From: a virus
Lineage: Duplodnaviria > Caudoviricetes
DNA: 64,000 bases
Reading direction: 5' to 3' (one strand)
IMG/VR virus record: IMGVR_UViG_3300033069_001378
Coordinates: 96,001-160,000 of that record
In this document: one piece after another, positions 1 through 64,000 of the stretch
Numbering within the stretch: position 1 is the first letter of the stretch
How the letters are laid out: the number at the start of each line of letters is the position of its first letter
Notes under the pieces: generated by a model
Told to the model about the DNA's origin: nothing
Database searches by the model: none
The model's input: the letters and a program-made list of their open reading frames with translations, nothing else
Program-made: the position numbers and the translations under genes

Positions 1-1
1 A

Positions 2-286
2 GCTATTCAACAAGGAGTCAAACAAACCTTTGGCTCAATAAGAAGCTACGCTCAACTTCAACAGAAGTATGGATCAAACCCACAGTTCAAGAAGATTGAT
101 GACTCCATTACTGCTGGTCTTAAGAAGCAGAACATGAATGACCAACAGATTGTTCAAGAGAAAGAGAAGCTTCTTCCTCAAGTGAAAAAACAATTCAAGG
201 GAATGCTTGTCAAACAACTTCAAAATACAAAAATGGACCCAAGAGCCATGCAAAACATACAGAAAGTAATACAAACCATAAGTTGA
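2..286 (+). CDS. 3' end of a hypothetical protein (partial, runs off the window)
   Basis: Frame 2 is open from base 2 to TGA at 284-286 (AIQQGVKQTFGSIRSYAQ...), followed by a terminator-like hairpin. Confidence 0.75.
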   Translation, partial: AIQQGVKQTFGSIRSYAQLQQKYGSNPQFKKIDDSITAGLKKQNMNDQQIVQEKEKLLPQVKKQFKGMLVKQLQNTKMDPRAMQNIQKVIQTIS

Positions 287-320
287 ATTAGACAAGAGCA
301 ATTTTTTTCGATTATTCTTA

Positions 321-358
321 GAACGTGTGCCTGTGACTTATACAGCGCACGTTTTTTC
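321..358 (+). terminator. Intrinsic terminator
   Basis: AACGTGTGC...GCGCACGTT stem followed by a T-run. Confidence 0.6.
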
Positions 359-378
359 ATTTTCGAAAGGATATTACT

Positions 379-657
379 ATGTCATCAAAAAAGGGTAACG
401 TTGCAGAACGTCAACCAACAGACCTAAAAGAACTCTCAAATCTCGTGGACGAGTTTATGACCCGTTACACAAACGTTGAGAATGAACTTGCCATGCTTAA
501 GGAAGATCAGAAGAATCTTGTTGAAGAGTTTTCGGATCGTCTAGATGTTAAGACACTCAAGCAAGCAATCAGAGCAATCAACATCAAGAGAAAGGTAGAC
601 CACAAGGATACCTTTGACACATTTGTTGATATCTTAGACCACAGAATCGGAGATTGA
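379..657 (+). CDS. Small helical dsDNA-binding protein (GapR/DUF2312- or T4 DsbA-like)
   Basis: 92 aa with pattern LVDEF..R..NVENEL..LKED.K.L.EE...LDVKTLKQAI; AAAGGA upstream. Confidence 0.6.
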   Translation: MSSKKGNVAERQPTDLKELSNLVDEFMTRYTNVENELAMLKEDQKNLVEEFSDRLDVKTLKQAIRAINIKRKVDHKDTFDTFVDILDHRIGD

Positions 658-660
658 GCA

Positions 661-1086
661 ATGTCTAGCAGTTCAGATATAAACAAGAAACTAAAGCTTC
701 CGATTATCTATTACGAAGAACCAGAAAACGGCTATGCAAATCCAATTCCATACATCGAAATGGATAAGGAAGAAGAGTGGCCAAGCATTCTGTTCATTCA
801 AGAGTACAGACACACAGGAGAGTTTGAGCCAGATCATAAGGGCAATCCTTCTCCAATAATGGATATGATCATTCATCAATACGTCGATATGCTTACACTC
901 AAAGACAGAGTTAGCGAAGAGACATATGACATTATCAGAGTCGCACTTGGAATGAAGCCACTTCGTGAAGCTCAACAAGCTGGCGCAAAGATTCTAGACA
1001 AGGTTGAAAAGAACCTTGCAGAACAAAAGAAAAAGTCAAAACAACAACAAGATAGTGACGACGACAAAGAAACAACCATACACTGA
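661..1086 (+). CDS. Hypothetical phage protein
   Basis: 141-aa ORF packed in an operon. Confidence 0.7.
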   Translation: MSSSSDINKKLKLPIIYYEEPENGYANPIPYIEMDKEEEWPSILFIQEYRHTGEFEPDHKGNPSPIMDMIIHQYVDMLTLKDRVSEETYDIIRVALGMKPLREAQQAGAKILDKVEKNLAEQKKKSKQQQDSDDDKETTIH

Positions 1087-1095
1087 GGTATTAAC

Positions 1096-1299
1096 ATGAA
1101 ACTACATCATTCTGCAATTGAAAAGATCGTACAAATCTGCACGACTTACGCTGGAAGCCCTGGCGAGACAAAGATCAAGAAGCTTCTTCAAGCCATCGAC
1201 TTTACACCATATGAGCAAAAGTTGAACGAAAACCAAGATATCATTCTTGTTTTGACCGAAGACTTCGTTAACGCACTTAAAGAGAAGCGTGGAGGTTGA
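1096..1299 (+). CDS. Hypothetical protein
   Basis: 67-aa ORF with GAGGT ribosome-binding site. Confidence 0.6.
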   Translation: MKLHHSAIEKIVQICTTYAGSPGETKIKKLLQAIDFTPYEQKLNENQDIILVLTEDFVNALKEKRGG

Positions 1300-1304
1300 A
1301 CGAT

Positions 1305-1997
1305 ATGGCTTCTAAAGAAGATTTGGAAATAGGGCAAGTAATCTATATCGTGTCCGACAAATCTGGTAATGTTATCCCTGCTATTGTAGCAGAAGAGGTT
1401 GTGATAAAAACTCTTGAAGGTAACTCTACCTCTTGGAAGCTTTTTGTTGGTCCACAAACAAGTAGACAGATTATTGATTCACGAAAGATCACCGGAGACG
1501 TTTACTCGACGATTGAAGAAGTAGGAGATGTTCTACAGGACAGACTCTCAGAGTTCATCAACGGAACCATTGCGGAAACTAAGCAAAGAGCAAAGAAGTG
1601 GTACGGAGTTTATGTTGACGAAAGTGATAAGAGGAACGCTCTAATGTCATCTCTGACCGATGAAACAGGCAAGATTGATGCAGATCAGCTTCTTGAAACT
1701 GTTGATAGGTCAGAAAATGAAACACAGAGCATTCCAAGCAAGGCTTCGACAACAAAGCAACAGCAGAAGACAATCTCTACTTCAAGACGACCAAAGACTG
1801 CTAAGGAAAAACTAAGAGAAGCCTTCGGATCAGATGAAGAAGCACTTCTTGAGGCTGCCGAGCAAAAACAACAATCATTACCAGACCAAAACGGCATCGT
1901 TAAAAAGATAGTCAAGGGTCCAGACGGACAGCCAGTTGAAATGCAGTTTCAACTTGTAAAAGATGAACAAGGAAATGTTGGGTACGTACCTCTATGA
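1305..1997 (+). CDS. Hypothetical protein (start at ATG 1305 or TTG 1296)
   Basis: Long ORF, GGAGG upstream, ATGA overlap with GroEL. Confidence 0.7.
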   Translation: MASKEDLEIGQVIYIVSDKSGNVIPAIVAEEVVIKTLEGNSTSWKLFVGPQTSRQIIDSRKITGDVYSTIEEVGDVLQDRLSEFINGTIAETKQRAKKWYGVYVDESDKRNALMSSLTDETGKIDADQLLETVDRSENETQSIPSKASTTKQQQKTISTSRRPKTAKEKLREAFGSDEEALLEAAEQKQQSLPDQNGIVKKIVKGPDGQPVEMQFQLVKDEQGNVGYVPL

Positions 1998-3727
1998 CAC
2001 AGCAACAAATTCAAGAAGTAAAAACGCAAGAAGTTGTTTTTGGAGACAAGGCACACTCTGAAATACTAAAGGGTGCAACAATTCTAGCGGAAGCCGTCAA
2101 GTCTACGATGGGACCATCAGGTCATAGCGTAATCATTGATATGGACGTCGGTGCTCCTCTTATTACCAAAGACGGAGTAACTGTTGCAAGAAGCATCAAT
2201 CTCAAGGACCGTCTTCAGTCAATGGGTGCCGAGCTAATCAAAGAAGTTGCTTCAAAGACAAACGAGCTTGCAGGAGACGGAACCACAACAGCTACCGTTC
2301 TTGCTCATACCTTACTTCAAGCAGGAACAAGAGCGGTTGCCACAGGATGCTCTTCCATTGAACTCAAAAAGGGAATGGATATAGCAACAGAGACAGTCCT
2401 TCAGTTCTTGAAGGAAAATGTCACTCCTATTAGCGGAAAAGAAGACATAATCAACGTTGGAACCATTTCCGCAAACGGAGACAGAGAACTTGGACAACTT
2501 ATTGCAGACGCAATTGAGAAGGTTGGACAAGATGGAATCATAACAGTAGAGCCAGCCAAGAGCGTTCATACGACACTCAACACGGTAGAAGGACTACAGC
2601 TTGATTCAGGATACGTCTCAGGTTTCTTTATCACAAATTCCGAAAAGGCAAACTGTGAATTTGAGAATCCTTACATTGTCATTACTGCCAACAAGATCGT
2701 CAACATTTCCGATGTTGTTCCAATCATGGAAAAGGCAATAAACGCAAACAAACCACTTGTCATCATTGCAGACGACATTGAGGGAGAAGCATTGCACACA
2801 CTTATCGTTAACTCGATGAAAAGAGTTATCAAAGTTTGCGCAATCAAGGCTCCTAGTTACGGTGAACACAGATCAGACCTTCTTGGGGATCTTGCAACGG
2901 TTGTTGGCACAGAAGTTGTTGGTGCAACAACAGAGCTAAAGATTGACAGAATGAAGGTAGAGAACTTTGGAACCTGTGCAAAGGTTATCGTCAACAGAGG
3001 AAACACAATCTTTGTTGGAAGTGACAAGGATCAGTCTCTCAAGGCAAGAACAAAAGAAAGAATCGATTCCCTGAGAACTCTTTTGACAACCGATAACACA
3101 CTTGACGAGGCTCGTATGGCAAGGTACCGCCAGAGGCTTGCAAAGCTATCAGGAGGCGTTGCAATCATCAAGGTGGGTGGAAGTACCGAGATTGAAATCA
3201 GAGAGAAGAAGGACCGTGTAGACGACGCTGTGAATGCAACCATTGCTGCAACTCAAGAAGGCATTGTCCCCGGTGGTGGAACCATGTTGTTCTATGCGTC
3301 TCAGTATCTAAAGGAATATCTCAAGAGTGAAAAGCTTATTGGAATTCTTTCTGATGACACAATGACTGGTATAAAGGTTGTAGCAGAAGCTTGTGAAGCT
3401 CCATTTAGAACAATCATCGGTAATACAGGAAGAAGTCCAGACGTATTTGCCAATGACCTACTAAAGACAATCGAAGGAACCGTCATATATTCAACAGAGC
3501 CAAAGACCTATGTTGACGAACATGGAAAGTTACACACTTGGAAACTTCCTGCAAGCTTCAACAAAGGTTTTGACGCACGTACAGGTAAATACGTAGACTT
3601 GATTGCAAGCGGCGTTATTGATCCTTCAAAGGTAACTCGTTTGTCCCTTGAACATGCCACTTCTGTTGTTGGACTTGTTCTTACATGCAACTCGATAATC
3701 GTTAACAGTGAAGAAAAATCAAACTAA
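1994..3727 (+). CDS. groEL: Chaperonin GroEL (Cpn60)
   Basis: TMGP, ITKDGVTVA, AGDGTTTAT, TISANGD, RLAKLSGGVA, EGIVPGGG and GVIDP motifs. Confidence 0.98.
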   Translation: MTQQQIQEVKTQEVVFGDKAHSEILKGATILAEAVKSTMGPSGHSVIIDMDVGAPLITKDGVTVARSINLKDRLQSMGAELIKEVASKTNELAGDGTTTATVLAHTLLQAGTRAVATGCSSIELKKGMDIATETVLQFLKENVTPISGKEDIINVGTISANGDRELGQLIADAIEKVGQDGIITVEPAKSVHTTLNTVEGLQLDSGYVSGFFITNSEKANCEFENPYIVITANKIVNISDVVPIMEKAINANKPLVIIADDIEGEALHTLIVNSMKRVIKVCAIKAPSYGEHRSDLLGDLATVVGTEVVGATTELKIDRMKVENFGTCAKVIVNRGNTIFVGSDKDQSLKARTKERIDSLRTLLTTDNTLDEARMARYRQRLAKLSGGVAIIKVGGSTEIEIREKKDRVDDAVNATIAATQEGIVPGGGTMLFYASQYLKEYLKSEKLIGILSDDTMTGIKVVAEACEAPFRTIIGNTGRSPDVFANDLLKTIEGTVIYSTEPKTYVDEHGKLHTWKLPASFNKGFDARTGKYVDLIASGVIDPSKVTRLSLEHATSVVGLVLTCNSIIVNSEEKSN

Positions 3728-3753
3728 GAAGAGAAATTTAGGAGAACAACAAA

Positions 3754-4116
3754 ATGGCAAAAGGTGACAGAGTTAGAATTGACGCAACAACAGGGATCTT
3801 CTCAGAAAACGGAGGACAAGAACTTGTCTACGTTTATGAACCAAGAATTGATCCAAACACAGGTAAGCCTCTTATGAATCCATCTGACGGCACTTGCTTG
3901 ATCGAATGTAAGGGTGGAATCACAAAGGGTTCGTTCGGATTCATTGAAGGTGAAACTCTTAAGATCAGCAAAATGTCTCTGAAAGATTACAATGGAGTTC
4001 CTGGCATCCATGGAACAGATACAACTATACTGATTCCAGTGTTCCTAGAAAGATATCAACGTCGTGGTTGGTTTCCAGCCGACAACGTGAGAATTGTAGC
4101 AGGTGGTTTAGCCTGA
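3754..4116 (+). CDS. Hypothetical protein (beta-rich, possibly SH3-like)
   Basis: 120-aa ORF, AGGAGA upstream. Confidence 0.7.
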   Translation: MAKGDRVRIDATTGIFSENGGQELVYVYEPRIDPNTGKPLMNPSDGTCLIECKGGITKGSFGFIEGETLKISKMSLKDYNGVPGIHGTDTTILIPVFLERYQRRGWFPADNVRIVAGGLA

Positions 4117-4168
4117 TACAGTATGACAGCACAATAGTAGTGAGACAGTAGTATCAGTTAATACGAAA

Positions 4169-4199
4169 AGAAACGGGGAGATTTTGTCTCCCCGTTTCT
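4169..4199. terminator. Terminator hairpin between convergent operons
   Basis: Perfect 13-bp stem AGAAACGGGGAGA/TCTCCCCGTTTCT. Confidence 0.85.
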
Positions 4200-4220
4200 C
4201 ATTTTCTGTGTGTTATGAAA

Positions 4221-4889
4221 TTACTTCTTGGTCTTAAGAGCTTCTCTGATGATATTTGTCATCTGAGTTCTTGTTAACTTTACTGTTGTACCTTCTGTCA
4301 ATCCGTAGATATCTGCGTAGCCTTTTGCTTCTTCTGGTGTTCTACGTCCAGTTGCAATATCAAATGACAAGTCTCCACCGTTGTCTGCTTGAGTCTCAGG
4401 CATGTAGGTTGATGCCGAGACAAGGTTTTCTTCTGCGTGAACAAGAAAACGTGACATTTTGTCTCTTCTTTTACCTCTTGGAAGTTGAGCTACAAAGGAC
4501 TGTAGGTTCTCGATTGCTCTAATAGCAATTCCCATGTTTGCATCGATGCTTCTTGTAACATCGCCTGGAGCTTCTTCAAGGGCATCTTCTTCCATTACTT
4601 CTGAATAGCCTTCTTCTACTGGTGGTTGAGCTTGAACTCCGATAATGTGATTAAGGAACTGATCCCAATCCATTTCCATCGATTCACCAGTTGGTGTCCA
4701 TTCGCTTGGCTCATCGTCATAGAAAGAATCTTCTTGATAGAGATCAACGAAGTGTCTTGCGTCAACTCCACTCTTATCGAGCAGCGCGCTTATCTTCTCA
4801 AAAATGTCGCCACGGATTGTCTTTTCAAAGTAGTTGACTTGATTGACGCCGGCTTTTGCTAATAGTTGTGCTAATTTCTGTTTGTTCAT
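4221..4889 (-). CDS. Acidic hypothetical protein, possible internal head protein
   Basis: 222-aa ORF with C-terminal LTRTQMTNIIREAL. Confidence 0.7.
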   Translation of the reverse strand: MNKQKLAQLLAKAGVNQVNYFEKTIRGDIFEKISALLDKSGVDARHFVDLYQEDSFYDDEPSEWTPTGESMEMDWDQFLNHIIGVQAQPPVEEGYSEVMEEDALEEAPGDVTRSIDANMGIAIRAIENLQSFVAQLPRGKRRDKMSRFLVHAEENLVSASTYMPETQADNGGDLSFDIATGRRTPEEAKGYADIYGLTEGTTVKLTRTQMTNIIREALKTKK

Positions 4890-4904
4890 GTTGTTGTTCT
4901 TCTT

Positions 4905-5636
4905 TCAGGCTCCAATTAATACACGTTGCTTAAGTAGGAAGACAAATCCTTCTTGTTCGTCAAGAATACCAGCCAACAAGTTGTCAAGTCCCTTTGTGAG
5001 TAAGTCTTTATCTTGAAGGTCCATCATCATCTTTTCGACTGTGTGAATGAAAAGCTCGATAGTGTCCTTACCTCTCTTTGCATAGAGAAAGTTGATGTTG
5101 TCATCGTCTGTGACGAGTGAGTGCATGTTGTTCACATGATCAAGGAAGACTTCCATTGTTTCTGTGATCTTCTCGGAAGAAATAAGGTTTGGAGAACCAA
5201 GACCAATTGCTTTTTCTGCAACTCCATCAATCTGCCCATCGATTCCTTCATAGATTCTTTGGAACATAAGGTGGTCGCCATAGAAGCTGTTTCCATTCAC
5301 CTTCCAGTGAAAGGTTTGGAATAGAACGGTCATACCTTCAAGCATTCCTACGATTGCTCCAAGCTCAGCATAGGGATGACCGGCAAAAGGCTCAATTACC
5401 TTGGTAAGAAGCTCTTCTTGGTCCACAGGATTGTCCATAAGGTCAACGTTGATAGGTGCAGGAACGGACGATGTGTCGGTTGTCATAGGAATGCCAGCAT
5501 CAAAGTCATTCTCAGGTCCAACCGAGTTTGATTCATGCTCTCTTGGCATAATGGCTATGTCACCCATGGACTGTTCTTTGATTGTTGTTGTTGTTTTGAC
5601 TTTTTCTGTCAAAAAAGTCTTTGTGAAGAATGACAT
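4905..5636 (-). CDS. Dps/ferritin-like protein with acidic N-terminal extension
   Basis: FHWKVNGNSFYGDHLMFQRIYE...IDGVAEKAIGLG ferroxidase-type signature. Confidence 0.85.
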   Translation of the reverse strand: MSFFTKTFLTEKVKTTTTIKEQSMGDIAIMPREHESNSVGPENDFDAGIPMTTDTSSVPAPINVDLMDNPVDQEELLTKVIEPFAGHPYAELGAIVGMLEGMTVLFQTFHWKVNGNSFYGDHLMFQRIYEGIDGQIDGVAEKAIGLGSPNLISSEKITETMEVFLDHVNNMHSLVTDDDNINFLYAKRGKDTIELFIHTVEKMMMDLQDKDLLTKGLDNLLAGILDEQEGFVFLLKQRVLIGA

Positions 5637-5660
5637 TTAGTGAACTCCCTTATGCGAAAC

Positions 5661-5682
5661 ATACTTATACTCGAATAAGTAT
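5661..5682. promoter_or_regulatory. Divergent pair of ATACTTA motifs (putative late promoters)
   Basis: ATACTTA at 5661-5667 and TAAGTAT at 5676-5682 between divergent genes. Confidence 0.55.
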
Positions 5683-5710
5683 TCGTTTCACATTAGAAAG
5701 GCACACAAAA

Positions 5711-6145
5711 ATGTCAGGTTATAACACATTCAACTATCCAGCTTCGGGATTAAACAATGCGGCAGAGTATATCGCATCGGGACTTCCTTGGGTAACAAGC
5801 TCACAAGCAACCACAAGTCCTTTCTCCTACAACTTCCCATTTGTTACCAATATGATAACGGTAGCAAACTCAGGAACCCTTCCATTGAGAATTGGCTTTA
5901 CCCAAAACGGAGTCAATGGAGTTGGTGGATCAAACTACTTTGTTGTACCTGCTGCTGCAACTGTAGATCTTGACGTAAGAGTGAGAACACTCTATGTTCG
6001 CTCAGACTCAGGCACAATCAGCTACAGCATCTTTGCAGGACTAACACAAATCCCATCCAGAGGATTTCCTCTGTTGACGGGATCTGCTGCTCAATTTAAT
6101 CCAAACGCTACCGGAAGCCAATATGGCTACGACGGAATTGGTTGA
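5711..6145 (+). CDS. Probable virion structural protein
   Basis: Likely start MSGYNTFNY at 5711; G/S/T-rich beta composition. Confidence 0.65.
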   Translation: MSGYNTFNYPASGLNNAAEYIASGLPWVTSSQATTSPFSYNFPFVTNMITVANSGTLPLRIGFTQNGVNGVGGSNYFVVPAAATVDLDVRVRTLYVRSDSGTISYSIFAGLTQIPSRGFPLLTGSAAQFNPNATGSQYGYDGIG

Positions 6146-6149
6146 TGGA

Positions 6150-6635
6150 TCAATCGTCTTGATTTCTCTTTGCAGCTAGCACTGACAGGTAAATCGAACA
6201 CTTAGAGTGAAACTCATGCCCTTTCTTAAGGGCATTTTTTGCGTTCGGAATAAGAACAGAAAGGGTTTCGTTAACGTGCTCTCTTAGCTTTTTGTTCTTA
6301 TGGTAGTTGGTCATGTTTACGACAAGAATGGCACTTGCTTGAGTCATCCAATCAACGTAGATATCAAGAATGTAGTCGATTGGCAAAGAAGTTTTTAACT
6401 CTGCTTGTCGCTTCATATCTGCCAAAATGAATGGATTGATGGCATAGACGTTTGGAGAAATAGAAAACTTGTCCAACTCTTCTTGCGGAATCTTGTTTTC
6501 CTTCAAGTTCTTGAACGTCTCTTCACAGTGTTCTACAAGAAGATCAAGGACTTTAAGTTTATGATCGACTGCATCAACCAATTCCTGTGATACTTCATCC
6601 TTGTCTGTCATTCTAGTCTTTGTTGTATCGCTCAT
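6150..6635 (-). CDS. Hypothetical protein
   Basis: 161-aa ORF in an operon. Confidence 0.65.
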   Translation of the reverse strand: MSDTTKTRMTDKDEVSQELVDAVDHKLKVLDLLVEHCEETFKNLKENKIPQEELDKFSISPNVYAINPFILADMKRQAELKTSLPIDYILDIYVDWMTQASAILVVNMTNYHKNKKLREHVNETLSVLIPNAKNALKKGHEFHSKCSIYLSVLAAKRNQDD

Positions 6636-6845
6636 ATAATCATTCTAAAACGTTGTGGTCAACAATGCTGTCCGCAAGTATGTCTTGGTTGAGGTTGGTT
6701 TTGGATTTGTTATAGATTTTTTGTTCTTCTTGGAGTGGAGGAGCAATCATCGCTGGAGGGATCTCCAGGGTAATTTCTAGTCTTGGCTGTTCGTAAGCTT
6801 CTTTATTTTGTTTTGCCATATTTCACTCCCTAAAGATAAATACAG

Positions 6846-7388
6846 TCACCAAACAGTCTTACGCTTCGAATGATGCTTTATCGTCCAATCATAGATTGCC
6901 ATTCCAAAAGCAACAGAGATATTCAAATCGTTGTTGATTCCGAACATTGGGATGGAAACTACGTCCTTTGAAACGTTCAGAATCTCATCAGGCACACCAC
7001 TCTTCTCAGAACCAAAGACCAAGATTGGTTCATTTGGATACTCGTATCCCCAACTTGTCTTCGTTGTCAGCAAGCCAGGTCGTCTCTCAAAAGAGACAAT
7101 GTTTCGTTCAGAGGTCTTCTCAAGAAAGTCCTTGAGAGTGAGAAGTTCAATGTCCTCGTACTTGTGATTTCCCATGGTTCCCTTCTCGTAGAAAGGATCC
7201 TTTGACTCTTCAATGTCAACGAGATAAATCTTGCGTACAAGAAAGGAATGCGCTGTGCGAATGATGCCAGCGATATTGAAGTAATTGCCTGCTCCGTATA
7301 TTGCAACGTCTACAGGGTGACGAATCTCACTTAGAACTTCGACAATCTCTTCCTTGGAGAAATCGTCAAGATTGGGCTTTGTTGTCAT
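6846..7388 (-). CDS. SpoU/TrmH-family RNA 2'-O-methyltransferase (SPOUT)
   Basis: NIAGIIRTA, LVFGSEKSGV, SIPMFG..DLNISVA motifs. Confidence 0.92.
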   Translation of the reverse strand: MTTKPNLDDFSKEEIVEVLSEIRHPVDVAIYGAGNYFNIAGIIRTAHSFLVRKIYLVDIEESKDPFYEKGTMGNHKYEDIELLTLKDFLEKTSERNIVSFERRPGLLTTKTSWGYEYPNEPILVFGSEKSGVPDEILNVSKDVVSIPMFGINNDLNISVAFGMAIYDWTIKHHSKRKTVW

Positions 7389-7395
7389 GATAAAC

Positions 7396-7698
7396 TCAGG
7401 ACCAGCTATCCTTTTGGGGTTCGCGACTGACGCTGCTTTCTGCTGCCAGCTTCTTACGATCCGTAGCCGACTTCTTGATACCGGAAGATAGACGCTTGAC
7501 GATCTTGCCGTTCTTCATATCGTAAATGCTGCACTCAACGATAACCTTATCTCCGAGAAGAATCTGAATCTTGTTGAGTCGCATCTTACCACTTGGCTTT
7601 GCATTTACATGCTCACCGTTTTCGAGTTGAATCTTAAAGCAACCCTTTGTATCAAAAACTACTGTTCCTTCGAACTCTACGTGCTGATCTGATGACAT
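7396..7698 (-). CDS. infA: Translation initiation factor IF-1 with C-terminal tail
   Basis: EFEGTV...FKIQLENGEHVNAKPSGKMRLNKIQILLGDKVIVECSIYD..GKIV.R. Confidence 0.92.
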   Translation of the reverse strand: MSSDQHVEFEGTVVFDTKGCFKIQLENGEHVNAKPSGKMRLNKIQILLGDKVIVECSIYDMKNGKIVKRLSSGIKKSATDRKKLAAESSVSREPQKDSWS

Positions 7699-7949
7699 TT
7701 GTTTCCTTTGTTATGAGTAGATTGTCTATATACCATAACAGCTAAATGATTTTTTGTAAAGCTAGAGAAGCATTATTCGTTTTTATTCGAATCGAACGGA
7801 AGCTTATCCATAATGAATAGGGACAATAGGCAAATGCTGTAAACAAGCATTCCAACGTCAACAGATGAAACGTGGTCATGAGTTGCGATCTGATTAGATG
7901 AATATAGGAATACCATCAAGATCGACATTAAGGTTAAGATTTTCATGAA

Positions 7950-10544
7950 CTACACCGCTTCTTTGTTGTTGCCCATCTTTTCTCTAAAGAATTGGAGAAT
8001 CTCAGGGGCTTGATTCTTTAACTGCTCTGGCATGTTATCCCTGATTGCCTTCAGGTTTCCGGTCATAATGGCTTCTCTTACTTTTGTTCCTGAAGTTATT
8101 CTAGGAACTTGCTCAAGAGAAATCTTGTGTGAAGCAATTGTGTTTGGAATGTATCTTTGAAGCTTCCTGTACGTTTCACCACCGAAGTTGGCAAGCAAAT
8201 CGTCCTTATCTCCATATATGACAACATTGTCTCCAGATGGCTCCACTTCTTCATGAAGGATTCTTACCATTTCATTGTACGGCTTGTCCGAGAAGATAAC
8301 CTGTACGTTATCTGGCATGATTGGAAGAACGAAACGGTTCCAGAACTCCATAGCTACGTTTCCAGACAAAGCAAAGCCACCCTTGTCTCTATCCTTTTGA
8401 GAAGCTATGACCTTCACTACGTCGCATTGCTTGGATGCCATTTCTACAGCAGCCATGTGTCCTCTATGAAAAGGCTTAAAGCCTCCAAGGAATAGACCTA
8501 CAGTCTTGTTGCCAGGCAATGAAGAAGAAGAAGAAGAAGCTTGTTCAGCCATCGTTTCTTGAGGAACTTCCTTCTTGTCTTTTGCGACTTCTTTTCGGAA
8601 TTTCTCGAGAATTTGTGGGAGATAAGACTTGAATATGAAGTCCGGTGATCTTATCAGAGCTGCCAAGTCTTCAAAAGACTCAATGTCCTTCCATGAATGG
8701 TTTGGACCAAATAGCCATTTTGCTAATGCGTTCGCATCACCAAGATAAGCTGCTCTTGAAGTTATGTTCTCTTGTTCTTTCTTCTGTCTGCCTGTTGGTG
8801 GGAGAACTTCAAACTTAACCAAATCAACGCCCGACTTGAAATCAAGAACATAGCGTTCGTTTGGCTTTCTTGGATTTCTCACAAGCGAAACGATTGATCT
8901 AAGAAGAACGTTTCTGAAATATGCCTTGTACTTGCTTCTCTCGGGCGCTCCAGATAGAACGTCTTTCATCCAGTCGATAGAGCCTACAAAGAAGTCAATT
9001 TGAACTTTTGCCTTTTGCTTTGGAAGTTTGACCTTTCCTGTCTCATCTACAGCGGGTTGGACTGCTCCAGACTGGTCCACAACGTTTGTAACAACATGGA
9101 ACTGTTTGAATCCCTTGTTTACCGTGTATGGCACGTTGTACTTCTCTAACGTAGAGTCAAGAGAAGCCCAAAATGTGTCTTGGTCAGTTGTGTCGAGAGA
9201 ATAGGTTGAAGCAAGTTCTTTCGAGTTGATTGCTACGTCTATGTCTCCAAGGTAAGGCTTTGAAACATTTCCAACAATCCTGTATCCTGCGTTGTCAAGT
9301 CCAATCGACTTCAATGCCTGCTTGATGGTTGGATCAAGAAACTGTTTTGGGACAACTGAGTTAACAAGATCGCCAAAGGCATGACCACCTTCTTGGAAGA
9401 TTGCTCTGTTGCTCTGTTCGTTTATCTGTCTCTTGTTGTAGAGGTCTATGATTTGTTGAGGTTCCATTTGACCTTGCTTAACAAGTTCCTTTAGTTTTGC
9501 AATCTTTCTTGCGTAAAGCTTTAGCTCTTCGATTGTGTCTTGTTTCTTTCTAGCGATCGAAATGTACTTGTCTGCGTTGGCTTGAAAGTCGTCCTTGATT
9601 CCAACGATTGCATTTTCAAATGACTGAACATGAGCAGCAAGGTTTTCTGGTGAACCTTTTGTGTTCTTCTTGAAGTCTCTCTCTGCCGTTTGCATGTTGT
9701 CAATGAAATGCCAGTTCTCTTCTTTTGCTTTGGTGAACTTGTCTTTGTCAATCACCTTGACCATGGAGCCATCTGGCATATGGACAACAAATCCTTCAAA
9801 GTCACCACCAAAGAAAGGATTGTATGGGTCTTTTAGGATTCTTTGCTTGATAAGCATTCCTGCTTGTTGAACCTTTGAGATAATGGCTTGTTTTAGAATC
9901 TTGTCTTCTTCTGTTCTTGCAGGCTTTGAAAGAATGTTTCCATGCTTTGCGATTACCTTCTCAAGATCAACGACAATCTTCTTTGGCGCTTTGAACTTCC
10001 AGGCAACCTGTGGATTTGTGAAAAACTTGATGGTTGTGCTTGTTTGAGCAATTTGGATCCACTTGTTTATCTCTTTTGGATCGGTTACTTGCTGTCCATC
10101 AAAGGTCATCTGATAAATGACAAATACGCCATCACCAATGATTGAAGGATCATACATAACGATGTTATGATCGTAGCTAGGAATGGACTCGCCAGTGATT
10201 CTAACGTTTAGAGGCGGTGAAGGAAGGTTGAAAGCTTGTTGAACAGAGCCACCAACATCAAGCGTTTGGAGTCTTTGAATATAGTTCTTTAGCCCGGCTA
10301 AGAAGTAGAGATCAGGGAAGTCAGCAGCAGATCTCCAAGTGGTGTTCTTTGTTCCTGCAAAGAATCCAGATTGATCCTTGCCAAAGGTCATGAAGAATCC
10401 ATCCATCTTCTCTGTGACGGTGAATCCCTTGCCTAAATTGAATTGTTGAAGCAGAGCCAAAAGCTGTGCAGGCTTTAGATCCTCTATATGGGTAATACCT
10501 TTGCCAAATTCTTTTTCTTCGGCGAATATTCTTAGCTTGTTCAT
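7950..10544 (-). CDS. Multidomain protein: ligase-like nucleotidyltransferase, Pol-beta-like NTase and HIGH-family cytidylyltransferase-like domain
   Basis: TEKMDG...GE...FEGFVV...VKVI; GGHAF...GDIDV...VQIDF; GGFKPFHRGH...SGTKVREAI. Confidence 0.8.
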   Translation of the reverse strand: MNKLRIFAEEKEFGKGITHIEDLKPAQLLALLQQFNLGKGFTVTEKMDGFFMTFGKDQSGFFAGTKNTTWRSAADFPDLYFLAGLKNYIQRLQTLDVGGSVQQAFNLPSPPLNVRITGESIPSYDHNIVMYDPSIIGDGVFVIYQMTFDGQQVTDPKEINKWIQIAQTSTTIKFFTNPQVAWKFKAPKKIVVDLEKVIAKHGNILSKPARTEEDKILKQAIISKVQQAGMLIKQRILKDPYNPFFGGDFEGFVVHMPDGSMVKVIDKDKFTKAKEENWHFIDNMQTAERDFKKNTKGSPENLAAHVQSFENAIVGIKDDFQANADKYISIARKKQDTIEELKLYARKIAKLKELVKQGQMEPQQIIDLYNKRQINEQSNRAIFQEGGHAFGDLVNSVVPKQFLDPTIKQALKSIGLDNAGYRIVGNVSKPYLGDIDVAINSKELASTYSLDTTDQDTFWASLDSTLEKYNVPYTVNKGFKQFHVVTNVVDQSGAVQPAVDETGKVKLPKQKAKVQIDFFVGSIDWMKDVLSGAPERSKYKAYFRNVLLRSIVSLVRNPRKPNERYVLDFKSGVDLVKFEVLPPTGRQKKEQENITSRAAYLGDANALAKWLFGPNHSWKDIESFEDLAALIRSPDFIFKSYLPQILEKFRKEVAKDKKEVPQETMAEQASSSSSSLPGNKTVGLFLGGFKPFHRGHMAAVEMASKQCDVVKVIASQKDRDKGGFALSGNVAMEFWNRFVLPIMPDNVQVIFSDKPYNEMVRILHEEVEPSGDNVVIYGDKDDLLANFGGETYRKLQRYIPNTIASHKISLEQVPRITSGTKVREAIMTGNLKAIRDNMPEQLKNQAPEILQFFREKMGNNKEAV

Positions 10545-10555
10545 TTACTTACACC

Positions 10556-10579
10556 ATACTTATTCATAATTCTAAGTAT
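10556..10579. promoter_or_regulatory. Divergent pair of ATACTTA motifs (putative late promoters)
   Basis: ATACTTA 10556-10562 and TAAGTAT 10573-10579 between divergent starts at 10544 and 10584. Confidence 0.55.
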
Positions 10580-10583
10580 TTCT

Positions 10584-11012
10584 ATGCCTTGCACTATCCA
10601 TACACAAGTCAAACTTTCTCCAGAGGGAATGAAGCTTTTGAAGCATTTCGTAAAGTTTTGCAAAACAAAACTTGACATTGACCAACTTCCTTCAAAGATC
10701 ACCATCTTCAAAGCTCGCGATGAAGAGAGGGGAATGACCACCGGAGGCTACGATCCTCACACAACTGATATTATGGTCCTTGGTGGCAACAGGATGCTTT
10801 TAGATATCCTTAGATCCATTGCCCATGAGCTTACCCATCATAAACAGAACGAGCGTGGAACGCTTTTAGATATGGTTTCGGAGTATGACACAGATTTGGA
10901 TACTCCATACGAAAACGAAGCATACGAACGTTCTGGAAACCTAATCAAAGAATGGACTCGAATGGTAAGACCATCTTATCCGTCCATCTATGAAATCTAC
11001 TGCTCACTATGA
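10584..11012 (+). CDS. Zincin-like metallopeptidase
   Basis: IAHELTHHKQ (HExxH) with downstream ENEA. Confidence 0.8.
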   Translation: MPCTIHTQVKLSPEGMKLLKHFVKFCKTKLDIDQLPSKITIFKARDEERGMTTGGYDPHTTDIMVLGGNRMLLDILRSIAHELTHHKQNERGTLLDMVSEYDTDLDTPYENEAYERSGNLIKEWTRMVRPSYPSIYEIYCSL

Positions 11013-11557
11013 GCAAGTAACATTAGCTCTCGTTTGCTGTACCACTTGTCTTCCATGGAAGATTTGGTCCATTCCTTAACAATCTTTCCGTTGTCTTGTC
11101 CAAAGTCAACCAAAGATACCTTGTATTTGGAAGATACGAGTTCCCAAAGCTTTGTTGCTCCAATGGAATGCTTTATGTCAGACCAGAGCATCCCATGACG
11201 CTTTATGATGAACGCATACATATCAAGGGCAATGTTCTGTCTCTTGTATGACATACTTGTATAGACCCAACTGACCTGCGGTATCTCATTTAGATACGAG
11301 TCTGCGTGTTCGTACGAGAGAAGCTTCTTACGAAGTTGAACATGGCATGACACAACTGCTTGATTCGTGTTGGATGCGATCATCTGGTTTCTGTCGATTG
11401 CATAGTAATAGAAATGCGTGTCCGTCTCTGTCATACGGACTTCATGCATCGAAGTCTCAAGATATCCAACAAGATCCATAAGACTAAATATAGACTTGCT
11501 TGGTCTATTTTGAGAGTCTTGAGATTTACTTGAGTTGCTTATTTGGTCTAAAATCAT
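10997..11557 (-). CDS. GNAT-like protein
   Basis: VSWVYT..SYKRQNIA..MY...SD...S.GA.KLW resembles acetyl-CoA-binding motif A. Confidence 0.5.
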   Translation of the reverse strand: MILDQISNSSKSQDSQNRPSKSIFSLMDLVGYLETSMHEVRMTETDTHFYYYAIDRNQMIASNTNQAVVSCHVQLRKKLLSYEHADSYLNEIPQVSWVYTSMSYKRQNIALDMYAFIIKRHGMLWSDIKHSIGATKLWELVSSKYKVSLVDFGQDNGKIVKEWTKSSMEDKWYSKRELMLLAHSEQ

Positions 11558-11560
11558 GGA

Positions 11561-11606
11561 TAAAAAAATCCCCGGATGGTAGCTTTCACGCTTCTACCAT
11601 CCGGGG
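11561..11606 (-). terminator. Intrinsic terminator
   Basis: CCCCGGATGGTAG/CTACCATCCGGGG stem followed by a U-run on the minus strand. Confidence 0.85.
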
Positions 11607-11801
11607 CAATTACATTTTTTTAGTTTCGTCGAACGAGTCAGTTACTTTTACTTTTTTTCAGTGTCGTCACTTACAAACAGAAATGCGTGAAAGTTGTTAC
11701 GTTACTCAAATTACCGAACTACTACTCTAGTTTATTTTATCGTGCTATCCTTGTCTGGTTCAGAAAACCAGGGGAACCCATGATGATAAATATGTTGTCA
11801 A

Positions 11802-12257
11802 TCAACCATCTTCTTCATCGTCGTGATAAATTCTCAAATTGTTCATCTCTTCTACACGACGACGCCAAAGACGATAGTACCACTTACCATCCTTCCAGAT
11901 ATAAGTAAACTGTTGAGGATTCTTGTCAAGCGTTTCGATTGCATGATTCAGATCATCATGCTCTCTTGTCTTTCGCTTCTGTGATTTGTCATTTCTATCT
12001 CGGATATAGAAAGTACAGTGCTTGTTTCCATTTCGATAAACTTCATCGTTCAGCTTATCGTCAGGTACTTGGTTTGTTGAATATCCAATGCAGTATAAGT
12101 CACCATTTTCAACAAGCTCCGAGACTTGTTCCTTGGTCTTATAGAAATCATGAAGAACTCGACCTGTATACATAAGGTGAGCACTCATATGGTTATAGAT
12201 TTCTTTTACCTTGCCTGTTGTTGGTTCAACGTAAAGGATTGTGCTTCCAATTGCCAT
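11802..12257 (-). CDS. Conserved phage hypothetical protein
   Basis: Likely start MAIGSTI at 12257; IYNH...G..L...Y and YIWKDGKWY pattern. Confidence 0.7.
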   Translation of the reverse strand: MAIGSTILYVEPTTGKVKEIYNHMSAHLMYTGRVLHDFYKTKEQVSELVENGDLYCIGYSTNQVPDDKLNDEVYRNGNKHCTFYIRDRNDKSQKRKTREHDDLNHAIETLDKNPQQFTYIWKDGKWYYRLWRRRVEEMNNLRIYHDDEEDG

Positions 12258-12324
12258 AAGTTTTTGTTTCTTTCTTCTTCTTCTTCTTTTCTTGTCTGTG
12301 AGCCTGTACCATAACAGACTATGA

Positions 12325-13305
12325 CTATGCTGTAAACCTGATTCCAAAGTTTGACTTTGTTTTGAACTCTTCTATGGTTCTTGCATTTGAATAACTCATT
12401 GCAGAACGTAGTCCACCCTGAATATGCTTAACAACCTCAATGACAGAACCTTCTTGCTTGATTGTCGTTGTCATTCCTTCTGGAGTTGGTAGGTTGCCGT
12501 CGTCCTCACGTATGGTTAGCATGGCATCCTTACTTGCCATGCCTCGATATACCTTGGACCCTTCTATCCTCGCTCCTGGAGCCTCCTGAGTGCCTGCAAA
12601 CAGCTTTCCGCACATGACCATGGAAGCACCGACTCCAATAGCTTTGCATATGTCTCCGATTTCTCTTATTCCTCCATCTGCTACCGTTGGAAGAATACCT
12701 TTAGAACACTCAAGCACAGCAGAGAATTGAGGTCTTGTTACGCCTGTGACGTTCTTTGTCAAACAAACTGCTCCGGGACCAATTCCAACCTTTGCAATGT
12801 CCGTTCCCCATTCACACAAATCATCTGTTGCTTCCCTGGTAGCAACGTTGCCTGCCATGATGACCACTTTGGTTCCTGCTTCTTGTCGAAGCCAAACAAC
12901 CATATCTTTCATCATCTTGGAGTGTCCGTGAGCAATGTCAATAACGAAATATTCCGCTCCAACTTCCATCAAAGCTTTCGCTCTGTCTTTGCTGTCAGCA
13001 TTGACTCCAATTGAAACAAAGCATTTAGCTCCAGCATCCTTTACCTTTTGAAACTCCTCAACGTTTCGTTCGATTGACATAAACCTATGCAAAGCACCGA
13101 TTGCTCCTGCTTTATCCATAGCAATACACATTGCGGATTCTGTTACCGTGTCCATGTTTGCAGAAATAACAGGAACTTCCAATGACAACATACTTGTTAT
13201 CGTTGACGTTGTGCTTACTTGTGTTCGTGAGGTTATTTCCGAATATTGAGGAATAAGGAAAACGTCTCGATAGTCATAATCAGGATTCTTTTTGTCGATC
13301 AACAT
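12325..13305 (-). CDS. IMP dehydrogenase/GMP reductase family enzyme without CBS domains
   Basis: ISANMDTVTE, IDIAHGHS, AGNVAT, KVGIGPGAVCLT, ADGGI..GDI.KA, YRGMAS, PEG, GGLRSAMSY. Confidence 0.93.
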   Translation of the reverse strand: MLIDKKNPDYDYRDVFLIPQYSEITSRTQVSTTSTITSMLSLEVPVISANMDTVTESAMCIAMDKAGAIGALHRFMSIERNVEEFQKVKDAGAKCFVSIGVNADSKDRAKALMEVGAEYFVIDIAHGHSKMMKDMVVWLRQEAGTKVVIMAGNVATREATDDLCEWGTDIAKVGIGPGAVCLTKNVTGVTRPQFSAVLECSKGILPTVADGGIREIGDICKAIGVGASMVMCGKLFAGTQEAPGARIEGSKVYRGMASKDAMLTIREDDGNLPTPEGMTTTIKQEGSVIEVVKHIQGGLRSAMSYSNARTIEEFKTKSNFGIRFTA

Positions 13306-13325
13306 ACTTGCGCTCCAAAAGCTAA

Positions 13326-13357
13326 AAGGTGGTCCCACTCTCATGGGATACCACCTT
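13326..13357. terminator. Terminator-like hairpin
   Basis: AAGGTGGTCCCA...TGGGATACCACCTT inverted repeat. Confidence 0.5.
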
Positions 13358-13392
13358 CTTGATTTTTTGTATCGCTCTTAAGCGATTTTTGT

Positions 13393-13986
13393 TCAGGCAG
13401 TCTTGCGGATCTGCTTCTCGTTGCACCAAACAACCTTGGTGAAGTTACCGCGAGCATCTCGCTCGTCCGAGAGCGTCACACCGAAGCGACCATCGCGGAC
13501 CCAAAAGACCTTGCCAATGCAACCATTCGCAGCCTGGACCTGGGGATTACGGCATCGACGATCGACGCTAACAACGACCAGATCACCATGCTTGGGAAGC
13601 GCAGCAGCGCGAGCAAGCTCCACACGACGCGCAGCCTCGATACGAGCGTTCTGCTCACGAAGACGAGCAGACTCAGCAGCCTGGCGATCCTGCTCACACT
13701 TGACGAGATACGCAGCGTAAGCAGCCTTCGCGTGCTCCGGTGCATCAACCACGGCATAGGAATAACCGAACTCCGAGCAACCAAGACGAATCGTCTTGAA
13801 GACGTAGCCAAGCTGCCCAACCTCCGCGACAACGGCATAGAACACGTCGTCCCACACGTCCGACATAATGCGCTCGACCTTGGAGAAGGTCGAAATAACC
13901 TGACCCACGTAAGACGTATCGGTAGCGATCACAACCCGACGCGAGAGGGAGGAAACGAAAACGTCGTTGTTGGTGAAAATGGTCAT
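13393..13986 (-). CDS. GC-rich early hypothetical protein (C-terminal SH3/KOW-like)
   Basis: 197 aa behind a conserved promoter; GDLVVV...GKVFWV...FGV. Confidence 0.75.
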   Translation of the reverse strand: MTIFTNNDVFVSSLSRRVVIATDTSYVGQVISTFSKVERIMSDVWDDVFYAVVAEVGQLGYVFKTIRLGCSEFGYSYAVVDAPEHAKAAYAAYLVKCEQDRQAAESARLREQNARIEAARRVELARAAALPKHGDLVVVSVDRRCRNPQVQAANGCIGKVFWVRDGRFGVTLSDERDARGNFTKVVWCNEKQIRKTA

Positions 13987-14029
13987 CGGCTACGGGCTCT
14001 CTTCTCGGGTGAGGGTTGATTATGTATAT

Positions 14030-14059
14030 ACATTAGCACGATTTTTGGCAAATGTAAAC
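14030..14059 (-). promoter_or_regulatory. Sigma70-like early promoter
   Basis: GTTTACA-N17-TAATGT with AT-rich upstream element. Confidence 0.7.
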
Positions 14060-14095
14060 CGATTTTCCAATATTATTTTCTGCCTGTTTTATAGG

Positions 14096-14704
14096 CTAAT
14101 ACGCAAGTTTTCGCAGCTCAAGTCCTACAGCAGTCTGTTCGTCAACGAGATTCAGAATAACTAGCTTTTGATCCTTGATCTGTCCACGCTTACATTGATG
14201 CTTGCTGTAAAGCTGCCTGTAACATGCTACAAGCAAGATAGATTCGACAAGATCAAACTTCCTTGATAGTTCAAGAGCCGCGTAATACTCATAAGCCTCT
14301 GCTCCAGGCTTTAGCTTTTCAAAAGCAGTCTCCCACTCAACCAATTGACGCTTGGCGTGTGCAAGTTTGGAACTAAGCTTAAGATACTCTTGGTACTTAT
14401 CCTTCAACTTACCAGAAGCGATCGAATAGTCTGGATTCTTTAGAGTTCCAAGAGACTTTGGAGGCAAAAAAGTTACCAAAGTCTGACTCTTCCTTTGGTA
14501 GACAACGCAATATTCTTTTCCGTCGATGTTGAAAATATATCGTGAGTCTCCAAGGTTGATATATTTGTCGTCCTGTTTGTTACTGAGAATAACGCGAATT
14601 GCCGTTTCAAGCTTATAGATGTTCTTTATTCCATAACGCTCTTCACCACGATGAGCAGCGTGGATCATTTTACAAACAGTATGGCTTGCACGTTTCTTTT
14701 TCAT
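14096..14704 (-). CDS. Hypothetical basic protein
   Basis: 202-aa ORF. Confidence 0.65.
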   Translation of the reverse strand: MKKKRASHTVCKMIHAAHRGEERYGIKNIYKLETAIRVILSNKQDDKYINLGDSRYIFNIDGKEYCVVYQRKSQTLVTFLPPKSLGTLKNPDYSIASGKLKDKYQEYLKLSSKLAHAKRQLVEWETAFEKLKPGAEAYEYYAALELSRKFDLVESILLVACYRQLYSKHQCKRGQIKDQKLVILNLVDEQTAVGLELRKLAY

Positions 14705-14711
14705 TGTAAGT

Positions 14712-14960
14712 TCAAACGCTCCTGATTCCCTTTAGCTCGCTTGCCTTGACCCACTGAATTGTTCCCTTGATACGATAACGGATACCAGCGGTCTTTGGAA
14801 AATCAATTCGCTTAACAAGATCAACCTTATCACCGGCAAACCACTCGGTATGATCAAGCTCCGTACGCTTAACGTCACTCCTAAGCGTGGCAGTAGCAAT
14901 GACCTTCTCAGGTTCCTTCTTGTATGCCTTGTTGTATCGAGCCTTTGCCATAATAATCAA
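14712..14960 (-). CDS. Hypothetical protein
   Basis: 82 aa, AAGGA upstream. Confidence 0.6.
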   Translation of the reverse strand: MIIMAKARYNKAYKKEPEKVIATATLRSDVKRTELDHTEWFAGDKVDLVKRIDFPKTAGIRYRIKGTIQWVKASELKGIRSV

Positions 14961-14963
14961 TCC

Positions 14964-15365
14964 TTACTTCTTGTTCTTTGTGCCGTGAGTTGGGCACGCA
15001 TCATCTGTAGTCGGGCAGTAGTCTCCGAGACGACGAGTGCAGGTACAGCTTTGTTGATACGCAGGCATCAGCTTTCCGTTGGCGTCAACAATTCCAGCAT
15101 CAACAAACGTTCCGAGCAATTCCTTTGGATTCATATTCTTAAGACGTTCAAGTGCCTTGTCTGTTGTGCTCTCAAGAGAACTGTTCTTATTTGCTTGCTT
15201 CTCTGTCTCTTCGATCAAAGCAATCTTCTTCATCAAATTCTTTGCACCACGAGCCAGGTAATAAAGCTCCTCGTCCTTAACCTTGCAATCGGTCAAAACA
15301 CGATTTGCAATGTCCGTCATGTTTGAAGCGAAGTTCTCGTAGTTGTCTTTGTTGTTACTTGCCAT
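14964..15365 (-). CDS. Hypothetical protein with C-terminal CxC...CPxH metal-binding motif
   Basis: Likely start MASNN; SCTCT...CP...CPTHG. Confidence 0.6.
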   Translation of the reverse strand: MASNNKDNYENFASNMTDIANRVLTDCKVKDEELYYLARGAKNLMKKIALIEETEKQANKNSSLESTTDKALERLKNMNPKELLGTFVDAGIVDANGKLMPAYQQSCTCTRRLGDYCPTTDDACPTHGTKNKK

Positions 15366-15370
15366 AAGTT

Positions 15371-15754
15371 TCAAAGCCCCAGGCATCCTCGAAGAGCAGC
15401 TAGCTCTCGCTTCAAATCAGCGATCTCAATGTCCTGCAAGGAAAGGCGTTCTCGCTCAATTAGAAGCTCCTGCTTATGCTCGGTAACAAGCTCTTCGGCG
15501 TCGGTAAGCTTTGCCTGTAGCTCAACAACCTCGTGACTCTTCTCGTGAAGCTCAAGGCGAAGTGTGTCGAAGGCTGCAATAGAATCTCGCTTGGTCTTCT
15601 TGTGTCGCTTCACTTCCTTACGGAGACGCTCACAAAGCGAAATTGCATCATCGGGATCGATATGTCCATCCTCCAAAATTGCTTCCAGATCCTTAAGAGA
15701 TCGATAGCTAGATACCATGATGGGCTTAACTGAATTACTGTTATTCGTAGGCAT
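15371..15754 (-). CDS. Coiled-coil hypothetical protein
   Basis: 127 aa, heptad-like; GGAGA upstream. Confidence 0.65.
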   Translation of the reverse strand: MPTNNSNSVKPIMVSSYRSLKDLEAILEDGHIDPDDAISLCERLRKEVKRHKKTKRDSIAAFDTLRLELHEKSHEVVELQAKLTDAEELVTEHKQELLIERERLSLQDIEIADLKRELAALRGCLGL

Positions 15755-15781
15755 TTTGTTTGTCTTCTCCAGAATTAAGTG

Positions 15782-16072
15782 TCAGTGACCTTTTGTTGCA
15801 AGTGGATTCAATCGCCACTCATCGGTTGGCTTGGAACGAAGCTTGCGCTCTTCATCAGGATCGACTCGTCGTGCCTCACTCAATGACGAAAGGACAATCT
15901 TTTGATTGCACACAGGGCAGTCAATATATTCCTGCCACAAGCCACAAGGACGATCCTCGGCATAGACCTTAACATCGGACTTGTTGTAGCCAAGCTCACT
16001 CGTGCAAGTGGTGCAAGCAATAACTCGGGTTGGCTCAGTTGGTTCAACGCGCTTGATAATGGTAATGGTCAT
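15782..16072 (-). CDS. Zinc-ribbon protein
   Basis: CTTC...YIDCPVC. Confidence 0.7.
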   Translation of the reverse strand: MTITIIKRVEPTEPTRVIACTTCTSELGYNKSDVKVYAEDRPCGLWQEYIDCPVCNQKIVLSSLSEARRVDPDEERKLRSKPTDEWRLNPLATKGH

Positions 16073-16084
16073 TTCTTTCTTCTT

Positions 16085-16366
16085 TCAAACGAGACGATTA
16101 TCTTTGGAAACCAAAAGATTTCCATTCTTGTTAAACTTGGATCGAACTACAATCCCTGGAGCATCCCAATATCCGCCCTGATTGTTGGGAACGTTCTCCG
16201 AAACGGAGAAGTCGAACTTCATCGACCGGATCATGTCAAGATTCACGTACGTACCTTCAAACGCTGGCGCGAGCCTCCAAGCTTCTGCGAAGGTGAAACC
16301 GAAAGACTTTTGAAGCCATCGAGCATGTTTGAAGTGATTGAGAATGATGGAAAACATTTGTTTCAC
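16085..16366 (-). CDS. Hypothetical protein
   Basis: 93 aa, GTGA overlap with the upstream gene. Confidence 0.55.
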   Translation of the reverse strand: MKQMFSIILNHFKHARWLQKSFGFTFAEAWRLAPAFEGTYVNLDMIRSMKFDFSVSENVPNNQGGYWDAPGIVVRSKFNKNGNLLVSKDNRLV

Positions 16367-16728
16367 TTCTTCTTCTTTCGGTTAACAGAAACAACGTTCA
16401 AGGTCGGCTTCAATTCCTTAATCAAGCGAGTCTCCTCGGCATGACAGGCAGCCTTTCCACGGACAATGCCCAAAAGCTTCTTGGAAAACTTCTCGGGACC
16501 ATGGTAACGAATGGTCGCGGCAAGCGGAAGATCACGGTTCTCAATGCAAGCGTGATAGATATGACCCTTCCAACGAGTCTCAATGGACTTCTGGTAAGCA
16601 CGACCGCGAGCAACGGTGATACCGATGTACGTATCGCCCGTCTCATCGCACGTAATCTCGTAGATAACGTGGTTGCGGTCGTTACGACGCTTGCGCGTAG
16701 AAACCTTGTTATCGGTCTTGCTCTTCAT
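16363..16728 (-). CDS. Stand-alone GIY-YIG nuclease-domain protein
   Basis: VIYEI...TYIGIT...RWKGH...E...I.....LN; likely start MKSK at 16728. Confidence 0.8.
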   Translation of the reverse strand: MKSKTDNKVSTRKRRNDRNHVIYEITCDETGDTYIGITVARGRAYQKSIETRWKGHIYHACIENRDLPLAATIRYHGPEKFSKKLLGIVRGKAACHAEETRLIKELKPTLNVVSVNRKKKK

Positions 16729-16735
16729 ACTATCT

Positions 16736-16764
16736 ATTATAGCAAATATTCTGGATATGTAAAC
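16736..16764 (-). promoter_or_regulatory. Sigma70-like early promoter (leaderless start)
   Basis: GTTTACA-N16-TATAAT, 7 nt before ATG. Confidence 0.75.
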
Positions 16765-16796
16765 CAATACCCAAAATATTATTTAGTGCCTAAAAA

Positions 16797-17003
16797 TCAG
16801 TAGTTTTTTCCGGTCTGTACGAGATTCTCGCTGCGATGCGGAACATCGTTGCCGCAAACCGGACACTTGAGATAATCGTATGCCATTGCGTCGCACCAAT
16901 TAAGGTCGAGCGCACCGTATTCCAGTAGGCTAGTGCAATGACGGCACCGGCAACGGAACGTCGGAGAAACAAATTCATTGCGCTCGATGATCTTGATAGC
17001 CAT
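16797..17003 (-). CDS. Zinc-ribbon protein, paralog of 15782-16072
   Basis: MAIKII...CRHC.S.L.Y...D...YLKCPVC. Confidence 0.7.
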   Translation of the reverse strand: MAIKIIERNEFVSPTFRCRCRHCTSLLEYGALDLNWCDAMAYDYLKCPVCGNDVPHRSENLVQTGKNY

Positions 17004-17041
17004 TTTCGTTCCCTTTTTTGGACGCTTCCGATTCTTTATAT

Positions 17042-17071
17042 ACTATACCAAGGATTTTGGAAAATGTAAAC
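17042..17071 (-). promoter_or_regulatory. Sigma70-like early promoter
   Basis: GTTTACA-N17-TATAGT. Confidence 0.7.
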
Positions 17072-17279
17072 CATATCCAAGAAAATAGTTTCTGCCCTAT
17101 TTTCAGGGTCGATTTCGAATCACGGCGATCACAAAGTACAAAGTGAGTCCGGCTACGACTCCAGAAGCAAAGTTATGCTTGCCATATAGGCAAATCGTCG
17201 TTGAAACAAGGCAGGCAATGGAAGCCAGCGTGCCAAAAATCAGGATCAAAGCGTTTCTAGCATCAGGGTGCATGATATT

Positions 17280-17510
17280 TCAGCCTTCCTCGTCCGTGAA
17301 GAACGCATCCTGGCACTTCTGGCAGAGCCCCGAAAGCGAGTGCTCCCGAATGGAAAGCTCGTCTCGGAAATCGCTGGAAGTGACCTTGTTGCTACCGCAC
17401 GACGGACAAATGCCGTTGCGCTTGCATTGCGTAACCTTATGGTTAAGGTTCGCGAGGAGAGCAGGAAGCCCGCCAGGAGAGGAGAAGGGGGTTTGATTGC
17501 TGTTGGACAT
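17280..17510 (-). CDS. Small zinc-finger protein
   Basis: CPSC...FRDELS.RE..LSGLCQKCQDAFF. Confidence 0.75.
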   Translation of the reverse strand: MSNSNQTPFSSPGGLPALLANLNHKVTQCKRNGICPSCGSNKVTSSDFRDELSIREHSLSGLCQKCQDAFFTDEEG

Positions 17511-17516
17511 ACCTTG

Positions 17517-17545
17517 ATTATACAGGCAATTTCCTAAATGTAAAC
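17517..17545 (-). promoter_or_regulatory. Sigma70-like early promoter (leaderless start)
   Basis: GTTTACA-N16-TATAAT, 6 nt before ATG. Confidence 0.75.
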
Positions 17546-17733
17546 CTATTTTCGGAAATTATTTTTCTGCCTTGTTTTTAAGCATATACTCGACTGTCAA
17601 ATGCAAACACCTTTGACACATCCATGGATTTCTATGAAGCCAAAAGGAAATATCGTGAATCGAGTTTGGTCTAAAGTTGGTTGACCATACTTCATCCGTT
17701 GTCTTGTTACAAATCTTGTGATCTTTATGGTTA

Positions 17734-18111
17734 TTATTTGGCATACGGGACAATCTCACACCAAACCAAGAACTCACCAAATCGATCATTGAAAGAATCG
17801 GAGACTTCTGACTTCACATAGTCGAGGTTGAACATCGTTGTCTTATACCACCATGTACCTAGATCAAAGATTTGTAAGTCTGCTAGGTGAGTTGCTTCTT
17901 TATAGGCAGCAGTTTCGGCTTCATACTTGTCTTTGATTGACATAAGGTATGTTCCGTTATGAAACACCGAATACTTGAAACCCAAGATCATTGACCTGCA
18001 AGTATGGTTATACGAAGTCTTTAAGGGATTCTGTTGTGTATACGTTGTTAGGTTATGATTTATGCACAAGAAAACAGAATGTTGAAAACTTGTTGTTGCT
18101 CGGATGGACAT
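17734..18111 (-). CDS. Hypothetical protein
   Basis: 125-aa ORF, TATTTA motif just upstream. Confidence 0.45.
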   Translation of the reverse strand: MSIRATTSFQHSVFLCINHNLTTYTQQNPLKTSYNHTCRSMILGFKYSVFHNGTYLMSIKDKYEAETAAYKEATHLADLQIFDLGTWWYKTTMFNLDYVKSEVSDSFNDRFGEFLVWCEIVPYAK

Positions 18112-18144
18112 GAGGATAAATATCCATGCCGATTAACAAAAAAG

Positions 18145-18179
18145 AAAAACCGGACTACCTTTCGATAATCCGGTCTTTC
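18145..18179 (-). terminator. Intrinsic terminator
   Basis: ACCGGATTATC...GGTAGTCCGGT stem followed by TTTCTTTTTT on the minus strand. Confidence 0.7.
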
Positions 18180-18261
18180 GGGGCTGTAGTTTATACCCGC
18201 AAGAGATATAAGCTATGCTTCCACCACCTACTTTATCCTAAGTAGGAAAGTCTGTCTGTTT

Positions 18262-18495
18262 TCAGATTGTGACGAAGCGAGCGACGCTTACTTCACGACC
18301 GTTTTGAACGAGTTCCGAACGAACTTGCTCTGCCTTCTCACGAGTTGAGAAGATGTAGCTTACGCTACGTGGTGAGCGAGCAATCGCTCCATCTTCAACG
18401 AGAGCCCAAACTGGGGAATCAAGTTGCGCACGCTTGCTGGTTTCGCGGAGACGTGCAAGGAGGCGTTCTGTCTTGTTTTGTGTTGATGTAGTCAT
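18262..18495 (-). CDS. Hypothetical early protein
   Basis: 77 aa, GGAG ribosome-binding site. Confidence 0.65.
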   Translation of the reverse strand: MTTSTQNKTERLLARLRETSKRAQLDSPVWALVEDGAIARSPRSVSYIFSTREKAEQVRSELVQNGREVSVARFVTI

Positions 18496-19112
18496 AGTTG
18501 TGATACTCCAATGTTCTTTGTTGTTAATACGTAACGTTTGTATATTCCTAATGCTTTTTTCAACCCGGTCTATAAAATGGTTTAGATTTGACCGACGTTG
18601 GTTTTTAGGAGCATCGAGGTTCAGCAGTCGGTGACGTTCTGTCTGTCTCTCGATGTTCTATAGTGATACACTAGGTAGAGATTAGAGTAAACAGGTCGCA
18701 ACAACTTTTATTATCGCTTATCTGTCTTTCTTTTAGGCATATTCTTAGTCAATTTTGAATAACTTGCCAATGCCTTTTACCAATGCCCAAGAAGCAATCG
18801 TTAAGCCAAAAGCTAAGATTGTCATCTGATCAATTGTAAGATTCATGTTCTTTGTCCCCTTTCCTAGTCCTAGATAGTTCTAGTGTAGGACAAAGTGTGT
18901 AACAGGAATGTAACTTCGTGACGCAGCGTGTCAAAAAAGTGTATCAGTCAGAGGAAGAATCTGGCTTCTCGACTCTTGGAGTCTCCTTCTTTGTATCAAA
19001 CTTAGTCTTAAACTTTTGTCTACGCTTCTCACTTTTGTTGAAAGCGGTATCTGTAAAGACTTCTTGAATCAGAAGTTCCCTTATGTATTCTTTAAGCAAA
19101 TCCCTTGGAGCC

Positions 19113-19385
19113 TTACTCATGGCGTAGTGACCCTTCGCTTGCTACAGAGGCTTGTGACGAATATAGAATCGTTCTAGGAGGTTGTTCTTGTGTTGCTGTA
19201 GATACTGCTGGCACGCTTGTTGTTGTCGCAGCAGTCTGTTGTTGGTTATTGTGCTTTGCGTGCAATCCACCTGCCACGGAAACCAAAATAAAGCCTATGA
19301 GCAATCCGATCTGTAACGTTGACAATGTGATTAGAAAGTCAGCCTGTTTCGACGGAGAAGAAGAGACTCTATATAGATTTTCCAT
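19113..19385 (-). CDS. Small membrane protein
   Basis: One hydrophobic segment (LITLSTLQIGLLIGFILVSVAGG). Confidence 0.55.
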   Translation of the reverse strand: MENLYRVSSSPSKQADFLITLSTLQIGLLIGFILVSVAGGLHAKHNNQQQTAATTTSVPAVSTATQEQPPRTILYSSQASVASEGSLRHE

Positions 19386-19448
19386 GTATCGTACCTACCC
19401 TTGAATTTGCTACAACTTGGTATAAGTATGCATCGAAATTTCAAAATG

Positions 19449-19480
19449 AAAAACCCGATGATTGCTCACCGGGTCTTCTT
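19449..19480 (-). terminator. Terminator downstream of Ro60
   Basis: ACCCGGTGA-GCAA-TCATCGGGT followed by TTTT on the minus strand. Confidence 0.65.
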
Positions 19481-19500
19481 ATTCTTCTATTTTGTTTTTC

Positions 19501-21105
19501 TCAGAAGCCAATCTGTGAGGATTGTTCAATCTTTGAAACCCAAAAATCTGGATCATTCTTCTCATTGTCTGCAAACGCTTCCATGATCGAGAAAACGTTG
19601 TCCGAGAAACCACCAACACAAAGAACGTCCTGGGCAGGCTTGATCTGTGCTGTAAGGTTTGGCTGCATATCGATGCAGATCAACTTTGCCTTTGGGTTGC
19701 GAGTCTTAAAGGTTGCCCACTCGTGAGCAAGACCTGTTCCCTTACGGAACCCTGAGTTATAGAACTCCATCCAAGACTCGTTATCGGAGACGATAACAAC
19801 GAAATCTCCCTTTGCTGCATTCGAGTTAAGATGACGAAGGACCGACGAGCAGTCCGTTCCACCACCAGAAAACGAAATCTTTGAGATATTCGTCATGACT
19901 GAATCGCGAGCATTCAATCCCTTTAATGGCTTGCAAGCCGTATCAAACTGCAATACCTCGGTATTGTCGTTTGCCTTTACCATTGCTGCCGCGATCAAAG
20001 CTGCAACCTCGTTGCAGTTAATCTTTGACGTTGCAGTACCACGGGTTCCCGTGATTGGCGACTGCATTGAGCCGGATACGTCTACTCCAACAAAAATCTT
20101 CTTTCCGTTGAATGATGGAACATTCTTTACAGCGTGCTCCATTGCGTCCTGCAACGCATTCTTTACCTTGACAGGTACAGAATCATCAACAGTCTTGTAT
20201 GCTGCGAAAAGCTGGTATGGGAATACCTTTGCGTGCTTTACGTTACCCTCGTCTGCAAGACGATCTGCAATGAGCTTCGTCAAGCTAGAATCCTTGAATA
20301 CACCATGACGAGCAAAGGTATTAAGGTTCATACGAGTCATCTGCCACTTTGCGTCCGTGGCAATCTTCTTCCAATGAGTCTCAGTCAATGGAAGCGAAGT
20401 AAGCATCTGGAATGGAACCTTTGGTGCCTCTGCCTTGGAAGCAAAGTTAACCTTGAAGTCCTCGTACTCCTGAACAATCTTTGGGAGATTGCCCTTTGAC
20501 TCTGCGGAAATCTCATTTCCCATGAAATACTTGAAAAGCGTCTCACGAACGTTTGAGTTTGGCTTAACGTGAGCCAAACGGATCACGTCAACAAGCGATG
20601 GATCGTTTCCAACGGAATCCGAGAAAAGCTGCTCGTCTGTACGAGCATCAAACCACGCCTTGATTGCCTTCTTTGGCGCGGAACCGAGGCTCTTACGACC
20701 AAGCGCACCTGAACGAACGATCTGAACAAAGTTGCGGAGCATCTTTGAGTTATCGATAACCAATGGAAATGCCTTCTTGAAGAGGGCAACGTCCTTCGTC
20801 GAAAGGACTGCAAGCAAGAATGCTGGCATATCCTTCATGTATGCTGACTGACGCGAGTAGACTGCAAGCTTTGCGATGAAAGCTGCATCGACGGTCTTAT
20901 CCAAGAACAAGCCCTGAATCGACTTGAGGTGCTGATCTGCGTCTGCGTAGTAGGTTCCGTTGAAAGTACCCGTTACGGCATACTGTGCGATTGCCTGCTT
21001 TGCCGTGAGCGAATATGCCTTACCACCTGCAAGGTTGGTTGCATTCGCAACTGGAACGTTTGACTGTGCTACTGCGGACTTGTTGAAAATATTCTTGTTT
21101 GCCAT
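19501..21105 (-). CDS. Ro60/Rsr (TROVE + vWA) RNA-binding protein
   Basis: N.AGG.AY, GTFNGTYYA, KMLRNFVQI.RSG..GRKSLGS, RMNLNTFARHGVF, FPYQL, vWA DVSGSM...GGGTD...SDNESW. Confidence 0.95.
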   Translation of the reverse strand: MANKNIFNKSAVAQSNVPVANATNLAGGKAYSLTAKQAIAQYAVTGTFNGTYYADADQHLKSIQGLFLDKTVDAAFIAKLAVYSRQSAYMKDMPAFLLAVLSTKDVALFKKAFPLVIDNSKMLRNFVQIVRSGALGRKSLGSAPKKAIKAWFDARTDEQLFSDSVGNDPSLVDVIRLAHVKPNSNVRETLFKYFMGNEISAESKGNLPKIVQEYEDFKVNFASKAEAPKVPFQMLTSLPLTETHWKKIATDAKWQMTRMNLNTFARHGVFKDSSLTKLIADRLADEGNVKHAKVFPYQLFAAYKTVDDSVPVKVKNALQDAMEHAVKNVPSFNGKKIFVGVDVSGSMQSPITGTRGTATSKINCNEVAALIAAAMVKANDNTEVLQFDTACKPLKGLNARDSVMTNISKISFSGGGTDCSSVLRHLNSNAAKGDFVVIVSDNESWMEFYNSGFRKGTGLAHEWATFKTRNPKAKLICIDMQPNLTAQIKPAQDVLCVGGFSDNVFSIMEAFADNEKNDPDFWVSKIEQSSQIGF

Positions 21106-21201
21106 GATGATTCACCTCTGTTAAAAAATAGAGTAAAGTTGTGTGATGAGACTATGTTTTTTGCGATTACCATTCTCAACTGTGAGAATGAAGAAATACA
21201 A

Positions 21202-21278
21202 ATACGAAGACAAAAGTGGTAAAGTTGTTTTTGTTCAAAATAATGGTTTGATGTAAACCTTACCGGCATTCTTCATAT
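21202..21278 (-). ncRNA. Candidate Ro60-binding Y-RNA-like RNA, copy 1
   Basis: AUAUGAAGA-AUGCC-GGUAAGG-UUUACAUC...CUUUACC-ACUUUUG-UCUUCGUAU self-pairing, directly upstream of Ro60. Confidence 0.65.
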
Positions 21279-21288
21279 GTGAAATTGA

Positions 21289-21361
21289 GATAAGACAAAA
21301 TTTGCAAAGTTGTTTTGGTATTCAGTGTTCGAATGATGTAAACCTTGCGAGCATTCTTATC
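21289..21361 (-). ncRNA. Candidate Ro60-binding Y-RNA-like RNA, copy 2
   Basis: GAUAAGA-AUGCUC-GCAAGG-UUUACAUC...CUUUGC-AAAUUUUG-UCUUAUC, with compensatory changes relative to copy 1. Confidence 0.65.
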
Positions 21362-21367
21362 AAAGAT

Positions 21368-21444
21368 TGGTGATCCCAACGAGATTCGAACTCGTATTGC
21401 GCACCTTGAAAGGGTGGTTTCCTAAACCGTTAGAAGATGGGACC
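21368..21444 (-). tRNA. tRNA-Glu(TTC)
   Basis: Cloverleaf, loop CT-TTC-AA, TTCGAAT T-loop, encoded CCA. Confidence 0.93.
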
Positions 21445-21462
21445 ATGTTATTATTGTTGAGT

Positions 21463-21537
21463 TGGTTCGGGAACTAGGATTCGAACCTAGATAAGCAGAT
21501 TCAAAGTCTGCGGTCCTGACCGTTGGACGATTCCCGA
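21463..21537 (-). tRNA. tRNA-Gln(TTG)
   Basis: GCAGA-CTTTGAA-TCTGC, encoded CCA. Confidence 0.95.
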
Positions 21538-21540
21538 ATA

Positions 21541-22115
21541 GTTGGCTGTTATTGTCACTTCTACACCCCATTTTTACCAGGGCTCCATGCCAAAACATTT
21601 CGCTTACCAAGCGTCTCATCCGAGAAGGAGCTTTGTTGACGCTTTCCACACAAGAATCACCTTATGCTGCTTAAACGTCTTTTCATTTCATGCAGGTCAT
21701 ACTGCACTAGTGGTGATTAGCCACGCTGCTATCTTTCTTTTTCTGATGAAAACTTCTAGTCTTCTTGAATCCATTACTGGTACTTCGTTCGAAGCGGGAA
21801 TCACCCCACTTACTTACCCACACAGTTGCGTTATTCGGTCACACTCCTATAAAGCTAGCTAGGCTTTAGTCTACAGAATGGAGAGCATTTACTCTCAAAA
21901 TCCCAAGCTCTGATCGAATTGGTCAGACTCACTTACTACACTAGAACGGAACACGCATTGTCCTAGCTTCATAATACCTTACGCTTCTATGCCTCTCAGA
22001 TTCCACCCGTATTCCGCTGATGGATGCCTTATTCTCCCGAGCAAGGATTTGGTTCAGCCACAAACAAAATGCCAGTAATGGATTCAAGCAGTCGTCATTG
22101 TCATCATATTAAGTT
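21541..22115 (-). ncRNA. Large (~570 nt) structured non-coding RNA, ROOL/GOLLD-like candidate
   Basis: No credible ORF; 17-bp long-range helix 21764-21780/22072-22088; many hairpins; promoter at 22125-22153; lies inside the tRNA array. Confidence 0.7.
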
Positions 22116-22160
22116 GTTCTAAGTATGTACCACAAGTTTGATTTTGTGTAAACCTCTATC

Positions 22161-22562
22161 TCAAAAAATTCTTTCGAAGAGGATCTTATTGTACGCTCCG
22201 AAGGGACCATCAAGCAATTCCTGCTTGGTACACCACTTTATGATGCCTTCACCTTCGATTTGCCCCTTCCATTTGAGAGGAGGCAACCAGTTAACAGTAC
22301 CAAGAAAAGTTGTCGTTGTAAAGTCTTGTTCGCCTTTACAGAGACGTTCGAACACATTTGCCAGGATTGTAAATTCAAAACCTGTTTCTTCCAACACTTC
22401 ACGAACTACCGCTTGTTCATCCGTTTCACCGGGATCCACTTTTCCTCCAATCAATCCAAAGGCATGATAGTTGTCTCGCCTTGAGATTGAGAGAATATGC
22501 TTCTTGGTGTCTGGATGGACGATCAAAGCACAAACTGCTTTACTTCTTTGTGTTTGTTGCAT
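22161..22562 (-). CDS. Nudix hydrolase
   Basis: GGKVDPGETDEQAVVREVLEETG Nudix box. Confidence 0.95.
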   Translation of the reverse strand: MQQTQRSKAVCALIVHPDTKKHILSISRRDNYHAFGLIGGKVDPGETDEQAVVREVLEETGFEFTILANVFERLCKGEQDFTTTTFLGTVNWLPPLKWKGQIEGEGIIKWCTKQELLDGPFGAYNKILFERIF

Positions 22563-22566
22563 AATT

Positions 22567-22642
22567 TGGTGATCCCGGTGAGAATCGAACTCGACACGCC
22601 AAGATTGAGAGTCTTGTCACCTGACCGTTAGTGTACGGGACC
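22567..22642 (-). tRNA. tRNA-Glu(CTC)
   Basis: CAAGA-CTCTCAA-TCTTG, encoded CCA. Confidence 0.92.
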
Positions 22643-22655
22643 ATTTTTTGAGATC

Positions 22656-23006
22656 TTAGATCTTTGAAATCTGCTTGAGTTTTCGCCTGTCTCGCTTTCG
22701 CATGAAAGGCATAATGAAAGGTGGAAGTTCCCTGACCCTGAAAGTCTTCCCCGCATGTTCACAAGAGGGCTTTGCTTGTTCCTTCTTGAGTGCCTTTACG
22801 TAAGCAACAGGATCATCCTCGAAAAGCTTCTTAGAGATTCTGTAACCGTGGTAAAGTTCGTAATCGTGCTCTCGCATAATCTTGCCGCACTTGGTACAAA
22901 CAAAGGTTCCAAGACTCCAGCAGTCTTCACCAAACTCTTCACGAGGCTTTGGCTTGAATTTCTGCAATTTCGGTTTTACATGAGTCTTTTTTGTATCTGT
23001 GGACAT
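22656..23006 (-). CDS. Basic hypothetical protein (CxxC...CxH)
   Basis: Start MSTDT at 23006; the upstream extension in the track overlaps a tRNA. Confidence 0.6.
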   Translation of the reverse strand: MSTDTKKTHVKPKLQKFKPKPREEFGEDCWSLGTFVCTKCGKIMREHDYELYHGYRISKKLFEDDPVAYVKALKKEQAKPSCEHAGKTFRVRELPPFIMPFMRKRDRRKLKQISKI

Positions 23007-23030
23007 TTTACTATCATCCGTGAAGTTTGT

Positions 23031-23107
23031 TGGTGGGATCACCGGGACTTGAACCCGGAAACCGTTTGATTAAAAGTCAACTGCTCTACCAATTGAGCTA
23101 TGATCCC
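23031..23107 (-). tRNA. tRNA-Lys(TTT)
   Basis: TTGA-CTTTTAA-TCAA, encoded CCA. Confidence 0.93.
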
Positions 23108-23143
23108 ATTAGATGATGACAACAACAAGCTTATCATTTTAGA

Positions 23144-23236
23144 TTGCAGCGAAGGAATCGAACCTTCTTACAGACCAATTCAGTTAATCGAATAATGATG
23201 TTAGATTAACTGCTGTGGAGTTGAACCACTACTGCT
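23144..23236 (-). ncRNA. tRNA-like element with an extended central arm and no CCA
   Basis: GAAGG-TTCGATT-CCTTC T-arm, GTGG-TTCAACT-CCAC arm, CAGTTAATC/GATTAACTG stem. Confidence 0.5.
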
Positions 23237-23321
23237 CCCGCTAAGGATATTTTGGCGTTTGATAGCCAGGGTGTACCGAACTTTGCAATCGTGACTTTTT
23301 GTTGTTGCTGTTGTCAAAAAA

Positions 23322-23507
23322 TTAGTCTTTGTCGGTGTGAATGTATAATTGAGGTTCGCCACATTCGCTTGAAGCTTCGATATAGAGAATTGTTCCGTCA
23401 TCGAAATGAATGGAGCAATAATCGTCCTCACGACAACCATCCAAAACAACTATTTGCTTAACCTTCTTTCCAAAGAAAGCGTTGACAATTGCTTGAGTAT
23501 CTTCCAT
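23322..23507 (-). CDS. Small acidic hypothetical protein
   Basis: 61 aa, GGAGA upstream. Confidence 0.55.
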   Translation of the reverse strand: MEDTQAIVNAFFGKKVKQIVVLDGCREDDYCSIHFDDGTILYIEASSECGEPQLYIHTDKD

Positions 23508-23522
23508 TTTGTCTCCGTTAAG

Positions 23523-23660
23523 TTTCCCCGTCTTTCCGGGGTGTCAGGGGCGCGTCTCAATATCTTGGAATCGAACCAAGTTTCACCCATTACTAGGCAG
23601 CTTTTCCATAATAAGCTAATATCAAACCCCAACGCGATTTCCGGTCTTTCCCTGGTGTCA
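23523..23660 (-). repeat. Two copies of a TGACACC..GGAAAGAC.GG hairpin motif (23523-23546 and 23638-23660)
   Basis: TGACACCCCGGAAAGACGGGGAAA and TGACACCAGGGAAAGACCGGAAA. Confidence 0.75.
23557..23625 (-). pseudogene. Degenerate tRNA-like element (possible GTA anticodon, no CCA)
   Basis: TAGCTTATTATGGAAAAGC D-arm, CTTGG-TTCGATT-CCAAG T-arm, weak anticodon arm. Confidence 0.55.
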
Positions 23661-23740
23661 TCCTTTAACGGAATTCCGATTATCCAGTCGTTTAAAGACC
23701 TTTTTGTCGGTTCGGTTTCAAGGAAACGTCTTTTTATATT

Positions 23741-23824
23741 TGGTAGGGATACTCGGACTTGAACCGAGACGCCTTGCGGCAGAAGATTTTGAGTCTCCCG
23801 TGTCTGCCATTCCACCATATCCCC
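23741..23824 (-). tRNA. tRNA-Leu(CAA)
   Basis: GGAGA-CTCAAAA-TCTTC, long variable arm, CCA. Confidence 0.95.
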
Positions 23825-23831
23825 ATAAATT

Positions 23832-23907
23832 TGGTGCGTCCACTCGGCATCGAACCGAGAACCGTCAGGTTAAGAGCCTGCTGCACTACCAATTGTGCTA
23901 TGAACGC
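23832..23907 (-). tRNA. tRNA-Lys(CTT)
   Basis: CAGG-CTCTTAA-CCTG, CCA. Confidence 0.93.
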
Positions 23908-24266
23908 ATTGTGCTACTTTTCTATATCACTCCACATTTGGGTTAGTAGCAACCTCTTGTGGCAGTTTTCTTTGTCAACTCGTAAGAGATTATCGTCCTT
24001 GAACGCGCAGGGTTCCCATTCATGCCAGCCTATTTTCTCTGGTCCATTACTAGGTGTTTTTCATTCCCGCTTTTTTCGATTTTTACCGAAGGACAAAATC
24101 TGATTCTCTCTGCGCACAGTGTATTGCGAGAAGGAAGCCACAATTCTCGTCTTACGTTTTCTTTAACGTGGCTCTATGCTATGAGCATGATTCGTAGAGT
24201 TCCTTATCAGTCTATATCATTGATTGACGAATGTAAACACTTATCTATGCAGGCTTTTTTGTCCGC

Positions 24267-24527
24267 TCACTCAGCGGTCGAAGAAGCCGAAACCTTACGC
24301 GGGCGACCCTTGCAAGTCTTGAGATTGGAACGAACATCCTCCGCTGTCAGCGTGACGGTTCGCTTGGGGAAGTTAATGCTATAGCTCGCATTCTCCGCTT
24401 CGCCGCTCACCGAGCCAACAAATCCCTTGCAACCGTGTGAAACGAGAGTCTTGCCCTCGGAAGTCTTGACGGTGGAAACGACACGGACAAGCTGTCCAAC
24501 CTTGAGAGTCTTGAAAAGAGTAGTCAT
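24267..24527 (-). CDS. Small SH3-like protein with a C-terminal AT-hook
   Basis: LKVGQLVRV...G.V...INF and KGRPRK. Confidence 0.7.
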   Translation of the reverse strand: MTTLFKTLKVGQLVRVVSTVKTSEGKTLVSHGCKGFVGSVSGEAENASYSINFPKRTVTLTAEDVRSNLKTCKGRPRKVSASSTAE

Positions 24528-24927
24528 GTTAGAAATATACCTTCTGTTATCTGTTCTAGTTTTTTGGGGGTTTGGTTTTTTGACGGTGGGAGAGGTTTTT
24601 CTGTTTTCTCTCTCTTTGCCGTCTTTCGAGTCTTATATACAGTAACCTATTTTTTGTCTTTTGTAAACCGTTATCGAAATCTTTTTTCTCTTTTTCTTTT
24701 CTCAGTTAGCAAACCAAGCAAAATAGCAGCTAACTGCCCACCAGATCGTCAAACCGACCTGAATGCAAGAGAGAACTACAGTGATCCAGAAAATGCTGTT
24801 TAGAGCAAACGCTAGAACCTTGTAGGCAGTTTCGAGCAACCGATTCATTATGTATACAATAACAGGAAACTTAGGAAATGTAAACCGAGATATGGAAAAT
24901 ATTTTCGGTCTATTTTTACGGTTGATT

Positions 24928-25007
24928 TGGCGTCTCTAATTGGATTCGAACCAATAGCTCCCGCTTTCGGACTGCGACGCTTTTCCAAATTGTTAAGCTA
25001 TAGAGAC
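24928..25007 (-). tRNA. tRNA-Arg(CCG), atypical anticodon arm
   Basis: TCGCA-GTCCGAA-AGCGG, T-loop TTCGAAT, CCA. Confidence 0.8.
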
Positions 25008-25059
25008 ATTTTCTCGTAACAGAAAAACAACCTATTCAGTTTTCAAAAGAAAAAGGAGA

Positions 25060-25136
25060 TGGAGCCTCACAGCGGCTTCGAACCGCTATCCTCTCCCATA
25101 CCAAGGGAGCGTTCTACCAAAATGAACTTCTGAGGC
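25060..25136 (-). tRNA. tRNA-Thr(GGT)
   Basis: CTCCC-TTGGTAT-GGGAG, CCA. Confidence 0.92.
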
Positions 25137-25329
25137 ATATGATGATTAACGAGCTAGCCTAGCTAACCATCAATCTTGGGCTTTCACCCCCAAGTTTTCT
25201 ACAATGTAGCCTGTAGATGCATTGCACACTTCTGGAAAGGTGCCCTGGTCCCTGTAGAATCTTATTTTAACGAGTCATTCTATCTACAGATGCTTTTCTC
25301 GGAAATATTCTTCGAATTATAAGTAGTGT

Positions 25330-25911
25330 TCAGTAAGTCAAAATCTTTGCACGATTTCGTACTACTTCAAGAGTGTGAAGTTCCTTGATAACTCCATCCT
25401 CAAAAACAGTCCCAAGCTTGTCTTCCAGTTGTGGAAGATCGTTTTCATTAACGGTGTGAAAATGTCCATCCACTCCACCAACAAGCTTCATGTGACCCTT
25501 CTTCGACTTCTTGAAAGGTTCATCAACGGGCAGCTTATGTTGAGGATAGATTGTGTATGAACTCAACTGTCCTACGCACACAGAGGCAATGTTGATTCTG
25601 AGATAGGAACGCTCTTCCTTTGTTAGTTCAGGAACCTTCCGAACGTCGATTCTGTTGCCCTCATAGATTCTCAGATTGTCAAGAGACTTTTCATCTACTG
25701 TTTTAAGCCACTTTAGAAGATCGATAATCTCAGAAGATATATCCATTCCAAGGGCAGGCATATCGTATTGAAGAGAAAAACCCATTGAACCGCAAAATGG
25801 TTCAACGAGTCTCTTGGTGCCATCAGGCAAGTCTATTTTTGGAAATTTGGTCTTGTTTCCAGAATACCTAAAAAGCTTTAACGGCTTATCTTTGTTTTTT
25901 TGCTGCTTCAT
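25330..25911 (-). pseudogene. Truncated or chimeric Dam/D12-like DNA adenine methyltransferase
   Basis: FRYSGNKTK, VEPFCGS and GMDIS present; catalytic DPPY motif absent. Confidence 0.6.
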
Positions 25912-25923
25912 TTTGTTTGAGTC

Positions 25924-26292
25924 TCAGTATTTCAGCTCAATTACGTGTCCGACGTCCCAACATACAAGACCAAACAAACTTGTCTGCTTGATATTCAGAA
26001 TTGGCTTGAATCCTTTGTTAGCTTTCCAAGGAAACTTGTCGATGTTGTTCACGTAATCCTTGTGAAGAACCAACGAAGTAGCAAGTCGCTCAAAAGGAAG
26101 ACTTGGGCAAACGTTTAGGTTTGCGTCTAACCCATCGAAATAGAAGACCTTGCCTGGTATGGTCCACATTGCTGTCGAGCTATCAAACTTAGGAGGAGCA
26201 AGCAGAAGATCTGGCTCAAACGAGATTATCAGTCCATTTTTATGGACCATTAGCCACTCCGACGAACTTTGTGATAGCTTCTCGATAGTCAT
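25924..26292 (-). CDS. Hypothetical protein
   Basis: 122-aa ORF. Confidence 0.6.
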   Translation of the reverse strand: MTIEKLSQSSSEWLMVHKNGLIISFEPDLLLAPPKFDSSTAMWTIPGKVFYFDGLDANLNVCPSLPFERLATSLVLHKDYVNNIDKFPWKANKGFKPILNIKQTSLFGLVCWDVGHVIELKY

Positions 26293-26325
26293 GAGACTGT
26301 TTCTATTTTTTTGATGTTGTTTTTT

Positions 26326-26402
26326 TGGTGCGGCAGGTAGGACTCGAACCTACACATTCCGACTTATAAGATCGGGTTCTGCACCACTTGAACTACTGCC
26401 GC
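26326..26402 (-). tRNA. tRNA-Ile(TAT)
   Basis: CCGAT-CTTATAA-GTCGG, CCA. Confidence 0.92.
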
Positions 26403-26445
26403 ATATTGAGAAATCGACTATAGCAGTCAATTTCGAATTTGTAAA

Positions 26446-27105
26446 CTAGGAATGATGGTTTCCGTCTTTGTCCCATGGATCCTTTTGGATTTGTTCCATT
26501 TCGGGACAAGCAATATTTCTCTTAAGTAGTATCTTTGTGACTTCTTCAAGAGAAAAAGGTCGATAGTCTCCTGTGATAAGCTTTGCGTTATCGACTCCTA
26601 CGTCCATCTGTCTCCCGTTTGGACGTTGATCCTCAATACTTGCGTGAGTGTGTCCGTAAAGGTGCATTGCTCCCTTATAGGAATGATGCCATGTATAGAG
26701 AGGAAAGTGAAACAAACAATAAAGCTGTCCATTTTCTCTAAACTCGTAGTAGTCTTTGACCCACTCAACTTTTTCTTTTGTGGAGCCTTGCTTCAAAAGC
26801 TCATCTTGAATAGAACGAAAAGCATCAAAGTTATTATTGCTCTTGTCAAACAGCCACTCATCATGATTTCCACGAATGAATCGGTGTCTTCCATTGAGAC
26901 GCTTGAGAACTTCTACTGCACCTTGAACAGATCGAAAGGTGAAATCCCCTAGATTATAGACAATATCGTCTTTCTTGACGATCTTGTTGTGTTGATAAAT
27001 GAGTTCTTCATTCATTTCATCTGAATTTTGAAATGGTCTATTGCAGTACCTCAAAATGTTGTTGTGGAAATAATGGCAGTCGCTTGAAATATAGATTTTT
27101 GTCAT
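26446..27105 (-). CDS. Calcineurin-like metallophosphoesterase
   Basis: SDCH, LGDF, RGNHD, HFP, GHTH, DVGVD; start MTKIY at 27105. Confidence 0.93.
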   Translation of the reverse strand: MTKIYISSDCHYFHNNILRYCNRPFQNSDEMNEELIYQHNKIVKKDDIVYNLGDFTFRSVQGAVEVLKRLNGRHRFIRGNHDEWLFDKSNNNFDAFRSIQDELLKQGSTKEKVEWVKDYYEFRENGQLYCLFHFPLYTWHHSYKGAMHLYGHTHASIEDQRPNGRQMDVGVDNAKLITGDYRPFSLEEVTKILLKRNIACPEMEQIQKDPWDKDGNHHS

Positions 27106-27114
27106 AGTTGTTAT

Positions 27115-27191
27115 TGGTCTAGGTGACACGATTCGAACATGCAACTTCCCCGACCCAAACGGGGCGCTCTACCAGATTGAGCCACACCTAG
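27115..27191 (-). tRNA. tRNA-Pro(TGG)
   Basis: CCCCG-TTTGGGT-CGGGG, CCA. Confidence 0.94.
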
Positions 27192-27372
27192 ATATTTTGC
27201 CCGATACTGCATATCTGATTTTTTTTCTTTCACAGATATTTGACACCATTGCCATGCTTAAGGGCTTGACGATCAACAGTAGTTTCTCTCATACACTCAG
27301 GCGAATGTATTGACACCGTACTGTTCAAGAGTCACCCCAAATGTCCGGCGAGAAGAATAAGAAAAATGAAAA

Positions 27373-27448
27373 TGGTGGATTCGACAGGACTTGAACCTGC
27401 AACAGCCCGCGTGCAAGGCGGGTACTCTCCCAATTGAGTTACAAACCC
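27373..27448 (-). tRNA. tRNA-Ala(TGC)
   Basis: CCCGC-CTTGCAC-GCGGG, G3-U70 pair, CCA. Confidence 0.95.
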
Positions 27449-27498
27449 ATTGCTAATAGCTTAGTCTAAATATGTCGCAATGTAAACTTTCGCTCGTA

Positions 27499-27759
27499 TC
27501 AACGACAATAATCAAACGTGCAAACATTTCCTGTGCCGTTTGTGTTTCGCTCACAAAACTCCAAAACCAAGACTTGTCCGCATGTACGGTTCCAGCATGA
27601 ATACTCAAAAGTTAGACCTTGAGTATTGTGAGCAACGCATGAGTACATTCTCTGTTGTTGACCAGAGGCACTTGCAGTCTTTGCAATAGGCAAAAAAAGT
27701 AAGCCCAAAGCAAGTACGAAAGCAAACAGAGCGATATTCTTGTTCTTCTTATTCTTCAT
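27499..27759 (-). CDS. Small secreted cysteine-rich protein
   Basis: Signal peptide (KKNK, hydrophobic core, ASA) and six Cys. Confidence 0.75.
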   Translation of the reverse strand: MKNKKNKNIALFAFVLALGLLFLPIAKTASASGQQQRMYSCVAHNTQGLTFEYSCWNRTCGQVLVLEFCERNTNGTGNVCTFDYCR

Positions 27760-27796
27760 TCTTATACCTTAACCGATTGATGATTTTATGTAAACA

Positions 27797-27973
27797 CTAT
27801 TCTACAATTACCCAAAGATTGTCTTCCGGTTCCATTGTCTCAATTGGATGAATCGATCTCCATCCTTGAGGGATTGGCATAGATGCCCAATGCCAAAGCC
27901 ATGATGCATCCGTTACCGAAAGATTAACGCAACCATGGGATCTTCTTGTTCCAAACTGGTCGTGCCAGAATGC
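27797..27973 (-). pseudogene. Displaced 3' end of the L,D-transpeptidase gene (58 codons + stop, no start)
   Basis: Translates AFWHDQFGTRRSHGCVNLSVTDASWLWHWASMPIPQGWRSIHPIETMEPEDNLWVIVE*, collinear with the C-terminus of 28714-29877. Confidence 0.9.
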
Positions 27974-28717
27974 TCAACTCATTTCTAGTGCGGTACGTAA
28001 TTTCGTTTCTATTTCTTCATCAAATCTTATTCTTAGAAGACGAATATTTGATGATAAGCAAAAATCGTCTTTTATGTGATCTCTCGTTCTAATGTTTGCC
28101 AAGTTTTGTTCAGCAGATATTCTTTTGCTATATGACATAGGCACATAATGTTGTCTGCCGTCGTATTCTATACACAAATTGTGGCTTGGCAAGTAAAAAT
28201 CAAATCTGAGTGGCTTCTTTGCCTTGCATTCTTTGAACACTTTTTGTTCAACGTAGTTCAGGTTGAAAGATTCAAGAAGCAACCTTATTTTTCTTTCTCC
28301 TTTTGATTCGTTGCATTTTGGACAACCATGCTTATCTCTTATCAGATTGGTTGGGTGTGCCTCAAATTGAGATTGATGCTTTTGACATATGACTACAACC
28401 TTTGTTTTATCATTTACATACTCTACTTTAGAGTAGTCGTACTTGTCTCCATGCATCTTTACACATTGTTCAATAAAAGTAGCTTGATTTTTTCTTTGAG
28501 AAACTGACATTTTAACTGCTGTGCATTTTTTGCAACCAACACCATTTATATGGTGCCTTGGTTGAATTAAGAATGGTCCATGTGTAGAGCACACAATCTT
28601 TACTTTACTGATTGCACAAGTATAATCAACATTTGAATAGTCATACAAATCACCGTGTTTTTCTTTAGCTCGATGAATGAACTTTTCCGTCGTGTATGAT
28701 TTGTAATTTGTTTTCAT
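27974..28717 (-). mobile_element. Free-standing homing endonuclease gene (two Cys/His repeats + Vsr/DUF559-like nuclease)
   Basis: HGD.YDYS.V.Y...KV...C..H...GC.KC twice; SKGE...FDFYL...IEYDGRQH...RD..K...C...LLRI; ATGA-coupled to the L,D-transpeptidase stop. Confidence 0.85.
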
Positions 28718-29877
28718 TCTACCACAACCCATAAATCATTTGTGTTTGGAGCGACGATAGGGTGTATCGAACGCCAACCAGGCGGTATTTCAATTTCAGA
28801 CCATCTCCATAACCATTCGGCGTCGCGAATGCTTAAGTTTACACATCCATGTGAACGGCGAGAACCAAAGGAATCGTGATAAAATGCTCCATGCAAAGCA
28901 ATAGCTTCATTGAAATACATAACCCAGGGTACGCCTTCAACAGAATACGGATGAGAACCTCCACCAACCATTTGAGTATACGTAATCTTTCTTCTAACTT
29001 GAAAGATTCCCGGTCTTGTTGGGTGACGAGCAGATCCAGAAGAGATCAAAGTTGCAAATGCCAAATGATCATTTCTATCATAGGCAGTTAGCACTTGTTG
29101 AGCTAGATCAACGTGAACCCATTGAGAGCCTCCAGGAACCTCTGTAGGGCGTTGTCTTGCGTAACCGAGTCGTACTGCGTTCCTGTCTTCTATGTAGCCT
29201 GTAGGCACCGTTATGGCTCCTCTAGCGTGCATGTAGAAGTCCACAGGAAACCTTTCGTACCTGTGAACCGTTCTCTGTGTTCCGCGAAGAGAATCTGTTA
29301 ACTGTGTGTCCCGAATTATGAAAAGAAAACCGCCAGCAGGAGGATTTTGCCAACCAGAAAACGTGCTTGGTTCAAAAACGTCCAATAAGTTTAAAGGAAC
29401 CTCTGTTCCGTTTGGTCGAACTAGAGCAGTTGGTGTTCTGTTAATGAAATAGAGTTCATCGCCGTGTCTTAACATTTGCTCTTCGTTGATATCAAAGGCA
29501 TGACGTCCTCTATATTTTGCCCAAATGAAGTTTTGCGGTCCATTTGCAATAAAGTGCGCTTCTCTTGTTCTTGTTGAAATTGGGCTTAAATATGAGAGTC
29601 TTGTGGCACCAAAAGGCACCAACTCTGCCCATGCGTTTCTGTCATCGCAAGAGGGTACGCATCTTGACACTTGCACAATGTCTCCAAAACGCAACAATGC
29701 CACCGAAGGACCGAAGTTGTCCAACGATGGCTTAACAAAAACGTCTTCCCTTGTTGATATCCAAAAATAGGAAGAGGAATTAGTTTGTTGCTCTTGAGAT
29801 AATGCGATGCTTGGAAAACTTAGCGAAGCGAGTAAAACTGCAATCAGAACATAGATTGATTTTGAATTTGTTATCAT
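28714..29877 (-). CDS. Secreted L,D-transpeptidase (YkuD family)
   Basis: Signal peptide; VHVDLAQQVL.AY, ISSG...TRPG.F, ALHGAF.......SHGCVNLS..DA.WL. Confidence 0.93.
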   Translation of the reverse strand: MITNSKSIYVLIAVLLASLSFPSIALSQEQQTNSSSYFWISTREDVFVKPSLDNFGPSVALLRFGDIVQVSRCVPSCDDRNAWAELVPFGATRLSYLSPISTRTREAHFIANGPQNFIWAKYRGRHAFDINEEQMLRHGDELYFINRTPTALVRPNGTEVPLNLLDVFEPSTFSGWQNPPAGGFLFIIRDTQLTDSLRGTQRTVHRYERFPVDFYMHARGAITVPTGYIEDRNAVRLGYARQRPTEVPGGSQWVHVDLAQQVLTAYDRNDHLAFATLISSGSARHPTRPGIFQVRRKITYTQMVGGGSHPYSVEGVPWVMYFNEAIALHGAFYHDSFGSRRSHGCVNLSIRDAEWLWRWSEIEIPPGWRSIHPIVAPNTNDLWVVVE

Positions 29878-29891
29878 ATAGATAACTATTC

Positions 29892-31010
29892 TCAGTTGTA
29901 CTCCGTTACGTTGCCCTTGCGCAAAAGATAATCGTCCGATACAGACTTAAGCTGGATTCGACCAAAAACTCCATCAAAGCGATGAGGATTGTTATCGAAC
30001 GTTACAGTACGCTCAACGACAGGACGAATGACAATGCCCTCACGGATACATGCAGCCTTTCCAGAAACAGTCTCCCTGCCATTGGTGTAAGTGTCTACAG
30101 CAGCCTTAGAGAATGGTCCACGGTAAACAACAGGAACTCGATCAAGCTTGCAAGCACTAAGAAACTGATCAAGCTCTGCATCGCTAAGGAAAGTGCCGCT
30201 CTCTCGTGATCCTGTGAATACGTCGAAAGCACGGAACTTCACCTCACCAGCAGTACAACCGTAAGCAAGATCCTGAACTCCGTTTCCGTAAATCTCACCG
30301 AGAATGAAGACAGGCTCCTTGTTATTGTCTCCAACTGCATCAACAATCTGCTTCTCAAGCTGATTTGCAATTCGGCAGTAAACGTTTCCTACGTTCTCAA
30401 GATGCTTGTGACGGAAGGAAAGACCCGAGGCTCCAAGACCCTTTGAGGAAACGGTAATACGTGAACCCTCTGGAAGATCCTCAAGCCAACTAGGATCATT
30501 AGGCATAACACCGATGCAACAAAAAGTACCGTGAAGCTTCTCACAGAATACAACCTGCTCACCGTCGTTGAAGAGATTCGGAAACTTCTTGAAGTTCTCG
30601 ATATCATACTTCATTGTACGATGCTGACCTGCATTCATGTAATTACCGCGAAGAGCAACAGGAATCTCTGGCTCCCACTTGACAATTCCAAGTGCCTCTG
30701 TAACGTCATCGCCCTCGTTCCAATCAGGACGAGCACGATAGACAAGACCCTGAGACACGATGCCACGAAGCTTTACAGCCTTGACCTTGTTTCCTCCCGG
30801 TCCCGAAAGCTTGTCAACAAGCCCAAGCTCCTCAAGAATGTTCTTGGGAACGAGTGAAGCCTCTGGAATGTAGGCAACAAGATCACCGTCCTTGAACTCT
30901 CCCTTGCGAACGATTGAACGATAATCACCAATTACCGCGAGTTCTAAATTGTCGGCAGCCGAGTGCTTTTCAAGCACAATCTTATATACTTTTACCTGAA
31001 AATTGCTCAT
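29892..31010 (-). CDS. RNA ligase (Rnl2-like/DRB0094 family with N-terminal OB domain)
   Basis: HSAADNLE, V.KGEF..GD.V.YIP, LRGIVSQGL, EKLHGT, GEIYG.GVQ, FDV, REGIVI, LKSVS..YL; start MSNFQ at 31010. Confidence 0.93.
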   Translation of the reverse strand: MSNFQVKVYKIVLEKHSAADNLELAVIGDYRSIVRKGEFKDGDLVAYIPEASLVPKNILEELGLVDKLSGPGGNKVKAVKLRGIVSQGLVYRARPDWNEGDDVTEALGIVKWEPEIPVALRGNYMNAGQHRTMKYDIENFKKFPNLFNDGEQVVFCEKLHGTFCCIGVMPNDPSWLEDLPEGSRITVSSKGLGASGLSFRHKHLENVGNVYCRIANQLEKQIVDAVGDNNKEPVFILGEIYGNGVQDLAYGCTAGEVKFRAFDVFTGSRESGTFLSDAELDQFLSACKLDRVPVVYRGPFSKAAVDTYTNGRETVSGKAACIREGIVIRPVVERTVTFDNNPHRFDGVFGRIQLKSVSDDYLLRKGNVTEYN

Positions 31011-31689
31011 TTTTAAACTCCAGAAATTGTTCCTTGGTATTTTTGCCATATCCATAAATTTTATGGAACCTTAAATGACAAGCTTCACACAAGCAAACGC
31101 CATTGTCAATTGACAGCCGTTGTTCAACGTATATGTCATAACTATTCAAATGATGACTTACTAAAGTCCCAGATTTAGGTGTCAGACAAACCTGGCATTT
31201 AAAGTCGTCTCTTTTTTTAACAGAGAAAAGCCATTCTTTGTATCCGAAAATAAGTCTTCCTTTTTCTCGATCAGCCGTCTGCAAGCTTGCGTTGTAGTTT
31301 GGATTTTTCTCTCCACTGATTGATTTTGCGTATTCTGTTTTTATACATCCACAACTTTGTGTTGTTTTATTGGTTAGCCTTGTTTTAGAAACCACGCAAC
31401 TGTTTCCACAGTCACATAAACACGTCCACCAACTTGTTCGCCATTTATCTTGATGCGAATAAGACTTAACAGTAAGTTTGCAAAATTTTAAACCGACAAA
31501 ATCCTTTATTTTAGGTCCAGTTTTCAGACAACCACAGCTTTTTACTTTGCCATTTACTAGATTGATGGATTTTACAATCTTGTTGTTTCCACAATCACAT
31601 AACGTCATCCATAACCGCTCAGAACGATTATTTTTGCCTGCTTCCTCAAGCACAGTAAGATTTGCAAATTTGGTTCCGATTTCTATCAT
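30982..31689 (-). mobile_element. Free-standing HNH homing endonuclease gene
   Basis: Two G.KF..LTV...W.CLCDCGN...SCGC repeats, then CQVC...HHLNSY...NGVCLCEACH..FH; AT-rich. Confidence 0.88.
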
Positions 31690-31706
31690 ACGATTAAGTA
31701 TGCATC

Positions 31707-31781
31707 CTAATGCAAAATTGCATCGGCATTGGGATGAGGCTCAATCTTAACCGAATAAACCTTGACTACAAAGTTTGACAT
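31707..31781 (-). pseudogene. Displaced 5' end of the RNA ligase gene
   Basis: Translates MSNFVVKVYSVKIEPHPNADAILH* versus ligase start MSNFQVKVYKIVLEKHSAADNLE. Confidence 0.88.
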
Positions 31782-31786
31782 ATCTC

Positions 31787-32212
31787 TTACTTTCTACCTT
31801 CCCACGAAAACGTATTGGTTTCCTTATTCAAGGAAACTCCGCGAACATTGTCGTTATCCGAATATTCATCGTTCAGGATATACATCCAAACAGGCTGATT
31901 TTCAAGCCCTTCAAGCTCAATCTCCGATCGAGTGTAAAACGATCCGTTGCTCTCAAGACGATCAAGTCGTACGAGATCGTCATCATCAACCAAAAAAAGC
32001 TCGCCAGAAACGTGAGATCCATTCAAGTAGCTGAAAAGAACGCCAGGATAGACGTTAAATGAAATCATCCTCCAATCGGGATCCTTGGATCGAAATTCAC
32101 CAAGAAACTCGGAATGCCTCAAAATGAAATTGTTATGGAATCCGCGCTTAAGCGAACCATACACAAAAACGAAATGATAACCGTTGTTGGTGCCATTCGA
32201 CGAATCTGACAT
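31787..32212 (-). CDS. Gamma-glutamylcyclotransferase (AIG2/YtfP family)
   Basis: VFVYGSLKRGFHN, YPG, GEL..V, LDRLE...Y.R, WMY; start MSDSS. Confidence 0.92.
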   Translation of the reverse strand: MSDSSNGTNNGYHFVFVYGSLKRGFHNNFILRHSEFLGEFRSKDPDWRMISFNVYPGVLFSYLNGSHVSGELFLVDDDDLVRLDRLESNGSFYTRSEIELEGLENQPVWMYILNDEYSDNDNVRGVSLNKETNTFSWEGRK

Positions 32213-32216
32213 TGTT

Positions 32217-32360
32217 TCAGACCAATTCCTTGAAAAACTTGACTGCCTTGGCAGTACCAATTACAACCAAAAAGACGAGTGCCGCACCAATTTGAACCGG
32301 CAAAAATGCCAGCGTTCGAACGGGGTGCGACTTGAGGCGGGTGAGAACCTTGTTTGTCAT
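32217..32360 (-). CDS. 47-aa membrane peptide (below the ORF-track cutoff)
   Basis: MTNKVLTRLKSHPVRTLAFLPVQIGAALVFLVVIGTAKAVKFFKELV directly after promoter 32370-32399. Confidence 0.55.
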   Translation of the reverse strand: MTNKVLTRLKSHPVRTLAFLPVQIGAALVFLVVIGTAKAVKFFKELV

Positions 32361-32414
32361 TGTATGTATACAATAACATAGATTACACACAATGTAAACA
32401 GCTATTTTGGAAAA

Positions 32415-33050
32415 TTATCCCTTGTTTTTTACAAGGAAAAACGACGATCCACCAAGTCCAAGCTCTTCCGCGTAAATCTTGGCAAGCTGCGTACGTGCTG
32501 CGCGAGCATAAACTCCAGGCTCCGCAATTTCGTGAAACGAAAATGGACGTGAACCGATGCGAGAGAAGAATTGAGAGAAGTCTCCTGCGATGCTTCCCTG
32601 TACGACTTCCTCTCCCTTGCCTGGATAAGCGTTCTCGCAATCGGAAGTGCCTACAAGAGTAACATCACTACCGCCTCGGTTAGAGAAGAGAATGCTATCT
32701 TGCTCAAAAGCTCCACCAAGCGCAACGAGGTCTTCCTTGAGATTTCCCGAATCTTGAAGATCAACAACAAAGAAACTCTCTTCGCCAACTTCCTTGGCAG
32801 TATCGGAACCATAGTCTTCAACGTATGAACCCTTAACCTTTGTGACTCCGTAACCCTTTGTTCGTAGGATTGCGTAAAGCTTTCTGTTTAGCGCACCCTT
32901 CTCCTCGCGAGTGTATGGAGTACCCTGATTGCAATCCCTGGCAGAACGCCATGCGGTAATGAAACCGCAATCATGCTTTGCCAAGTGTTCGTGGATACGA
33001 GAGATTGAAGATTCTTGAAGAGAAGTTTTGTCGATTACTAGTACGTTCAT
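32415..33050 (-). CDS. Conserved phage protein
   Basis: ESSISRI, GFITAWR, L.TKGYGVTKVKGSYVE, EESFFV, FEQDSILF pattern. Confidence 0.75.
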   Translation of the reverse strand: MNVLVIDKTSLQESSISRIHEHLAKHDCGFITAWRSARDCNQGTPYTREEKGALNRKLYAILRTKGYGVTKVKGSYVEDYGSDTAKEVGEESFFVVDLQDSGNLKEDLVALGGAFEQDSILFSNRGGSDVTLVGTSDCENAYPGKGEEVVQGSIAGDFSQFFSRIGSRPFSFHEIAEPGVYARAARTQLAKIYAEELGLGGSSFFLVKNKG

Positions 33051-33082
33051 ATGGGTAAATACTCTTTCAGGCAGGATTTTTC

Positions 33083-33979
33083 CTAATCCTTCTTGGAGTT
33101 AAAAAGAACCAAGCTTCGATTTCCTCCAACCGACTTCTTGGTGAGGACAGTCTTACCGTCCTTATTCTTCTTCTTCTTGTTGTTGTTCTTCTGAACCTTC
33201 TTGCCCTGATTCCGGGGAACCAACAGAAGAGCCTCATCCTTTGGTGAAAGCTCTACATCAAGAATGTTCTTGCCACGGGGCGAGTGCGAATCGTTATTGT
33301 TGTTCTTGCGATACGCATAACCCTTGTCGAGCAGCAGCGTGTCATTGAGCTTCTTGATAAGAGGATTCTTCTCTTCCTTCTCAGCCTTGCTCACCGCACG
33401 AGCCTGAATCTCACGATAACCAGGCTTAAGCGAGTAAGTGTTGCTGTACCAGAGAGCGCCATTCTCCCAACCGGCAGCCTTGTTCACGAGAGCGATCTTG
33501 CCATCGCCGCGAAGGAAAACCATCTTGTTGATCTGACCAACGCGATTTGCCATCCGAGTAAGCTGATTCTTGTCGAAAAGACTATCGGCACCGTAGACAC
33601 GAAGGGAACCCCGAAGGTGCTTCGCAAACTTAACCGAATCCGACTCCTCTTCATCGGACTTGAGGAACATGAACGTTCCATTGTGCATCATAAAGAGATC
33701 GTGTCCATCAGCCTTGTGAGAAAGAACACGGTGGGGATGGCAGTTGTTCTCGTTGATAGGTCCGCGAGTCCGATACCGAAAATGAATCACGTAGGGAACA
33801 CCATCAAACTTGCCAAGCAGATCAATGATCTCGTCTGCATCGAGGATATCGCGATAGGTCTGGACGCGACCATCCTGTGCCCACATGATCCCAAACCCAT
33901 GCGGGTTGTTCTCGTGAGCAATCCGAATATGATGCTCAGGAACCTTGGATCCGTCCGAGTTATAGATGATTAGACACAT
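33083..33979 (-). CDS. Class II (Ntn) glutamine amidotransferase
   Basis: N-terminal MC, NPHGFG, IHFRYRTRG...NCHP, MHNG, SDS, WYSN. Confidence 0.92.
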   Translation of the reverse strand: MCLIIYNSDGSKVPEHHIRIAHENNPHGFGIMWAQDGRVQTYRDILDADEIIDLLGKFDGVPYVIHFRYRTRGPINENNCHPHRVLSHKADGHDLFMMHNGTFMFLKSDEEESDSVKFAKHLRGSLRVYGADSLFDKNQLTRMANRVGQINKMVFLRGDGKIALVNKAAGWENGALWYSNTYSLKPGYREIQARAVSKAEKEEKNPLIKKLNDTLLLDKGYAYRKNNNNDSHSPRGKNILDVELSPKDEALLLVPRNQGKKVQKNNNKKKKNKDGKTVLTKKSVGGNRSLVLFNSKKD

Positions 33980-34029
33980 TTGATGTTTTCTCTTTTTTGA
34001 AATTTGAGAGGCTTGTATTGTCTATATTA

Positions 34030-34308
34030 TCAGTTAAGCTGCGAAATGTAAACAATACCAAGGGAAATCAGGTCGTTTGCAAAGTCGTTCGCGCTATCAC
34101 TTCGAACCGAAGCCCCAAACATGATATAGGCTCGCTTTGCAAAGTCTGCCATGTAGGCATCATCGCTCTCACGCGGGAAAAAGCTCGTATTGCGAAGCTT
34201 TGTCACGAAATCCGAATGGCTTGAAGCGACAATCGTGCAACCATCCAGAAGCTTGTAAGTATTGGCAGTCATTTCTTTCCTCTTGCTTCCTGTTAGGGCT
34301 ATTGCCAA
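34030..34308 (-). CDS. Small protein typical of amidoligase operons
   Basis: 92 aa between amidoligase and GATase; YMADFA.R...F..DL...G. Confidence 0.7.
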   Translation of the reverse strand: MAIALTGSKRKEMTANTYKLLDGCTIVASSHSDFVTKLRNTSFFPRESDDAYMADFAKRAYIMFGASVRSDSANDFANDLISLGIVYISQLN

Positions 34309-34310
34309 TC

Positions 34311-35459
34311 TCAGGCAGCGAGGTCGGAAATGCGCTCCTGATAGTAGTTGATAACCTGGCTATTGAGCCCGATGAAGCACGAATCGTCCGCAGGAAGGAC
34401 CGAATCGTAGCTAACGGTCGGAGTGGTGGGCGTGTTCAGGGCATAGGCACTAAGGTCGTCGAACCCAAGAGCCAAGTAGTAGCCGCGACGGCGCGAGTTA
34501 CGGATCAGGCTGCCTCGTCCCTCGGTACGAAGGACTCGACGAAGACCGGAAATGACTGCCGGGATCGACGCTTCCGCGATGCCAGCGAGCGAAGCGATCT
34601 CGCTCGGAGTGTGATAACAACCATCAGCAAGGATGGCACGAACGCGAGCCGGAGCAGCGGGGCGACGATTCGCACCACGACCACGACGACGCGGAGCGAC
34701 GGTAGCAGCGGGGGCAACCGTGGTAGCAGTCGTGGCAGGCAGAAGACTCGCATAACGACGCGAAGTCTCGACGAAGTTAACGCAGAAGCGAATCCAGTTA
34801 CAGACCTTTTCGGCATTAACCGAACCGGAATGCTGCCGAAACTCGACCGTACCATGGCGAAGATAGCTCTCAAGATTGAGCTTGAGAAAACGATTCTCGT
34901 CATTGGGATAGGTGCGAAGAGCGGTCACGCAATCCGCAGGGGTCGAAACCGTAGCAAGGCGCGCACTATTCGTGCGGACAAGGCTAACGACGGACTTGCA
35001 AAAACGATTGTAGCTGCCACGGCGCGAGACGGGAACCAAAGCATCAATAGACGCCTCGGTATTGGCATACCGCGTAACCGTCATCGCAATATCGCGAGCG
35101 GTAAGGTCGCGAGCATTGACGTGGACGTGAAGACCGCACGTCTTATTGACGGTCGCGCCAGCGGCAACAAGCGCGCGGCAAACCTTGCGAACTTCCTCAA
35201 GACCGTCTTCACCGACGAGAACCGGCGAGACAACCTCACAACCCGGAATGCCGTTGTTTCCGACGACCGACGCATCGGTGACAACCTTCCAATGGTTGCG
35301 AAGAGCGTGGTTATAGCCCTCGGCATGGGCATCGATGCCAGCGTTGCGCAGGGCAAGGACGACGGTAGGGATTGCCAGATTGACAATCTCAAGCTCGACG
35401 CCGAACTTGCGGGACTGGATCACGTTGGCAACAGGAATGGAAGCGGTGCTGGTCGGCAT
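34311..35459 (-). CDS. Putative amidoligase (COOH-NH2 ligase type 2) with a winged-HTH insert
   Basis: FGVELE, WKVVTDASV, EVVSPVL, TCGLHVHV, RFLKLN, TVEFRQH.G. Confidence 0.92.
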   Translation of the reverse strand: MPTSTASIPVANVIQSRKFGVELEIVNLAIPTVVLALRNAGIDAHAEGYNHALRNHWKVVTDASVVGNNGIPGCEVVSPVLVGEDGLEEVRKVCRALVAAGATVNKTCGLHVHVNARDLTARDIAMTVTRYANTEASIDALVPVSRRGSYNRFCKSVVSLVRTNSARLATVSTPADCVTALRTYPNDENRFLKLNLESYLRHGTVEFRQHSGSVNAEKVCNWIRFCVNFVETSRRYASLLPATTATTVAPAATVAPRRRGRGANRRPAAPARVRAILADGCYHTPSEIASLAGIAEASIPAVISGLRRVLRTEGRGSLIRNSRRRGYYLALGFDDLSAYALNTPTTPTVSYDSVLPADDSCFIGLNSQVINYYQERISDLAA

Positions 35460-35537
35460 GGGTTCTCCGTGTGTCTCGATTCTTTATATAGACTACCACG
35501 GAAAACCAAAAGAGTAAACTGATTATGGAAAATTTTT

Positions 35538-36098
35538 TTAGCCCTTGTTTTTAGGGTCTTTTTTGATTTCTTGCCTGTTCTTCTTCATGTTTTCCTCTAG
35601 TTTTTCCTGCGAAAACCGATATCCATATTCGGGAACGTCGGGGAAAAGAGGCTTAATTTCAAGGGTTTTCTTGTTATGAATATTGGAGGCAGAGGTTTCC
35701 ATAAGCATGTAAAGCTCTTGTTTCAAGAGTCTTTCTGCTTCCATCTTTTTTTGAACTCCTGTCATTAGGCTATTTTCTGGCGGTCTGCTAGATAGGCTTG
35801 AAGAGATTGCTAGCAGATTTTGCTCAGATTCACGGAGCTTTCTAACCATGACCCTGCTTGTATCTAGTGCAGTCTCAAGGTTTTTAAGCTCAGAAGTAGC
35901 CTCGTCATAGACTTGCATAAGCCAATAGGTAAGAATACTCTTGGCTTTGTTGCGAAAGAGATCTCTACGTGAGCCGTTTAGCTTGGTTTCGTATGTTTCT
36001 TCAAACATAACTACCAAGTCATCGACCATGCGATCAAGATGCTCTAGGACTACTTGGTTCCTACGAAGATTTTCACCCTGATTTTTAGGACTATTCAT
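35538..36098 (-). CDS. Hypothetical coiled-coil protein
   Basis: 186 aa, GAGGT upstream. Confidence 0.65.
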   Translation of the reverse strand: MNSPKNQGENLRRNQVVLEHLDRMVDDLVVMFEETYETKLNGSRRDLFRNKAKSILTYWLMQVYDEATSELKNLETALDTSRVMVRKLRESEQNLLAISSSLSSRPPENSLMTGVQKKMEAERLLKQELYMLMETSASNIHNKKTLEIKPLFPDVPEYGYRFSQEKLEENMKKNRQEIKKDPKNKG

Positions 36099-36345
36099 GA
36101 GGTTTACCTCTTTGACAAGAGAGTCCAGTTGGGCTCTTCAAAGATAAGTAGACCATCATTATAGATATTATTGTCCTACTTGGTGAAAGTGCTCAAGAGT
36201 TTGCGACTTCGTTTCTCAATGCTTCGGTAGTACGAATTGAGATTTAGCTTCACAGGGATTTGAATTTCAAACGTAAACCACAGCCAGAGTGTGATCCAAG
36301 CGAAAAAACCGAGTAGAATTTGCATGTTTTTTGTTTTCTGTTTTT

Positions 36346-36858
36346 TCAGGGGTAGACGAGATCCTTGAGAATCTCGAAGTTGTCAACAAGCTCGTTATGC
36401 TCAGAATCGAAGACTCGATCGTTGGCATAGAAGTTCTTTGCAGGATTTCCAACCTTCATAACGCCATAAGTAGAAGCATCGATGCTGTAGTAAGCACGCT
36501 TGATGCCGTAGTTAAACAAAACATGCTGACAAATCTCACAGGGACGAGCCATTCCTAGCTCTTGGTTGTCCTTACGGAGACGAATCACAAACATTTTGCA
36601 GCCAGATAGATCGGTTTTCTCTCGTCCCTTTAGGACTGCATCCATTTCGGCATGAGTGGACAAGCAGTAATCACGAGTTCCACGAACTTGATTCGTGTAA
36701 TGCTCGACAAAACTGTTCGTATTGTGCTTATTGTATCCGACAGAAACAACATTACCGCCACGTACAATGACAGCGGCAAGACGAAAATCCTGCTTTTCAT
36801 TGTAGGCATGACAGCGGCAATTTTGTTCTGCAATGCGTAGGAACTTGTGCATTGCCAT
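36346..36858 (-). CDS. Zinc-dependent cytidine/dCMP deaminase-fold protein
   Basis: AAVI....VVSVGYN, HAEMDA, ARPCEIC. Confidence 0.88.
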   Translation of the reverse strand: MAMHKFLRIAEQNCRCHAYNEKQDFRLAAVIVRGGNVVSVGYNKHNTNSFVEHYTNQVRGTRDYCLSTHAEMDAVLKGREKTDLSGCKMFVIRLRKDNQELGMARPCEICQHVLFNYGIKRAYYSIDASTYGVMKVGNPAKNFYANDRVFDSEHNELVDNFEILKDLVYP

Positions 36859-36913
36859 ATATTACCACCTATTTCTAAAATGTAAACCAAAAAATCAGTT
36901 TACACAAAAATGG

Positions 36914-38716
36914 CTATCTTAGTACCCAATCCCATTCAGCGTTCGGGTTAATGTAGGGTTGTTGATTGGGTCTTGATTGTTGCTGTTGTGGCAAACCCAT
37001 TTCTTTTCTCAATTCGGAAAAGGCATCGGTCTGTACTGTAGCTGGAACTTTTGAAACTGTTGGGAGAAGTCCGGGAGCACCTGTTACTCTGTTCTGCTGT
37101 TGAGCAAAGTTATTGCCAACAAAGACAGGCATAGGCATATCGAGATTCTTTACCTCTTGAGAAACTCCGTATCCACCGTAACCATTGGAGGTAAGTGATA
37201 CGTTATTTCTTGCAAAGCTAAGCAGCATGGCTCTCGAATACTCGTCTTGTGAATATTGAGTTTGTCCAGAAACCTCAAACAATGAGACACCTATAGCTAG
37301 TGCCATTACCAAATCGTCATGGTAATTCTTCATTGCTTCGGCTCTATTGCCTTTCCAAATGAATACCTTGAACTCTTCTAGGATTCTCTTCGAGTTGATT
37401 CTAAGCTGACCATTCTTCAAAACGGTGTCAAGCTTTGCAAGCATCTCGTCTCTGTTCTTTGGACCAGTATAGATACCTGGCATATCTTGTGGTCTGATCT
37501 CTTGTTGTGTCATGTAAGCAGAGTAGATATTTTTGAACTTTTCATAAAAGAGGTTTGGATAGTTTGCATCTTTTATTGATTTTGCGACAATCAAACCATA
37601 AGAGTTCTGTTCTGGACAGAGCATTGCGAAATTGTATTCCTGACCAACCTTCATTAGTAGGTCTGCAAGGTGATCCGAAGGAATCTTGTTGCTTTGGAAC
37701 TCTCCAATAACAGAATCATTGGTTATGTTGATGATATGAAACGTTGAGTAATCCTTACCAGCACCAGAAGAAACGTCAGCAGCAATAACATACTTGCTGT
37801 CTGGTTCAGGCTTTTCCCAAATCCAAAGGTCTTCATGTAGAGGATGGATATACAAAGGATCTCTAACGGTCGAAGCAAGTAGATCCATTGTTGTGTTTGA
37901 AAGGAAGGTGTCACCGGATCCAAGAAAGGAACATAGAAGTTCTTGCTGGATTGCTCGTTCCGTTCCTAGTTCAGCGCACTGTTGCTCATACCATTTCTGA
38001 TCTCTTTCAGGTTGAACAGTCCAAGGAAGCTCGACGGGCTTGAAGCCGTTGTCTCCTTTTAATGCTCTTGTCCATAGAGAATGGAAAAGATTACCGACGC
38101 CGTTTGGAGTAGAGATAAGGATAGCACTTCCACCTGTAGAAAGGGTTGGTTGGAGAGCAAGCCAAAGCTCGTCGATGCCTTCAACGTGGGCAGCTTCGTC
38201 AACGATAAGGAGTGAGATAGCTTCACCACGTCCTGCGTCCGAGCTTGTTGGTACGGCTTTGATTGACGAACCGTTGTCAAACTTTATGTCTCTTACGGAG
38301 TGTGCCGTAATCTTTGGCATGATGAGCCAGTTTGGAATGCTTTTAAGCATTGCGTCAACCTTTCGAATGAAAAGCTTCGCAACTTCTAGCTTGGTAGCGA
38401 CAACAAGAATGTTCTTTTGTGGCTGGAAGATTGCCATCCAAATCGAGTAAGCAGCGGAGACTGTAGAAAGTCCTAGCTGTCTCGACTTGTTAACGATTAC
38501 GAATCTGTTTTGTTTAAAGCATTCTACACAGTCATCCTGATATTCAAAAGTCTTGAATGGGATGAGTCCCTTAACAGGGTGAGGAATCTTTACGTAAGTC
38601 TTAATGAAGTACGCAGGGTCTTTTCCGCAACGTATGATTTCTTTAACTTGATATTCTCTAGGAGGAATGCCCTTCATAGAGGTTTGAATATGTTCACTTT
38701 TGCTTGGTCTTGCCAT
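36914..38716 (-). CDS. Terminase large subunit (T4 gp17-like)
   Basis: KSRQLGLST, LLIVDEAA, ISTPNG, QE..C.F, ADVSSG.G.DYS, HDDLVMALAI. Confidence 0.95.
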   Translation of the reverse strand: MARPSKSEHIQTSMKGIPPREYQVKEIIRCGKDPAYFIKTYVKIPHPVKGLIPFKTFEYQDDCVECFKQNRFVIVNKSRQLGLSTVSAAYSIWMAIFQPQKNILVVATKLEVAKLFIRKVDAMLKSIPNWLIMPKITAHSVRDIKFDNGSSIKAVPTSSDAGRGEAISLLIVDEAAHVEGIDELWLALQPTLSTGGSAILISTPNGVGNLFHSLWTRALKGDNGFKPVELPWTVQPERDQKWYEQQCAELGTERAIQQELLCSFLGSGDTFLSNTTMDLLASTVRDPLYIHPLHEDLWIWEKPEPDSKYVIAADVSSGAGKDYSTFHIINITNDSVIGEFQSNKIPSDHLADLLMKVGQEYNFAMLCPEQNSYGLIVAKSIKDANYPNLFYEKFKNIYSAYMTQQEIRPQDMPGIYTGPKNRDEMLAKLDTVLKNGQLRINSKRILEEFKVFIWKGNRAEAMKNYHDDLVMALAIGVSLFEVSGQTQYSQDEYSRAMLLSFARNNVSLTSNGYGGYGVSQEVKNLDMPMPVFVGNNFAQQQNRVTGAPGLLPTVSKVPATVQTDAFSELRKEMGLPQQQQSRPNQQPYINPNAEWDWVLR

Positions 38717-39239
38717 CGGGCTTCTTCTGATCTATCAACTTCTTGTTGTGCTTGACTTGTTTGTCAACATTGTCTTGCACAGTCTTTTCCATCTTCTCGA
38801 AGTAATCCTCAACATCATCGCCACCTGTTACTTCAATGAGGGCAGTTACTCTTAACATTCCTGATTGAGTTGGTCTAAAAACCGAGTAAGAAGTGAATTC
38901 TACGTTGTCAACAACGGAGTTTTCGTTGATTGTTAGTGTTATTGACTTATCGAACTGCTCTTTGTATTCTCTTGCAAAGTTCTCTGTACCGCGTTTGATT
39001 GATGAAAGTGCGTCAGAGACAAGCTTACCCATTAGAGTTGAAAGCATTGATTTTGAAGGGACTGCAATAGCGCCTTGGTAATGAGCTTTTATCGTTCTTT
39101 CGTTGATTAACTCAAAACGAAGATGTTGTGTGGTTGTACCAGTATATCCAGAGCCGCCAGGTCCGTTAGAACCAAGGGTTGAGTTTGCAATTCTAGATAG
39201 TCTGTTGAACTTCTTAAGGTCTTTGATCAATCCTGACAT
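38694..39239 (-). CDS. Hypothetical protein
   Basis: 181 aa, GAGG upstream. Confidence 0.7.
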   Translation of the reverse strand: MSGLIKDLKKFNRLSRIANSTLGSNGPGGSGYTGTTTQHLRFELINERTIKAHYQGAIAVPSKSMLSTLMGKLVSDALSSIKRGTENFAREYKEQFDKSITLTINENSVVDNVEFTSYSVFRPTQSGMLRVTALIEVTGGDDVEDYFEKMEKTVQDNVDKQVKHNKKLIDQKKPDGKTKQK

Positions 39240-39258
39240 ATTGGTATTTCCTCGTGTA

Positions 39259-39555
39259 TTACTTGAAAATAAGTATGGGTCTTGATTGCAATTCCCTATT
39301 TTTTATGTACTCATCCCATAACTCGGGAAAAACTACAGAAGGATGCTTCTCTTTTACTTGCCAGTCAACTTCAAGAACATAAGACCAGTTAATGTCACAC
39401 TTAGAGCAACAACCTTTTGATCTATATGAAATTGAATCATCGATTGTTTTCATTGGCTGTTGACATTCTTTACAAAACAATGGGACTTGTTGCTGTCTGA
39501 CTTCTTCATCAAACACAACAATCACCTTACCATTATTTTTGGATTCTATTGCCAT
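39259..39555 (-). CDS. Zinc-finger hypothetical protein
   Basis: PLFCKEC...D..SY...GCCSKC. Confidence 0.7.
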   Translation of the reverse strand: MAIESKNNGKVIVVFDEEVRQQQVPLFCKECQQPMKTIDDSISYRSKGCCSKCDINWSYVLEVDWQVKEKHPSVVFPELWDEYIKNRELQSRPILIFK

Positions 39556-39575
39556 AGTGACAATAGACTAACAGA

Positions 39576-40082
39576 TTACCACCAATATGGATTCTTTGTT
39601 GAACGCTTCCAAACAGCAAATCTAGCTTTGTCCATCTTGTAGTAGTTGCGATAGGACTGCACAGGATCGCCGGGGACCAAACATAAATTATGCTTTGCAG
39701 GATCTTTGGCATAGAATGCCATGGCAAAGCCAGTCATGTTGTCGGCTTGTATGTTTGGAACATGCTCAGAGAGCCATTTCAGATGAGGAGCACAAGCATG
39801 AATCTTACGATACCTTGCCGTGTATTCTTCTGAAATAGCTATTCCGTGTTTGACAAGCCACTTATAGTTTGCCTTTGAATCTCTTGCCCATTTGGAACAA
39901 GGATGATTGGCATGAGTTGGCTTATATGGCACAAGTTTCTTTGGTCCAGTTGGTTGCCCACCTGTTGCCCAATGAGCGGTATACAACATTTGAGTTGTTT
40001 CTACTGCCATTTTAGAAATGTGCTTATCGCATAAGAACTGCGCTGCTCTTTTTGGATTTGTGTCTAAAACGAAAATATTCAT
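39576..40082 (-). CDS. Pyrimidine-dimer glycosylase/DenV-related phage protein
   Basis: MNIFVLD...DKHISKM..E..QML, YKPTH.NHPCS.W, EYT.RY..IH, YRNYY. Confidence 0.8.
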   Translation of the reverse strand: MNIFVLDTNPKRAAQFLCDKHISKMAVETTQMLYTAHWATGGQPTGPKKLVPYKPTHANHPCSKWARDSKANYKWLVKHGIAISEEYTARYRKIHACAPHLKWLSEHVPNIQADNMTGFAMAFYAKDPAKHNLCLVPGDPVQSYRNYYKMDKARFAVWKRSTKNPYWW

Positions 40083-40148
40083 AGGAACCCTTTCATCAGG
40101 CTCCTATGATATCATCTTATCTTGAAGGAATAAAGCAGTCTGCTAAAA

Positions 40149-40535
40149 TCAAGCAAATCTAACTTTGATGCCATCAACAGTCTTCTTGAGACTTGTGATT
40201 GCACTTCCGTCAGAATCAGCATAGAGATCTCTCCAGGCTTCTCCAAGTGAATCGTGTTCCTTCTTTTCAAGATATGGATTCAGTTGAAAGAATATTTGGG
40301 AAGCAATCGAGAACGAATCGTCGGACACACCCTCTGCTAAGGTATGATAGAACTTGTCCATCATTCGATAGAGTTGGTCCCTCTTGAATCCTACTGCTGG
40401 CTGTGTTTCAGCCTCTTGTTGCTGTTGTTGAAGCAAGCGTTGAGCCTGTGTCGTATAGCTGCGAACGTTTGTTGTTGTTGGGGTTGGAGTTACGGAAGAC
40501 TGTTGTTGCTTGTTTACAATGATATTACGTGACAT
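40149..40535 (-). CDS. Hypothetical protein
   Basis: 128 aa with Q/T-rich N-terminus. Confidence 0.65.
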   Translation of the reverse strand: MSRNIIVNKQQQSSVTPTPTTTNVRSYTTQAQRLLQQQQQEAETQPAVGFKRDQLYRMMDKFYHTLAEGVSDDSFSIASQIFFQLNPYLEKKEHDSLGEAWRDLYADSDGSAITSLKKTVDGIKVRFA

Positions 40536-40574
40536 ATTGATACTTTTTGTGGTTTGTTGTTAAGAGTTTTGGTT

Positions 40575-41150
40575 TCAGATTGTTTCGCCGTCAATTGTAA
40601 AAGTCGTATAGTCGATTTCTACTTTCAAAGTTCTAACTTGGTCCCGTTCCATGGACAAGTCTCCGAAGTCGATTGCATGAACTCGTGGCTCGTCTAGAAC
40701 CATTGTCATAATGACCTCATCCTTCTCGCCAAGAAGCTCAATAGAGAAATCTTTGATTCCGTCTCTTGATGCCTTAAGCAAATCGGTATATGCGTTAATC
40801 TTTCCTTTTGGATCAATGCCTCCCATAACTTCAATCAAGACAAACTGCTTTGCCCCTTGACTGCTGTTCTGTTGTCTCATTGAAGGAATGAATCCAAACT
40901 TAGGAAGCTGGATATCGCTTATTAGGTCTACACACTTGATACTAGAAGACTTGACTCTGAAGTTATCTGAATAGACGACTTCATCTTCTTCTGGAGAAGA
41001 AGGAATCAGACTGCCTGCCTCTGTTGGCGTAAGCAGCGGATCAATTTGCAAATCTTTGTCGATAGGTCCGGGAATGAAGGATTTCATAATCTTGTTACTT
41101 TTGTTGCCCTTGCTCGCTGTTGACTTAGAAGAAACCTTCTTCTTTGCCAT
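40575..41150 (-). CDS. Hypothetical protein (C-terminus weakly tail-tube-like)
   Basis: Likely start MAKKK; KDFSIELLG...V.....L......IDFGDL......L...I.Y. Confidence 0.6.
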   Translation of the reverse strand: MAKKKVSSKSTASKGNKSNKIMKSFIPGPIDKDLQIDPLLTPTEAGSLIPSSPEEDEVVYSDNFRVKSSSIKCVDLISDIQLPKFGFIPSMRQQNSSQGAKQFVLIEVMGGIDPKGKINAYTDLLKASRDGIKDFSIELLGEKDEVIMTMVLDEPRVHAIDFGDLSMERDQVRTLKVEIDYTTFTIDGETI

Positions 41151-41268
41151 CTTCTTTGGTAGTTTGGCAGGCTTCAAGGATCTTGAGTATGCCTGTGGTC
41201 CCTTATACAAAGAAGAGATGCATGGTTTGGATAAAGACAACTTGTGTAAGTTTTCGATTTTCATTAGT

Positions 41269-44200
41269 TTAAGCCTCGATTTTGGATTCTACGCCGTCGT
41301 TCTTGACTTCCAAGATTCGATCAGCAACTTCTTTTATAGCAGGTTCATGAGAGATAATCAACACAGACTTAAAATAAGTCCTTAACATGTTGAGCATTTC
41401 GAGACAAGCTTGCATGTTCTCTTCATCCAGAGCGGTGAATCCTTCATCAACAATGAATATATCGGAACGTGGAATCGATGACACATTGATCAGTGCGACT
41501 CTGATTGCAAGACTTGCGATGGTCTTCTCCATGCCAGAGCCAAGCTCTACGACACGACGAGAATGCATATCCTCTAGGTAGACGTCCATAGCATTTGAAG
41601 CTAGGTCGTTTTCCAAAACAATCTTGAAGTCAGTAACTCCCATGAGTATCTTCTCAAGCTCAGAGTTGATTGAAGGCAATTGAGTCTTTAGGATCATTGC
41701 AGGAATACCTGTTTTTGAAAAGGACTCTTGGATTGAAGACAAGACTGTGAAGTTCTCGTGAAGCTCCTTAAGCATATCCCTGTTTGCCTTAACGGTTTCA
41801 AGGTTGGTTTGATAACTTCCAAGTGACTTATAGAGGTCTGCAAGAGTCTTATCGAACTCTTTTATCTCTACTTCCATTCCTTCAACAAGCTTTTTGTTTG
41901 CAAGGTGTGTTTCGTCGCTGTCATAACTTGAATCTGCCTTCAACGACTTTGTGATTTCTTCAATCTCATTGACGATTTGAATTCTGTAGGCATTCTTGAA
42001 ATCATACTCGTTCCTCTTTGAAGCAAGAGAAGTCTTTGTTGAATTCACTGTTTCTTGAAGGCGATCCCTTTGCTTTATGCTTCTGTTGAAGTTTTCTATT
42101 TGCTCTTCAAGCTTTAGAGAAGCAAGTTCAGACATATCTGAAAGGATTGATACTTGCTCGTCAAGGAGCTGACGAAGATGGTTGTTTTGTTCGACTAACT
42201 TCTTCTTGTCCTCGTGAGAATCTCGAATAAAGTAGCAATCAGGAAACTGCTCGCCGCATGGTACGAGGTCAAGCTTCTTAACAGACTTGTCAAGATGGGC
42301 TTTTGTGTTCTGTTCAACATGAATCTCGGACTTTATGTGATTGCTCTTGGTCTTCTTATCGTTAAGAATGGCAAGTTTCTCATTAAGACCAACAAGATCA
42401 ACCAATCCAATAGCTGTTTCAAGAGAAACCATTTGTTGTTCTTGAGTCTCAAGCTTTCCAACAAGCAGATCAATGTCCTTCTTGATAGTTAACAGATCAT
42501 CATCCACAACAGACAAAGCTTTCTTCTTTGAAGAAAGGCTGTTTTGAATCATGAACCTGTCTTTGTTCTTGTTCTCGTATGAGAGGACCAAATCCTTTAG
42601 GTCTGTATGAGCAGACTGCTTCTTTGACTTCAACTGATTGGTGTTATCGATTTGGTAATCAACTCTATCGATTTCCTTGGAGATTTCGATTTCCTTCTTA
42701 TCCAAGTCTTCAATGGTTAGACCTTTTGTCTTGGCATTCAAGTTTACAACGTCATTTTTTACAAACGTGTATAGCTTTTCAAACAAGTCAATATCCAAGA
42801 ACCTGTTGAGGATCTTCTTTCTGTTGGTCGAGCCCTCGTTGATGAATCTCATGATATCACCCTGGGATGCAAGACTTGTCATCAGGAAATCTTCTGGAGT
42901 TCCGATTAGCTTTCGGATTTCCTTGTCTGTGTCATCGCGAGAAATGCTATTTCTCTCTATTTTGGTGATCTTTCCGTCTGCCTTGTACTTCACCTCAAAC
43001 AAGTTTACCTTTGTGGCACTCTTGGAAGGATCCTTTTGATTGGTTCTGGTTGTTTCACGCTCAATGATATAGTCAGTACCATCATGGCTAATGCAAATCT
43101 TTGCCCAACAGTTGTTCTTTCGCTTATTGATGATATCGCTTGCTTTGATAGAACCACGGTCAGTTGTGTTGAACAAAGCATACATGGTTGCAGCGATGAC
43201 GCTGCTCTTTCCAATTTTGTTCTTTCCAAACAAGCCGATGAGTCCAGTTTGCTTCTCAAAGTCAATCTTGTTGTTGTCTCCGTAGCGGAATAGGTTTCCG
43301 AACTCAAGCCACTTGACTGTCCACTGTTGATTTCCGATAACACCACCGTCGTATTGAACGGAGTTGTTGTACTGCTCAAGATAGGTCTTTATTTGCTCAT
43401 GAGCCTTTTGCTTCTGCTCTGCTGAGAGAAGAATTTGATTCTGACTTAGCATGAAGTCGTCGAAGAGCTTTACAATGGCATCGGAATCGTTTCTAAGGTT
43501 CTTTTTGGATGCCTTTGAACGTTCGATTTCCATGAAATCGTTATTCACGTCCTTTTCGTGCTTGAAAACAACTTCTTGAACTCCATAGTTGGTTCTAAGA
43601 ATGTTCACCAACGCTTCTGTGTGAGCTTGTGGAAGAACCTCTCTTGTAACGAACCTAAAGCGAGAGCCAGGAAGGATTGTTCCGTTTGGAACAACGTCTA
43701 GAACGTTTTGGATTGTGTCTTTTACGTTATTGACCCAACCGAGTGTGTAGAACGGTTGAAGATTGTCAAGCTCATGGAACTCAACGTCCCAATCATCCTT
43801 GGCACGAATATCCCAAACGTAGAAGCCTTTGGTGATTGACTCACCGAAGTTCTGTTGGATCAAAGAGCCAGGATAGCCCATGTAAGGCTTGAATGCACCT
43901 GTCTTATCTCTACGACGATCCATGAATTGCTGTTGATGAATATCTCCAAGCAATACGAAGTCGAAGATGTTCATATCCGAAACATCAATCTCTCCGTGTG
44001 GCCAGACCATTCCGTTGTCCATGACACAACCAGATACGGAGCCGTGAAACAATGCGATGTTGATCTTGTCTGGATCTGGAACCATGTTCTTCCAGCCATC
44101 TTTGTCGAATGGCGAGAAGCAATGAAACTTTACAGAAGGACGGAGTTTTTTGACGGCACTATCGTATGTTGTAATATCGTATGTTACCGAATTCCTGGAA

Positions 44201-44550
44201 AAATAAGTATTTTTACCAAATCCTGCTGTGTCTTCTTCATAAATTTGCTTCTCTAGGATTGTAGAGATGATATCCTTACGAGAAAGGTTGGTAAGATTGC
44301 CGTCGTGGTTTCCAAGAATCGTAATATTGTTACCAGCCAACTTTGACAACTGGTCAAACATCCAAGTCATGCGCTCAACAATCTCTGGTGAGATCGATTG
44401 TGTCTTGGTATGAAAGATATCGCCTGTGTTTACGATAACGTCAGGCTTGATTTCTTTTATCTTCTTGAAGAGGAGTTCAAAGGCATTTGTGTACTCTTCA
44501 TGCCTTGACAAGCCGCGCCAGTGAATGTCACTGATATGTACTATTTTCAT
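41269..44550 (-). CDS. Fused SbcD/Mre11 nuclease and SbcC/Rad50 ATPase
   Basis: SDIH, GDIFH, GNHD, FHG, GDIH; Walker A GKNKIGKSS, coiled coil with PCG....C, SGMEK, VDEGF, ISH. Confidence 0.93.
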   Translation of the reverse strand: MKIVHISDIHWRGLSRHEEYTNAFELLFKKIKEIKPDVIVNTGDIFHTKTQSISPEIVERMTWMFDQLSKLAGNNITILGNHDGNLTNLSRKDIISTILEKQIYEEDTAGFGKNTYFSRNSVTYDITTYDSAVKKLRPSVKFHCFSPFDKDGWKNMVPDPDKINIALFHGSVSGCVMDNGMVWPHGEIDVSDMNIFDFVLLGDIHQQQFMDRRRDKTGAFKPYMGYPGSLIQQNFGESITKGFYVWDIRAKDDWDVEFHELDNLQPFYTLGWVNNVKDTIQNVLDVVPNGTILPGSRFRFVTREVLPQAHTEALVNILRTNYGVQEVVFKHEKDVNNDFMEIERSKASKKNLRNDSDAIVKLFDDFMLSQNQILLSAEQKQKAHEQIKTYLEQYNNSVQYDGGVIGNQQWTVKWLEFGNLFRYGDNNKIDFEKQTGLIGLFGKNKIGKSSVIAATMYALFNTTDRGSIKASDIINKRKNNCWAKICISHDGTDYIIERETTRTNQKDPSKSATKVNLFEVKYKADGKITKIERNSISRDDTDKEIRKLIGTPEDFLMTSLASQGDIMRFINEGSTNRKKILNRFLDIDLFEKLYTFVKNDVVNLNAKTKGLTIEDLDKKEIEISKEIDRVDYQIDNTNQLKSKKQSAHTDLKDLVLSYENKNKDRFMIQNSLSSKKKALSVVDDDLLTIKKDIDLLVGKLETQEQQMVSLETAIGLVDLVGLNEKLAILNDKKTKSNHIKSEIHVEQNTKAHLDKSVKKLDLVPCGEQFPDCYFIRDSHEDKKKLVEQNNHLRQLLDEQVSILSDMSELASLKLEEQIENFNRSIKQRDRLQETVNSTKTSLASKRNEYDFKNAYRIQIVNEIEEITKSLKADSSYDSDETHLANKKLVEGMEVEIKEFDKTLADLYKSLGSYQTNLETVKANRDMLKELHENFTVLSSIQESFSKTGIPAMILKTQLPSINSELEKILMGVTDFKIVLENDLASNAMDVYLEDMHSRRVVELGSGMEKTIASLAIRVALINVSSIPRSDIFIVDEGFTALDEENMQACLEMLNMLRTYFKSVLIISHEPAIKEVADRILEVKNDGVESKIEA

Positions 44551-44554
44551 TAGG

Positions 44555-45574
44555 TTATTCCTGCAAACTGTTGATCTTCATTCGAAGAATGTAGTCTTCA
44601 CTATAGTCTATAGCAGTTGAGTAGATATGAGTAAACTGGTCTGTGGATAAACTGCCTACGTCCTCGATATCATTTGGCAAGTCAATGATCTTGACTTCAT
44701 TTCCAAACTCGTGAAGTCTTTGTGCAATTCTATACTGCTTCTTGCTTGCATCAGGATCCAAGCAGATCACCACAGGGGTTTTGTTAACGACGATTTTCTC
44801 AAAAAGACGATAATCGGAACTTAACTCGGACCCCATCAAACAAGTAGCATTTTCATTTGCGTCTTTTGTCTTGATCAGGTCCATTGGTCCCTCTACGATC
44901 AAAAGTTCCTTAGACCAATCTATGTTCAACTCATTGAAAATGATTGGCTCTCTCTTGTTCTCAGGATTTTTGTATCTGAGAAAGGACTTTGGATTGATTG
45001 TTCTTGCTGTCCAATAGTTGAGATAGCCGTCTGCATCGAACGACGGAATGATGATTCTGTATTTCAGATCCTTATCATCCCAAGGTACGATTCCTATCTT
45101 CCAATACCAGAGTTCGGAGTCATCGTTGTTCAATGCTATGCCACGGTTATGCAAATACTCTAGATGGCTCTTGACGTACTTGGAGCTAGACTGACAGGTT
45201 GCTAGCATTTGGAAGCCTTCTGGAAGGCGTGGAGGGGCTTCGTTGGCATCTTCCAAGCCTAACTCCACCTTCTCCTCTATTGAGAGCTTGAGAAGCTGTG
45301 CATCGCCAAGAAACCCTTCAATGTACTCTTGTAGATAGAAGGGTTTGTACTTTCTCAGAAGGAATACAAGGTTTCTTGCCTTATATCCACAACTCCAGCA
45401 ATGGAGCATGAAGTTATCCGTGCGAATAACCAACTTCTGCTTTGAGAAAGTTTCGCTCTTGAAGCTTTTGCATATTGGACAAACAACAGAAATGTTAAGT
45501 CCTTGGTTTGATGGCTTGCCATTTCCAAAGACTTTTTCTATGAACTGCGTTGCTTGTCCTTGTGTGAAAAACAC
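44555..45574 (-). CDS. DNA primase-like protein (zinc finger + TOPRIM)
   Basis: CPIC...HCWSC, IIIPSFD.DG..NY..AR, YKNP, IVEGPMD, LDPDA. Confidence 0.9.
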   Translation of the reverse strand: MFFTQGQATQFIEKVFGNGKPSNQGLNISVVCPICKSFKSETFSKQKLVIRTDNFMLHCWSCGYKARNLVFLLRKYKPFYLQEYIEGFLGDAQLLKLSIEEKVELGLEDANEAPPRLPEGFQMLATCQSSSKYVKSHLEYLHNRGIALNNDDSELWYWKIGIVPWDDKDLKYRIIIPSFDADGYLNYWTARTINPKSFLRYKNPENKREPIIFNELNIDWSKELLIVEGPMDLIKTKDANENATCLMGSELSSDYRLFEKIVVNKTPVVICLDPDASKKQYRIAQRLHEFGNEVKIIDLPNDIEDVGSLSTDQFTHIYSTAIDYSEDYILRMKINSLQE

Positions 45575-45582
45575 AATCTAGT

Positions 45583-46317
45583 CTACTTTTTTGTTTTGGT
45601 TTTTGTTGGTTTAAGAATGTTGTTGATGCTGTTCCAGTTGCCACGAGCTACAACCCAAGAATCTGCCATGTCCTCGTTTTGCTTGTCATAGACAATCTGA
45701 CCTTTACTCTTACCATTCTTTGCCACATGAGTCAACCAAGGGAATTCAGGATTCTTTTCCTTAACCAAATCGAAAACCTTCTGCTTTGTTGTTTTCGACT
45801 TGTCTTTGAAGTCGATATTGATTCCCAAAACACTTCTCATCGTTCGTACGTTTACCTTGACTGGCTTAATTTGATAAGTGTCGTAGATGAATTGACATAT
45901 TGCATGGTTGAACTTTGCCAGAGTAAACAAAGTGTCTGCGCTTGAAAAGCCTGCTGAGAACTGCTTTGCAAACTCTTCAACGGCTATATTTCTAAGCCTC
46001 CAGTTTGGATTGCTGCTGATAAGTGCCTTGAGAACGGTTCTTGCTTCGTCAACCTTTTCGTAAATGTCTTCGAACTTGGTGGACTTCAACTCTATATGAG
46101 TTAACGAAATCATCTCGCCGTTTCCAGCATTCAGAACACAGACTCCGATGACGCTGGTTGAGATATCCAGTCCAATGTCCACCGCAATCGATTCTATAAC
46201 GTTATCATTATGTTCTACGGGTTGGATTGGCTCAGAGCCTTCAGACTCTCCCTTACCTTTTCCAAATGCTTTTGTTTTTGTTCTTTGAGAATCTGCTGAA
46301 TCTTTACGCCTGTCCAT
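45583..46317 (-). CDS. RuvC-like Holliday junction resolvase
   Basis: IGLDISTSVIG, IAVEE, TLAKFN, DMADSWVVA. Confidence 0.85.
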   Translation of the reverse strand: MDRRKDSADSQRTKTKAFGKGKGESEGSEPIQPVEHNDNVIESIAVDIGLDISTSVIGVCVLNAGNGEMISLTHIELKSTKFEDIYEKVDEARTVLKALISSNPNWRLRNIAVEEFAKQFSAGFSSADTLFTLAKFNHAICQFIYDTYQIKPVKVNVRTMRSVLGINIDFKDKSKTTKQKVFDLVKEKNPEFPWLTHVAKNGKSKGQIVYDKQNEDMADSWVVARGNWNSINNILKPTKTKTKK

Positions 46318-46781
46318 ATTTCATACTCCGCATTGTTCTTGCTACACCATTGAATTGCAGCTTCAGTCTTTTTCAGTGTAATAGGATGGTTGACTTTATT
46401 GTCAGCTTTGACTTCGATAATTTTTCTTGTTCCATCAACGTAGAAAACAAAGAAGTCAACGATGTACTTCTTGTTTTTCTGTTGTGTGATTCTTGTTCTG
46501 TAAGGTATGATAAGGTCTTCGTAAAAGTATTCCTTAACCAAAGGATCCTCATCAAGATGCTCACACACAGTCAACTCCCATCCAGAACGATAGGAGATTG
46601 GCTTTTTGCATTTAGGAGAGTTGTGGATTCCTGTGTGAAATCTACCTCTTCTGGTCTTTTTCTTGGTCTTTTTTACAACCTTGGTAGCCTTGGCAGCGTT
46701 TTTCTTTGGTTTTGCTTTTTTGGTAGGAAGAGAAGTAGCGGGCTTCTTGGTAGCAGCTACTTTGGATAAGACATTAATCAT
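46215..46781 (-). CDS. TnsA-like/T4 gp4-type head completion endonuclease
   Basis: YRSGWE...LD....V..Y.YE...IPY...YIVDF...IEVK. Confidence 0.85.
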   Translation of the reverse strand: MINVLSKVAATKKPATSLPTKKAKPKKNAAKATKVVKKTKKKTRRGRFHTGIHNSPKCKKPISYRSGWELTVCEHLDEDPLVKEYFYEDLIIPYRTRITQQKNKKYIVDFFVFYVDGTRKIIEVKADNKVNHPITLKKTEAAIQWCSKNNAEYEIWTGVKIQQILKEQKQKHLEKVRESLKALSQSNP

Positions 46782-46829
46782 AACAGTGGAACCTTATAAG
46801 ACAATAGAAGAGAGGAGGGAGACTCTCTC

Positions 46830-49358
46830 TTAGAAATCTAGTTTATTCTTAAACTGGATCCTATCGCCAGATAGTTTCTGAATTGGTTGTGCTAAATTGG
46901 TTCTCATAACAACGTTTAGATTCTCATCGTGTATGTTTAGACCAGTAAGATATACAAATCTCTGATCTGCTTCGTTGTATAGGTCTTCATCTGGCTTCTG
47001 CAATAGAGAACTGCTGAAGGTTGTGTTTGAGGAACTGATCAACGTACCTGCTTGTGCAGTTGCATTCAGAGTCATTACGTGAATGTTCTGAGTTCCTTTG
47101 ACTTCTACTTGGAACTGGCACTCTCCAAAGAAGTAGAGTTGTGGATATTTGATTACAATGATTCCCTCGTTGTAAAGCACATTTCCAACACTTGCCCAAG
47201 TTGGGTTTACATTGTCTGAAGTATCTGCTCTATATAGATTGCCGTGTCCATCGTCTTTGAGAGTAACAGTGAGGTTTGTACCAGAGATAGCAGTATCTTT
47301 AAGAACAACCGAGCCAGGTTTGATTTGCTTTCCATAGAACATATTGCTAATGTCGTAGAAAACAACCTGATTCGAAGAAGTGTCTCTTAATCTATGAAGA
47401 AGAGTCAAGCTTGAAGCTGTAACTGCCGTAAGATTCGTTGGAGTTGGACCAAGGATATTTCCGAGGATTGGTTGAGTGCTTGACATTTCTGTTAATGCAA
47501 TTGACGCTGTGTATGCACTCGTAACTGTCATGTTGTTCAAGGAAATGACTCCAAGGTCTTGATTTCCTAGATCGTTTGCAAATCTGAACGTGTTATAGTT
47601 GTTTAGAATCTTGAAATTTGGAACAACGTTTCCGTTATCACAAGGCATTACTGTGTAAAGCCTCTTTATATTAGAGCCGGTAGCGTAAAGGAATGAGTTT
47701 GCTGACAGTGAATCCGATGCTCCGTTGTAGATATCAAGAGGAGTTGCCTCAAGATTCCAGAGTCTTGGATAATTTCCAATAGCAAAGTCTCTTCCATAGT
47801 TGTCAAGATTGATGTTATGTCCCCAAACTCCATATGCCATCTTTACACCAAATGGAGTGTCTGTAGACGCACTGACATTCGCTTGGAATGGAGTTAATAG
47901 CTCGTTGCTTCTCACTGGTGATTCGTAAGTGAAGAACGGTGGAACATAGAACTTAAGATTATCAAAGTTGGTTACTCCACCAGACTGATAGGACTGAATC
48001 TCAGGCATGGTAAGCATCTTATCGAATATCTTTAGCTCATGAACTTCTGCTTTCAACGGAAAGTTAAAAGAGAATGAAGTTGGCTCATAAGGTGGTGTGT
48101 CTGAGTAGTTTCCTGGGGCAAGGGTTGGATAAGAACCTGTTGTAGCGAGGTATTTCGCATATGATTGCTCATACAAGTAGGTTGCTGCGCCATTCAAGTA
48201 GTAAATGTCGTCATATTGTCCAGCAGGGAACTGTGGATCTGGGAAAAACATCGAAACATCGGCTGTGCCTGTGTAGAAGTTTCCAACAAACAAAGCGTTT
48301 GAGCCATCTTTTTGGAATCCGCAGTCTCCAACAATGTTTGAGTCAATATACCAGTCGGCAGAGAATGTTGTGTCTACTGTAGAGTCAATCATGATGGAGC
48401 CAGTTGGGAAGTCTGGTCCTCCCCAACGAACTGTTACGTGACTCCACTTGTTTCTATCGAGAGCATTGTCGCTCGACCAAACGATTCCATAGTCAGTTTG
48501 GTTCAGAACGTTTGTTCCATTGGTCAATAGGTCTGGTCTGTAGGTTCTTCCGTATTGGAAGCAAAGACGATACTGGTCCACAAGACCATTTTGGTCTTTT
48601 GCAGAACCGCTATGAAGAGTAATAGCATATGCTCCGGTCATATGGAATATTCCACCGGGAACATAGTGCTCAGTATCAGAAGATTGCTGTTGGGTTGGTT
48701 TAATCCAGAAATCAAAAGTGAATGAACTTGAAAGCTGGTACTGAGTTTTGATTGAGTTATAGTCGCTGTTGTAGAAGACAGCATTATACAATGGATCGCC
48801 AACAGAGTCCCATGGATTTTCCTTGTTCAAGTCATCTGGATCGTACCATGTTGGATTCATGTAGATGAGAACCGAACTAGTTGGAACGTTATTGTCTGTG
48901 AAGAAGTTCAGGGAGTTGTAGTTTGTTGTATTCCATTGCATTCTTGGATACGAAGAATGGTAGAATGGATACATGACTTCTCTCACCGTGTTTTTTCTCA
49001 AGGTATTTGAGTTAAGAACCGGAGGAGGTGTGAACCTCTCTATGAAAAGTTGTTGCTCAAGACGAGCGGAAGCTCCTTGGTCTTTGACGGCATTCAAATA
49101 GCTTTGAAGCATTGTCTGCTTGTTTGTTGATCCAGAATAAAGAGCAATGCTTGTTCTCAGAGAGTCCAAGTTCATATCGTCGAACGTATTCAACTTGAAC
49201 ATAGAAAGAGGAAATACTTCTTTCTCTGCTTGGCTTCTGAATGCATACAAATGAACACTTCCCGTAATACCAAGAGAGCTAGACGAGTAAACCTTTTTTG
49301 GATTTGTCTCTAGCCTGAAATACTCAAGGTCATCGGGAAATATTCTGTATAACGACAT
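46830..49358 (-). CDS. Virion structural protein with a LamG-like domain
   Basis: FTFDFWIKP, WSHVTVRW, GEVHEL-like segment; DDGHGNLY, VGNVLYNEG; C-terminal LNIHDENLNVV..NLAQPI.K. Confidence 0.8.
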   Translation of the reverse strand: MSLYRIFPDDLEYFRLETNPKKVYSSSSLGITGSVHLYAFRSQAEKEVFPLSMFKLNTFDDMNLDSLRTSIALYSGSTNKQTMLQSYLNAVKDQGASARLEQQLFIERFTPPPVLNSNTLRKNTVREVMYPFYHSSYPRMQWNTTNYNSLNFFTDNNVPTSSVLIYMNPTWYDPDDLNKENPWDSVGDPLYNAVFYNSDYNSIKTQYQLSSSFTFDFWIKPTQQQSSDTEHYVPGGIFHMTGAYAITLHSGSAKDQNGLVDQYRLCFQYGRTYRPDLLTNGTNVLNQTDYGIVWSSDNALDRNKWSHVTVRWGGPDFPTGSIMIDSTVDTTFSADWYIDSNIVGDCGFQKDGSNALFVGNFYTGTADVSMFFPDPQFPAGQYDDIYYLNGAATYLYEQSYAKYLATTGSYPTLAPGNYSDTPPYEPTSFSFNFPLKAEVHELKIFDKMLTMPEIQSYQSGGVTNFDNLKFYVPPFFTYESPVRSNELLTPFQANVSASTDTPFGVKMAYGVWGHNINLDNYGRDFAIGNYPRLWNLEATPLDIYNGASDSLSANSFLYATGSNIKRLYTVMPCDNGNVVPNFKILNNYNTFRFANDLGNQDLGVISLNNMTVTSAYTASIALTEMSSTQPILGNILGPTPTNLTAVTASSLTLLHRLRDTSSNQVVFYDISNMFYGKQIKPGSVVLKDTAISGTNLTVTLKDDGHGNLYRADTSDNVNPTWASVGNVLYNEGIIVIKYPQLYFFGECQFQVEVKGTQNIHVMTLNATAQAGTLISSSNTTFSSSLLQKPDEDLYNEADQRFVYLTGLNIHDENLNVVMRTNLAQPIQKLSGDRIQFKNKLDF

Positions 49359-49385
49359 TCTGATTTGACATTTCTGTAAGAGAAA

Positions 49386-50555
49386 TCAGTAATCAAGTCT
49401 GATTTTAAGTGTTTCTGCTCGCTCGTTGTCCTTAAGAACTGGTCTTGAGAGTTTTGCAACAGCAAGGAGATTGTCAAATGCGTCGTATAGTCCAACGGTT
49501 GTAATGAATGTGAATGCTTGTTGCACATCTTCTTGACCTGGATCAATAACGATGATTCTTCCATCTGTGTCTGAGTATGTTGGATTTGCAGAGTAGTTGA
49601 ACTCATCTGCTCCAAGGTTTGCGAAATAGATGGTTGAGTTAATGTTTGTTGCGTTCTGGAAGGTCATAGCTGTTTCATTGACGCCAGAGAATCTTGTTTG
49701 GCACATGTAATCAACGAAATCGTCAATCGAAGAACTAATCATGAGGTACTTCATCGAACCATTGAAGTCTGCAAAGCCCGTAGAGCCGACAGCAGAGGCA
49801 ATTGAGCCTGTGAGCCAGTTGGTAGAGCTTGTATCTTGCATATCAAAGCTTCTGGAAAGGTCGAGTACAAGAACACCCTTATCGATAAAGAGAAGTCCTC
49901 TTGGCTTTGTTGTATCTGAGCTATCAACAACGGTTGAAACTTGACCACCAAACTCATAAGCCTTGTTTGTGATACTGTTGACGTCGGTGTAGATCTTTGG
50001 AGCTGTTGAGGTTGGATCGGTCATGACACCAGATTGAATGGTGTTGACCTTGATTGCAAATGTTTCTCTCTTGATTTGATCTCTATGGAACAAACGTCTA
50101 AAGTCAATGAAGAGAGCTTCTGTGATATTGACCGAGCTATTTGTTGTATCGGTTGCAGCAGAGAACTTTGCCGTTGCATCTCCAAGAAGATTTTGTGCAT
50201 GAAGACGATAGATATCCATCTTTTCACGCATTTGAAGGGTTGATGCAGGGAAGATGTACTTTCCATTGGCATCAATGCTTGGACCTGCCATTGTTACAAT
50301 GTCAGAATCAACATGGAACCCAAATGTCATATCGAAAATTGGGTTGGCTGTTTGAAGCGTAAAGTCTTGGTCGTAAACAGTTTGAAAGAGAGAAGAAGTA
50401 ACGCCAGGATTTCCAATAGAACCTGTTACCCATACTTCATACTTTCTTCTTGTTTGCGAAGAAGAAATATCGGTGTTGATGATATCGACGATTTGGTTAA
50501 GATAACTTCTTGCCGTTTGAATGTCGGAGTTTTCCAATTCCTTGAAAATTGCCAT
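49386..50555 (-). CDS. Virion structural (baseplate-like) protein
   Basis: EFNYSANPTY...TFITTVGLYD..DNLLAVAKLSRPVLK......IRLDY. Confidence 0.8.
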   Translation of the reverse strand: MAIFKELENSDIQTARSYLNQIVDIINTDISSSQTRRKYEVWVTGSIGNPGVTSSLFQTVYDQDFTLQTANPIFDMTFGFHVDSDIVTMAGPSIDANGKYIFPASTLQMREKMDIYRLHAQNLLGDATAKFSAATDTTNSSVNITEALFIDFRRLFHRDQIKRETFAIKVNTIQSGVMTDPTSTAPKIYTDVNSITNKAYEFGGQVSTVVDSSDTTKPRGLLFIDKGVLVLDLSRSFDMQDTSSTNWLTGSIASAVGSTGFADFNGSMKYLMISSSIDDFVDYMCQTRFSGVNETAMTFQNATNINSTIYFANLGADEFNYSANPTYSDTDGRIIVIDPGQEDVQQAFTFITTVGLYDAFDNLLAVAKLSRPVLKDNERAETLKIRLDY

Positions 50556-50608
50556 GTTGTGTTCTTCCTTTTGATTCTTCTCTTAAATAGTAGGTTAGTT
50601 TTTTGTGA

Positions 50609-51325
50609 TCAGAGTGCCTTGTTTATTTGAACTTCAAATTCATAAACAGCACCAGACTGAATGCCTGTAACCTTTACGAACGTACTGATCAAGCTCTTGT
50701 TATAGGAAGTACCATAAACCTGGAACTGTCCGTCTGTGATTGACTTTGTTGACAACGTGAACGACACTCTAGAACCACCAAGAGAAGTTTCTCCTGCGTT
50801 TCTTGGAAGAATGTAAGTTGCTCTTTGTTGAGAGCTGATGCTGTCAGGGGTAGACTGTCCTGCAATCTGTAGGAACATGTTTGACATTTCGATAATGAAC
50901 GCTTGGTCTTTAAGCTCTACGTCAATAGAAGTCTCGTTCTGAATGGTTTGTGAAACAGAAAGGGTTCTTGTTCTTGTGGTCGTTGCTCCAATGGACACAA
51001 TCTTGGCTGTAGAGTCAACGCCTTCTCCAGATAGTTGAATGACAGGAAGACGTAGAAGGTTTGGGTTCGATACCGAGATACAGCGGTACTTCAGAGCGTA
51101 AGATTCATTGGTAAGAGCTTCAAAAACAGGGGTATTCTTCTCAATTTTCTCTTTGCCGATTGTTCTTCCAAACTTTCTGATAATGCTGTAGTCAACTTCG
51201 TCATCTCCAACAGCAAACTTAACAATAGAAAAGCTACCGTCGTTTCTAGCCAATAGTTCTCTACCCTTGTCAGTCAATACTGCGTCAAGAATCAAGCTGT
51301 TTGTATCATTTTGCAGAAAACCCAT
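50609..51325 (-). CDS. Virion structural protein
   Basis: MGFL....LILDAVLTDKGRELLA...KFAVGDDEVDY. Confidence 0.8.
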   Translation of the reverse strand: MGFLQNDTNSLILDAVLTDKGRELLARNDGSFSIVKFAVGDDEVDYSIIRKFGRTIGKEKIEKNTPVFEALTNESYALKYRCISVSNPNLLRLPVIQLSGEGVDSTAKIVSIGATTTRTRTLSVSQTIQNETSIDVELKDQAFIIEMSNMFLQIAGQSTPDSISSQQRATYILPRNAGETSLGGSRVSFTLSTKSITDGQFQVYGTSYNKSLISTFVKVTGIQSGAVYEFEVQINKAL

Positions 51326-51365
51326 AATTCACCTATAATTTAACTTATTTTAAGTCTTATTCTTT

Positions 51366-53210
51366 CTATTGTCTTTTGTCGTCAACTCTAATGCCGAAGA
51401 TTTCTTGTTTCTGTAAGTCAACGTTAATCATTTGAACGCGGTAGACGTTACCATCGGAAAGTTTCTTACTTGTATTCAAAAGATGAAGACTGTTTTTCTT
51501 ACCACCATCGATTTTATACACATCTAAATACTCGGGCGTGAAATAAATATGCATTCTTTTTGCTCCGCTGGTCTTAATTGTGTCAACAAACAGATCTTCA
51601 AGAATGTTCATGTTTGGATAAGGCTTTGGAGCACCGGATTTTGAGATAATCTTTTTGTCTAGGGAGTTTGTAGCTCTGTTGAACTTAACTTGTATCTGTG
51701 TTGAGTAGTTTGAACTATACCCATGAGCGTCTACTGAACAGACTGTGTAGATGTATGAGTCTTCATACTGTTTGAACTCATCATCTCTGTAGTGGGTTGA
51801 ATCTGTCTTATTCACAAGAGAAGCGTCATCGTTTGTCAGATAGCCACGAATGTCTGACTCTTGGATTGCTGTTCGAATCATGCTGTCATCGAAGTCATAC
51901 AAAGCCAGAAGCTCAAATGGGTCATCCACGGTCTTTCTTCTGAACACCTGGAAATATTTGATATCTCTCTGGGTGTTTACAGGAAATGACCAAGTTACAG
52001 AGGGCTTTCTCTTTACGTAATCCCAGATGACATTGAAATCTGCTGGTGGAGGAGGCACAACAGCCTCATCGCATGTGATTATCTGAATTGTTGGCTTCGA
52101 TCTCATTAGGAATGTGACCGCAACAACTTGAGATGTGTCAACGTTCACAGAGCGAACGTCAAACGAAACTACTGTGTAGATTTTGTAAATGTACTTCGAA
52201 CCATACTTGACTTCAAAGTCAATTGTCTCTCCAACAAAAGGAGTCTCAACAATGATCTCTGGATGGATGATAGGTCCAGAGTTTGATTGAGGAATCTCAG
52301 TCTTTTCAATTATGTAGCCAATTACGTGAGATTGAGACTCGTAGAAATCAGAATTGACAAGTTTTAAGTCAACGTAGTTTGCAATCTCAATATCATAATC
52401 CGAACCACGAATCATAGTAGAAGAGTTGTTCTTTACTGCACTCTCTTGTTCAATCCTAGCTTGATCAAGCATCTGGTTTGAAATCTCGTCGTAGTAAATG
52501 TTGATTGGGTTCTCTCTAGACGTTTGAAGAACGGTATTGAGAAACTTCTTGTTGATTTGAACATCAGTTCTAACAGTTCTGAGGTCTGTTAGAATATTGT
52601 CGGTAAGAAGCTTGTTATTGGCTTGATTGAAATACTTTATGCTGCCGTTATGAAGGTCATGAAGAGCGTCAGCCAAGAAATCAGGAGCGACGGTAGGAGA
52701 GGTATTCCTATTTGCATACTCTGTCAAGTCCATAAGACTCATTTGTCCCATAGGAGTCTGTCTGGTGACTTTGTTCTTGTTCACAATGTCTTGAATAAGC
52801 CTTTGAACGAAGAAACCCATCTTTTGATCAATCTGAGTATCTTGAAATGAAACGTTCTTGAAGTCTTCAATTGCAAACGTCTCTTCGTCATAGATTTTGT
52901 GACGATTTGCGGCTATTGAAATGTCGCCGGCAACGTCTTTTGAAGTTCTTGGGTCTGTAACTGTTACAACGGGACTCCAAGAGAACTTGACATATCTAGG
53001 AACGAACCTATCAAACGAAGAAAGATTTCCCGCAACGTTACTTGGATCAAGTCCTTTGATTCTATCCCTTATCGAGCTTCTCAAGGTTGTAAGTCCACCA
53101 TTCAAACGTTCATCCGGGGTGAAGAAGTTATAGACAAACTTACCTTTGAAGCCAGTGACTTCAGGAACGTCTGTGATTATAGCCTTTTTAGATGGATATG
53201 ATTGACTCAT
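51366..53210 (-). CDS. Virion structural protein with Fn3-like domains
   Basis: GYIIEK...D..VKYG..Y.Y; PPPPADF...WSFP...FQVFRR...Y.VCSVDAHGYSSNYS. Confidence 0.75.
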   Translation of the reverse strand: MSQSYPSKKAIITDVPEVTGFKGKFVYNFFTPDERLNGGLTTLRSSIRDRIKGLDPSNVAGNLSSFDRFVPRYVKFSWSPVVTVTDPRTSKDVAGDISIAANRHKIYDEETFAIEDFKNVSFQDTQIDQKMGFFVQRLIQDIVNKNKVTRQTPMGQMSLMDLTEYANRNTSPTVAPDFLADALHDLHNGSIKYFNQANNKLLTDNILTDLRTVRTDVQINKKFLNTVLQTSRENPINIYYDEISNQMLDQARIEQESAVKNNSSTMIRGSDYDIEIANYVDLKLVNSDFYESQSHVIGYIIEKTEIPQSNSGPIIHPEIIVETPFVGETIDFEVKYGSKYIYKIYTVVSFDVRSVNVDTSQVVAVTFLMRSKPTIQIITCDEAVVPPPPADFNVIWDYVKRKPSVTWSFPVNTQRDIKYFQVFRRKTVDDPFELLALYDFDDSMIRTAIQESDIRGYLTNDDASLVNKTDSTHYRDDEFKQYEDSYIYTVCSVDAHGYSSNYSTQIQVKFNRATNSLDKKIISKSGAPKPYPNMNILEDLFVDTIKTSGAKRMHIYFTPEYLDVYKIDGGKKNSLHLLNTSKKLSDGNVYRVQMINVDLQKQEIFGIRVDDKRQ

Positions 53211-56200
53211 AGAATTATGTCACTTCCTTCAATCGTAACAAAGTAGTCTACGAATATTGCTTCTTTTGAGTCTGCTGGTTTTAGATACGATTCACCGTTT
53301 GTTGATTTAACAATCTTGTTGTTCAAAGCCAAACTCTGTAGAGACAGAACACCTGTTTGAGTCTTCTTTGACGCATCAAAGTCGATGTAGAACGGATCTA
53401 CGTTTTCTGTTGTGATAGGAATATGTAAGACTCTTTCAAACATCTTTGGAATCATGACCTTGTTGAATAAGTAGTCTGGATTGAAAACATACGAGAAGGA
53501 TATGAGGTTCAAGAAGTCCTTTGCGTCCTTTGGGACGTTTGGATCCTTGATTACGGCATCAAAGGTTCTTCCAGATAGTCCAGTGACACCCATTGTCAAT
53601 TCAAGGTATCTATAAACCATTTCTCTGAACTGTCCTTGAACTGCAACAGGAATGTTTGTGATATTGTTGATGACACTTAGAGCACTTCCAGCTTTGACTG
53701 CGTAGAAGGTACCTTCATTGATGTTCAAGCCAGTTGTGTAATTAAGATATCTCTCAAGCAAGTAGCTTTCAAGATGATTTGTGAAAATCTGCTTTCTAGC
53801 GTCGTCACTAATCAAACGATATCTTTCGTTGTTTTGAGCAATAGACCTGTAGGAGTAGCTCTTTGCTTGGTTGTTGACAAGCGTTCCGTAATCATACAAG
53901 AGGTTGAACTCTTTGCACGAATCATAGGTCACATCATCTAGATTTGCAAATGGGTTGAATTGTTGGTCATCTTGATAGAGACTCAAATCAAACTGATATG
54001 TTTTTGGCTTGAACACGATTTCATCAAAACGATAGTCGCGCTTGTAGACGTTGATGTTGACAATATCTGTATTCGTTCTACCGTGGAAATTGTTTGACTG
54101 ACCGTCTCTCTTCATTCTCTCTGTGATGGTTTTAGAAAAGCCCACAGGCACTCCTACGGAGATAATTTTGGTCCTATCTGCCGCAAGGTTCCTTGTCAAG
54201 AACTTGTCTTGGGAAAGAAACTTGAACATCAACTGAAGTTCTTTCTTTGTTGGTACGAATCCCGCAAAGATTGGTCGAAGAGCGTCATCAATGTTTGTGT
54301 TTTCTATTTGTGGAGCATTTTCAAGCTGATACTTGAACCTATCTAGGTATCTTGTGGCAATTTGAACTTGAGATCTGTCTTTGAAGAATGAGTATTCTCC
54401 TGTGAACTGAGAGAAGAAGTTGATTGTTGCTGTATTGAGAGGTTTTGTGTTTGTTCCCTGCGCTGGTGCGACTCCTGTTGGATTAAACACATTGAATGTG
54501 GCACCAACAGCATTCACAATTCCCTTCATGTTGGTCTGAATGACCGTGAACATGCTCAAGATTCCTTCAATTGCCTTCGCATCGTTGACAAGACTCTTTT
54601 CTGTCTGCTGATATGCTCCAACATTGTTGTACGAACCATAGAGTTTAACAAGTTGGTCCAGAGAGTCTGTTGAGATTTGGGTTTGAGTTTGATTACTTGT
54701 CTTTGGAACGACCAACACCTTTTGTCCTGTAACTGTTTGAGTCAAAGTAATTTCTGCGTTTGGACTCCACTTACCTGTCGTTGCGTTGAACAAGAAGTTA
54801 AATGAAGGCTTGAGATAGTTGCTTTGAGTTGCTGTTAGATCAGAGGTTGGAGTTGGATTGTTGAACGTAGAAGTTATTCTTGGATCAAGCTTTAGCAACG
54901 AGAAACTGTCAACTTCTTTGTTTGAAGCAACGTAGTTTCCATACATATCGTTGATGATTTTCTGTATTTCGTTATTGACATAGACCATGAAAGCATTGCT
55001 TCCAAAGGTTGTCTCAATAGCAAAGTCTGCCTTCACGTATTGCTGTGACACAGACAAGAAGATTTCATACAACATAAGCATTTGACCGCTTGTTGTTACA
55101 AGATTGAATCGTGTTTGAGGAACAGAGTTGGCAGTACCAGCCACTATGAAGTTAGCTGTATTGTTTTCCATTGCCAAATCATAGAAAAGGTCTGCTGTAT
55201 AGATGAATTCTGAAATGAGGTTGGTGTATGGAATGTTTGAATCAGTTGGATAAACAACAGATTTCAAAATAGAAGAAATGTCACCATTTTGAAGAATCAC
55301 ACTTGTTACATTGTCCAAGCCGATGGTTTGAACACCGGATGGTCCTAGAATCTTTCCCTTATCCGTTGAGAATGAGTACGCTGCTGAGAATCCACCTGGA
55401 ACAATGGCTGGACCAGAGATCTCAGAAGTGCCTCCCGCATTCCTATAGAGAGCATTCATGATGTACTGCTCTATCAACTGTGCAGACTTCTCAATAATCA
55501 CACTGAACGAAACGTCTCCGTCAAAGGCTACGTTGGTTGCACCGGCAATCTTTGGAAGATACGGCAGTTCAGCAGTTGTCTTTAGCTCTTGGCTAAGATG
55601 CTCAAAGACTTTCTTATCTCCTTTTTGCTTTGCAATAACGATACCGCAAAGAAGAATGTATTGAAATAGCATTGCTTTCAGAGTTGGATCCGAATATGCA
55701 TACCTGAATATAGCACAGATTGCTGCTTGATCTGGACTTACAGACTTTTCGTAAATAAGACCCTGTGTAGACATAAAGGTTCTTTGAAGAATCTTTCTAA
55801 ACATGGTTACTGGATTGAGTTGTGTAACTCCTCCGTTGTTCACGTCCAACAAACTTCTGATTATGTCATTGGCTGCTTGAAGCTTTCTGTTTGTACTGTT
55901 GGCATAAGCCGTTATTGGGTTTATGCTGAAGATAATGTCGTTCAACACTCCATTGACGTTCACTTGTTGATTAGAGAAATCAACAATGGTATCAACCAAG
56001 TAGTTAGAGCCAGGAATATAAGTCTTATCTCCAACTTTGATTGGTCCACCGTAGCCAACACCTATTGTAGAAGCAAAAACGTCTTTATCAATGTACTTGT
56101 TCTCAAATGGGAACACATCAACAGTAGCATCAGAGGTGCTCTTAAGTTTGGCAACAGATGCCAATGACTTATCGCCTCGAATGTCATCAAATATGGACTG

Positions 56201-57412
56201 TCCAGGGCTTCCACAGATATTGTCGAATGGATTTCCAATATTTCCTGCACCAAACTCTGTTTGAAGAATGCTTGCAACGTTAGAGTTGCCAAGACCCTTT
56301 GAGATTCTGTATTCCTTGCTCAAGATGGTTGTTAGAAGCTTGATACGGTCTTCTGGTTGAATTGGCATCATCTTGTAGAAGTTGTCAAAGTGAACCTGTC
56401 TGGTTGCTCCAAGAACTGTTCCATCTGTAGGAATCCACTTGTCAAGTGTGAATCTACTGTCCTTAACAGAAGAGCCGTAAGTTACGTCTATTGAGAATGG
56501 ATCTGTGAATTGTCCTCTATCCGTATCCGTGTCACTGAACAACTCAAGACTATAAGACTCAAGCATTGCTTTTAAGTCGCAGACCATTTGAAGATATAGC
56601 TTTGTGTTCGTGAACTTCTCCACGTCTGCTGGATTGAACTTCATGTATCTGTTGATGAAGGTTCTTGTGTCAATGGTCAATGAGGTTCTGTTTGGATCAA
56701 TGGCTCCTTGAAGAGAGAACTGTCCAAGATTGTATTTGATAATATAGGACTTTAGTTCGTCATAGAAATCCAAGAGATTTTTGATTTGGTCAAGTGTTGT
56801 GTGAATTTCATTGGCATATTTGACATAACCGTTTACAAGACCAAACTTTGTATCGAAATCTGCCTTCATTTGACCAAAAATGCTCGCGGCATTGTTCAAG
56901 GTCAATGACATATTGTTCACATTTACAGATAGATTGTCTTGTCTTAGCTGTGTTGCCTTGTTGACAATATCAATCATTGTTCCATGAGCAGTTAGATTCA
57001 TTCCAATCTTTCCACCTTCATTTGTGTAAATGAAAACAGGAGAAAAGTTGGCAACAGAAATCATCTCAGGACGCAAAGAAGAGATTCCGTTTGCAGAAAC
57101 TCTTTGATATCCGTTATTTGCCAAATGAGTATCTGCAATAGAGACAGCATCATCCTTGTAATACTGTTTCATACCACTATCTCTTACAGTTACAGGCTCA
57201 ATTGGTCTTACAAAGCTAAAATTTCCTGTTGGAATGATGGCTGTTGAATTGGTTGTTGTAACTGAAGCTGCTGTGGTTGATGTAGAACTTACGTTTGGAG
57301 AACTTTGGACAGTTGCAGCACTATTCTGCGAATTGACTGTAGCTGCCCCAGGTGGAGGCATGGGAGCTACTGCTATCGCTGGTGTTCCTTGTCTTGTGGA
57401 TGTTATTGCCAT
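53207..57412 (-). CDS. Large probable virion protein
   Basis: 1401-aa ORF within the structural operon. Confidence 0.75.
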   Translation of the reverse strand: MAITSTRQGTPAIAVAPMPPPGAATVNSQNSAATVQSSPNVSSTSTTAASVTTTNSTAIIPTGNFSFVRPIEPVTVRDSGMKQYYKDDAVSIADTHLANNGYQRVSANGISSLRPEMISVANFSPVFIYTNEGGKIGMNLTAHGTMIDIVNKATQLRQDNLSVNVNNMSLTLNNAASIFGQMKADFDTKFGLVNGYVKYANEIHTTLDQIKNLLDFYDELKSYIIKYNLGQFSLQGAIDPNRTSLTIDTRTFINRYMKFNPADVEKFTNTKLYLQMVCDLKAMLESYSLELFSDTDTDRGQFTDPFSIDVTYGSSVKDSRFTLDKWIPTDGTVLGATRQVHFDNFYKMMPIQPEDRIKLLTTILSKEYRISKGLGNSNVASILQTEFGAGNIGNPFDNICGSPGQSIFDDIRGDKSLASVAKLKSTSDATVDVFPFENKYIDKDVFASTIGVGYGGPIKVGDKTYIPGSNYLVDTIVDFSNQQVNVNGVLNDIIFSINPITAYANSTNRKLQAANDIIRSLLDVNNGGVTQLNPVTMFRKILQRTFMSTQGLIYEKSVSPDQAAICAIFRYAYSDPTLKAMLFQYILLCGIVIAKQKGDKKVFEHLSQELKTTAELPYLPKIAGATNVAFDGDVSFSVIIEKSAQLIEQYIMNALYRNAGGTSEISGPAIVPGGFSAAYSFSTDKGKILGPSGVQTIGLDNVTSVILQNGDISSILKSVVYPTDSNIPYTNLISEFIYTADLFYDLAMENNTANFIVAGTANSVPQTRFNLVTTSGQMLMLYEIFLSVSQQYVKADFAIETTFGSNAFMVYVNNEIQKIINDMYGNYVASNKEVDSFSLLKLDPRITSTFNNPTPTSDLTATQSNYLKPSFNFLFNATTGKWSPNAEITLTQTVTGQKVLVVPKTSNQTQTQISTDSLDQLVKLYGSYNNVGAYQQTEKSLVNDAKAIEGILSMFTVIQTNMKGIVNAVGATFNVFNPTGVAPAQGTNTKPLNTATINFFSQFTGEYSFFKDRSQVQIATRYLDRFKYQLENAPQIENTNIDDALRPIFAGFVPTKKELQLMFKFLSQDKFLTRNLAADRTKIISVGVPVGFSKTITERMKRDGQSNNFHGRTNTDIVNINVYKRDYRFDEIVFKPKTYQFDLSLYQDDQQFNPFANLDDVTYDSCKEFNLLYDYGTLVNNQAKSYSYRSIAQNNERYRLISDDARKQIFTNHLESYLLERYLNYTTGLNINEGTFYAVKAGSALSVINNITNIPVAVQGQFREMVYRYLELTMGVTGLSGRTFDAVIKDPNVPKDAKDFLNLISFSYVFNPDYLFNKVMIPKMFERVLHIPITTENVDPFYIDFDASKKTQTGVLSLQSLALNNKIVKSTNGESYLKPADSKEAIFVDYFVTIEGSDIIL

Positions 57413-57421
57413 ACTTTGTTA

Positions 57422-60094
57422 TCACTTAATCACAATTCTGTTTGTAGAAAATGGTGTTCCTCTGGTTCCGTCAAAGAATATAGGTATGATATTGAAGGCA
57501 ACAGCACCCTTTGTATTGTTGGTATAATTATAGACGTAGGTTAAATTGGTTGTGTTTGGAAGGCTATGAGCAACTGCTACGATAGAACTAATCTTACCGA
57601 TTTGAATGACAATGGCATAATGGTCTATTTTCTTGGCATTTCCTTTTATTGACCATTCAACAACAAGCTTGTTGTGAGTTACAGAAGTACACTTAGCTGC
57701 CGTAATAACAGGGTTATCCTCTGGAATGGTCATAGTGATAGTGTCTATGTCGAGAATGTCACCTAGAGCAAACGTAGAGGCAGCGTGATTGCGTTTGAGT
57801 GAGTTTGCTGACACCAAGTTACCTTGATTCAAAGTCACAGGATTTAGGAACTTAGATGGCTTATAGGAATAGCTCTTTCCTGTGTTGGTGTCTGTCTTTG
57901 TAATGACCTTCGAAGGGAATAGGGTGTCTACGGTTCTTCCATAGGTCACTATCTTGTATTCGTAGGTATTTCCAGGCTGAAGAGGCTTAACTCTCGCTGG
58001 AGTACCAAATCTTACGTCAGAGAACTGATCTGATGACACGAATCCAAAATACTCAACCTCAGAAGTAGACTTGTTTGTTCTAAACACTTGTGTTCCAAAC
58101 AATTGCATAAGATTGCTCTTATCATCAAGACTCTCCTGGGAATATAGTCCAGCAAGTCCCTGCTCTTCAAGATATTGTTGAATGAGGTTTGGATCTGTCT
58201 TGTTTACTTGTTTTATGATGTTGAACTTGATGTTGTAAATGTTTCCGTTGATTGTTTCAATAACAGGACTGTCAATCGAAGTTGCCATCACATTCTTTGT
58301 CACTTCTTTGTACTCAACGATGTGATTGGTCTTGCCAAACTTGTAAGTTCCATCCTTGTAAAGCATTCCCACTCTGTATTCATAGATTCTTCCATATGTG
58401 ACGCTGTTGTCAACGAATGAAATTGAAGCCGCTGTGTTGGTCACAGGAACAAACCTGTTGTTTTCAACATATTCAATGGCTTTCTGTGGATTGCTTATGT
58501 CTTTCTTTGTCAAGTCTATCGAAATGACGCCAGATGGAAGGTCTTTTACCAAAATAACAATGCGTTGGTCCGATGTTCTATCAACCAAAGAAGAAATGTT
58601 CACAGAACGTTTCTTGCTAGAGGCACCACTGTTCTTTGAAATGAACTTCTTGCTGTTCTGAATAGCCGCACTTCCATAGACGGTAGATTCTACCAAGTCA
58701 TTGTTGACACTGGTGACTCTATAGAACGAAGGGTTGCTTCCTGCGCTAACTGGATCGTAGAATCTTATGAAGTCTTGCCCATAAGTACATGGAATGGTTC
58801 CAATCAAAGCATAATTTGCATCTCTCTCAATGGAACTTAGAGAAATGTCTTTCTTATAGATTTTGACAGAGGTTCCGTTTTGATCCATTTGCTTTATGTC
58901 AAGATAGTTCTTGCCAATGTCACACTTCGGATTTGTCAATACGCTTGGTGCCACGCTTGGAATTGTGCTTGCCCTGCTGAATAGTCCATGGCTTACGTTG
59001 CTGTTGAAAAGCTGAACTACTCTTCCTTGTACGTCAACAACTTCAAACATGAGTGTGAAATCTTGTCTGCCAATAGCAACAATTGGAATATCAACATACT
59101 CTGTAACATGTTGAACGTTATAGGTCTTGAAAACAGGAATGCTTAGAATGTCATTGTCGTTAATCAATCTGTTTGAATCAAGAGTTGCGTTGTTGACGTT
59201 CAAAAGAGCTGATCTGATGGTAGAGATACCTGGAATAGTCTTAAGGTCATTGATCGAAGGAAGATTGTTTGAGGAAACTCCTGCCAAGGCATTGTAGACA
59301 CCGATGTAGTTTCCATTTAGGACTTGGAAATCAGCAGGATCTCTGAGAAGTTCAAGAGAAAGGGTATTCATTGCTTGCTTGAACTGGTCTTGGAAGTTGT
59401 CCAAGGTATTTCTGAGGGCATTCAGGTCTTCGTTCGAACTAGCCAATGTATTTGTTGTTGTATCAATTGCAGCAACGTTATTGGTCCTCAAGTCTCCTGC
59501 CAAATAGTTCTCTAGTTCTTTTCTTTTCTCTATGTAGAAAGACTTTAGGTTATTCAGATAATCTGTTGTTCCAAGGGCATATCTGATTGAGTTAAGCGTC
59601 TCTTTTTTGAGATTGCTGCTCAAGTCAAAGGTGAATTTGAGAACGATGTTCTTTGCACGTTCTGCTTTTACGAAATCAAGTCTGTTAGATCCTTGAACAA
59701 GGATAGCAGTAGTCATCTCTTCTGGTGTTCTTGAAGTTCCATTGACAACGGTTACTTGATTGCTAAGAAGAGCATTTCCAAGACCAAAGTTTCCACCTTG
59801 CTCAGTTACATAGACGTTCAACTTATAGGCATTGACCCTTGTAGCTGTTATATAGTCAACAAGCAAATCTGTCTTGTATCTATAGATTGGAATTCTTGTT
59901 TGTTGGTCGATGTAAATCTCATCAAGAGCAATTCCAATGGTGTCTGTGTCTAGGCTCACAATCTTCTTCTGTTGTGTTGCATTAGCTACGCTGCCCTGAG
60001 TCGTGTTTGTTTGCCCAACGGTTGAGGTTGGATTAACAGAATTACTCTGAGTGCTTAAGTCGTTAGATGGAAAGCCTGAGATTAGGATTGTCAT
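57422..60094 (-). CDS. Probable virion protein with Fn3/Ig-like repeats
   Basis: FVDNSV.YG..YEYRV, LQPGNTYEYKI, VEWSI.G. Confidence 0.75.
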   Translation of the reverse strand: MTILISGFPSNDLSTQSNSVNPTSTVGQTNTTQGSVANATQQKKIVSLDTDTIGIALDEIYIDQQTRIPIYRYKTDLLVDYITATRVNAYKLNVYVTEQGGNFGLGNALLSNQVTVVNGTSRTPEEMTTAILVQGSNRLDFVKAERAKNIVLKFTFDLSSNLKKETLNSIRYALGTTDYLNNLKSFYIEKRKELENYLAGDLRTNNVAAIDTTTNTLASSNEDLNALRNTLDNFQDQFKQAMNTLSLELLRDPADFQVLNGNYIGVYNALAGVSSNNLPSINDLKTIPGISTIRSALLNVNNATLDSNRLINDNDILSIPVFKTYNVQHVTEYVDIPIVAIGRQDFTLMFEVVDVQGRVVQLFNSNVSHGLFSRASTIPSVAPSVLTNPKCDIGKNYLDIKQMDQNGTSVKIYKKDISLSSIERDANYALIGTIPCTYGQDFIRFYDPVSAGSNPSFYRVTSVNNDLVESTVYGSAAIQNSKKFISKNSGASSKKRSVNISSLVDRTSDQRIVILVKDLPSGVISIDLTKKDISNPQKAIEYVENNRFVPVTNTAASISFVDNSVTYGRIYEYRVGMLYKDGTYKFGKTNHIVEYKEVTKNVMATSIDSPVIETINGNIYNIKFNIIKQVNKTDPNLIQQYLEEQGLAGLYSQESLDDKSNLMQLFGTQVFRTNKSTSEVEYFGFVSSDQFSDVRFGTPARVKPLQPGNTYEYKIVTYGRTVDTLFPSKVITKTDTNTGKSYSYKPSKFLNPVTLNQGNLVSANSLKRNHAASTFALGDILDIDTITMTIPEDNPVITAAKCTSVTHNKLVVEWSIKGNAKKIDHYAIVIQIGKISSIVAVAHSLPNTTNLTYVYNYTNNTKGAVAFNIIPIFFDGTRGTPFSTNRIVIK

Positions 60095-61128
60095 GTTGCC
60101 TTTGTAACTCCAACAGGTCCACCTTCAATGTCGAAAACTATCGTAAACAAGTTGATGTAGGTTGGAGCTTTCATGTTATCGATAAATATTTTTCCACAGA
60201 AAAACACATGCTTTGTAATTGTGTTTCCTGCATCGTCGAGGTCTTCAAATGCTCCAAAGTCAATAACATCTAACTTTCCCATGACACCTTTCTTCATTTC
60301 AAAGAATTGCATTACAAGATTGTTCTCTCTCGATGTTTCGGTAAAGTTGACCTGTTGATGATATCCAATTTTCTCAAACGCATCAAGTTCTGCTTTGATA
60401 TCTGGATCGTATTTGAGAATTGGAGCCTGATTCAATGGCTTATAGTTACCAATTGGCTTAGCTGTAGATGGGCTCTTTCCATACTGCAATTTGTTCACAG
60501 GTGGAAGGAACTTATAGTTCGGAGTGTTTGATAGTCTCTTGTCAAGGAAGAAGGACTCGGCTTGGTCAACGTTGACTTCCTGTATTTGGTTTAGAGCAAT
60601 AGGTCTGTTGGGAGTTATGTTGAACACCCTGCCACCAGGACCGATTCTAAAAAGCCTCTCGGTGTCATCCACTGGATCGGGGCTTGAGAGTATCATCTGA
60701 TTCTTAAAAGCGTTCAGGGACGAGGAAACAATACCTTCAGATAGACTTGCAAAGGTGTCATTGTCGATGACTTCAGAAACCTGACTGGAACCCGTTAGGA
60801 TGAACATCTTGCCGGAACGAATGTTCACAGGCTGTTGATTTGTTAGGTTTGTAGGAGGATTTGCGTTAATCTTACCGGAATCATCCGTCTCGTAGACGAT
60901 GATATCTTGTGGAAGGTTTGTTGCCTCAAAGCAAAGTCTGTAAGTCTCGTTGAATGGAAGTCCACCGGCAGATAGAGTACCAGATACAATCGTATCCATT
61001 GAGTAGAGAGCGCCCATATCCGTAAACGAATAATAGGTTGCCTTTAGGCTTGAGTGCGCTATCTGCCTTCTACCCTCTGTTGTTAGGATTGTATCTAGCA
61101 CAACCTCTTTTGGATTCAAAATACCCAT
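60091..61128 (-). CDS. Virion structural protein (N-terminus related to 50609-51325)
   Basis: MGILN....LDTILTTEGRRQIA. Confidence 0.75.
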   Translation of the reverse strand: MGILNPKEVVLDTILTTEGRRQIAHSSLKATYYSFTDMGALYSMDTIVSGTLSAGGLPFNETYRLCFEATNLPQDIIVYETDDSGKINANPPTNLTNQQPVNIRSGKMFILTGSSQVSEVIDNDTFASLSEGIVSSSLNAFKNQMILSSPDPVDDTERLFRIGPGGRVFNITPNRPIALNQIQEVNVDQAESFFLDKRLSNTPNYKFLPPVNKLQYGKSPSTAKPIGNYKPLNQAPILKYDPDIKAELDAFEKIGYHQQVNFTETSRENNLVMQFFEMKKGVMGKLDVIDFGAFEDLDDAGNTITKHVFFCGKIFIDNMKAPTYINLFTIVFDIEGGPVGVTKAT

Positions 61129-61156
61129 AATACGAACCTATTATCATTTTGTTTAC

Positions 61157-62698
61157 TCAGACGTCTCTATCTTCAAATGGAATGGAAGAACGATATTCAA
61201 AGTCGTAAATACCTGATTCTCTGCTATTTGATAAGTAGGTGATTAGCTGTAAGTTTGGATCAAACTGTTTGTATTGGGATGCAGTTAGATAAGCTTGTGA
61301 TCCGGGGGCAAATGTGATTGTTACTGGAGCTTGTCCAATTATGTTTTTCAAAACACCCTTACCAGAACGCTCAGTTACTTTGTTGATTAAGACAGGTCTT
61401 GATGGATCGGGACTGAGATCAGACATTCCATTGTAATAGAACTTTGAATACTGCCTTTGTTCAAGTCTGTCCCTGAACTGTCCGTAATGGTCACGTCTCC
61501 AATAAGCCTTGGTGCTTGCTGCGTTTGCCTTGTAAATACCGTACTTGTATCCACGAATGCTTGGTGCCATTGTTACGAAATAGGAATTAACCAAGAAATT
61601 TGGGAAGTTTCTTGTTCTGATACCTGTTGTTGGAACGAGGATGGTGTTCATGGTTCCATAGTCACCAAGGCAGAAGAAAATGTTCTGAATATCGGTTATT
61701 TTCGATACTGTCTTACGGTTAAGGGCAGTCTGAATGACGCTTAGATTGGTCGATAATCCAGAGTAAAGATACTCTCCCTCGGAGCCAGAAATAACCATAT
61801 CTGATAAGAACTGAAGGTTCTGTGAGTTGTCTGGAGTGAATGATGTACCTGTCGCTGGCTCAAGTGCGGTACCGGACGTGAATATTGCAACAGTTCCAAC
61901 TATGTTTGATGATAGTGGATCAAGTGTGGCACTTCCTGCTACGTTTACATTGGTTGTGATTGGGTACTGAAGTTCTCTGGAAACCTTAAGGCTTCTTCCA
62001 AGTGCCTTGTACTTGATCGAGTATGGATAGTTAAGTCTCCATTGAGTGTCGTCCACTCCTGAGTATGGATAGCCAGCAGCAGCATTGTAGTGAGTTCCTA
62101 GATTGGTTAGAACGATAGCAAGGCTGTTTGAAATGTACGGATATGAAAAGTCCTCTATATATTCTCCCGATGCCAGATTCTTTCTGGAGCCTGAGTAATG
62201 GTCACAGAATTGGACTTCGCTCCATGTACCGTATGGATAAGCTGGATCATCTCCAACTGTGTTGGATGCATAGTTTCCACCATTAATCTTATACATTTGG
62301 AAAAGGTTTGGTGTGAATGAGTCGTAAAAGAACTCTGATTCATCGTTGAACTGAGCAGCGTAGTTTGCTGTTCTGCTTGGGAGGTATCTTCCATAAACAA
62401 GTTGAATATAGTCAGATAACCACATGGTCTTGTTTTGAAGTGCGATTGACTTTCTTATTTCATCTGAATTTGCCTGTGTAGAGAAGGCAATTTCAGAGCG
62501 TCTAAAGTCAACTGATGATGTATATCCAGCGGGATAACATTGAAGCATTCCATAAGTCTTGCCACCAGAAGATCCCTCAATATATGTGTGAGGCACAGAT
62601 GCAATGTTGCCATACATATAGTGATCGGAGTACGATCCAGAGTATGCTGACAAGTTTTCGATCATGAATTGATCTGGTAGTATTTTTGTTGTTGCCAT
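61157..62698 (-). CDS. Probable virion protein
   Basis: 513 aa; IRGYKYGI...RRDHYGQFRDRLEQR. Confidence 0.7.
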   Translation of the reverse strand: MATTKILPDQFMIENLSAYSGSYSDHYMYGNIASVPHTYIEGSSGGKTYGMLQCYPAGYTSSVDFRRSEIAFSTQANSDEIRKSIALQNKTMWLSDYIQLVYGRYLPSRTANYAAQFNDESEFFYDSFTPNLFQMYKINGGNYASNTVGDDPAYPYGTWSEVQFCDHYSGSRKNLASGEYIEDFSYPYISNSLAIVLTNLGTHYNAAAGYPYSGVDDTQWRLNYPYSIKYKALGRSLKVSRELQYPITTNVNVAGSATLDPLSSNIVGTVAIFTSGTALEPATGTSFTPDNSQNLQFLSDMVISGSEGEYLYSGLSTNLSVIQTALNRKTVSKITDIQNIFFCLGDYGTMNTILVPTTGIRTRNFPNFLVNSYFVTMAPSIRGYKYGIYKANAASTKAYWRRDHYGQFRDRLEQRQYSKFYYNGMSDLSPDPSRPVLINKVTERSGKGVLKNIIGQAPVTITFAPGSQAYLTASQYKQFDPNLQLITYLSNSRESGIYDFEYRSSIPFEDRDV

Positions 62699-63999
62699 TA
62701 TCCAATTGTCTCGTGTATTGCGTTACTTGTAAGTAGTTGGTTGAGAGTTTCTGAGTCTGACATTGGCTTGTTGTTTCCAAGTGCTGAGCCGTATAGGGAA
62801 ATCTTTACAGTTCCTTGATCGGCAATGGTCAACCTGTTGCATTCGAAATATCCAGTGCCACCGAACGTAGCATCATATTTCCATTCATGACTGGTTGGAT
62901 CATAGGTTCCAGAAACAGACATTGAAGCAAATGTGTTAAAGCCCATTGTGTTTATTAGCGGAAGTTGCCATCCGATGATAAGCTCATCCTCTGGATATAA
63001 TAGATATGGATTTATCTTGCCAAGAGTATATGGAGCGTTCACGTCTGCTGCAATTTGATGAGCGTTGTAGAATGTTGAAATGCTTGTTGCCGAGTTTGTG
63101 TAGATATCTGGATCAATCTGTCCAGGTGCAAGTGCATCAAATCCAAACCATACAGGAACCTGCTTCGTTCTTTCACTCTCAGAATATTTCAAATACTCAT
63201 TTGCCCTTTCTTCAAAGGCATTTGAATCACCCTGTTGAATATCGGAAGTCGCGTTAACGCCTCTCATATACCCTTGCATGAACTCAGCAAGAACGTTTGC
63301 TTCGTTAACAGCACCAAACGAGTTTAAGAAATCTCTTGTTGACAAGTGGTTAAAGCCTACGCCGTTTCTACCACCCTTCCAGAAATCATATCCGTCAATC
63401 ATTCCACCCTTTAGAGAGTTGATAACTGACTCTTGTGTGTTGTTTGACAAAAGACCGTTGATAGTTGATACGTCGATTCCCTTGGACAAATCGAACACCT
63501 GACCACCTGAGCCAGAAATTGCTGTTTGAAGAATATCTTTCATAGCAGTCTCAAGATATCCATAACTGAATGGCGATTTGCATGTGATTGGAATTGTGAG
63601 ATTCTGATTTGTAAATGAAAAAGCTTGCGTTCCACTCTGAGCTATCGACATTCCAGTATCAACATAGCACTCAGCATTTAGAGCTCTTTTTAGATCAATA
63701 CTCTGTGTCACAACAACGTCATTTGCAGAATACATGGCGGCAATTCTGTTTCTAACGATTTCGACTATATCTTCGCTTGACATACCTCTTGCTGAGTAAG
63801 CTGATCCAAGCAAAGAAGCATACCAGACCAAATACAAGTCACTTGCCGGATATAACACAAACGTTGTTTGGAATGTGTCATGAAGATGCCAAATGTTTGT
63901 GTACTTGTTTCCAAAGAACTCGTCGAAATAGTATGTTACACCAGAACCAGTCATAGATAAAAGGCTATGAAGAATTGGTCTAACCATGTGTCTTGTATA
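62698..63999 (-). CDS. Probable virion protein, likely 5'-partial
   Basis: Frame stays open past ATG 63987 to the window edge; C-terminal PYLLYPEDELIIGWQ...LNQLLTSNAIHE. Confidence 0.7.
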   Translation of the reverse strand, partial: YTRHMVRPILHSLLSMTGSGVTYYFDEFFGNKYTNIWHLHDTFQTTFVLYPASDLYLVWYASLLGSAYSARGMSSEDIVEIVRNRIAAMYSANDVVVTQSIDLKRALNAECYVDTGMSIAQSGTQAFSFTNQNLTIPITCKSPFSYGYLETAMKDILQTAISGSGGQVFDLSKGIDVSTINGLLSNNTQESVINSLKGGMIDGYDFWKGGRNGVGFNHLSTRDFLNSFGAVNEANVLAEFMQGYMRGVNATSDIQQGDSNAFEERANEYLKYSESERTKQVPVWFGFDALAPGQIDPDIYTNSATSISTFYNAHQIAADVNAPYTLGKINPYLLYPEDELIIGWQLPLINTMGFNTFASMSVSGTYDPTSHEWKYDATFGGTGYFECNRLTIADQGTVKISLYGSALGNNKPMSDSETLNQLLTSNAIHETIG

Positions 64000-64000
64000 T

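What the first reader, a model, noticed from the sequence alone, without database searches (positions are those of the whole stretch)
21541..22153. ~570-nt highly structured non-coding RNA between tRNAs, upstream of Ro60
Seen: no credible ORF in a gene-dense genome. A perfect 17-bp inverted repeat (CTTGAATCCATTACTGG 21764-21780 / 22072-22088) closes a ~290-nt domain with nested hairpins (TCTGA/TCAGA, GAGAGT/GCTCTC, TAAAGC/GCTTTA). A 3' domain has TGCAG/CTGCA and AGCGTC/GACGCT stems. Upstream are TTTACA-N17-TACATA and an ATACTTA motif. Established: ROOL and GOLLD are large ncRNAs of unknown function found beside tRNAs in phages and prophages. Inference: this is a ROOL-like or new giant ncRNA, probably co-transcribed with tRNA-Gln/Glu, the Y-like RNAs and Ro60.
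Basis: partly seen in the sequence, partly recalled or inferred. Interest (0 to 1): 0.82.

Follow-up and report, generated by a model that had tools for sequence, protein, structure and literature searches.

The report
New structured RNA in jumbo phage

Summary
The gap is real and non-coding, but it is not one 570-nt RNA. The meaningful unit is a 325-nt core (window 22088-21764, minus strand), bounded exactly by the 17-bp inverted repeat.

- **Homologues:** the core recurs in three other phage lineages (L102 97.8%, L108 93.9%, L025 75% identity). Homology starts and stops at the repeat, and the spacers beside it are unrelated.
- **Structure:** across four sequences all 355 pair cells of a 102-pair model stay paired. 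24 pairs changed on both sides, against 0-5 in slid controls. G-U pairs place the RNA on the tRNA strand.
- **Constraint:** stems differ more than loops (31% versus 16%).
- **Expression hint:** two metatranscriptome assemblies from different studies hold contigs lying wholly inside the core.
- **Known families:** Rfam 15 gives no hit. ROOL and GOLLD models find nothing in the whole 252-kb genome.
- **3' part:** 21538-21763 is conserved only in the nearest relatives and folds no better than shuffles.

My reading is a new family of stable structured RNA, made from a tRNA-operon precursor behind a phage early-type promoter. It has a candidate loop-loop pseudoknot and an invariant palindromic loop that could mediate self-association. 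Its function is unknown, and the link to Ro60 is synteny only. The scan had not noted this RNA on other DNA.

The parts
22124..22153 (-). Promoter-like site: GTTTACA (22153-22147), 17-nt spacer, TACATA (22129-22124), with ATACTTA at 22126-22120
   Evidence: The same word followed by a TATAAT-like hexamer precedes dozens of genes in this genome. The site is conserved in L102, L108 and L105. A like site lies 150 nt upstream of the L025 copy. Activity is not shown.
22089..22123 (-). 5' spacer between promoter and core; not conserved
   Evidence: About 30 nt here, but about 150 nt in L102 and about 205 nt in L108, with mostly unrelated sequence.
21764..22088 (-). Core structured RNA gene, about 325 nt
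   Evidence: Homology to L025, L102 and L108 begins and ends here. The 102-pair model is 100% paired, with 24 pairs changed on both sides. Fold z is -4.55. RNA-library contigs lie at 21829-21994 and 21818-22059.
22061..22088 (-). 5' strand of the terminal helix P1 (27 bp with 21764-21791)
   Evidence: Seven pairs changed on both sides and six changed on one side, none broken, in win/L102/L025. U-G pairs in L025 only pair on this strand.
21764..21791 (-). 3' strand of terminal helix P1
   Evidence: As above.
22008..22015 (-). Invariant loop word GGAAUACG (loop of hairpin 22023-22003)
   Evidence: Complementary over 8 bp to 21955-21948. Both are invariant in all four sequences. The chance of such a run between random loops of these sizes is 0.008. 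It is a candidate pseudoknot or kissing contact and has no covariation.
21941..21966 (-). Hairpin with covarying 7-bp stem and invariant 12-nt loop AAUGCGUGUUCC (CGUGUUCC = 21955-21948)
   Evidence: Four stem pairs changed on both sides in L025 while the loop is unchanged.
21850..21868 (-). Hairpin UAAAGC/GCUUUA with invariant loop CUAGCUA (21862-21856) holding the 6-nt palindrome UAGCUA
   Evidence: Two stem pairs covary and the loop is invariant. The chance of a 6-nt palindrome in a 7-nt loop is 0.03. Symmetric kissing loops of this kind join OLE, ROOL and GOLLD monomers (PMC12286853). Self-association is an inference.
21915..21921 (-). Variable apical loop, the only hot spot of change among close relatives
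   Evidence: Five of the 7 differences to L102 lie here. The same changes appear in the DNA contig of run X8. L108 and L025 differ here in sequence and length.
21538..21763 (-). 3' spacer plus a block (21538-21720) conserved only in the nearest relatives; not part of the core
   Evidence: It is 83-91% identical in L102 and L104 and absent in L025, L105 and L024. Indels of 1-2 nt rule out coding. Fold z is -0.45. Four pairs changed on both sides in three sequences.
21463..21537 (-). tRNA-Gln(UUG), the next gene downstream in every lineage with the core
   Evidence: ARAGORN and Rfam. In L025 the core ends 18 nt before tRNA-Gln.
21368..21444 (-). tRNA-Glu(UUC)
19501..21105 (-). Ro60 (TROVE + vWA) gene, context
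   Evidence: Pfam vWA_Ro60 1.2e-15 and TROVE 1.9e-9.
22161..22562 (-). NUDIX hydrolase gene upstream, context
   Evidence: Pfam NUDIX 1.4e-13. It is also upstream of the core in L102 and L108, but not in L025, where an unannotated 142-aa ORF takes that place.

Best explanation
Window 22088-21764 (minus strand) is the gene of a roughly 325-nt independently folding RNA that belongs to no catalogued family. Shown: the sequence is conserved with sharp borders in four phage lineages. Its helices are kept through many compensatory changes, and only on the tRNA strand. Its single-stranded parts are more conserved than its stems. Pieces of it occur in RNA libraries. Inferred: it is transcribed from the phage early-type promoter at 22153-22124 as the first part of a precursor that runs on into tRNA-Gln and tRNA-Glu. 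It is then freed by host RNA-processing enzymes: a double-strand-specific cut in or next to the 27-bp terminal helix, as for ribosomal RNA precursors, and RNase P at the tRNA 5' end. It accumulates as a stable RNA that acts in trans. Its fold has a terminal helix and nine further helices around two multi-helix junctions. It also has a probable 8-bp contact between two invariant loops and an invariant palindromic loop that could pair two copies. Most likely role (a guess): a protein- or RNA-binding scaffold or decoy serving the phage's tRNA and RNA-surveillance module, in the manner proposed for the phage RNAs ROOL and GOLLD that also sit beside tRNA genes.
For: - **Non-coding:** many stops in all six frames.
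- **Homologues:** L025 75%, L102/L103 97.8%, L108 93.9% (partial). Homology starts and ends at the inverted repeat, and the flanks are unrelated and of different length.
- **Selection:** the core is 97.8% identical to L102, where the NUDIX gene is 83%, the 3' block 83% and Ro60 72%. Five of the 7 differences fall in one loop.
- **Structure:** 102 pairs, 355 of 355 cells paired, 24 pairs changed on both sides against 0-5 when partners are slid, and 0 of 500 shuffles reach it. L108, not used to derive the structure, adds two compensatory pairs in helix 218-223/251-256. Window versus L025: 58 of 188 paired columns differ and all still pair; 22 of 136 unpaired columns differ.
- **Strand:** many G-U pairs. 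The minus strand folds to -111.7 kcal/mol against -86.8 for the plus strand.
- **Expression (weak hint):** metatranscriptome assemblies of two studies hold contigs of 166 nt (1 difference) and 242 nt (20 differences) lying entirely within the core, with no loose ends. The changes in the 242-nt variant include one G-C to A-U swap and four G-U/A-U switches in model pairs.
- **Promoter and read-through:** a genome-wide promoter word lies 25-205 nt upstream in all four lineages, with no convincing terminator before tRNA-Gln.
- **Not a known family:**
Against: - Only four lineages plus one RNA-library variant are known, and three of them are close to each other. Most covariation therefore comes from one divergent sequence (L025), and the structure was derived partly from the same sequences.
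- Ends, processing, stability and trans action are not shown. The RNA evidence is assembled contigs, which cannot give ends or levels and could in principle include DNA carry-over.
- The invariant 5' region (22060-21995) has alternative foldings that covariation cannot resolve.
- The pseudoknot and the palindromic loop have no covariation, and a palindromic loop is expected by chance in roughly one RNA in five of this size.
- In the RNA-library variant, 2-4 model pairs look broken, though two of their partners lie where differences were not listed.
- No function-bearing motif was recognised.
Confidence: 0.6

Rival explanations
1. The core is a cis-acting leader of the tRNA-Gln/tRNA-Glu transcription unit. 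It would help fold, protect, time or process the downstream tRNAs and have no life of its own.
For: It always lies between a promoter and tRNA-Gln, in the same orientation. In L025 it ends only 18 nt before the tRNA. There is no terminator between.
Against: The distance to the tRNA varies from 18 nt to over 300 nt, with unrelated filler. L105 has the same promoter and tRNA-Gln without it, so the tRNA does not need it. The sharply bordered, self-closing fold and the invariant loops look like a free-standing RNA. RNA-library contigs contain core sequence only.
Confidence: 0.13
2. The core is a small non-autonomous mobile element (MITE-like) or a recombination cassette, with the 17-bp repeat as its terminal inverted repeats. 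Its RNA fold would be incidental.
For: It has perfect 17-bp terminal inverted repeats. It is 97.8% identical between phages whose neighbouring genes are 72-83% identical. The junctions border unrelated sequence. It is present in some relatives and absent in others (L105). Homing-endonuclease traffic occurs in the same tRNA arrays.
Against: There is one copy per genome. It lies at the same locus and in the same orientation in every carrier. No target-site duplication is visible at the four junction pairs. The 'terminal repeats' vary by compensatory changes that include U-G pairs, which make sense for RNA, not for a transposase site. Ten internal helices covary and the loops are invariant. No reverse transcriptase was found in the genome; transposases were not searched.
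Confidence: 0.08
3. The core is an outsized Y-RNA-type partner or a substrate of the phage Ro60. Its long terminal helix would be bound by Ro60, which the RNA would gate or tether.
For: It lies 0.6-2.5 kb upstream of Ro60 and on the same strand in the window, L025 and L102. Y RNAs also close with a long helix formed by their two ends, and phage Ro60 binds phage-encoded Y-like RNAs (PMC4201824, PMC12135203).
Against: The loci were found through Ro60, so the link is biased. L105 and about 95 other Ro60 loci lack it. The GNCGAAN0-1G Ro-binding word of bacterial Y RNAs is absent from all four copies. Y RNAs are 80-130 nt. There is no YrlA/YrlB hit in the core. Separate Y-like repeats already sit next to Ro60.
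Confidence: 0.1
4. It is a divergent member of a catalogued large RNA class such as ROOL, GOLLD, manA, a group I or II intron, RNase P RNA or tmRNA.
For: Like ROOL and GOLLD, it is a phage RNA next to tRNA genes. There is one weak manA match in L102 (18.7 bits, E 0.01).
Against: No family reaches even E<=10 over the core in the window or L025. The ROOL, GOLLD and group-II-D1D4-1 models find nothing in the genome. ARAGORN finds no tmRNA. The manA match is far below the 55.2-bit cut-off, leans on a spacer that is not conserved, and assigns unpaired status to positions that covary as pairs here.
Confidence: 0.03

Closest known systems
ROOL (RF03087) and GOLLD (RF02032) RNAs of phages and prophages
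   Same: They are phage-encoded, multi-helix RNAs with pseudoknots and conserved loops. They sit beside tRNA genes and have unknown function. Conserved or palindromic apical loops make contacts between copies in the solved ROOL, GOLLD and OLE assemblies (PMC12286853).
   Different: There is no sequence or structure match. This RNA is about 325 nt, against model lengths of 574 (ROOL) and 416 positions (GOLLD, whose members often exceed 800 nt). It is known so far only from a narrow group of freshwater, wastewater and sediment jumbo phages. Self-assembly here is only a guess.
RNAC and RNAD, the two small stable RNAs of the phage T4 tRNA region
   Same: They are non-tRNA RNAs transcribed from a phage tRNA cluster with unknown biological role (PMC3014915). 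From my own knowledge, they are cut out of tRNA precursors by host processing enzymes.
   Different: From memory, the T4 RNAs are about 120-140 nt and far simpler.
Bacterial and phage Y RNAs (YrlA RF02553, YrlB RF02565)
   Same: They are encoded near Ro60 on the same strand, and their two ends pair in a long helix (PMC4201824).
   Different: This RNA is three times longer. It lacks the GNCGAAN0-1G word and a tRNA-like module, has no model match, and is missing from most Ro60 loci.
Processing stalks of ribosomal RNA precursors
   Same: In both, a long helix formed by sequences flanking a folded RNA inside a polycistronic precursor also carries tRNAs. From my own knowledge, RNase III cuts such stalks.
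   Different: Here the helix is conserved as part of the homologous unit. No cleavage has been shown, and the analogy is an inference from shape only.
manA RNA motif (RF01745)
   Same: It is a phage and marine structured RNA. There are local look-alike words (GUGAC.GAAUAA, GGUG) in the 3' third.
   Different: The score is 18.7 bits against a 55.2-bit cut-off, in one homologue only, and the pairing pattern differs from the covariation-supported one.

Membership tests
ROOL (RF03087) | Match to the family covariance model at or near its gathering score (99.1 bits) | tested here: not met
   No match at E<=10 in the whole 252-kb genome or in the all-family scan of 20900-22700. The control genomes hold no ROOL, so the sensitivity is unproven.
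GOLLD (RF02032) | Match to the family covariance model (gathering score 150 bits) | tested here: not met
   No match at E<=10 in the genome or.
ROOL/GOLLD kind (works-like) | Phage-borne, next to tRNA genes, ornate multi-helix fold with conserved loops | tested here: met
   It is a jumbo phage contig. tRNA-Gln lies downstream in all carriers. The fold has 14 helices including a candidate pseudoknot.
ROOL/GOLLD kind (works-like) | Forms RNA-only homo-oligomers | not testable with these tools
   The only lead is an invariant palindromic loop at 21862-21856.
Y RNA (YrlA/YrlB) | Covariance-model match, the GNCGAAN0-1G word near the 5' end, and a size of 80-130 nt | tested here: not met
   No YrlA/YrlB match over the core. 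The word is absent in all four copies. The length is about 325 nt.
Y RNA (YrlA/YrlB) | Binds Ro60 | not testable with these tools
   Synteny only.
MITE-like transposable element | Terminal inverted repeats | tested here: met
   A perfect 17-bp repeat, extending to 29 nt at 86%.
MITE-like transposable element | Several copies at unrelated sites, with target-site duplications | tested here: not met
   There is a single copy per genome, the same locus in every carrier, and no duplication at the junctions.
Group I or group II intron; retron RNA | Model match, interruption of a host gene, and an associated reverse transcriptase for group II introns and retrons | tested here: not met
   No intron family at E<=10. 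There is no group-II-D1D4-1 match and no RVT_1 in the genome. It lies between genes, not within one.
tmRNA / RNase P RNA / SRP RNA / 6S RNA | Model match or ARAGORN call | tested here: not met
manA RNA (RF01745) | Score at the gathering cut-off of 55.2 bits, in all homologues | tested here: not met
   18.7 bits in L102 only, and none in the window or L025.

The most novel reading that the evidence does not exclude
This would be a third, smaller class of self-assembling phage RNA. Copies would join through the invariant palindromic loop UAGCUA, and perhaps through the complementary invariant loops GGAAUACG and CGUGUUCC acting between molecules. That would build an RNA-only particle made from a tRNA-operon precursor, working together with the phage's tRNAs or its Ro60/Y-RNA surveillance machinery.
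Probability: 0.15. Interest if true: 0.85.

Novelty: new variant of a known kind. Interest (0 to 1): 0.6.

Why it matters
What large structured RNAs next to phage tRNA genes are for is still an open question: ROOL and GOLLD have solved shapes but no known function. This RNA is a compact, well-delimited further example with unusually clean structural support for so few sequences. Its loops are more constrained than its stems, which points to contacts with something else. It sits in a module that also holds tRNAs, Y-like RNAs, Ro60, a NUDIX hydrolase and an RNA ligase. At 325 nt it is easy to transcribe in vitro, so self-assembly, Ro60 binding and processing can be tested from the sequence alone, without culturing the phage. 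It also shows that the space between promoter and first tRNA in these phages accepts RNA modules: relatives carry none, one or two.

Tried and rejected
- **rRNA mimicry.** By eye, three core words resembled the 16S 530-loop region. Local alignment of the window and L025 cores to E. coli 16S and 23S scored at the shuffle mean, and the SSU model found nothing.
- **Pairing to phage tRNAs or Y-like repeats.** Duplex predictions gave no target shared by the window and L025.
- **Ro-binding word.** Absent.
- **manA.** Sub-threshold and inconsistent.
- **Retron or group II intron.** No reverse transcriptase and no model hit.
- **Alternative genetic code.** Not needed, since the window reads well with table 11 and stops of all three kinds fill the gap.
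- **The 3' part as a structured RNA.** z is -0.45, with only 4 pairs changed on both sides among three close sequences.
- **Wider homologue hunts that found nothing:**
  - INPHARED phages by blastn.
  - Three exact or gapped patterns in IMG/VR and one in 185,579 species genomes.
  - Five complete or large related phage genomes.
  - nhmmer and covariance model R1 over 100 sources and 740 kb.
- **Extra contigs.** Those fetched through NUDIX or Ro60 relatives ended before the site or had another context (L109, L110, L113, L116-L118).
- **Full-length covariance model.** The calibration forecast was too long.
- **RNA runs.** In X15 and X16 nothing else of the 1.7-kb stretch was covered, apart from generic tRNA-Gln-like pieces of other organisms.
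- **Literature.** No paper holds the invariant word. The supplement of the 10,006-candidate phage RNA catalogue (PMC10690425) is not held, so I cannot exclude that this RNA is listed there.

Full report
**Setting.** The window is bases 96001-160000 of a 252.5-kb IMG/VR virus contig. I laid contigs from a wastewater run and a peat run, and long pieces of each matched with few differences. All genes and all 11 tRNA genes around the finding lie on the minus strand. Read on that strand the order is:
- a NUDIX hydrolase gene (22562-22161);
- the gap in question (22160-21538);
- tRNA-Gln(UUG) at 21537-21463 and tRNA-Glu(UUC) at 21444-21368;
- two Y-RNA-like repeats;
- Ro60 at 21105-19501.

**The observation.**
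- The gap has no credible reading frame: 10-23 stops per frame on the gene strand and 5-10 on the other. The rest of the window reads normally with the standard code.
It is unique in the genome, extends to 29 nt at 86%, and is the only inverted repeat found in 900 nt.
- The promoter-like GTTTACA-N17-TACATA is real. It is one instance of a word that, followed by a TATAAT-like hexamer, precedes dozens of genes in this phage.
- No Rfam 15 family matches the gap even at E<=10. ROOL and GOLLD models find nothing anywhere in the genome.

**What the unit really is.** I collected 100 Ro60 loci from viral and metagenome contigs and further contigs through Ro60 and NUDIX relatives.

| Locus | Relation to the window phage | Core position | Identity to the window core |
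|---|---|---|---|
| L025 | Ro60 62% identical | 3081-3409 | 75% |
| L102/L103 | Ro60 66% | 1671-1993 | 97.8% |
| L108 | NUDIX 79% | 3563 to contig end | 93.9% |
| L111/L112 | same phage, other samples | whole 623-nt gap | 100% |

- In every comparison homology begins and ends at the inverted repeat (window 22088/22087 and 21764/21765).
- The sequence on either side is unrelated and of different length. The 5' spacer is about 30 nt here, about 150 nt in L102 and about 205 nt in L108. On the 3' side, L025 has 18 nt to tRNA-Gln, against 226 nt here.
- Against L102 the core is 97.8% identical, while the NUDIX gene is 83%, the 3' block 83% and Ro60 72%. Five of the seven differences fall in one apical loop (21921-21915), which also varies in L108, L025 and a wastewater DNA contig.
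- L105 (Ro60 62%) has the same promoter followed after about 60 nt by tRNA-Gln, with neither the core nor the 3' block.
- The 3' block (21720-21538) is shared only with L102 and L104. It carries 1-2-nt indels, so it is not coding, and folds no better than shuffled sequence (z -0.45).

**Structure.**
- RNAalifold on the window plus L025 gave 96 pairs, 22 with both sides changed.
- I then counted a 102-pair model, with one candidate pseudoknot, on four sequences. All 355 pair cells form standard pairs. 24 pairs have changes on both sides, against 0-5 when the partners are slid by 1-3 columns, and no shuffle of 500 reaches any of the five measures.
- L108 took no part in deriving the model, and it adds two compensatory pairs in one helix.
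- Between the window and L025, 31% of paired columns differ and all still pair. Only 16% of unpaired columns differ. Stems drifting while loops and junctions are held is the pattern of an RNA whose single-stranded parts make contacts.
- Many pairs are G-U, including in the terminal helix of L025. These would be A-C mismatches on the other strand, so the RNA is read from the tRNA strand. That strand also folds more stably: -111.7 against -86.8 kcal/mol, with z -4.55.
- The model has a 27-bp terminal helix, three hairpins near it, and a long composite helix leading to an inner junction with four hairpins.
- Two invariant loops (GGAAUACG at 22015-22008 and CGUGUUCC at 21955-21948) are complementary over 8 bp (chance 0.008). 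One lies in a hairpin whose stem shows four compensatory changes.
- Another hairpin with a covarying stem has the invariant loop CUAGCUA, which contains a 6-nt palindrome (chance 0.03 per loop).
- Neither feature can be tested by covariation, because nothing in them varies. The invariant 5' region also has alternative foldings.

**Expression.**
- Among public runs sharing words with the stretch, I laid two metatranscriptome assemblies from different studies and two DNA runs.
- Each RNA assembly holds one contig that lies wholly inside the core, without loose ends: 166 nt at 21829-21994 with one difference, and 242 nt at 21818-22059 with 20 differences.
- The second is a fifth sequence variant. 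Its listed changes include one G-C to A-U swap and four G-U/A-U switches in model pairs. 2-4 pairs appear broken, and two of those have partners in the zone where differences are not listed.
- Contigs cannot give ends, strand or level, and DNA carry-over is possible, so I treat this as a hint of a stable transcript, not proof.

**How it probably works.**
- A promoter of the phage's common type lies 25-205 nt upstream of the core in all four lineages. No convincing terminator precedes tRNA-Gln.
- The simplest reading is a precursor made of spacer, core, spacer, tRNA-Gln and tRNA-Glu.
- Because the spacers are free to vary while the core is held, the mature RNA is probably cut out. A 27-bp helix formed by the two ends is the shape that RNase III cuts in ribosomal RNA precursors (my own knowledge). 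RNase P would define the downstream end at the tRNA. These steps are inferred.
- What the RNA does is not known.
  - I found no conserved pairing to the phage tRNAs or Y-like repeats.
  - It has no Ro-binding word.
  - It shows no likeness to rRNA.
  - The genome has no reverse transcriptase.
- My best guess is a scaffold or decoy that acts in trans and may self-associate. This rests on the constrained loops and on the precedent of ROOL, GOLLD and OLE, where conserved or palindromic loops join monomers (PMC12286853).

**Rivals.**
- *Cis-acting tRNA leader.* This fits the position, but not the variable distance, the relative that lacks the core, or the self-contained fold.
- *Small transposable element.* This fits the terminal repeats, the sharp borders and the high identity between diverged phages. 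It does not fit the single copy, the fixed locus and orientation, the missing target duplications, or RNA-type covariation that reaches into the repeats themselves.
- *Ro60 partner.* This remains possible but rests on synteny in loci chosen through Ro60. Most Ro60 loci lack the RNA.

**Comparison and novelty.**
- By kind it is closest to ROOL and GOLLD, which are phage RNAs beside tRNA genes of unknown function. It also resembles T4's RNAC and RNAD, which are transcribed from the tRNA region with unknown roles (PMC3014915).
- It is a member of none: every membership test by model failed.
- It appears to be a new, narrowly distributed RNA family of a known general kind.
- I could not check whether it is among the 10,006 unnamed candidates of PMC10690425. 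No paper in the library holds its invariant word.
- A look-up of this scan's earlier findings by sequence returned only notes on this same window.

Noticed in passing
L102:2287-3232: In the relative L102 the ancestral tRNA-Gln appears split. Its first ~25 nt lie at about 2325-2351 and its last 42 nt at 3191-3232 (92.9% to the window's). Between them sit an HNH endonuclease gene (2287-2922) and a separate whole tRNA-Gln (2908-2983). No group I intron model matches. It looks like an endonuclease cassette that brought a replacement tRNA. A second HNH gene (3276-3986) abuts tRNA-Glu.
   Followed up: partly
window 21200-21367: Both Y-RNA-like repeats carry the phage-wide promoter word GGTTTACAT at the same relative place, followed 15-16 nt later by TACCAA. 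The Rfam YrlB match is only 20.9 bits against a 97-bit cut-off. Whether they are Y RNAs, promoters for Ro60, or both is open.
   Followed up: no
whole genome G000; e.g. window 17545, 17071, 16764, 14059, 24885: A strongly conserved promoter consensus precedes dozens of genes on both strands: about ATTTTCC-N7-GTTTACATTTGGAAAAT-N5-GCTATAAT, often containing an inverted repeat around the -35 word.
   Followed up: no
L105:4450-4500 and L102:1533-1570: A short conserved leader (CCTAG.TGATCTGGAATAAAACAG.GATAGGTTG) lies directly before tRNA-Gln in L105. In L102 it lies between the promoter and the core. This marks the promoter-to-tRNA interval as a site where RNA modules have been inserted.
   Followed up: partly
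L001, L002, L016, L027, L028 (just upstream of Ro60): A tRNA with anticodon CUA (amber suppressor type, called 'Pyl' by ARAGORN) sits 280-350 nt upstream of Ro60 in the 56-58% Ro60 clade. This hints at TAG recoding in those phages.
   Followed up: no
L019:3298-3676: A tmRNA gene (tag DTFARPMAA) lies inside the tRNA array upstream of Ro60 in another related phage.
   Followed up: no
window 23554-23626: ARAGORN reports a tRNA-like gene with a two-base 'anticodon' (ta). L025 has a similar oddity at 2016-2085.
   Followed up: no
window 18111-19500: The 1.4 kb downstream of Ro60 has only short ORFs, yet is 72-75% conserved with L102, L104 and L105. It may hold small genes or further RNAs.
   Followed up: no

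Follow-up and report, generated by a model that had tools for sequence, protein, structure and literature searches.

The window, a stretch of 64,000 nucleotides from a large river virus of bacteria, contains two adjoining genes that have each been invaded by a nuclease unit. Along the minus strand, the locus reads GGACT gene, orphan RNA ligase start, HNH gene, RNA ligase, L,D-transpeptidase, Vsr-like gene, and orphan transpeptidase end (Table 1). In both units, a free-standing endonuclease gene is flanked on one side by an intact gene and on the other by an orphan copy of one of that gene's ends, which confirms the observation of an earlier sequence-only reading, correct in its coordinates and layout. 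As this reading had noted, the nuclease genes are AT-rich (34% and 35.5% GC versus 43-48% in the host genes). The RNA ligase, however, starts at the ATG at 31010, as established from relatives, and not at the first ATG listed for its reading frame (31055). A genome-wide self-scan returned only the RNA ligase and transpeptidase cases, plus one at the DNA ligase gene, inside which a third cassette of this genome lies.

Table 1. Features of the two invaded genes, in window coordinates.
Feature	Position	Strand	Basis
Orphan (original) RNA ligase 5' end, codons 1-22	31716..31781	-	Identity to the empty-allele start in L004
Cassette 1, 771 bp: leader, HNH gene, replacement ligase 5' end	30945..31715	-	Absent as a clean block in relatives
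ATACTTA motif, candidate phage promoter element	31695..31701	-	5 nt before HNH start, carried by cassette 1
HNH endonuclease, 235 aa	30982..31689	-	Pfam HNH, PHROG HNH families
Replacement ligase 5' end, codons 1-22	30945..31010	-	First 29 nt overlap HNH 3' end
RNA ligase, 372 aa, intact hybrid gene	29892..31010	-	TIGR02306 family
L,D-transpeptidase, 387 aa, intact hybrid gene	28714..29877	-	YkuD domain
Replacement transpeptidase 3' end, codons 331-387	28714..28887	-	Divergence from empty allele L007
Cassette 2, 914 bp: replacement 3' end, nuclease gene	27974..28887	-	Absent in relatives
Putative Vsr-fold (EDxHD-like) endonuclease, 247 aa	27974..28717	-	Fold match, PHROG endonuclease families
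Orphan (original) transpeptidase 3' end, 58 codons and stop	27797..27973	-	Identity to L007 coding end

At the RNA ligase, the orphan end matches the coding start in L004, which holds an empty allele, in 22 of 22 residues (94% nucleotide identity) and keeps its native spacing behind the GGACT gene; its reading stops within cassette 1, at a TAG (31709-31707). Its likeness to residues 1-22 of the intact ligase (12/22, E 0.027) is weak on its own. The replacement end is only 50-59% identical to all four empty alleles, compared to 82-100% over the next 38 codons, and the conserved H-P-N-A-D motif, whose N-A-D is found in 105 of 120 homologues, reads H-S-A-A-D. The HNH endonuclease consists of two Cys-rich N-terminal repeats followed by the C-terminal HNH domain (PF01844, 25.3 bits against a cut-off of 21.4). 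H180, N196, and H205 are invariant, and the His, Asn, and Cys columns that are invariant across the family are all intact. The ATACTTA motif also precedes the HNH gene in L092, L093, and L362, and 15 of its 34 genome copies lie at most 40 nt from a start codon (13.6% at random, p = 1e-5). It is a candidate phage promoter, whose promoter function and late expression are inferred. A hairpin in the leader before the HNH gene is not significant (z -1.8).

At the transpeptidase, the junction falls after His329-Gly330, and the replacement 3' end brings the catalytic motif S-H-G-C (Cys345). Compared to the empty allele in L007, this end is 67% identical in amino acids and 58% in nucleotides, whereas the gene body reaches 90% and 86%. 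The orphan, which has no start codon and begins directly after the nuclease stop, matches the L007 coding end in 57 of 58 residues and resembles residues 331-387 of the intact transpeptidase (about 62-69% identity, E 1.5e-21). The start of the nuclease gene overlaps the transpeptidase stop as ATGA. Its product combines two DUF723-type zinc repeats with a nuclease domain, in which E141, D173, H190, and D213 are invariant. Foldseek places the catalytic domain of I-Bth0305I (3r3p) first and Vsr next (probability 1.0, E only 3e-3), while the PDB holds no sequence match. Both nucleases are intact members of homing-endonuclease-type families.

Cassette 1 is cleanly missing from L003-5, L007, L009, and L011, and cassette 2 from L007/L008 and L010. 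In such nuclease-free alleles, the gene body is joined to the orphan end, as had been predicted. Thus, the orphans are the original ends, and the ends in use are foreign in both genes. The further expectation that relatives without the nuclease lack the duplicated end is borne out for the ligase, as a duplicated start occurs in none of 79 viral ligase loci without HNH. Comparison with the empty alleles defines the boundaries of the units and the identity of the old end; at both cassette junctions, the sequence differs from the empty allele.

The orphans are themselves intact, and all eight differences between two transpeptidase orphans are synonymous, which would suit inserts that are self-splicing introns (or regions that are bypassed), with the orphan ends as the real exons. 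Single U/G registers are even formally present (1/23 and 2/37). These registers, however, are no more frequent than expected by chance and do not give back the protein of the empty allele, group II ends are absent, and the genes are already whole. Moreover, 97-100% of the cassettes is coding: cassette 2 wholly so, while the 26-nt leader is the only non-coding part of cassette 1. Synonymous differences are also what one would expect had they accumulated when the ends were still coding, as the comparison of L336 with L004 directly shows for the ligase. Rfam yields no match in the region and no group I match in the whole genome. We give a spliced arrangement next to no credence. A group I or II intron was rejected for want of a catalytic RNA core and of a splice-site consensus restoring the exon junction; an intein was rejected because the nucleases are separate ORFs with their own starts and stops and no intein family matches.

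Direct evidence for movement comes from closely related alleles. Two phage lineages, A and B, share both cassettes at 100% identity, while their flanks are 70-92% alike. For cassette 2, this identity spans 931 bp (28902-27972), with flanks at 75-97%; for cassette 1, it covers the region 31736-30907 in the lineage-B contig L336. At the RNA ligase locus, lineage B is empty in L003-5 and filled in L336, and the two states differ only in the cassette and in four bases, none of them further than about 20-40 nt from the junctions (L336 is the same contig as X6 record 15 and L005 the same as X9 record 24; each was counted once). Over 1853 bp upstream of the cassette, L336 has a single mismatch, located 3 nt before the junction. 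Beyond the other junction, it carries cassette-type letters at +3, +6, and +18 and lineage-B letters from +39, which places the two crossovers no more than 21 and 39 nt away from the cassette. At +3 and +18, outgroups have the letters of the empty allele; L336 therefore represents a gain and not a precise loss. Empty and filled alleles coexist, and the block recently transferred between lineages is exactly the nuclease plus the new gene end, the mobile unit proposed before. On the evidence of these alignments, recent horizontal gain with very short conversion tracts is shown. For the transpeptidase, no empty lineage-A or lineage-B allele was found, and its empty allele is that of an 84%-identical relative.

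Such tracts bear on whether the duplicated end takes part in homing at all or is a hitch-hiking, frozen scar of one old half-homologous, half-illegitimate event, with the nucleases spreading by ordinary intronless homing from a distant cut site or the exchange being neutral recombination. The T4 seg/mob nucleases cleave DNA hundreds to thousands of bp away from the gene that encodes them (PMC2988022), and a 7-bp repeat, GAGCATT, at both junctions of cassette 2 (28889-28883 and 27975-27969) fits an illegitimate origin, which the first formation of such a cassette probably had. After a distant cut, however, the tract should be long and one-sided, and exchange without a driver should have its crossovers scattered; neither fits the narrow crossovers in L336. 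In addition, each of the three cassettes of this genome is near 100% identical between lineages. Further, five phages, this one and four others, carry a related HNH at the H-P-N-A-D site of RNA ligases that are 40-63% alike, each with an orphan and an overlapping new start. In three of the four phages tested, the nearest match of the new start is the orphan at its own locus, and in each of the five, orphan and new start have different third bases in the Asp codon. Four of the five HNH proteins form a clade (95/85), and by phylogenetic comparison one HNH clade is shown to be faithful to one ligase site. In the wider clade, the HNH of L255/L268 precedes a ligase whose motif is intact and which has no orphan, and in this L255 suits the scar; L257 holds a doubtful orphan remnant only. 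Overall, a scar or a distant cut is an unlikely account, though one that retains some weight.

The sequence-only reading had called the new termini recoded. They are strongly diverged relative to the gene-body rate, with 68-71% of synonymous codons differing in the new ends against a gene-body figure of 24% (24/34 versus 68/280, p = 1e-7), but this may mean only long divergence near synonymous saturation (about 55% in distant orthologues). Since the divergence is not clearly above saturation, from which it is indistinguishable, selection for resistance is not shown. No donor of the new ends was found among 120 homologues per gene, and the best match other than self comes from the lineage of the orphan.

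The undecayed orphans, and the transpeptidase orphan that lies in frame with the nuclease stop, could instead suggest that the cassettes are not purely selfish and are kept for phage benefit, as alternative enzyme ends switched by recombination or readthrough or as a weapon against co-infecting relatives. The in-frame position is a one-in-three event, however, and is not seen in L053, where the orphan is out of frame. With only 55-59% likeness at the DNA level, the old and new ends are poor switching substrates, and recency accounts for the intact orphans. Cutting a competitor's gene is a by-product of homing, which phage benefit does not exclude. We regard a beneficial role as very improbable.

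The interpretation as gene-end-replacing mobile units is supported. We consider it highly probable that both units are splicing-free homing elements, each of which couples the gene for a site-specific endonuclease to a diverged version of one end of its target gene, with cleavage, cut position, and resistance of the filled allele being inferred. During co-infection, the nuclease would cut or nick the empty allele close to the gene end, in a conserved coding motif, and repair would copy the cassette from the donor allele. The incoming end would complete the reading frame, leaving the gene whole without splicing, while the old end would be displaced and left as the orphan. Neither new junction would rebuild the target, and the filled allele would escape cutting.

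In a permutation screen, most homologous nucleases lack a duplicated gene end; gene-end replacement is used by a minority within these families and is not their rule. When viral contigs were scanned directly with single proteins, only distant relatives came up. Among cultured phages, the layout occurs in none of 11 homologous nucleases checked, and thus no laboratory host is at hand. We lean, with considerable reservation, toward a distinct and widespread phage homing class, in which unrelated nucleases converged in both polarities, clades stay faithful to one conserved motif across distant phages, and termini, even catalytic segments, are rewritten in a WHO/FBA1-like arms race.

The empty and filled alleles of one phage lineage indicate that a homing strategy tested to date solely in yeast and described in fungal mitochondria operates in phages now, with unrelated nucleases and at either gene end. 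From sequence alone, the layout narrows the probable target site down to about 20-40 bp, and new site-specific nucleases, together with their predicted targets, could therefore be sought in this way. Moreover, phage gene termini, even a catalytic segment, can have a different history than the rest of the gene, and phylogenies and the annotation of start codons are misled as a result.

Several known systems share parts of this arrangement. Integrase-driven elements, such as e14 and phage 21 at icd and tRNA-integrating islands, supply a substitute gene end and displace the old one. The phage units, in contrast, have no integrase or att-site excision, their only gene is the nuclease, and 5' polarity occurs. 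I-Bth0305I is an intron-encoded enzyme. Its EDxHD domain (PDB 3r3p) is the best fold match of the Vsr-like nuclease domain, with the E, D, H, and D invariant, but identity is 18%, the match reaches an E of 3e-3 only, and the DNA-binding part of the phage nuclease is built from DUF723-type zinc repeats.

The T4 seg/mob genes are free-standing phage endonucleases with intronless homing; their starts and stops overlap neighbours, some have their own late promoter, and resistance arises by sequence difference (PMC2988022). They are intergenic, however, and cut far away. MobE (Aeh1 nrdA) and mobA (topoisomerase) are inserted in coding sequence without splicing, but the host gene is split into two polypeptides, and none of these nucleases supplies a replacement end or leaves an orphan (PMC2988022). 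T4-type free-standing homing was rejected on the grounds that the insertion is intragenic relative to the empty alleles and the tracts end close to the cassette (cut site inferred). The string "duplicat" is absent from the text of that review, and the gene-end layout was not found in the accessible part of an ICP1 survey (PMC10448857). A literature search returned no phage account of gene-end replacement; with most subscription papers outside its coverage, this is weak evidence of novelty.

The fungal mitochondrial parallel drawn by the sequence-only reading holds, as far as the available portions of the sources go. There, mORFs form gene hybrids in Glomus atp6, atp9, cox2, and nad3 and in Allomyces atp6 (PMC3630166), and Endoconidiophora carries partial cob and atp6 duplications (PMC6279837). 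A foreign C-terminus comes with an endonuclease ORF, the native end is stranded downstream and matches nuclease-free relatives, and several genes per genome are affected. Unlike the phage units, these are organellar, of the LAGLIDADG or GIY-YIG type, and C-terminal only, without, in the portions available, an empty/filled pair with mapped tracts.

The closest tested precedent, which the sequence-only reading had not named, is the yeast WHO element of Torulaspora and Lachancea, for which the logic of gene-end homing is proven and resistance of the filled allele was established by experiment (PMC7282813; bioRxiv 10.64898/2026.08.13.744650, whose text does not contain the word "phage"). Membership in the WHO family proper was rejected: the nucleases are HNH and Vsr-like, the targets are not FBA1, and the copies are single rather than clustered. 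WHO elements act on yeast nuclear FBA1 with a LAGLIDADG and zinc finger protein, replace the 3' half only, and form tandem clusters in a meiotic or diploid context, whereas the phage units use both polarities, 22-57 codons, overlap of the nuclease ORF, and several targets. In both, the unit is an endonuclease gene plus a version of the target-gene end, homing replaces that end without splicing, and the old end remains as a fragment beyond the nuclease. By this comparison, the phage units appear to work like yeast WHO elements and fungal mitochondrial mORFs.

On the minus strand, the locus reads GGACT gene, orphan ligase start, HNH gene, RNA ligase, L,D-transpeptidase, Vsr-like gene, and orphan transpeptidase end. 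This order and the orphan matches confirm the layout proposed by the sequence-only reading, in which a nuclease lies twice between an intact gene and an orphan duplicate of its end, and both claimed polarities are present (ligase 5′ end, transpeptidase 3′ end). Each nuclease gene with its foreign gene end is termed a cassette. Both nuclease genes are AT-rich (34% and 35.5% GC versus 43–48%) and overlap their targets, the HNH gene by 29 nt at the ligase start and the Vsr-like gene at the transpeptidase stop as ATGA. The 235-aa nuclease is an HNH protein with intact motif, while the 247-aa nuclease comprises two DUF723-type repeats and a further domain, whose model (pLDDT 90.6) best matches the folds of the homing endonuclease I-Bth0305I and Vsr, at an E of only 3e-3. 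The HNH start has an ATACTTA motif 5 nt upstream, and this motif also precedes HNH in three further phages. Enriched upstream of start codons genome-wide (15/34 copies, p 1e-5), it is a candidate promoter, tested by counts only. Two paralogous ORFs, 51% identical, at G000:C1:249396 and 250634 (+; whole-record coordinates) both have ATACTTA 5 nt upstream of ATG.

Coordinates of cassettes and orphan gene ends (window positions; C1, whole virus record)
Feature	Coordinates	Strand	Remarks
Orphan transpeptidase C-terminus	27973-27797	-	E 1.5e-21 to intact gene
Orphan ligase N-terminus	31781-31716	-	E 0.027 to intact gene
Cassette 1 (HNH gene, new RNA ligase 5′ end)	31715-30945, 771 bp	-	Boundaries versus empty alleles
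Cassette 2 (new transpeptidase 3′ end, Vsr-like gene)	28887-27974, 914 bp	-	7-bp repeat at both junctions
Third cassette (L337), outside window	G000:C1:25090-26932	-	Orphan DNA ligase start, ATACTTA, nuclease, ligase with new start
Orphan DNA ligase start, 46 codons	C1 26932-26792	-	Part of third cassette

Related viral contigs provide nuclease-free, or empty, alleles. Lineage B (L003–L006, about 89% nucleotide identity) carries the Vsr-like cassette without HNH, L007/L008 (84%) carry neither cassette, L009 and L011 lack HNH, and L010 has a transpeptidase without nuclease. As predicted from sequence alone, empty alleles join the gene body to the orphan end: the L004 ligase starts with the window's orphan sequence (22/22 residues) and the L007 transpeptidase terminates in the orphan transpeptidase end (57/58 residues). 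In contrast, the in-use ends diverge from the empty alleles (ligase start 50–59% identity; transpeptidase end 67% to L007), while the adjoining body is 82–100% identical. On this basis, the orphans are the native ends, pushed out of use, and the ends now in use arrived with the nucleases. Since the transpeptidase junction is located between His329 and Cys345 of the YkuD catalytic motif, the nucleophile is provided by cassette 2. The ligase junction comes after an H-P-N-A-D motif, whose N-A-D is found in 105/120 homologues. In L007, an additional 71-aa ORF (L007:5646-5861) separates the GGACT gene from the empty ligase.

Splicing was weighed as an alternative and rejected. No Rfam intron match occurs in window, region, or genome, and the cassettes are coding almost throughout, in line with the earlier claim that no room is left for intron RNA. 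Moreover, U/G registers occur at chance frequency, and none regenerates the empty-allele protein. The new ends are old and foreign, since at residues identical to L007 the new transpeptidase end differs in 24/34 codons and the body in 68/280 (p 1e-7), with distant orthologues differing in about 55%. Selection of the new ends for cleavage resistance is plausible by analogy with the yeast WHO elements but not shown.

Mobility is recorded between lineages. A stretch of 931 bp spanning cassette 2 is identical between the window and lineage B, including third codon positions, with flanks at 75–97%. L336, a contig from another run, represents lineage B with HNH. Over the 1853 bases upstream, its only mismatch to empty L004 falls 3 nt short of the junction; it is identical to the window over 830 bp across cassette 1, and downstream of the junction it carries cassette-type letters at +3, +6, and +18 and lineage-B letters from +39. 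Because outgroup empty alleles match L004 at +3 and +18, the event is a gain of cassette 1, with conversion tracts of <21 nt on the left and 18–39 nt on the right. Such assemblies use 31-letter words; as both crossover intervals are shorter, the evidence argues against L336 being a graph chimera, albeit without raw-read data. Further, all differences between the transpeptidase orphans of the window and lineage B are synonymous (8/8), as expected if acquired while the ends were still coding.

Individual inspection of genes neighboring the closest HNH homologues places the same ligase site in other phages. P0369 (L092), P0370 (L093), P0374 (L174/175), and P0392 (L362) all have an orphan ligase start on one side and a ligase on the other; the orphan stops at, or just past, the H-P-N-A-D motif, and the new ligase start overlaps the HNH end. 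The ligases are 40–63% alike, and for three of the four new starts tested the closest sequence is the local orphan. The window HNH forms a clade with P0369, P0370, and P0374 (support 95/85). The new start departs from N-A-D in 4/5 phages, and in 5/5 the Asp codon has a different third base in orphan and new start; this comparison points to the motif as the nuclease target, an inference. A second ligase start is absent from all 79 viral ligase loci without HNH (0/79); duplicated ends in HNH-free relatives, which would have refuted the proposal, were thus not found. Counter-examples exist: in L255/L268, the ligase after HNH has an intact motif and an orphan is missing, while L257 holds only a doubtful remnant. 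In L255:1407-3260 and L268, the related HNH sits directly between a tRNA-like gene and the RNA ligase, the L268 copy being frameshifted. At L263:400-1720, HNH continues in frame into ligase-like OB-fold sequence, possibly a fusion or degenerate cassette.

The third cassette targets a DNA ligase. Its 177-aa nuclease shares an N-terminal repeat with HNH and overlaps the ligase with new start as ATGA. It is 98–100% identical in lineage B (L347), with flanks at 78–94%; no empty counterpart turned up. In the same cluster, the DNA ligase fragment P0518 opens with what resembles the C-terminal end of an intein (last residues H-N-C), which suggests that a relative has an allele with an intein.

The 252.5-kb record carries tRNAs, a T4-like terminase, and tail genes, which identifies the virus as a jumbo phage. 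The runs containing it are mostly river/freshwater metagenomes, and the Myxococcota origin of many named ligase and transpeptidase homologues is only a weak hint at the host. Amid 10 ordinary tRNAs, a tRNA-like element (window 23450-23818 and 23554-23626) has a defective anticodon loop (ARAGORN 'tRNA-???'). The ORF at 25330-25911 resembles a DNA adenine methyltransferase in truncated form, and its C-terminal part shifts character abruptly, possibly a frameshift or remnant. That at 32415-33050, adjoining GGACT, amidoligase, and amidotransferase-like genes, matches the S-adenosylmethionine lyase family PF23780 above cut-off and is a possible anti-restriction gene. Two ORFs whose starts are 1 kb apart (G000:C1:448-516 and 1411-1503, +) share a near-duplicate short peptide there (17–23 residues, 60–70%).

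Loci of nuclease homologues were screened by permutation and flagged loci inspected by eye, 'credible' being a judgement by eye. The Vsr-like family yields five further distinct credible loci among 80 (L053 and L087 at 3′ ends; L017, L070, and L079/80 at 5′ ends), and the HNH family five among about 157 (L308 at a 3′ end; L100, L164, L266, and L299 at 5′ ends), empty alleles being unchecked in both. Targets vary, including a prohead protease, a gp25-like baseplate protein, and a TnpB-like gene. Control ORFs were flagged in 5/393 cases, every one weak, and the layout occurs in 0/11 cultured-phage homologues. With credible loci in both families and polarities, yet few among those screened and none among the 11 cultured-phage homologues, the layout is recurrent, independent of nuclease family and polarity, and a minority state. 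At L299:1040-2137, HNH separates the orphan of a short TnpB-like ORF (NF038281, E 3e-7) from that ORF's new start, apparently a nuclease cassette inserted in another mobile nuclease gene.

The layout at the window locus is real, and homing by gene-end replacement is well supported as its mechanism. In the open phage papers available (PMC2988022, PMC10448857, and PMC12724721), no description of gene-end replacement was found; they describe free-standing nucleases located between genes, and insertions splitting genes. For the Tremella 'N-terminal duplication' (PMC7315562), the available part reports related mitochondrial duplications, with 5′ replacement not clearly established. The mechanism is common to fungal mitochondrial mobile ORFs (PMC3630166) and to WHO elements, for which allele-specific cleavage and 3′-end replacement are proven (PMC7282813; bioRxiv 10.64898/2026.08.13.744650). 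Membership of the WHO family is rejected, as nucleases and targets differ. To these systems, the locus adds direct population evidence of homing, with empty and filled alleles and mapped tracts. It also adds a single genome bearing three cassettes, replacement in either polarity, and the fidelity of one nuclease clade to one motif.

Follow-up and report, generated by a model that had tools for sequence, protein, structure and literature searches.

The window analyzed here is a stretch of 64,000 nucleotides that corresponds to bases 96001-160000 of a single 252,526-base contig with a GC content of 42%. The contig carries tRNAs as well as baseplate-type and nucleotide-metabolism genes, and the genome is that of a large uncultured phage. 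The stretch is present in riverine, freshwater, and wastewater metagenome runs. Distant homologues that bear names are Myxococcota and Chloroflexota proteins, and the peptide patterns used retrieved no relative from GTDB genomes. The locus is composed of the following features:

29877-28714, minus strand: L,D-transpeptidase (LDT) gene, 387 aa (Pfam YkuD, E 2e-19)
28890..29877, minus strand: resident LDT body, codons 1-330, up to His329 (28893-28891)
27976..28889, minus strand: mobile insert of 914 bp, absent from the related loci L028/L029 and L030, where the flanks are joined
28714..28887, minus strand: replacement LDT 3′ end, 57 codons and TGA, with an S-H-G-C motif that contains the nucleophile Cys345 (28845-28843)
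27974..28717, minus strand: putative homing endonuclease, 247 aa
27797..27973, minus strand: orphan of 58 codons and TAG, without a start codon of its own, the displaced native 3′ end
28886..28902, minus strand: 17-bp stretch ATTGCTTTGCATGGAGC between the nearest flanking SNPs

The insert consists of the replacement gene end and the nuclease gene and is wholly coding, with zero non-coding bases. Its ends can be slid along shared GAGC/GAGCATT bases. As the first-pass annotation had described, the breakpoint falls inside the HG...SHGC motif. It lies one codon past His329 and 15 codons ahead of Cys345, and the catalytic cysteine is therefore supplied by the insert, whereas the catalytic histidine belongs to the body. 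The S-H-G-C motif is found in both the working end and the orphan. The orphan is unannotated and repeats the last 57 residues of the LDT (YkuD E 3e-6); its similarity to the gene end (tblastn E 6e-21, z 46 against shuffles) bears out the earlier description of an orphan catalytic C-terminus behind the nuclease, at 27973-27797. It is free of internal stops over its 58 codons, again as annotated, and is the only C-terminal orphan of its kind in the genome.

The nuclease ATG overlaps the LDT stop as ATGA, an arrangement noticed in the first pass that suggests translational coupling of the nuclease to the LDT. The nuclease TGA, in turn, takes its GA from a Gly codon of the target. The orphan lies in frame with the nuclease behind this single TGA (27976-27797, minus strand), which is probably a by-product of the nuclease stop using the target Gly codon. 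Read-through of the TGA would yield a nuclease-orphan fusion. Promoter and terminator matches within 27400-30000 are at chance level. The orphan is followed by a small gene and, directly downstream of that gene, by a tRNA gene (27448-27376, minus strand). Further along, the first 120 residues of an ORF at 25911-25330 (minus strand) resemble the start of a DNA adenine methyltransferase, and its tail seems unrelated, as if the ORF were truncated or fused; the matching stretch is not common to the related locus L025.

The LDT takes on a layout of an N-terminal hydrophobic helix, which is a probable export signal, a beta-rich middle, and a YkuD domain (PF03734, residues 252-360, 70.9 bits against a cut-off of 23.4). 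A histidine and a cysteine form the catalytic pair of YkuD enzymes. Both H329 and C345 are conserved, the hybrid is full length when compared to 26 aligned relatives, and its catalytic pair was aligned to that of Ldtfm. The best folds matched by the hybrid model (pLDDT 86.8) are L,D-transpeptidases. About 20 full-length relatives occur largely on phage-like contigs, and the literature search found no published study of such phage LDT enzymes. Amidoligase, glutamine-amidotransferase-like, and GGACT genes lie near the LDT, with which they may form a cell-wall modifying module.

The endonuclease

The nuclease gene has a GC content of 34%, compared to 42% in the genome, and its product matches PHROG homing-endonuclease families. 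Residues ~6-135 harbor two DUF723-type zinc modules (PF05265 on the same protein), which are followed by a Vsr-like domain (residues 136-247) with E141, D173, H190, and D213. All four residues are present in the family consensus. The first-pass annotation had called the enzyme Vsr-like, and the fold search agrees: the best matches of the C-terminal domain in the model (pLDDT 94) are Vsr (1cw0; Z 11.8, rmsd 3.0, 106 aligned) and I-Bth0305I (3r3p; Z 11.2, rmsd 2.7, 91 aligned). By inspection, the nuclease appears to have the Vsr/I-Bth0305I catalytic residues, with the EDxHD residues assigned by motif and spacing relative to D196/H213/D222 of I-Bth0305I rather than by residue-level superposition. 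Sequence searches of the PDB with the nuclease returned nothing, including no sequence-level match to 3R3P.

Group I introns and split-intein loci are known to harbor Vsr-like homing nucleases (PMC2677866, PMC3239194). Together with the in-frame position of the orphan past one TGA, this would fit an intron-like or recoding element, in which RNA or protein splicing or read-through rejoins body and orphan, or in which read-through of the TGA produces a nuclease-orphan fusion. Such an element is extremely unlikely here. The insert has no non-coding base that could accommodate a ribozyme, no Rfam intron family is matched even at E 1, and the candidate splice points lack the U...G ends of group I introns. 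Additionally, there is no intein motif, and the LDT is complete without splicing.

The nuclease family comprises more than 5000 relatives, none above ~50%. At 22 other loci of DUF723 nucleases and other LDT loci, no orphan was detected across the nuclease at E 1e-3, a check in which short orphans can be missed, as the 22-codon orphan of a ligase was in the first genome scan. The habit of stranding a gene end therefore belongs to the LDT element and not to the nuclease family. One DUF723 gene (L038:4270-4872, plus strand, the same place as L032) follows the distant phage LDT P0008 (46%). It encodes 200 aa of zinc modules without a nuclease domain, is accompanied by no orphan, and is perhaps an independent, decayed invasion.

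Native and replacement gene ends

A protein search retrieved relatives at 93%, 84%, and 61%. P0002 (loci L028 and L029) lacks the nuclease within an unchanged gene order, and it ends in the orphan sequence, not in the working end. Its end agrees with the orphan in 57 of 58 residues (90.4% nt, with 13 synonymous codon changes), and this type of end is 98% identical to the orphan at the amino acid level compared to 67% for the working end. The window LDT body is 87.7% identical (nt) to the empty L028 and 88.7% to the filled L025. The likeness seen in the body continues into the orphan, given the values of 87.7% and 90.4% to L028. Over 44 codons, the working end reaches only 57-62% nt to the orphan and to the L028 and L030 ends, and of its first 44 residues, around the nucleophile, 12 are changed. 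P0003 (L030) is empty as well, and its likeness is 79% to the orphan compared to 68% to the working end. In L028, L029, and L030, the 914 bp are absent and the flanks are joined exactly at the junction.

Separate trees of the body and the ends gave the same picture. In the body tree, the window sequence clusters with P0001 and P0002 (100/99). Among the ends, the distance between the orphan and that of P0002 is close to zero, whereas a long branch carries the working end; no grouping of the working end with the body was found in nuclease-free relatives. Judged from these alignments and trees, the gene originally ended in the orphan sequence, and the working end arrived with the nuclease.

A donor of the replacement end was not found by protein searches (best match 67% in a region search and in phmmer against 1.84 billion representatives), by tblastn of metagenome contigs, or by degenerate DNA patterns in viral contigs. 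In the trees, the long branch of the replacement end attaches within or next to the same small phage clade, a weakly supported placement (alternative AU p 0.38). It may come from an unsampled relative or from a duplicate that diverged along with the nuclease.

Probable movement of the insert and competing explanations

The haplotypes found comprise two filled alleles and only one close empty one. The second filled allele, P0001 (L024-L027 and L047; several runs, one haplotype), carries the same insert. When the window is compared to this L025-type allele, the gene body differs at 112 of 990 bases and the orphan at 8 of 177 (8 synonymous, 0 non-synonymous), whereas the insert shows 0 differences in 914 bp. 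The Fisher p values for this comparison are 4e-7 and 2e-10. The two alleles are otherwise ~89% alike, their neighboring genes are 74-92% alike, and the tract in which they are identical spans 931 bases (28902-27972). Of the two options named in the first-pass annotation, a recent event is thus supported. An assembly chimera of two related phages could be imagined for metagenomic data in which related strains co-occur. The arrangement is found in single contigs from independent runs and assemblers and in two distinct haplotypes, which leaves this explanation next to no chance.

All eight orphan differences are synonymous, which has a probability of ~1e-5 under neutrality, and they therefore date from a time when both ends were still in use. 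After a single old insertion, dozens of synonymous changes would be expected in the insert as well, which favors recent capture. It thus appears that the same insert entered two diverged live alleles recently, with each allele stranding its own end.

It had also been proposed in the first pass that the orphan is still in use, and it could act as a silent alternative catalytic end that is kept under selection and switched in by excision or recombination at GAGCATT. The orphan has neither a stop nor a frameshift, and its protein is identical in both filled alleles, with the 8 changes being synonymous only. These properties are explained by the recent independent captures, and recent homing into two diverged alleles does not need an orphan that still works. 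The distribution of synonymous changes (8 in 59 orphan codons compared to 0 in ~305 insert codons) also speaks against a silent end. The repeat shrinks to GAGC in the second allele, no recombinase adjoins the locus, and the longest word shared by the two ends is 8 bases, which makes them a poor substrate for switching. In contigs of four runs over 27300-30200, which drop rare variants and would thus miss rare excision, no joint skipping the insert was seen. The proposed use of the orphan is not upheld, and a selected silent end is very unlikely.

GAGCATT is present at both junctions, as annotated (28889-28883 and 27975-27969). It was considered as a target-site duplication and rejected, as GAGCTTT stands in place of the second copy in the L025-type allele; the repeat is best read as shared Gly-Ala-Phe coding sequence. 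A transposon with target-site duplication was likewise rejected, since the repeat is not exact in the second allele and a transposase is missing.

The nearest differences between the filled alleles are located at 28903 and 27971. In at least one capture, recipient sequence was therefore kept to within 13 bases of the insert on its upstream side and 3 bases on its downstream side. A recipient SNP kept only 3 bases beyond the insert would mean an unusually short co-conversion by the standard of T4 homing, which is a point against the homing reading. The 17-bp bracket would hold the cut or exchange point in the empty allele, and if there is one cut site, ATTGCTTTGCATGGAGC (28902-28886) would contain it. 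Filled and empty alleles do not differ in the upstream bases, and the part of the site that distinguishes them would therefore lie after the junction, where recoding of the new end sets in at its third codon. The bracket contains no convincing palindrome. A pair of 3-bp arms, GCT-N8-AGC, was tried as a site and discarded, being at chance level and kept in the filled allele.

The narrow exchange also bears on the role of the nuclease. Ordinary recombination, or a selective benefit of the new end, could have spread the insert, with the nuclease as a passenger or cutting elsewhere. Near the nucleophile, the new end does depart from the native one in 12 of its first 44 residues, and the sites cut by free-standing phage nucleases can be remote from the nuclease gene, as with T4 SegF and SegG. 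An identical tract that stops no more than 13 bases upstream and 3 bases downstream would, however, rarely result from unguided crossovers, and the nuclease is intact and unchanged in both lineages. A passenger nuclease is accordingly rated as highly improbable.

By far the most probable reading is that the insert is a splicing-free homing element that replaces the gene end, with the orphan being merely the displaced native end. The reaction would start with cleavage of insert-free LDT alleles by the nuclease at or just before the active-site His-Gly-Ala codons. In a mixed infection, the break would subsequently be repaired from an insert-bearing genome, as in the general homing mechanism, which would copy in the 914 bp. 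The two homology arms would be the gene body and, beyond the insert, the orphan. The insert is headed by what would be a recoded, diverged copy of the last 57 codons, and since it begins with a replacement end, the LDT is full length with a complete His/Cys pair, as can be read from the sequence. The altered sequence past the junction would render the filled allele no longer a target, and the nuclease, whose start overlaps the stop of the repaired LDT gene, would be translated by stop-start coupling. The recipient's own end would be pushed downstream as an orphan at each capture, where it would be silent as an enzyme and act as the downstream homology arm for the next round. An extended version has a small chance of being correct: exchanging the half of the active site that bears the nucleophile would give the LDT a changed specificity, and cutting of the rival allele would make the element a gene drive for this variant in co-infection, or the stranded end could be switched back, so that the phage has two catalytic ends.

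Further terminal swaps and known systems

The next gene upstream of the LDT, an RNA ligase, shows a mirror-image (5′) swap, and a shuffle-controlled genome scan detected another 5′ swap in an ATP-dependent DNA ligase:

31781-31716, minus strand: stranded native start of the RNA ligase, 22 codons
31689-30982, minus strand: HNH gene at the RNA ligase
31010, minus strand: recoded start of the RNA ligase, overlapping the HNH end
L042:2932-1090 (genome C1 26932-25090), minus strand: 5′ swap of the ATP-dependent DNA ligase

L025 and L028 are without the HNH gene at the RNA ligase, and the ligase begins with the orphan sequence there. The L025 lineage has the LDT insert and lacks the RNA ligase insert, which means that the inserts move separately. 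At the DNA ligase, a stranded 46-codon start is accompanied by a 177-aa HNH-like gene (no Pfam match) and a diverged replacement start. The three swap nucleases (LDT, RNA ligase, and DNA ligase) have no mutual similarity. Three swaps beside unrelated nucleases in one genome suggest a routine strategy in large phages that has been missed by annotation.

Outside the window, at 249339-251284 of genome C1 (plus strand), two paralogous nuclease-like ORFs each lie between 20-21-bp direct repeats, one of which is the 3′ end of tRNA-Gly(TCC). The replace-the-end logic extends to tRNA genes at this place. Within the window at 17003-15782 (minus strand), two zinc-ribbon ORFs (17003-16797 and 16072-15782) flank a GIY-YIG-like ORF (16767-16363). 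Both zinc-ribbon ORFs look whole and are probably paralogues rather than an orphan.

Terminal swaps make enzyme genes chimeric inside the catalytic domain and can mislead gene trees. The likeness of the LDT to Ldtfm (6FJ1) and LdtMt2 lies in the YkuD domain and in the His...S-H-G-C-x-N pattern, which is kept in both the working and the orphan end. This predicted enzyme differs from them in being phage-borne and in its N-terminal region.

Homing without introns is represented in phages by the T4 seg/mob genes. The usual account of homing nucleases is that they invade conserved coding sequence only when an intron or intein provides cover. The LDT nuclease enters an active-site motif without either by supplying the rest of the gene. 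The literature search found nothing on gene-end replacement in phages, with partial coverage of subscription papers.

CapR/DUF723 zinc-finger homing endonucleases have been described as free-standing genes in ICP1 and its relatives (PMC10448857). They share with the LDT nuclease the free-standing gene, the DUF723 modules, and a position at the boundary of phage genetic exchange. They differ in carrying T5orf172 or HNH domains and in lying between genes, and they are not known to come with a duplicated gene end.

The Vsr-like “EDxHD” nucleases, I-Bth0305I and those of the fractured genes (PMC2677866), share with the LDT nuclease N-terminal DNA-binding modules and insertion into a conserved motif of a phage gene. 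The modules are DUF723 zinc fingers in the LDT nuclease instead of NUMOD, and the host gene is shielded by a replacement end, whereas I-Bth0305I and the fractured-gene nucleases shield it by a group I intron or a split intein. With I-Bth0305I, the LDT nuclease has in common the C-terminal Vsr-type fold and the D173-H190 spacing, which equals that of D196/H213 (17 residues). The cut made by I-Bth0305I falls directly next to the place of its insertion, and an allele that is already filled is left intact (PMC3239194); the 17-bp bracket suggests a cut beside the junction here as well. Vsr-like homing endonucleases of this class act as homodimers on a pseudopalindromic site next to the insertion point.

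The closest counterparts are the mORFs of fungal mitochondria, a layout with demonstrated mobility that forms “gene hybrids” with atp6 in Allomyces macrogynus and with atp6, atp9, cox2, and nad3 in Glomus sp. (PMC3630166). They share with the LDT element the order of core, in-frame inserted C-terminus, endonuclease ORF, and displaced native C-terminus, the insertion in the 3′ part of the gene, and an empty allele in relatives. Their stranded native end also matches the empty relative with synonymous changes only (PMC3630166), and the DNA likeness of the two ends is comparable (63.5% in Glomus atp6, 57% in the phage LDT). In contrast to the mORFs, the LDT element resides in a phage and not in a mitochondrion, its nuclease is DUF723/Vsr-like rather than LAGLIDADG or GIY-YIG, the catalytic nucleophile of an enzyme belongs to the exchanged part, the target is an accessory cell-wall enzyme, and the searches gave no donor lineage. 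The LDT element thus works like the mORFs without being one of them, and with this fungal mitochondrial precedent the mechanism is not new to biology. As an example of it, the phage locus is unusually complete, with an empty allele, two filled alleles whose inserts are identical, and flanking SNPs by which the exchange is confined to 17 bp. On its sequence evidence, it is a real, recent, and splicing-free homing cassette that replaces half of a catalytic motif and has its nearest parallel in the gene hybrids of fungal mitochondria.

Follow-up and report, generated by a model that had tools for sequence, protein, structure and literature searches.

Replacement of a gene end by a homing element has been defined in yeast nuclei and in fungal mitochondria and is only hinted at for phages. 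The closest described systems are the WHO elements of Torulaspora and Lachancea yeasts (Coughlan et al. 2020, PMC7282813; Osborne et al. 2026 preprint, 10.64898/2026.08.13.744650), which combine an endonuclease gene with a cut-resistant substitute for one end of the host gene and dispense with intron or intein splicing. The displaced native end stays behind as a fragment, to which the WHO model assigns the role of a homology arm, and the carried end has a high rate of evolution at the target site. The nuclease, for which cleavage has been demonstrated, is a LAGLIDADG and zinc-finger protein related to HO; the 3' half of FBA1 is replaced, in a eukaryotic nucleus and with meiotic homing. Mobile endonuclease ORF hybrids of fungal mitochondria (Allomyces atp6; Glomus atp6, atp9, cox2 and nad3; PMC3630166) involve LAGLIDADG or GIY-YIG ORFs, 3' ends and organelle genomes, and no nuclease lineage dedicated to one host gene across many genomes is reported for them.

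Among phages, the free-standing endonucleases SegF, SegG and MobE of T-even phages ('intronless homing', PMC2988022) are encoded beside the conserved gene that they target and spread by break repair with co-conversion of flanks. Their positions are intergenic, or else they divide a gene into two parts that both work; as described, the recipient flank is replaced, so that no stranded duplicate is left. For I-TevI, I-TevII, I-TevIII, segB and mobE, control involves a homing-site-like sequence just 5' of the ORF, next to a promoter-type motif, and T4 endonuclease genes display hairpins at the translation start region (PMC2988022). In the 'HEG islands' of ICP1-like vibriophages (Barth et al. 2023 preprint, PMC10055350), small genes beside endonuclease genes are fragments of essential neighbours and proposed recombination substrates in subsequent homing; neither a carried replacement start, nor a fixed intragenic insertion point, nor a target-mimic hairpin is described.

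The locus presented here is located on a stretch of 64,000 nt (positions 96,001 to 160,000 of IMG/VR record IMGVR_UViG_3300033069_001378; hereafter the window) from a large uncultured phage, and likely represents a homing endonuclease element that needs no splicing and replaces the start of an RNA ligase gene. Like a WHO element it pairs an endonuclease gene with a substitute host-gene end, here presumed to be cut-resistant, leaves the displaced native end as a fragment and carries an end that has changed strongly at the target site. Unlike WHO elements, it encodes a putative nuclease of the HNH type and replaces a 5' end along with the start codon and its ribosome site; the gene for the HNH overlaps that for the ligase. 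As in the mitochondrial hybrids, the hybrid gene is in use; identity to relatives amounts to 91% there and 94% here for the native end, and to 63.5% and 53%, respectively, for the inserted end. Since an HNH nuclease, a 5' end and a phage genome take the place of LAGLIDADG or GIY-YIG ORFs and 3' ends, the element appears to work like the known gene-end-replacement elements without being descended from them. In common with SegF, SegG and MobE, the nuclease gene adjoins a conserved gene, its presumed target, and spread by break repair with co-conversion is proposed.

Organization of the locus

All features are found on the minus strand. They are listed below, with L003 denoting an HNH-free syntenic relative.

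31787-32212, minus strand: GGACT/AIG2-like gene, upstream neighbour (PF06094, E 1e-20)
31707-31781, minus strand: stranded ORF as now read, with 22 native codons, 2 junction codons and TAG (24 residues)
31716-31781, minus strand: stranded native ligase codons 1-22 (62/66 nt and 22/22 amino acids identical to L003)
31722-31736, minus strand: HPNAD codons kept in the stranded piece; presumed recognition half-site and 5' arm of the hairpin
30945-31715, minus strand: inserted cassette of 771 nt, delimited by blastn and alignment against L003
31703-31713, minus strand: leader segment (GCATTAGGATG) that repeats the HPNA codons in inverted orientation; forms the 3' hairpin arm and is a candidate operator
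31695-31701, minus strand: ATACTTA, gene-upstream motif of the phage, 5 nt before the HNH ATG
31687-31702, minus strand: small hairpin CATAC-6 nt-GTATG, read from the sequence, enclosing the HNH start codon
30982-31689, minus strand: HNH homing endonuclease gene P0002, 235 amino acids (PF01844; phrog_374)
31018-31021, minus strand: ribosome site GGAG of the ligase gene, contained in the coding part of the HNH gene and 7 nt upstream of the ligase ATG
30945-31010, minus strand: replacement ligase codons 1-22 from the cassette (36/66 nt identical to L003)
30927-30944, minus strand: possible donor tract past the replacement codons (co-conversion), with three window-unique silent changes
29892-31010, minus strand: working chimeric RNA ligase P0001 (PF21189 and PF09414)

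The TAA of the GGACT gene is followed after 5 nt by the ATG of the stranded ORF, and the ORF coordinates (31781-31707) agree with an earlier reading made without database searches (the sequence-only reading). The same reading had correctly placed the working ligase start at 31010, overlapping the 3' end of the HNH gene by 29 nt and now found to be preceded by GGAG at 31021-31018, and had correctly noted a TGCAT-TAGG-ATGCA hairpin, located at 31714-31701, and the ATACTTA motif (31701-31695). The HNH gene has its own start and stop codons and is out of frame with the ligase. The GGAG falls into the conserved C-terminal tail of the HNH clade, and two further in-frame ATGs at 31055 and 31049 have neither a ribosome site nor a counterpart in homologues.

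On the basis of its domains, P0001 is classified as an OB-domain ATP-dependent RNA ligase of the Naegleria NgrRnl type (TIGR02306, PHA02142). It comprises an N-terminal OB domain (PF21189, E 3.7e-10) and a nucleotidyltransferase domain (PF09414, E 1.1e-21) with the KLHG lysine motif, and matches the Naegleria RNA ligase 5COT (E 5e-11). Across codons 23-372, the dN/dS ratio against L003 is 0.088.

Comparison with HNH-free relatives

L003, whose ligase is 91% identical to that of the window, is colinear across the site. According to blastn, window positions 33016-31716 match L003 2791-4090 and positions 30944-27901 match L003 4091-7135, L003 being contiguous (4090|4091) exactly where the window has 771 extra bases. 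The insert consists of a 26-nt leader, the intact HNH gene, the GGAG, an ATG and 22 replacement codons. An insertion at the HPNAD motif had been proposed from the sequence; the colinearity with L003 bears out a position adjacent to the motif, with the break itself two codons past it, after ligase codon 22, and the carried head, previously put at about 21 codons, is corrected to 22. L003 has the gene order of the window (GGACT, ligase, YkuD and DUF723); that of L004 agrees as far as YkuD, and L005 has no more than GGACT and the ligase in common with the window. In all three relatives the HNH gene is absent from this precise site. Moreover, the HNH-free ligases (L003, L004 and L005; proteins P0007-P0010) all begin with the stranded-type sequence, and neither a working-type start nor a duplicate head was found in any of them, a combination that would have spoken against the sequence-only reading. 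The nuclease gene and the substitute gene head are thus one inserted block, and the old head has been left as a fragment.

Downstream of the junction, three silent changes unique to the window fall within 18 nt and are followed by none for 71 nt (p ~0.06); donor sequence may therefore run 18 nt past the junction (30927-30944). A blastn search of the region against 50,697 phage records gave no match, and an IMG/VR search with single proteins gave nothing close.

The protein encoded by the 22 stranded codons is identical to the start of P0004, the closest HNH-free ligase, and at the nucleotide level 62 of 66 positions agree with L003, the differences being four silent and no replacement changes. 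For the working head only 36 of 66 nt agree with L003, and between the two heads 35 of 66 nt and 12 of 22 amino acids are identical, 31 nt being different. These values support the proposal that the stranded start is the original one and the working start was brought in: the stranded head is native and the working head is foreign. An order of age is apparent as well. With no replacement and four silent differences, compared with a dS of 0.50 for the ligase body against L003, the stub is judged to be young, and the carried head is saturated with change.

Where the stranded head has HPNAD, the carried head reads HSAAD, and since the insert splits the site and the carried head is altered, the element-bearing allele is left without an intact site. 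The altered motif would make the chimeric allele cut-resistant. The motif asparagine is missing in 7 of 10 nuclease-linked ligases, compared with 9 of 116 other homologues, a set drawn mostly from cellular genomes and from one ligase subfamily (Fisher p 1.3e-5). The prediction that an Asn-less ligase carries this HNH held for P0114 and failed for L167 and L169; the Asn-less ligase L168 has a different HNH of 121 amino acids. Because HPNAD is unchanged in the nuclease-linked ligases L006, L009 and L086, and L167-L169 are Asn-less without this HNH, the proposed link between Asn loss and resistance is statistical and not clean.

For annotation, this means that some short 'hypothetical' ORFs located 5' of HNH genes in phages may represent gene heads that have been stranded.

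The HNH endonuclease and its association with RNA ligases

The HNH protein is composed of two Cys-rich repeat modules followed by the HNH domain (PF01844, 25.3 bits against a cut-off of 21.4; phrog_374 HNH endonuclease, E 1e-30), and this combination of predicted DNA-binding Cys repeats with HNH corresponds to the architecture of phage homing endonucleases. Residues H179, H180, N196, H205 and H209 as well as the Cys ligands are invariant in 50 relatives. An AF2 model with a pLDDT of 93.9 matches the folds of the phage GVE2 HNH and Cas9 HNH domains with probabilities of up to 0.99 and whole-model E values above 0.001; since the model has three domains, a whole-model Foldseek search against the PDB gives weak rows only. 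With all catalytic and zinc residues conserved and a confident HNH-fold model, the nuclease looks active.

In 11 independent contigs, including the window, an HNH gene of this type abuts or overlaps the start of an OB-domain RNA ligase gene, the relatives being 40-56% identical to the HNH of the window. Some of these cases are known from gene lists only; upstream DNA is readable in eight, and the comparison at the DNA level leaves out the contigs of P0124, P0126, P0127 (Logan copy) and P0134. In a phylogenetic tree, the nine ligase-adjacent HNHs (that of the window and eight relatives) form one group (SH-aLRT 94), and linkage to a ligase changes once along the tree, compared with 8.2 times in shuffles, none of 500 of which was as low. 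The HNH lineage is dedicated to the RNA ligase. Matches in phage records are distant (ligase up to 40%; HNH up to 37% over most of its length and up to 47% over the C-terminal half), and none of the HNH matches listed there lies under a feature annotated as RNA ligase. Among representative prokaryote genomes, 47 HNH relatives were found, none adjoining a ligase. As the search for a donor gave no HNH closer than 56% identity, transfer is deduced from the structure of the locus alone.

A stranded ligase start is kept in five of the eight loci with readable upstream DNA. In four of the eight, an H.NA[D/N] remnant precedes the HNH ATG by 47-69 nt, compared with a background rate of 0.0014 per locus, and L165 has a 12-codon stub.

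The leader of the HNH gene

The short hairpin already seen in the sequence turned out to be part of a larger structure, in which the stranded HPNA codons pair with the leader. The inverted copy agrees with the reverse complement of the target consensus at 10 of 10 informative positions (shuffle p<5e-5); as an 11-nt interrupted inverted repeat it was missed by a generic repeat finder and was scored by a dedicated shuffle test. Inverted target copies are present in the leaders of the window, L007, L101 and L086 (p<5e-5 to 1e-3). In the window, the hairpin between stub and leader has a folding energy of -11.6 kcal/mol (z -2.5), and the pairing co-varies between loci. Fold-back synthesis as the source of the inverted copy was rejected, since one internal mismatch is common to the copies of the window and L007, whose leaders are homologous to each other.

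Among all 7-mers of this composition in the 252-kb genome, ATACTTA is the one most confined to intergenic DNA, with 19 of 34 copies located in the approximately 7% of non-coding DNA, and the same 17-nt leader also precedes another nuclease-like ORF (G000:C1:249396). The suggestion that the insert brings its own promoter motif is thereby partly borne out: ATACTTA is a genuine gene-upstream signal across the genome, in a leader shared with a second nuclease-like gene. A scan for sigma-70 promoters and terminators found nothing on the minus strand within the insert. Together with the adjacent ATACTTA, the pairing between stub and leader probably controls expression of the HNH gene. The T4 endonuclease genes offer a possible parallel in their target-like sequences next to promoter-type motifs and in the hairpins at their translation starts; in contrast to the T4 operators, the target-like copy in the present leader, a candidate operator, has the inverted orientation, and its pairing partner is the stranded target. 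New here are the inverted HPNA copy that pairs and co-varies with the stranded copy, the ATACTTA signal and the loss of the asparagine.

Discussion

The following course of events is proposed. The HNH would recognise the HPNAD-encoding DNA close to the 5' end of genes for OB-domain RNA ligases and break element-free alleles within about 10 nt downstream of the HPNAD codons. Repair from an element-bearing genome would then copy the cassette of leader, HNH gene, ribosome site, ATG and about 22 re-spelled codons, thereby rebuilding the ligase as a chimera of foreign head and native body, in which the site would no longer be intact owing to the altered Asn codon. Upstream, the native head would remain as a stub of 24 codons and probably serve as the upstream homology arm for further homing, as in the yeast WHO elements. 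Finally, by pairing with its inverted copy in the leader, the stub, together with ATACTTA, would probably set HNH expression. The proposed cut position is suggested by the ends of the stubs, which lie about 6 nt past the Asp codon in the window, 9 to 11 nt past it in L007 and about 1 nt past it in L009 and L086.

The same stub ends also suit a different history, in which the donor HNH was free-standing and cleanly upstream of its own ligase, only the ligase body provided homology, the upstream side was end-joined in a one-off untidy repair and the stub is a scar. The ends differ by about 10 nt between loci, that of L165 falls at codon 12, and the leader of L007 is about 20 bases longer than that of the window, so that independent untidy joins fit as well as one fixed border; L006, L101 and L166 have no stub, and upstream homology would often be missing because the genes upstream of the ligase differ between phages. 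Arguments against a scar come from the leaders: each inverted copy fits its own stub better than the other one (11/12 against 9/12 matches with the other stub in the window, 14/15 against 11/15 in L007), and in L086 the pairing has been retained via paired changes although the frame of the stub is lost, which indicates long co-residence. Moreover, a donor as diverged as the carried head (53-55% nucleotide identity) would offer little homology for a tidy in-frame right junction. One-off untidy repair is thus a serious but unlikely explanation.

A selfish element would not be needed if HNH and ligase were working partners, for instance a repair or counter-defence pair, and their linkage functional. 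Tight, overlapping HNH-ligase pairs in 11 contigs whose ligases are only about 31% identical would be in keeping with a partnership. However, the closest relatives, L003-L005, manage without the HNH, and P0114 is the only one among the other ligase homologues with neighbourhoods read that has this HNH upstream. Hallmarks of insertion are seen in a gene that is either present or absent at one precise site, in the native head left stranded and in the re-spelled head that is carried along, and Cys repeats joined to an HNH domain represent the architecture of a phage homing endonuclease, which leaves the partnership very improbable.

A self-splicing intron that contains the HNH gene, with the stranded head as true exon 1, would account for a length of 771 nt that is divisible by three and for the fact that its removal restores a ligase with a relative-like native head. 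Nonetheless, a group I or II intron with an endonuclease ORF was rejected, since no conserved intron RNA core was found: an Rfam cmscan of positions 30700-32000 on both strands (E<=1) matched no family. With only 26 nt of the insert outside ORFs there is no room for an intron core, and a second complete ligase head with its ribosome site would be left unexplained; the intron reading has next to no probability. Just as implausible, even though the source is a single metagenomic contig, is a chimeric assembly, or else a tandem duplication that arose locally and had nothing to do with the HNH. The two heads have only 53% of their bases in common, too few for an assembler to be misled and too few for a duplication of recent date, and unrelated contigs that come from other samples show the layout again (L007, L009, L086 and L165).

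The preferred reading, an element that replaces the gene start, shows how a selfish nuclease can occupy a protein-coding gene of a gene-dense phage with neither intron nor intein, by bringing a spare gene head. A resemblance to the HEG islands is seen in the small gene fragment beside an endonuclease gene; the carried replacement start, the fixed intragenic insertion point and the target-mimic hairpin set the present locus apart. About 11 contigs, five of them with stubs, provide natural variants, in which the stub ends point to the cut site and the loss of the asparagine suggests which bases are important. From the conserved hairpin and the ATACTTA signal, a control circuit of the kind seen with T4 endonuclease genes may be suspected. 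An HNH with a defined site of at least about 15 bp could serve as a reagent.

On a broader view, held tentatively and with slightly less than even confidence, phages may possess a third kind of homing element beside introns and inteins, a mirror image of WHO. Its HNH would have long been specialised on the HPNAD-coding site, its portable cargo would consist of a re-spelled head and a ribosome site, and the stub would be reused both as a homology arm and as one half of a co-evolving hairpin or operator, with an arms race visible in the loss of Asn from element-borne heads. N-terminal variation in HNH-linked RNA ligases may reflect conflict with the endonuclease and not ligase function.

Results

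The window spans bases 96001–160000 of an IMG/VR virus record of 252.5 kb, and all coordinates assigned to the locus by an earlier sequence-only reading proved correct on re-reading:

32212–31787, minus strand: GGACT/AIG2-like gene
31781–31707, minus strand: 24-codon ORF, beginning 5 bases after the GGACT/AIG2-like gene
31689–30982, minus strand: HNH gene (235 aa), 17 bases after the 24-codon ORF
31010–29892, minus strand: RNA ligase gene (372 aa), overlapping the end of the HNH gene by 29 nt

An OB domain of PHA02142 type forms the N-terminal part of the ligase, alongside an RNA_ligase domain. The ligase retains both Pfam domains together with the lysine motif. Its relative of solved structure is the Naegleria nick-sealing ligase 5COT, and the closest catalogued relative in a protein search belongs to an uncultured 484-kb phage (40% identity).

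The sequence-only reading regarded the 24-codon ORF as the orphaned N-terminus of the ligase and the HNH gene as the supplier of a new start. In agreement with this, the HNH-free close ligases recovered by protein search (91, 85 and 80% identity to the ligase of the window) all possess an N-terminus of the short-ORF type and none that of the working start. On three relatives' contigs, L003, L004 and L005, the ligase directly follows the GGACT gene without an HNH gene. L003 and the window have the same downstream order (ligase, YkuD, DUF723), L004 shares the gene order as far as YkuD, and L005 differs downstream of the ligase. By blastn, window 33016–31716 aligns with L003 2791–4090 and window 30944–27901 with L003 4091–7135. 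These segments adjoin in L003, which is therefore unbroken where the window contains 771 extra bases (30945–31715). The insertion point lies after ligase codon 22; the suggested insertion at the HPNAD motif with about 21 replacement codons was thus right in placing the site beside the motif, while the break falls two codons beyond it and 22 codons are carried.

Of the 66 nt stranded upstream (the stub), 62 positions are identical to L003 and all 4 differences are silent, whereas the 66 nt of the working head share only 36 positions with L003 and 35 with the stranded copy (12/22 residues). The native ligase head is therefore the upstream piece, and the working one is of foreign origin. The insert comprises a leader of 26 nt followed by the HNH gene, within whose coding sequence, 7 nt ahead of the new ligase ATG, a GGAG ribosome site is situated; this ATG and the 22 carried codons complete it. 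Three silent changes unique to the window in the 18 nt past the carried head (p about 0.06) give a hint that donor sequence runs slightly into this stretch.

Between window and L003, the ligase body displays a dS of 0.50 and a dN/dS of 0.088, and change in the carried head has reached saturation. None of the roughly 52 non-synonymous sites of the stub carries a replacement, indicating that its release from coding constraint covers only a small fraction of the ligase-body divergence. An old travelling head next to a young stub is the pattern predicted by repeated homing.

Identity to L003 steps from ~75% in window 31849–33016 (GGACT, GATase and SAM-lyase genes) to ~93% in 27901–31848, and this step just before the ligase start is a mosaic boundary near the endonuclease site. 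Further downstream, ~900 nt (27974–28880), covering the 3' end of YkuD and the neighbouring DUF723/Vsr-like nuclease gene, are 100% identical to L003 between flanks of 85–93% identity, the mark of very recent transfer or conversion.

The HNH protein, assigned as HNH endonuclease by PHROGs, contains the HNH motif and four zinc-binding cysteines, invariant in all of 50 relatives. Its AlphaFold model is confident (pLDDT 93.9) and places the HNH domain after a repeated pair of Cys-rich sheet-plus-helix modules; fold matches are HNH nuclease domains, and weak for the whole three-domain model. The closest HNH relatives are 40–56% identical and are found, wherever their context is readable, adjoining or overlapping the beginning of an OB-domain RNA ligase gene (P0124 with ligase P0114, P0127 on L086, P0128 on L166, P0125 on L165, P0134, and cases on L006/L021, L007/L034, L009, L028 and L101). 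Including the window, 11 independent contigs carry the HNH gene at a ligase start, with ligases down to ~31% identical to that of the window. The nine ligase-linked proteins fall into a single group (SH-aLRT 94) of a 39-protein HNH tree, and linkage requires 1 label change versus 8.2 in shuffles, with 0/500 shuffles as low. No ligase was found beside the more distant HNH relatives, among them all 47 from representative prokaryote genomes. The lineage thus appears dedicated to OB-domain RNA ligase genes; that this linkage reflects a functional partnership of nuclease and ligase is very improbable.

The ligase of L009 (2995–4956) combines the HNH cassette with an in-frame intein containing a LAGLIDADG_2 domain (residues about 168–516), and is thus host to two different homing elements. 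On L008 (the same contig as L087), a related HNH gene occurs in two copies ~2 kb apart (285–1142 and 3001–3681), neither adjoining a ligase.

Stubs recur. Among eight loci with readable DNA upstream of the HNH gene, an H.NA[D/N] remnant is located 47–69 nt ahead of the HNH start in 4 (window, L007, L009 and L086), compared with a background rate of 0.0014 per locus. The L007 stub reproduces 23 codons of the ligase head cleanly, that of L086 has lost its reading frame, and that of L165 comprises the first 12 codons only. The stub ends fall about 1 to 11 nt past the Asp codon, so that the break would lie immediately 3' of the HPNAD codons. At the third motif position, 107 of 117 general ligase homologues have Asn, but only 3/10 nuclease-linked ligases do (Fisher p 1.3e-5), and in both the window and L007 an Asn in the stub contrasts with an Ala in the carried head. 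This association is not absolute, since Asn and HNH are both missing from L167 and L169. A different, small HNH gene (L168:2019–2384; 121 aa), possibly of another endonuclease lineage aimed at the ligase gene, is located 116 nt ahead of a ligase with the motif HPQAD. The ligases of L167, L169 and L168 could be relics of a lost element.

Conserved between elements, the leader holds the HPNA(D) codons in inverted form, matching at 10/10 informative positions in the window, 12/13 in each of L007 and L101, and 11/13 in L086 (shuffle p below 5e-5 to 1e-3). This inverted copy pairs with that of the stub itself (window, -11.6 kcal/mol, z -2.5; L007, -19.8 kcal/mol, z -5.5; L086, -10.9 kcal/mol, z -2.0; weaker in L101 and L009). 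The arms covary between loci (CAT:ATG versus CAC:GTG; CC:GG versus AT:AT in L086), with one internal mismatch common to loci. The small hairpin noticed previously is present, but forms only the tip of this larger pairing.

Directly after the pairing follows ATACTTA, of which the genome has 34 copies, 19 of them in the ~7% of DNA outside long ORFs and these mostly 5–85 nt ahead of a same-strand start. Among all 140 same-composition 7-mers (pooled intergenic share 13.6%), ATACTTA has the highest share. Window positions include 5661, 5676, 10556, 10573, 19423, 22120 and 39270, and C often precedes. No conserved -35 partner was found at these sites, and a sigma-70-type promoter scan gave no minus-strand match within the insert. 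The proposal that the HNH gene brings its own promoter motif holds in part, in that ATACTTA is a gene-upstream signal genome-wide; as a promoter, for a phage-specific transcription factor, it is a candidate. Nearly the same 17-nt leader (ATACTTA plus a 5-bp hairpin containing the start codon) precedes a nuclease-like ORF elsewhere in the genome (G000:C1:249396). This ORF (G000:C1:249380–250130, outside the window) encodes 237 aa; its product has Cys-rich repeats and is Vsr-like towards the C-terminus.

Discussion

A homing route like that of the yeast WHO elements (PMC7282813) is favoured. The enzyme would break an element-free ligase gene just 3' of the HPNAD codons, the ligase-body end of the recipient would pair with the ligase body of the donor and the head end with the stub of the donor, and the cassette would be copied in between. 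Such a route would account for borders that are tidy and in frame, for the contrast between an old head and a young stub, and for the match of each leader to its own stub. Repair on one side only, from a donor in which the HNH gene stood cleanly upstream of the ligase, fits the variation of stub ends between loci and the occurrence of loci without a stub; it is a rather unlikely explanation, and may be the way in which such composites first arise. An intron in place of a homing cassette, or an assembly artefact, is extremely improbable.

In T4, endonuclease genes have homing-site-like operators overlapping late promoters, and hairpins hide their translation start on read-through transcripts (PMC2988022). 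By analogy, leader, hairpin and ATACTTA may constitute a putative control region.

The design is that of the yeast WHO elements and of fungal mitochondrial gene hybrids (PMC3630166), but mirrored to the 5' end and with an HNH enzyme. The sole counterpart found in the phage literature consulted is the remark that endonuclease islands contain fragments of essential genes, possible recombination substrates (PMC10055350). New here are the ligase-dedicated lineage, the recurrent stubs marking the inferred cut site, the loss of Asn and the stub-leader hairpin.
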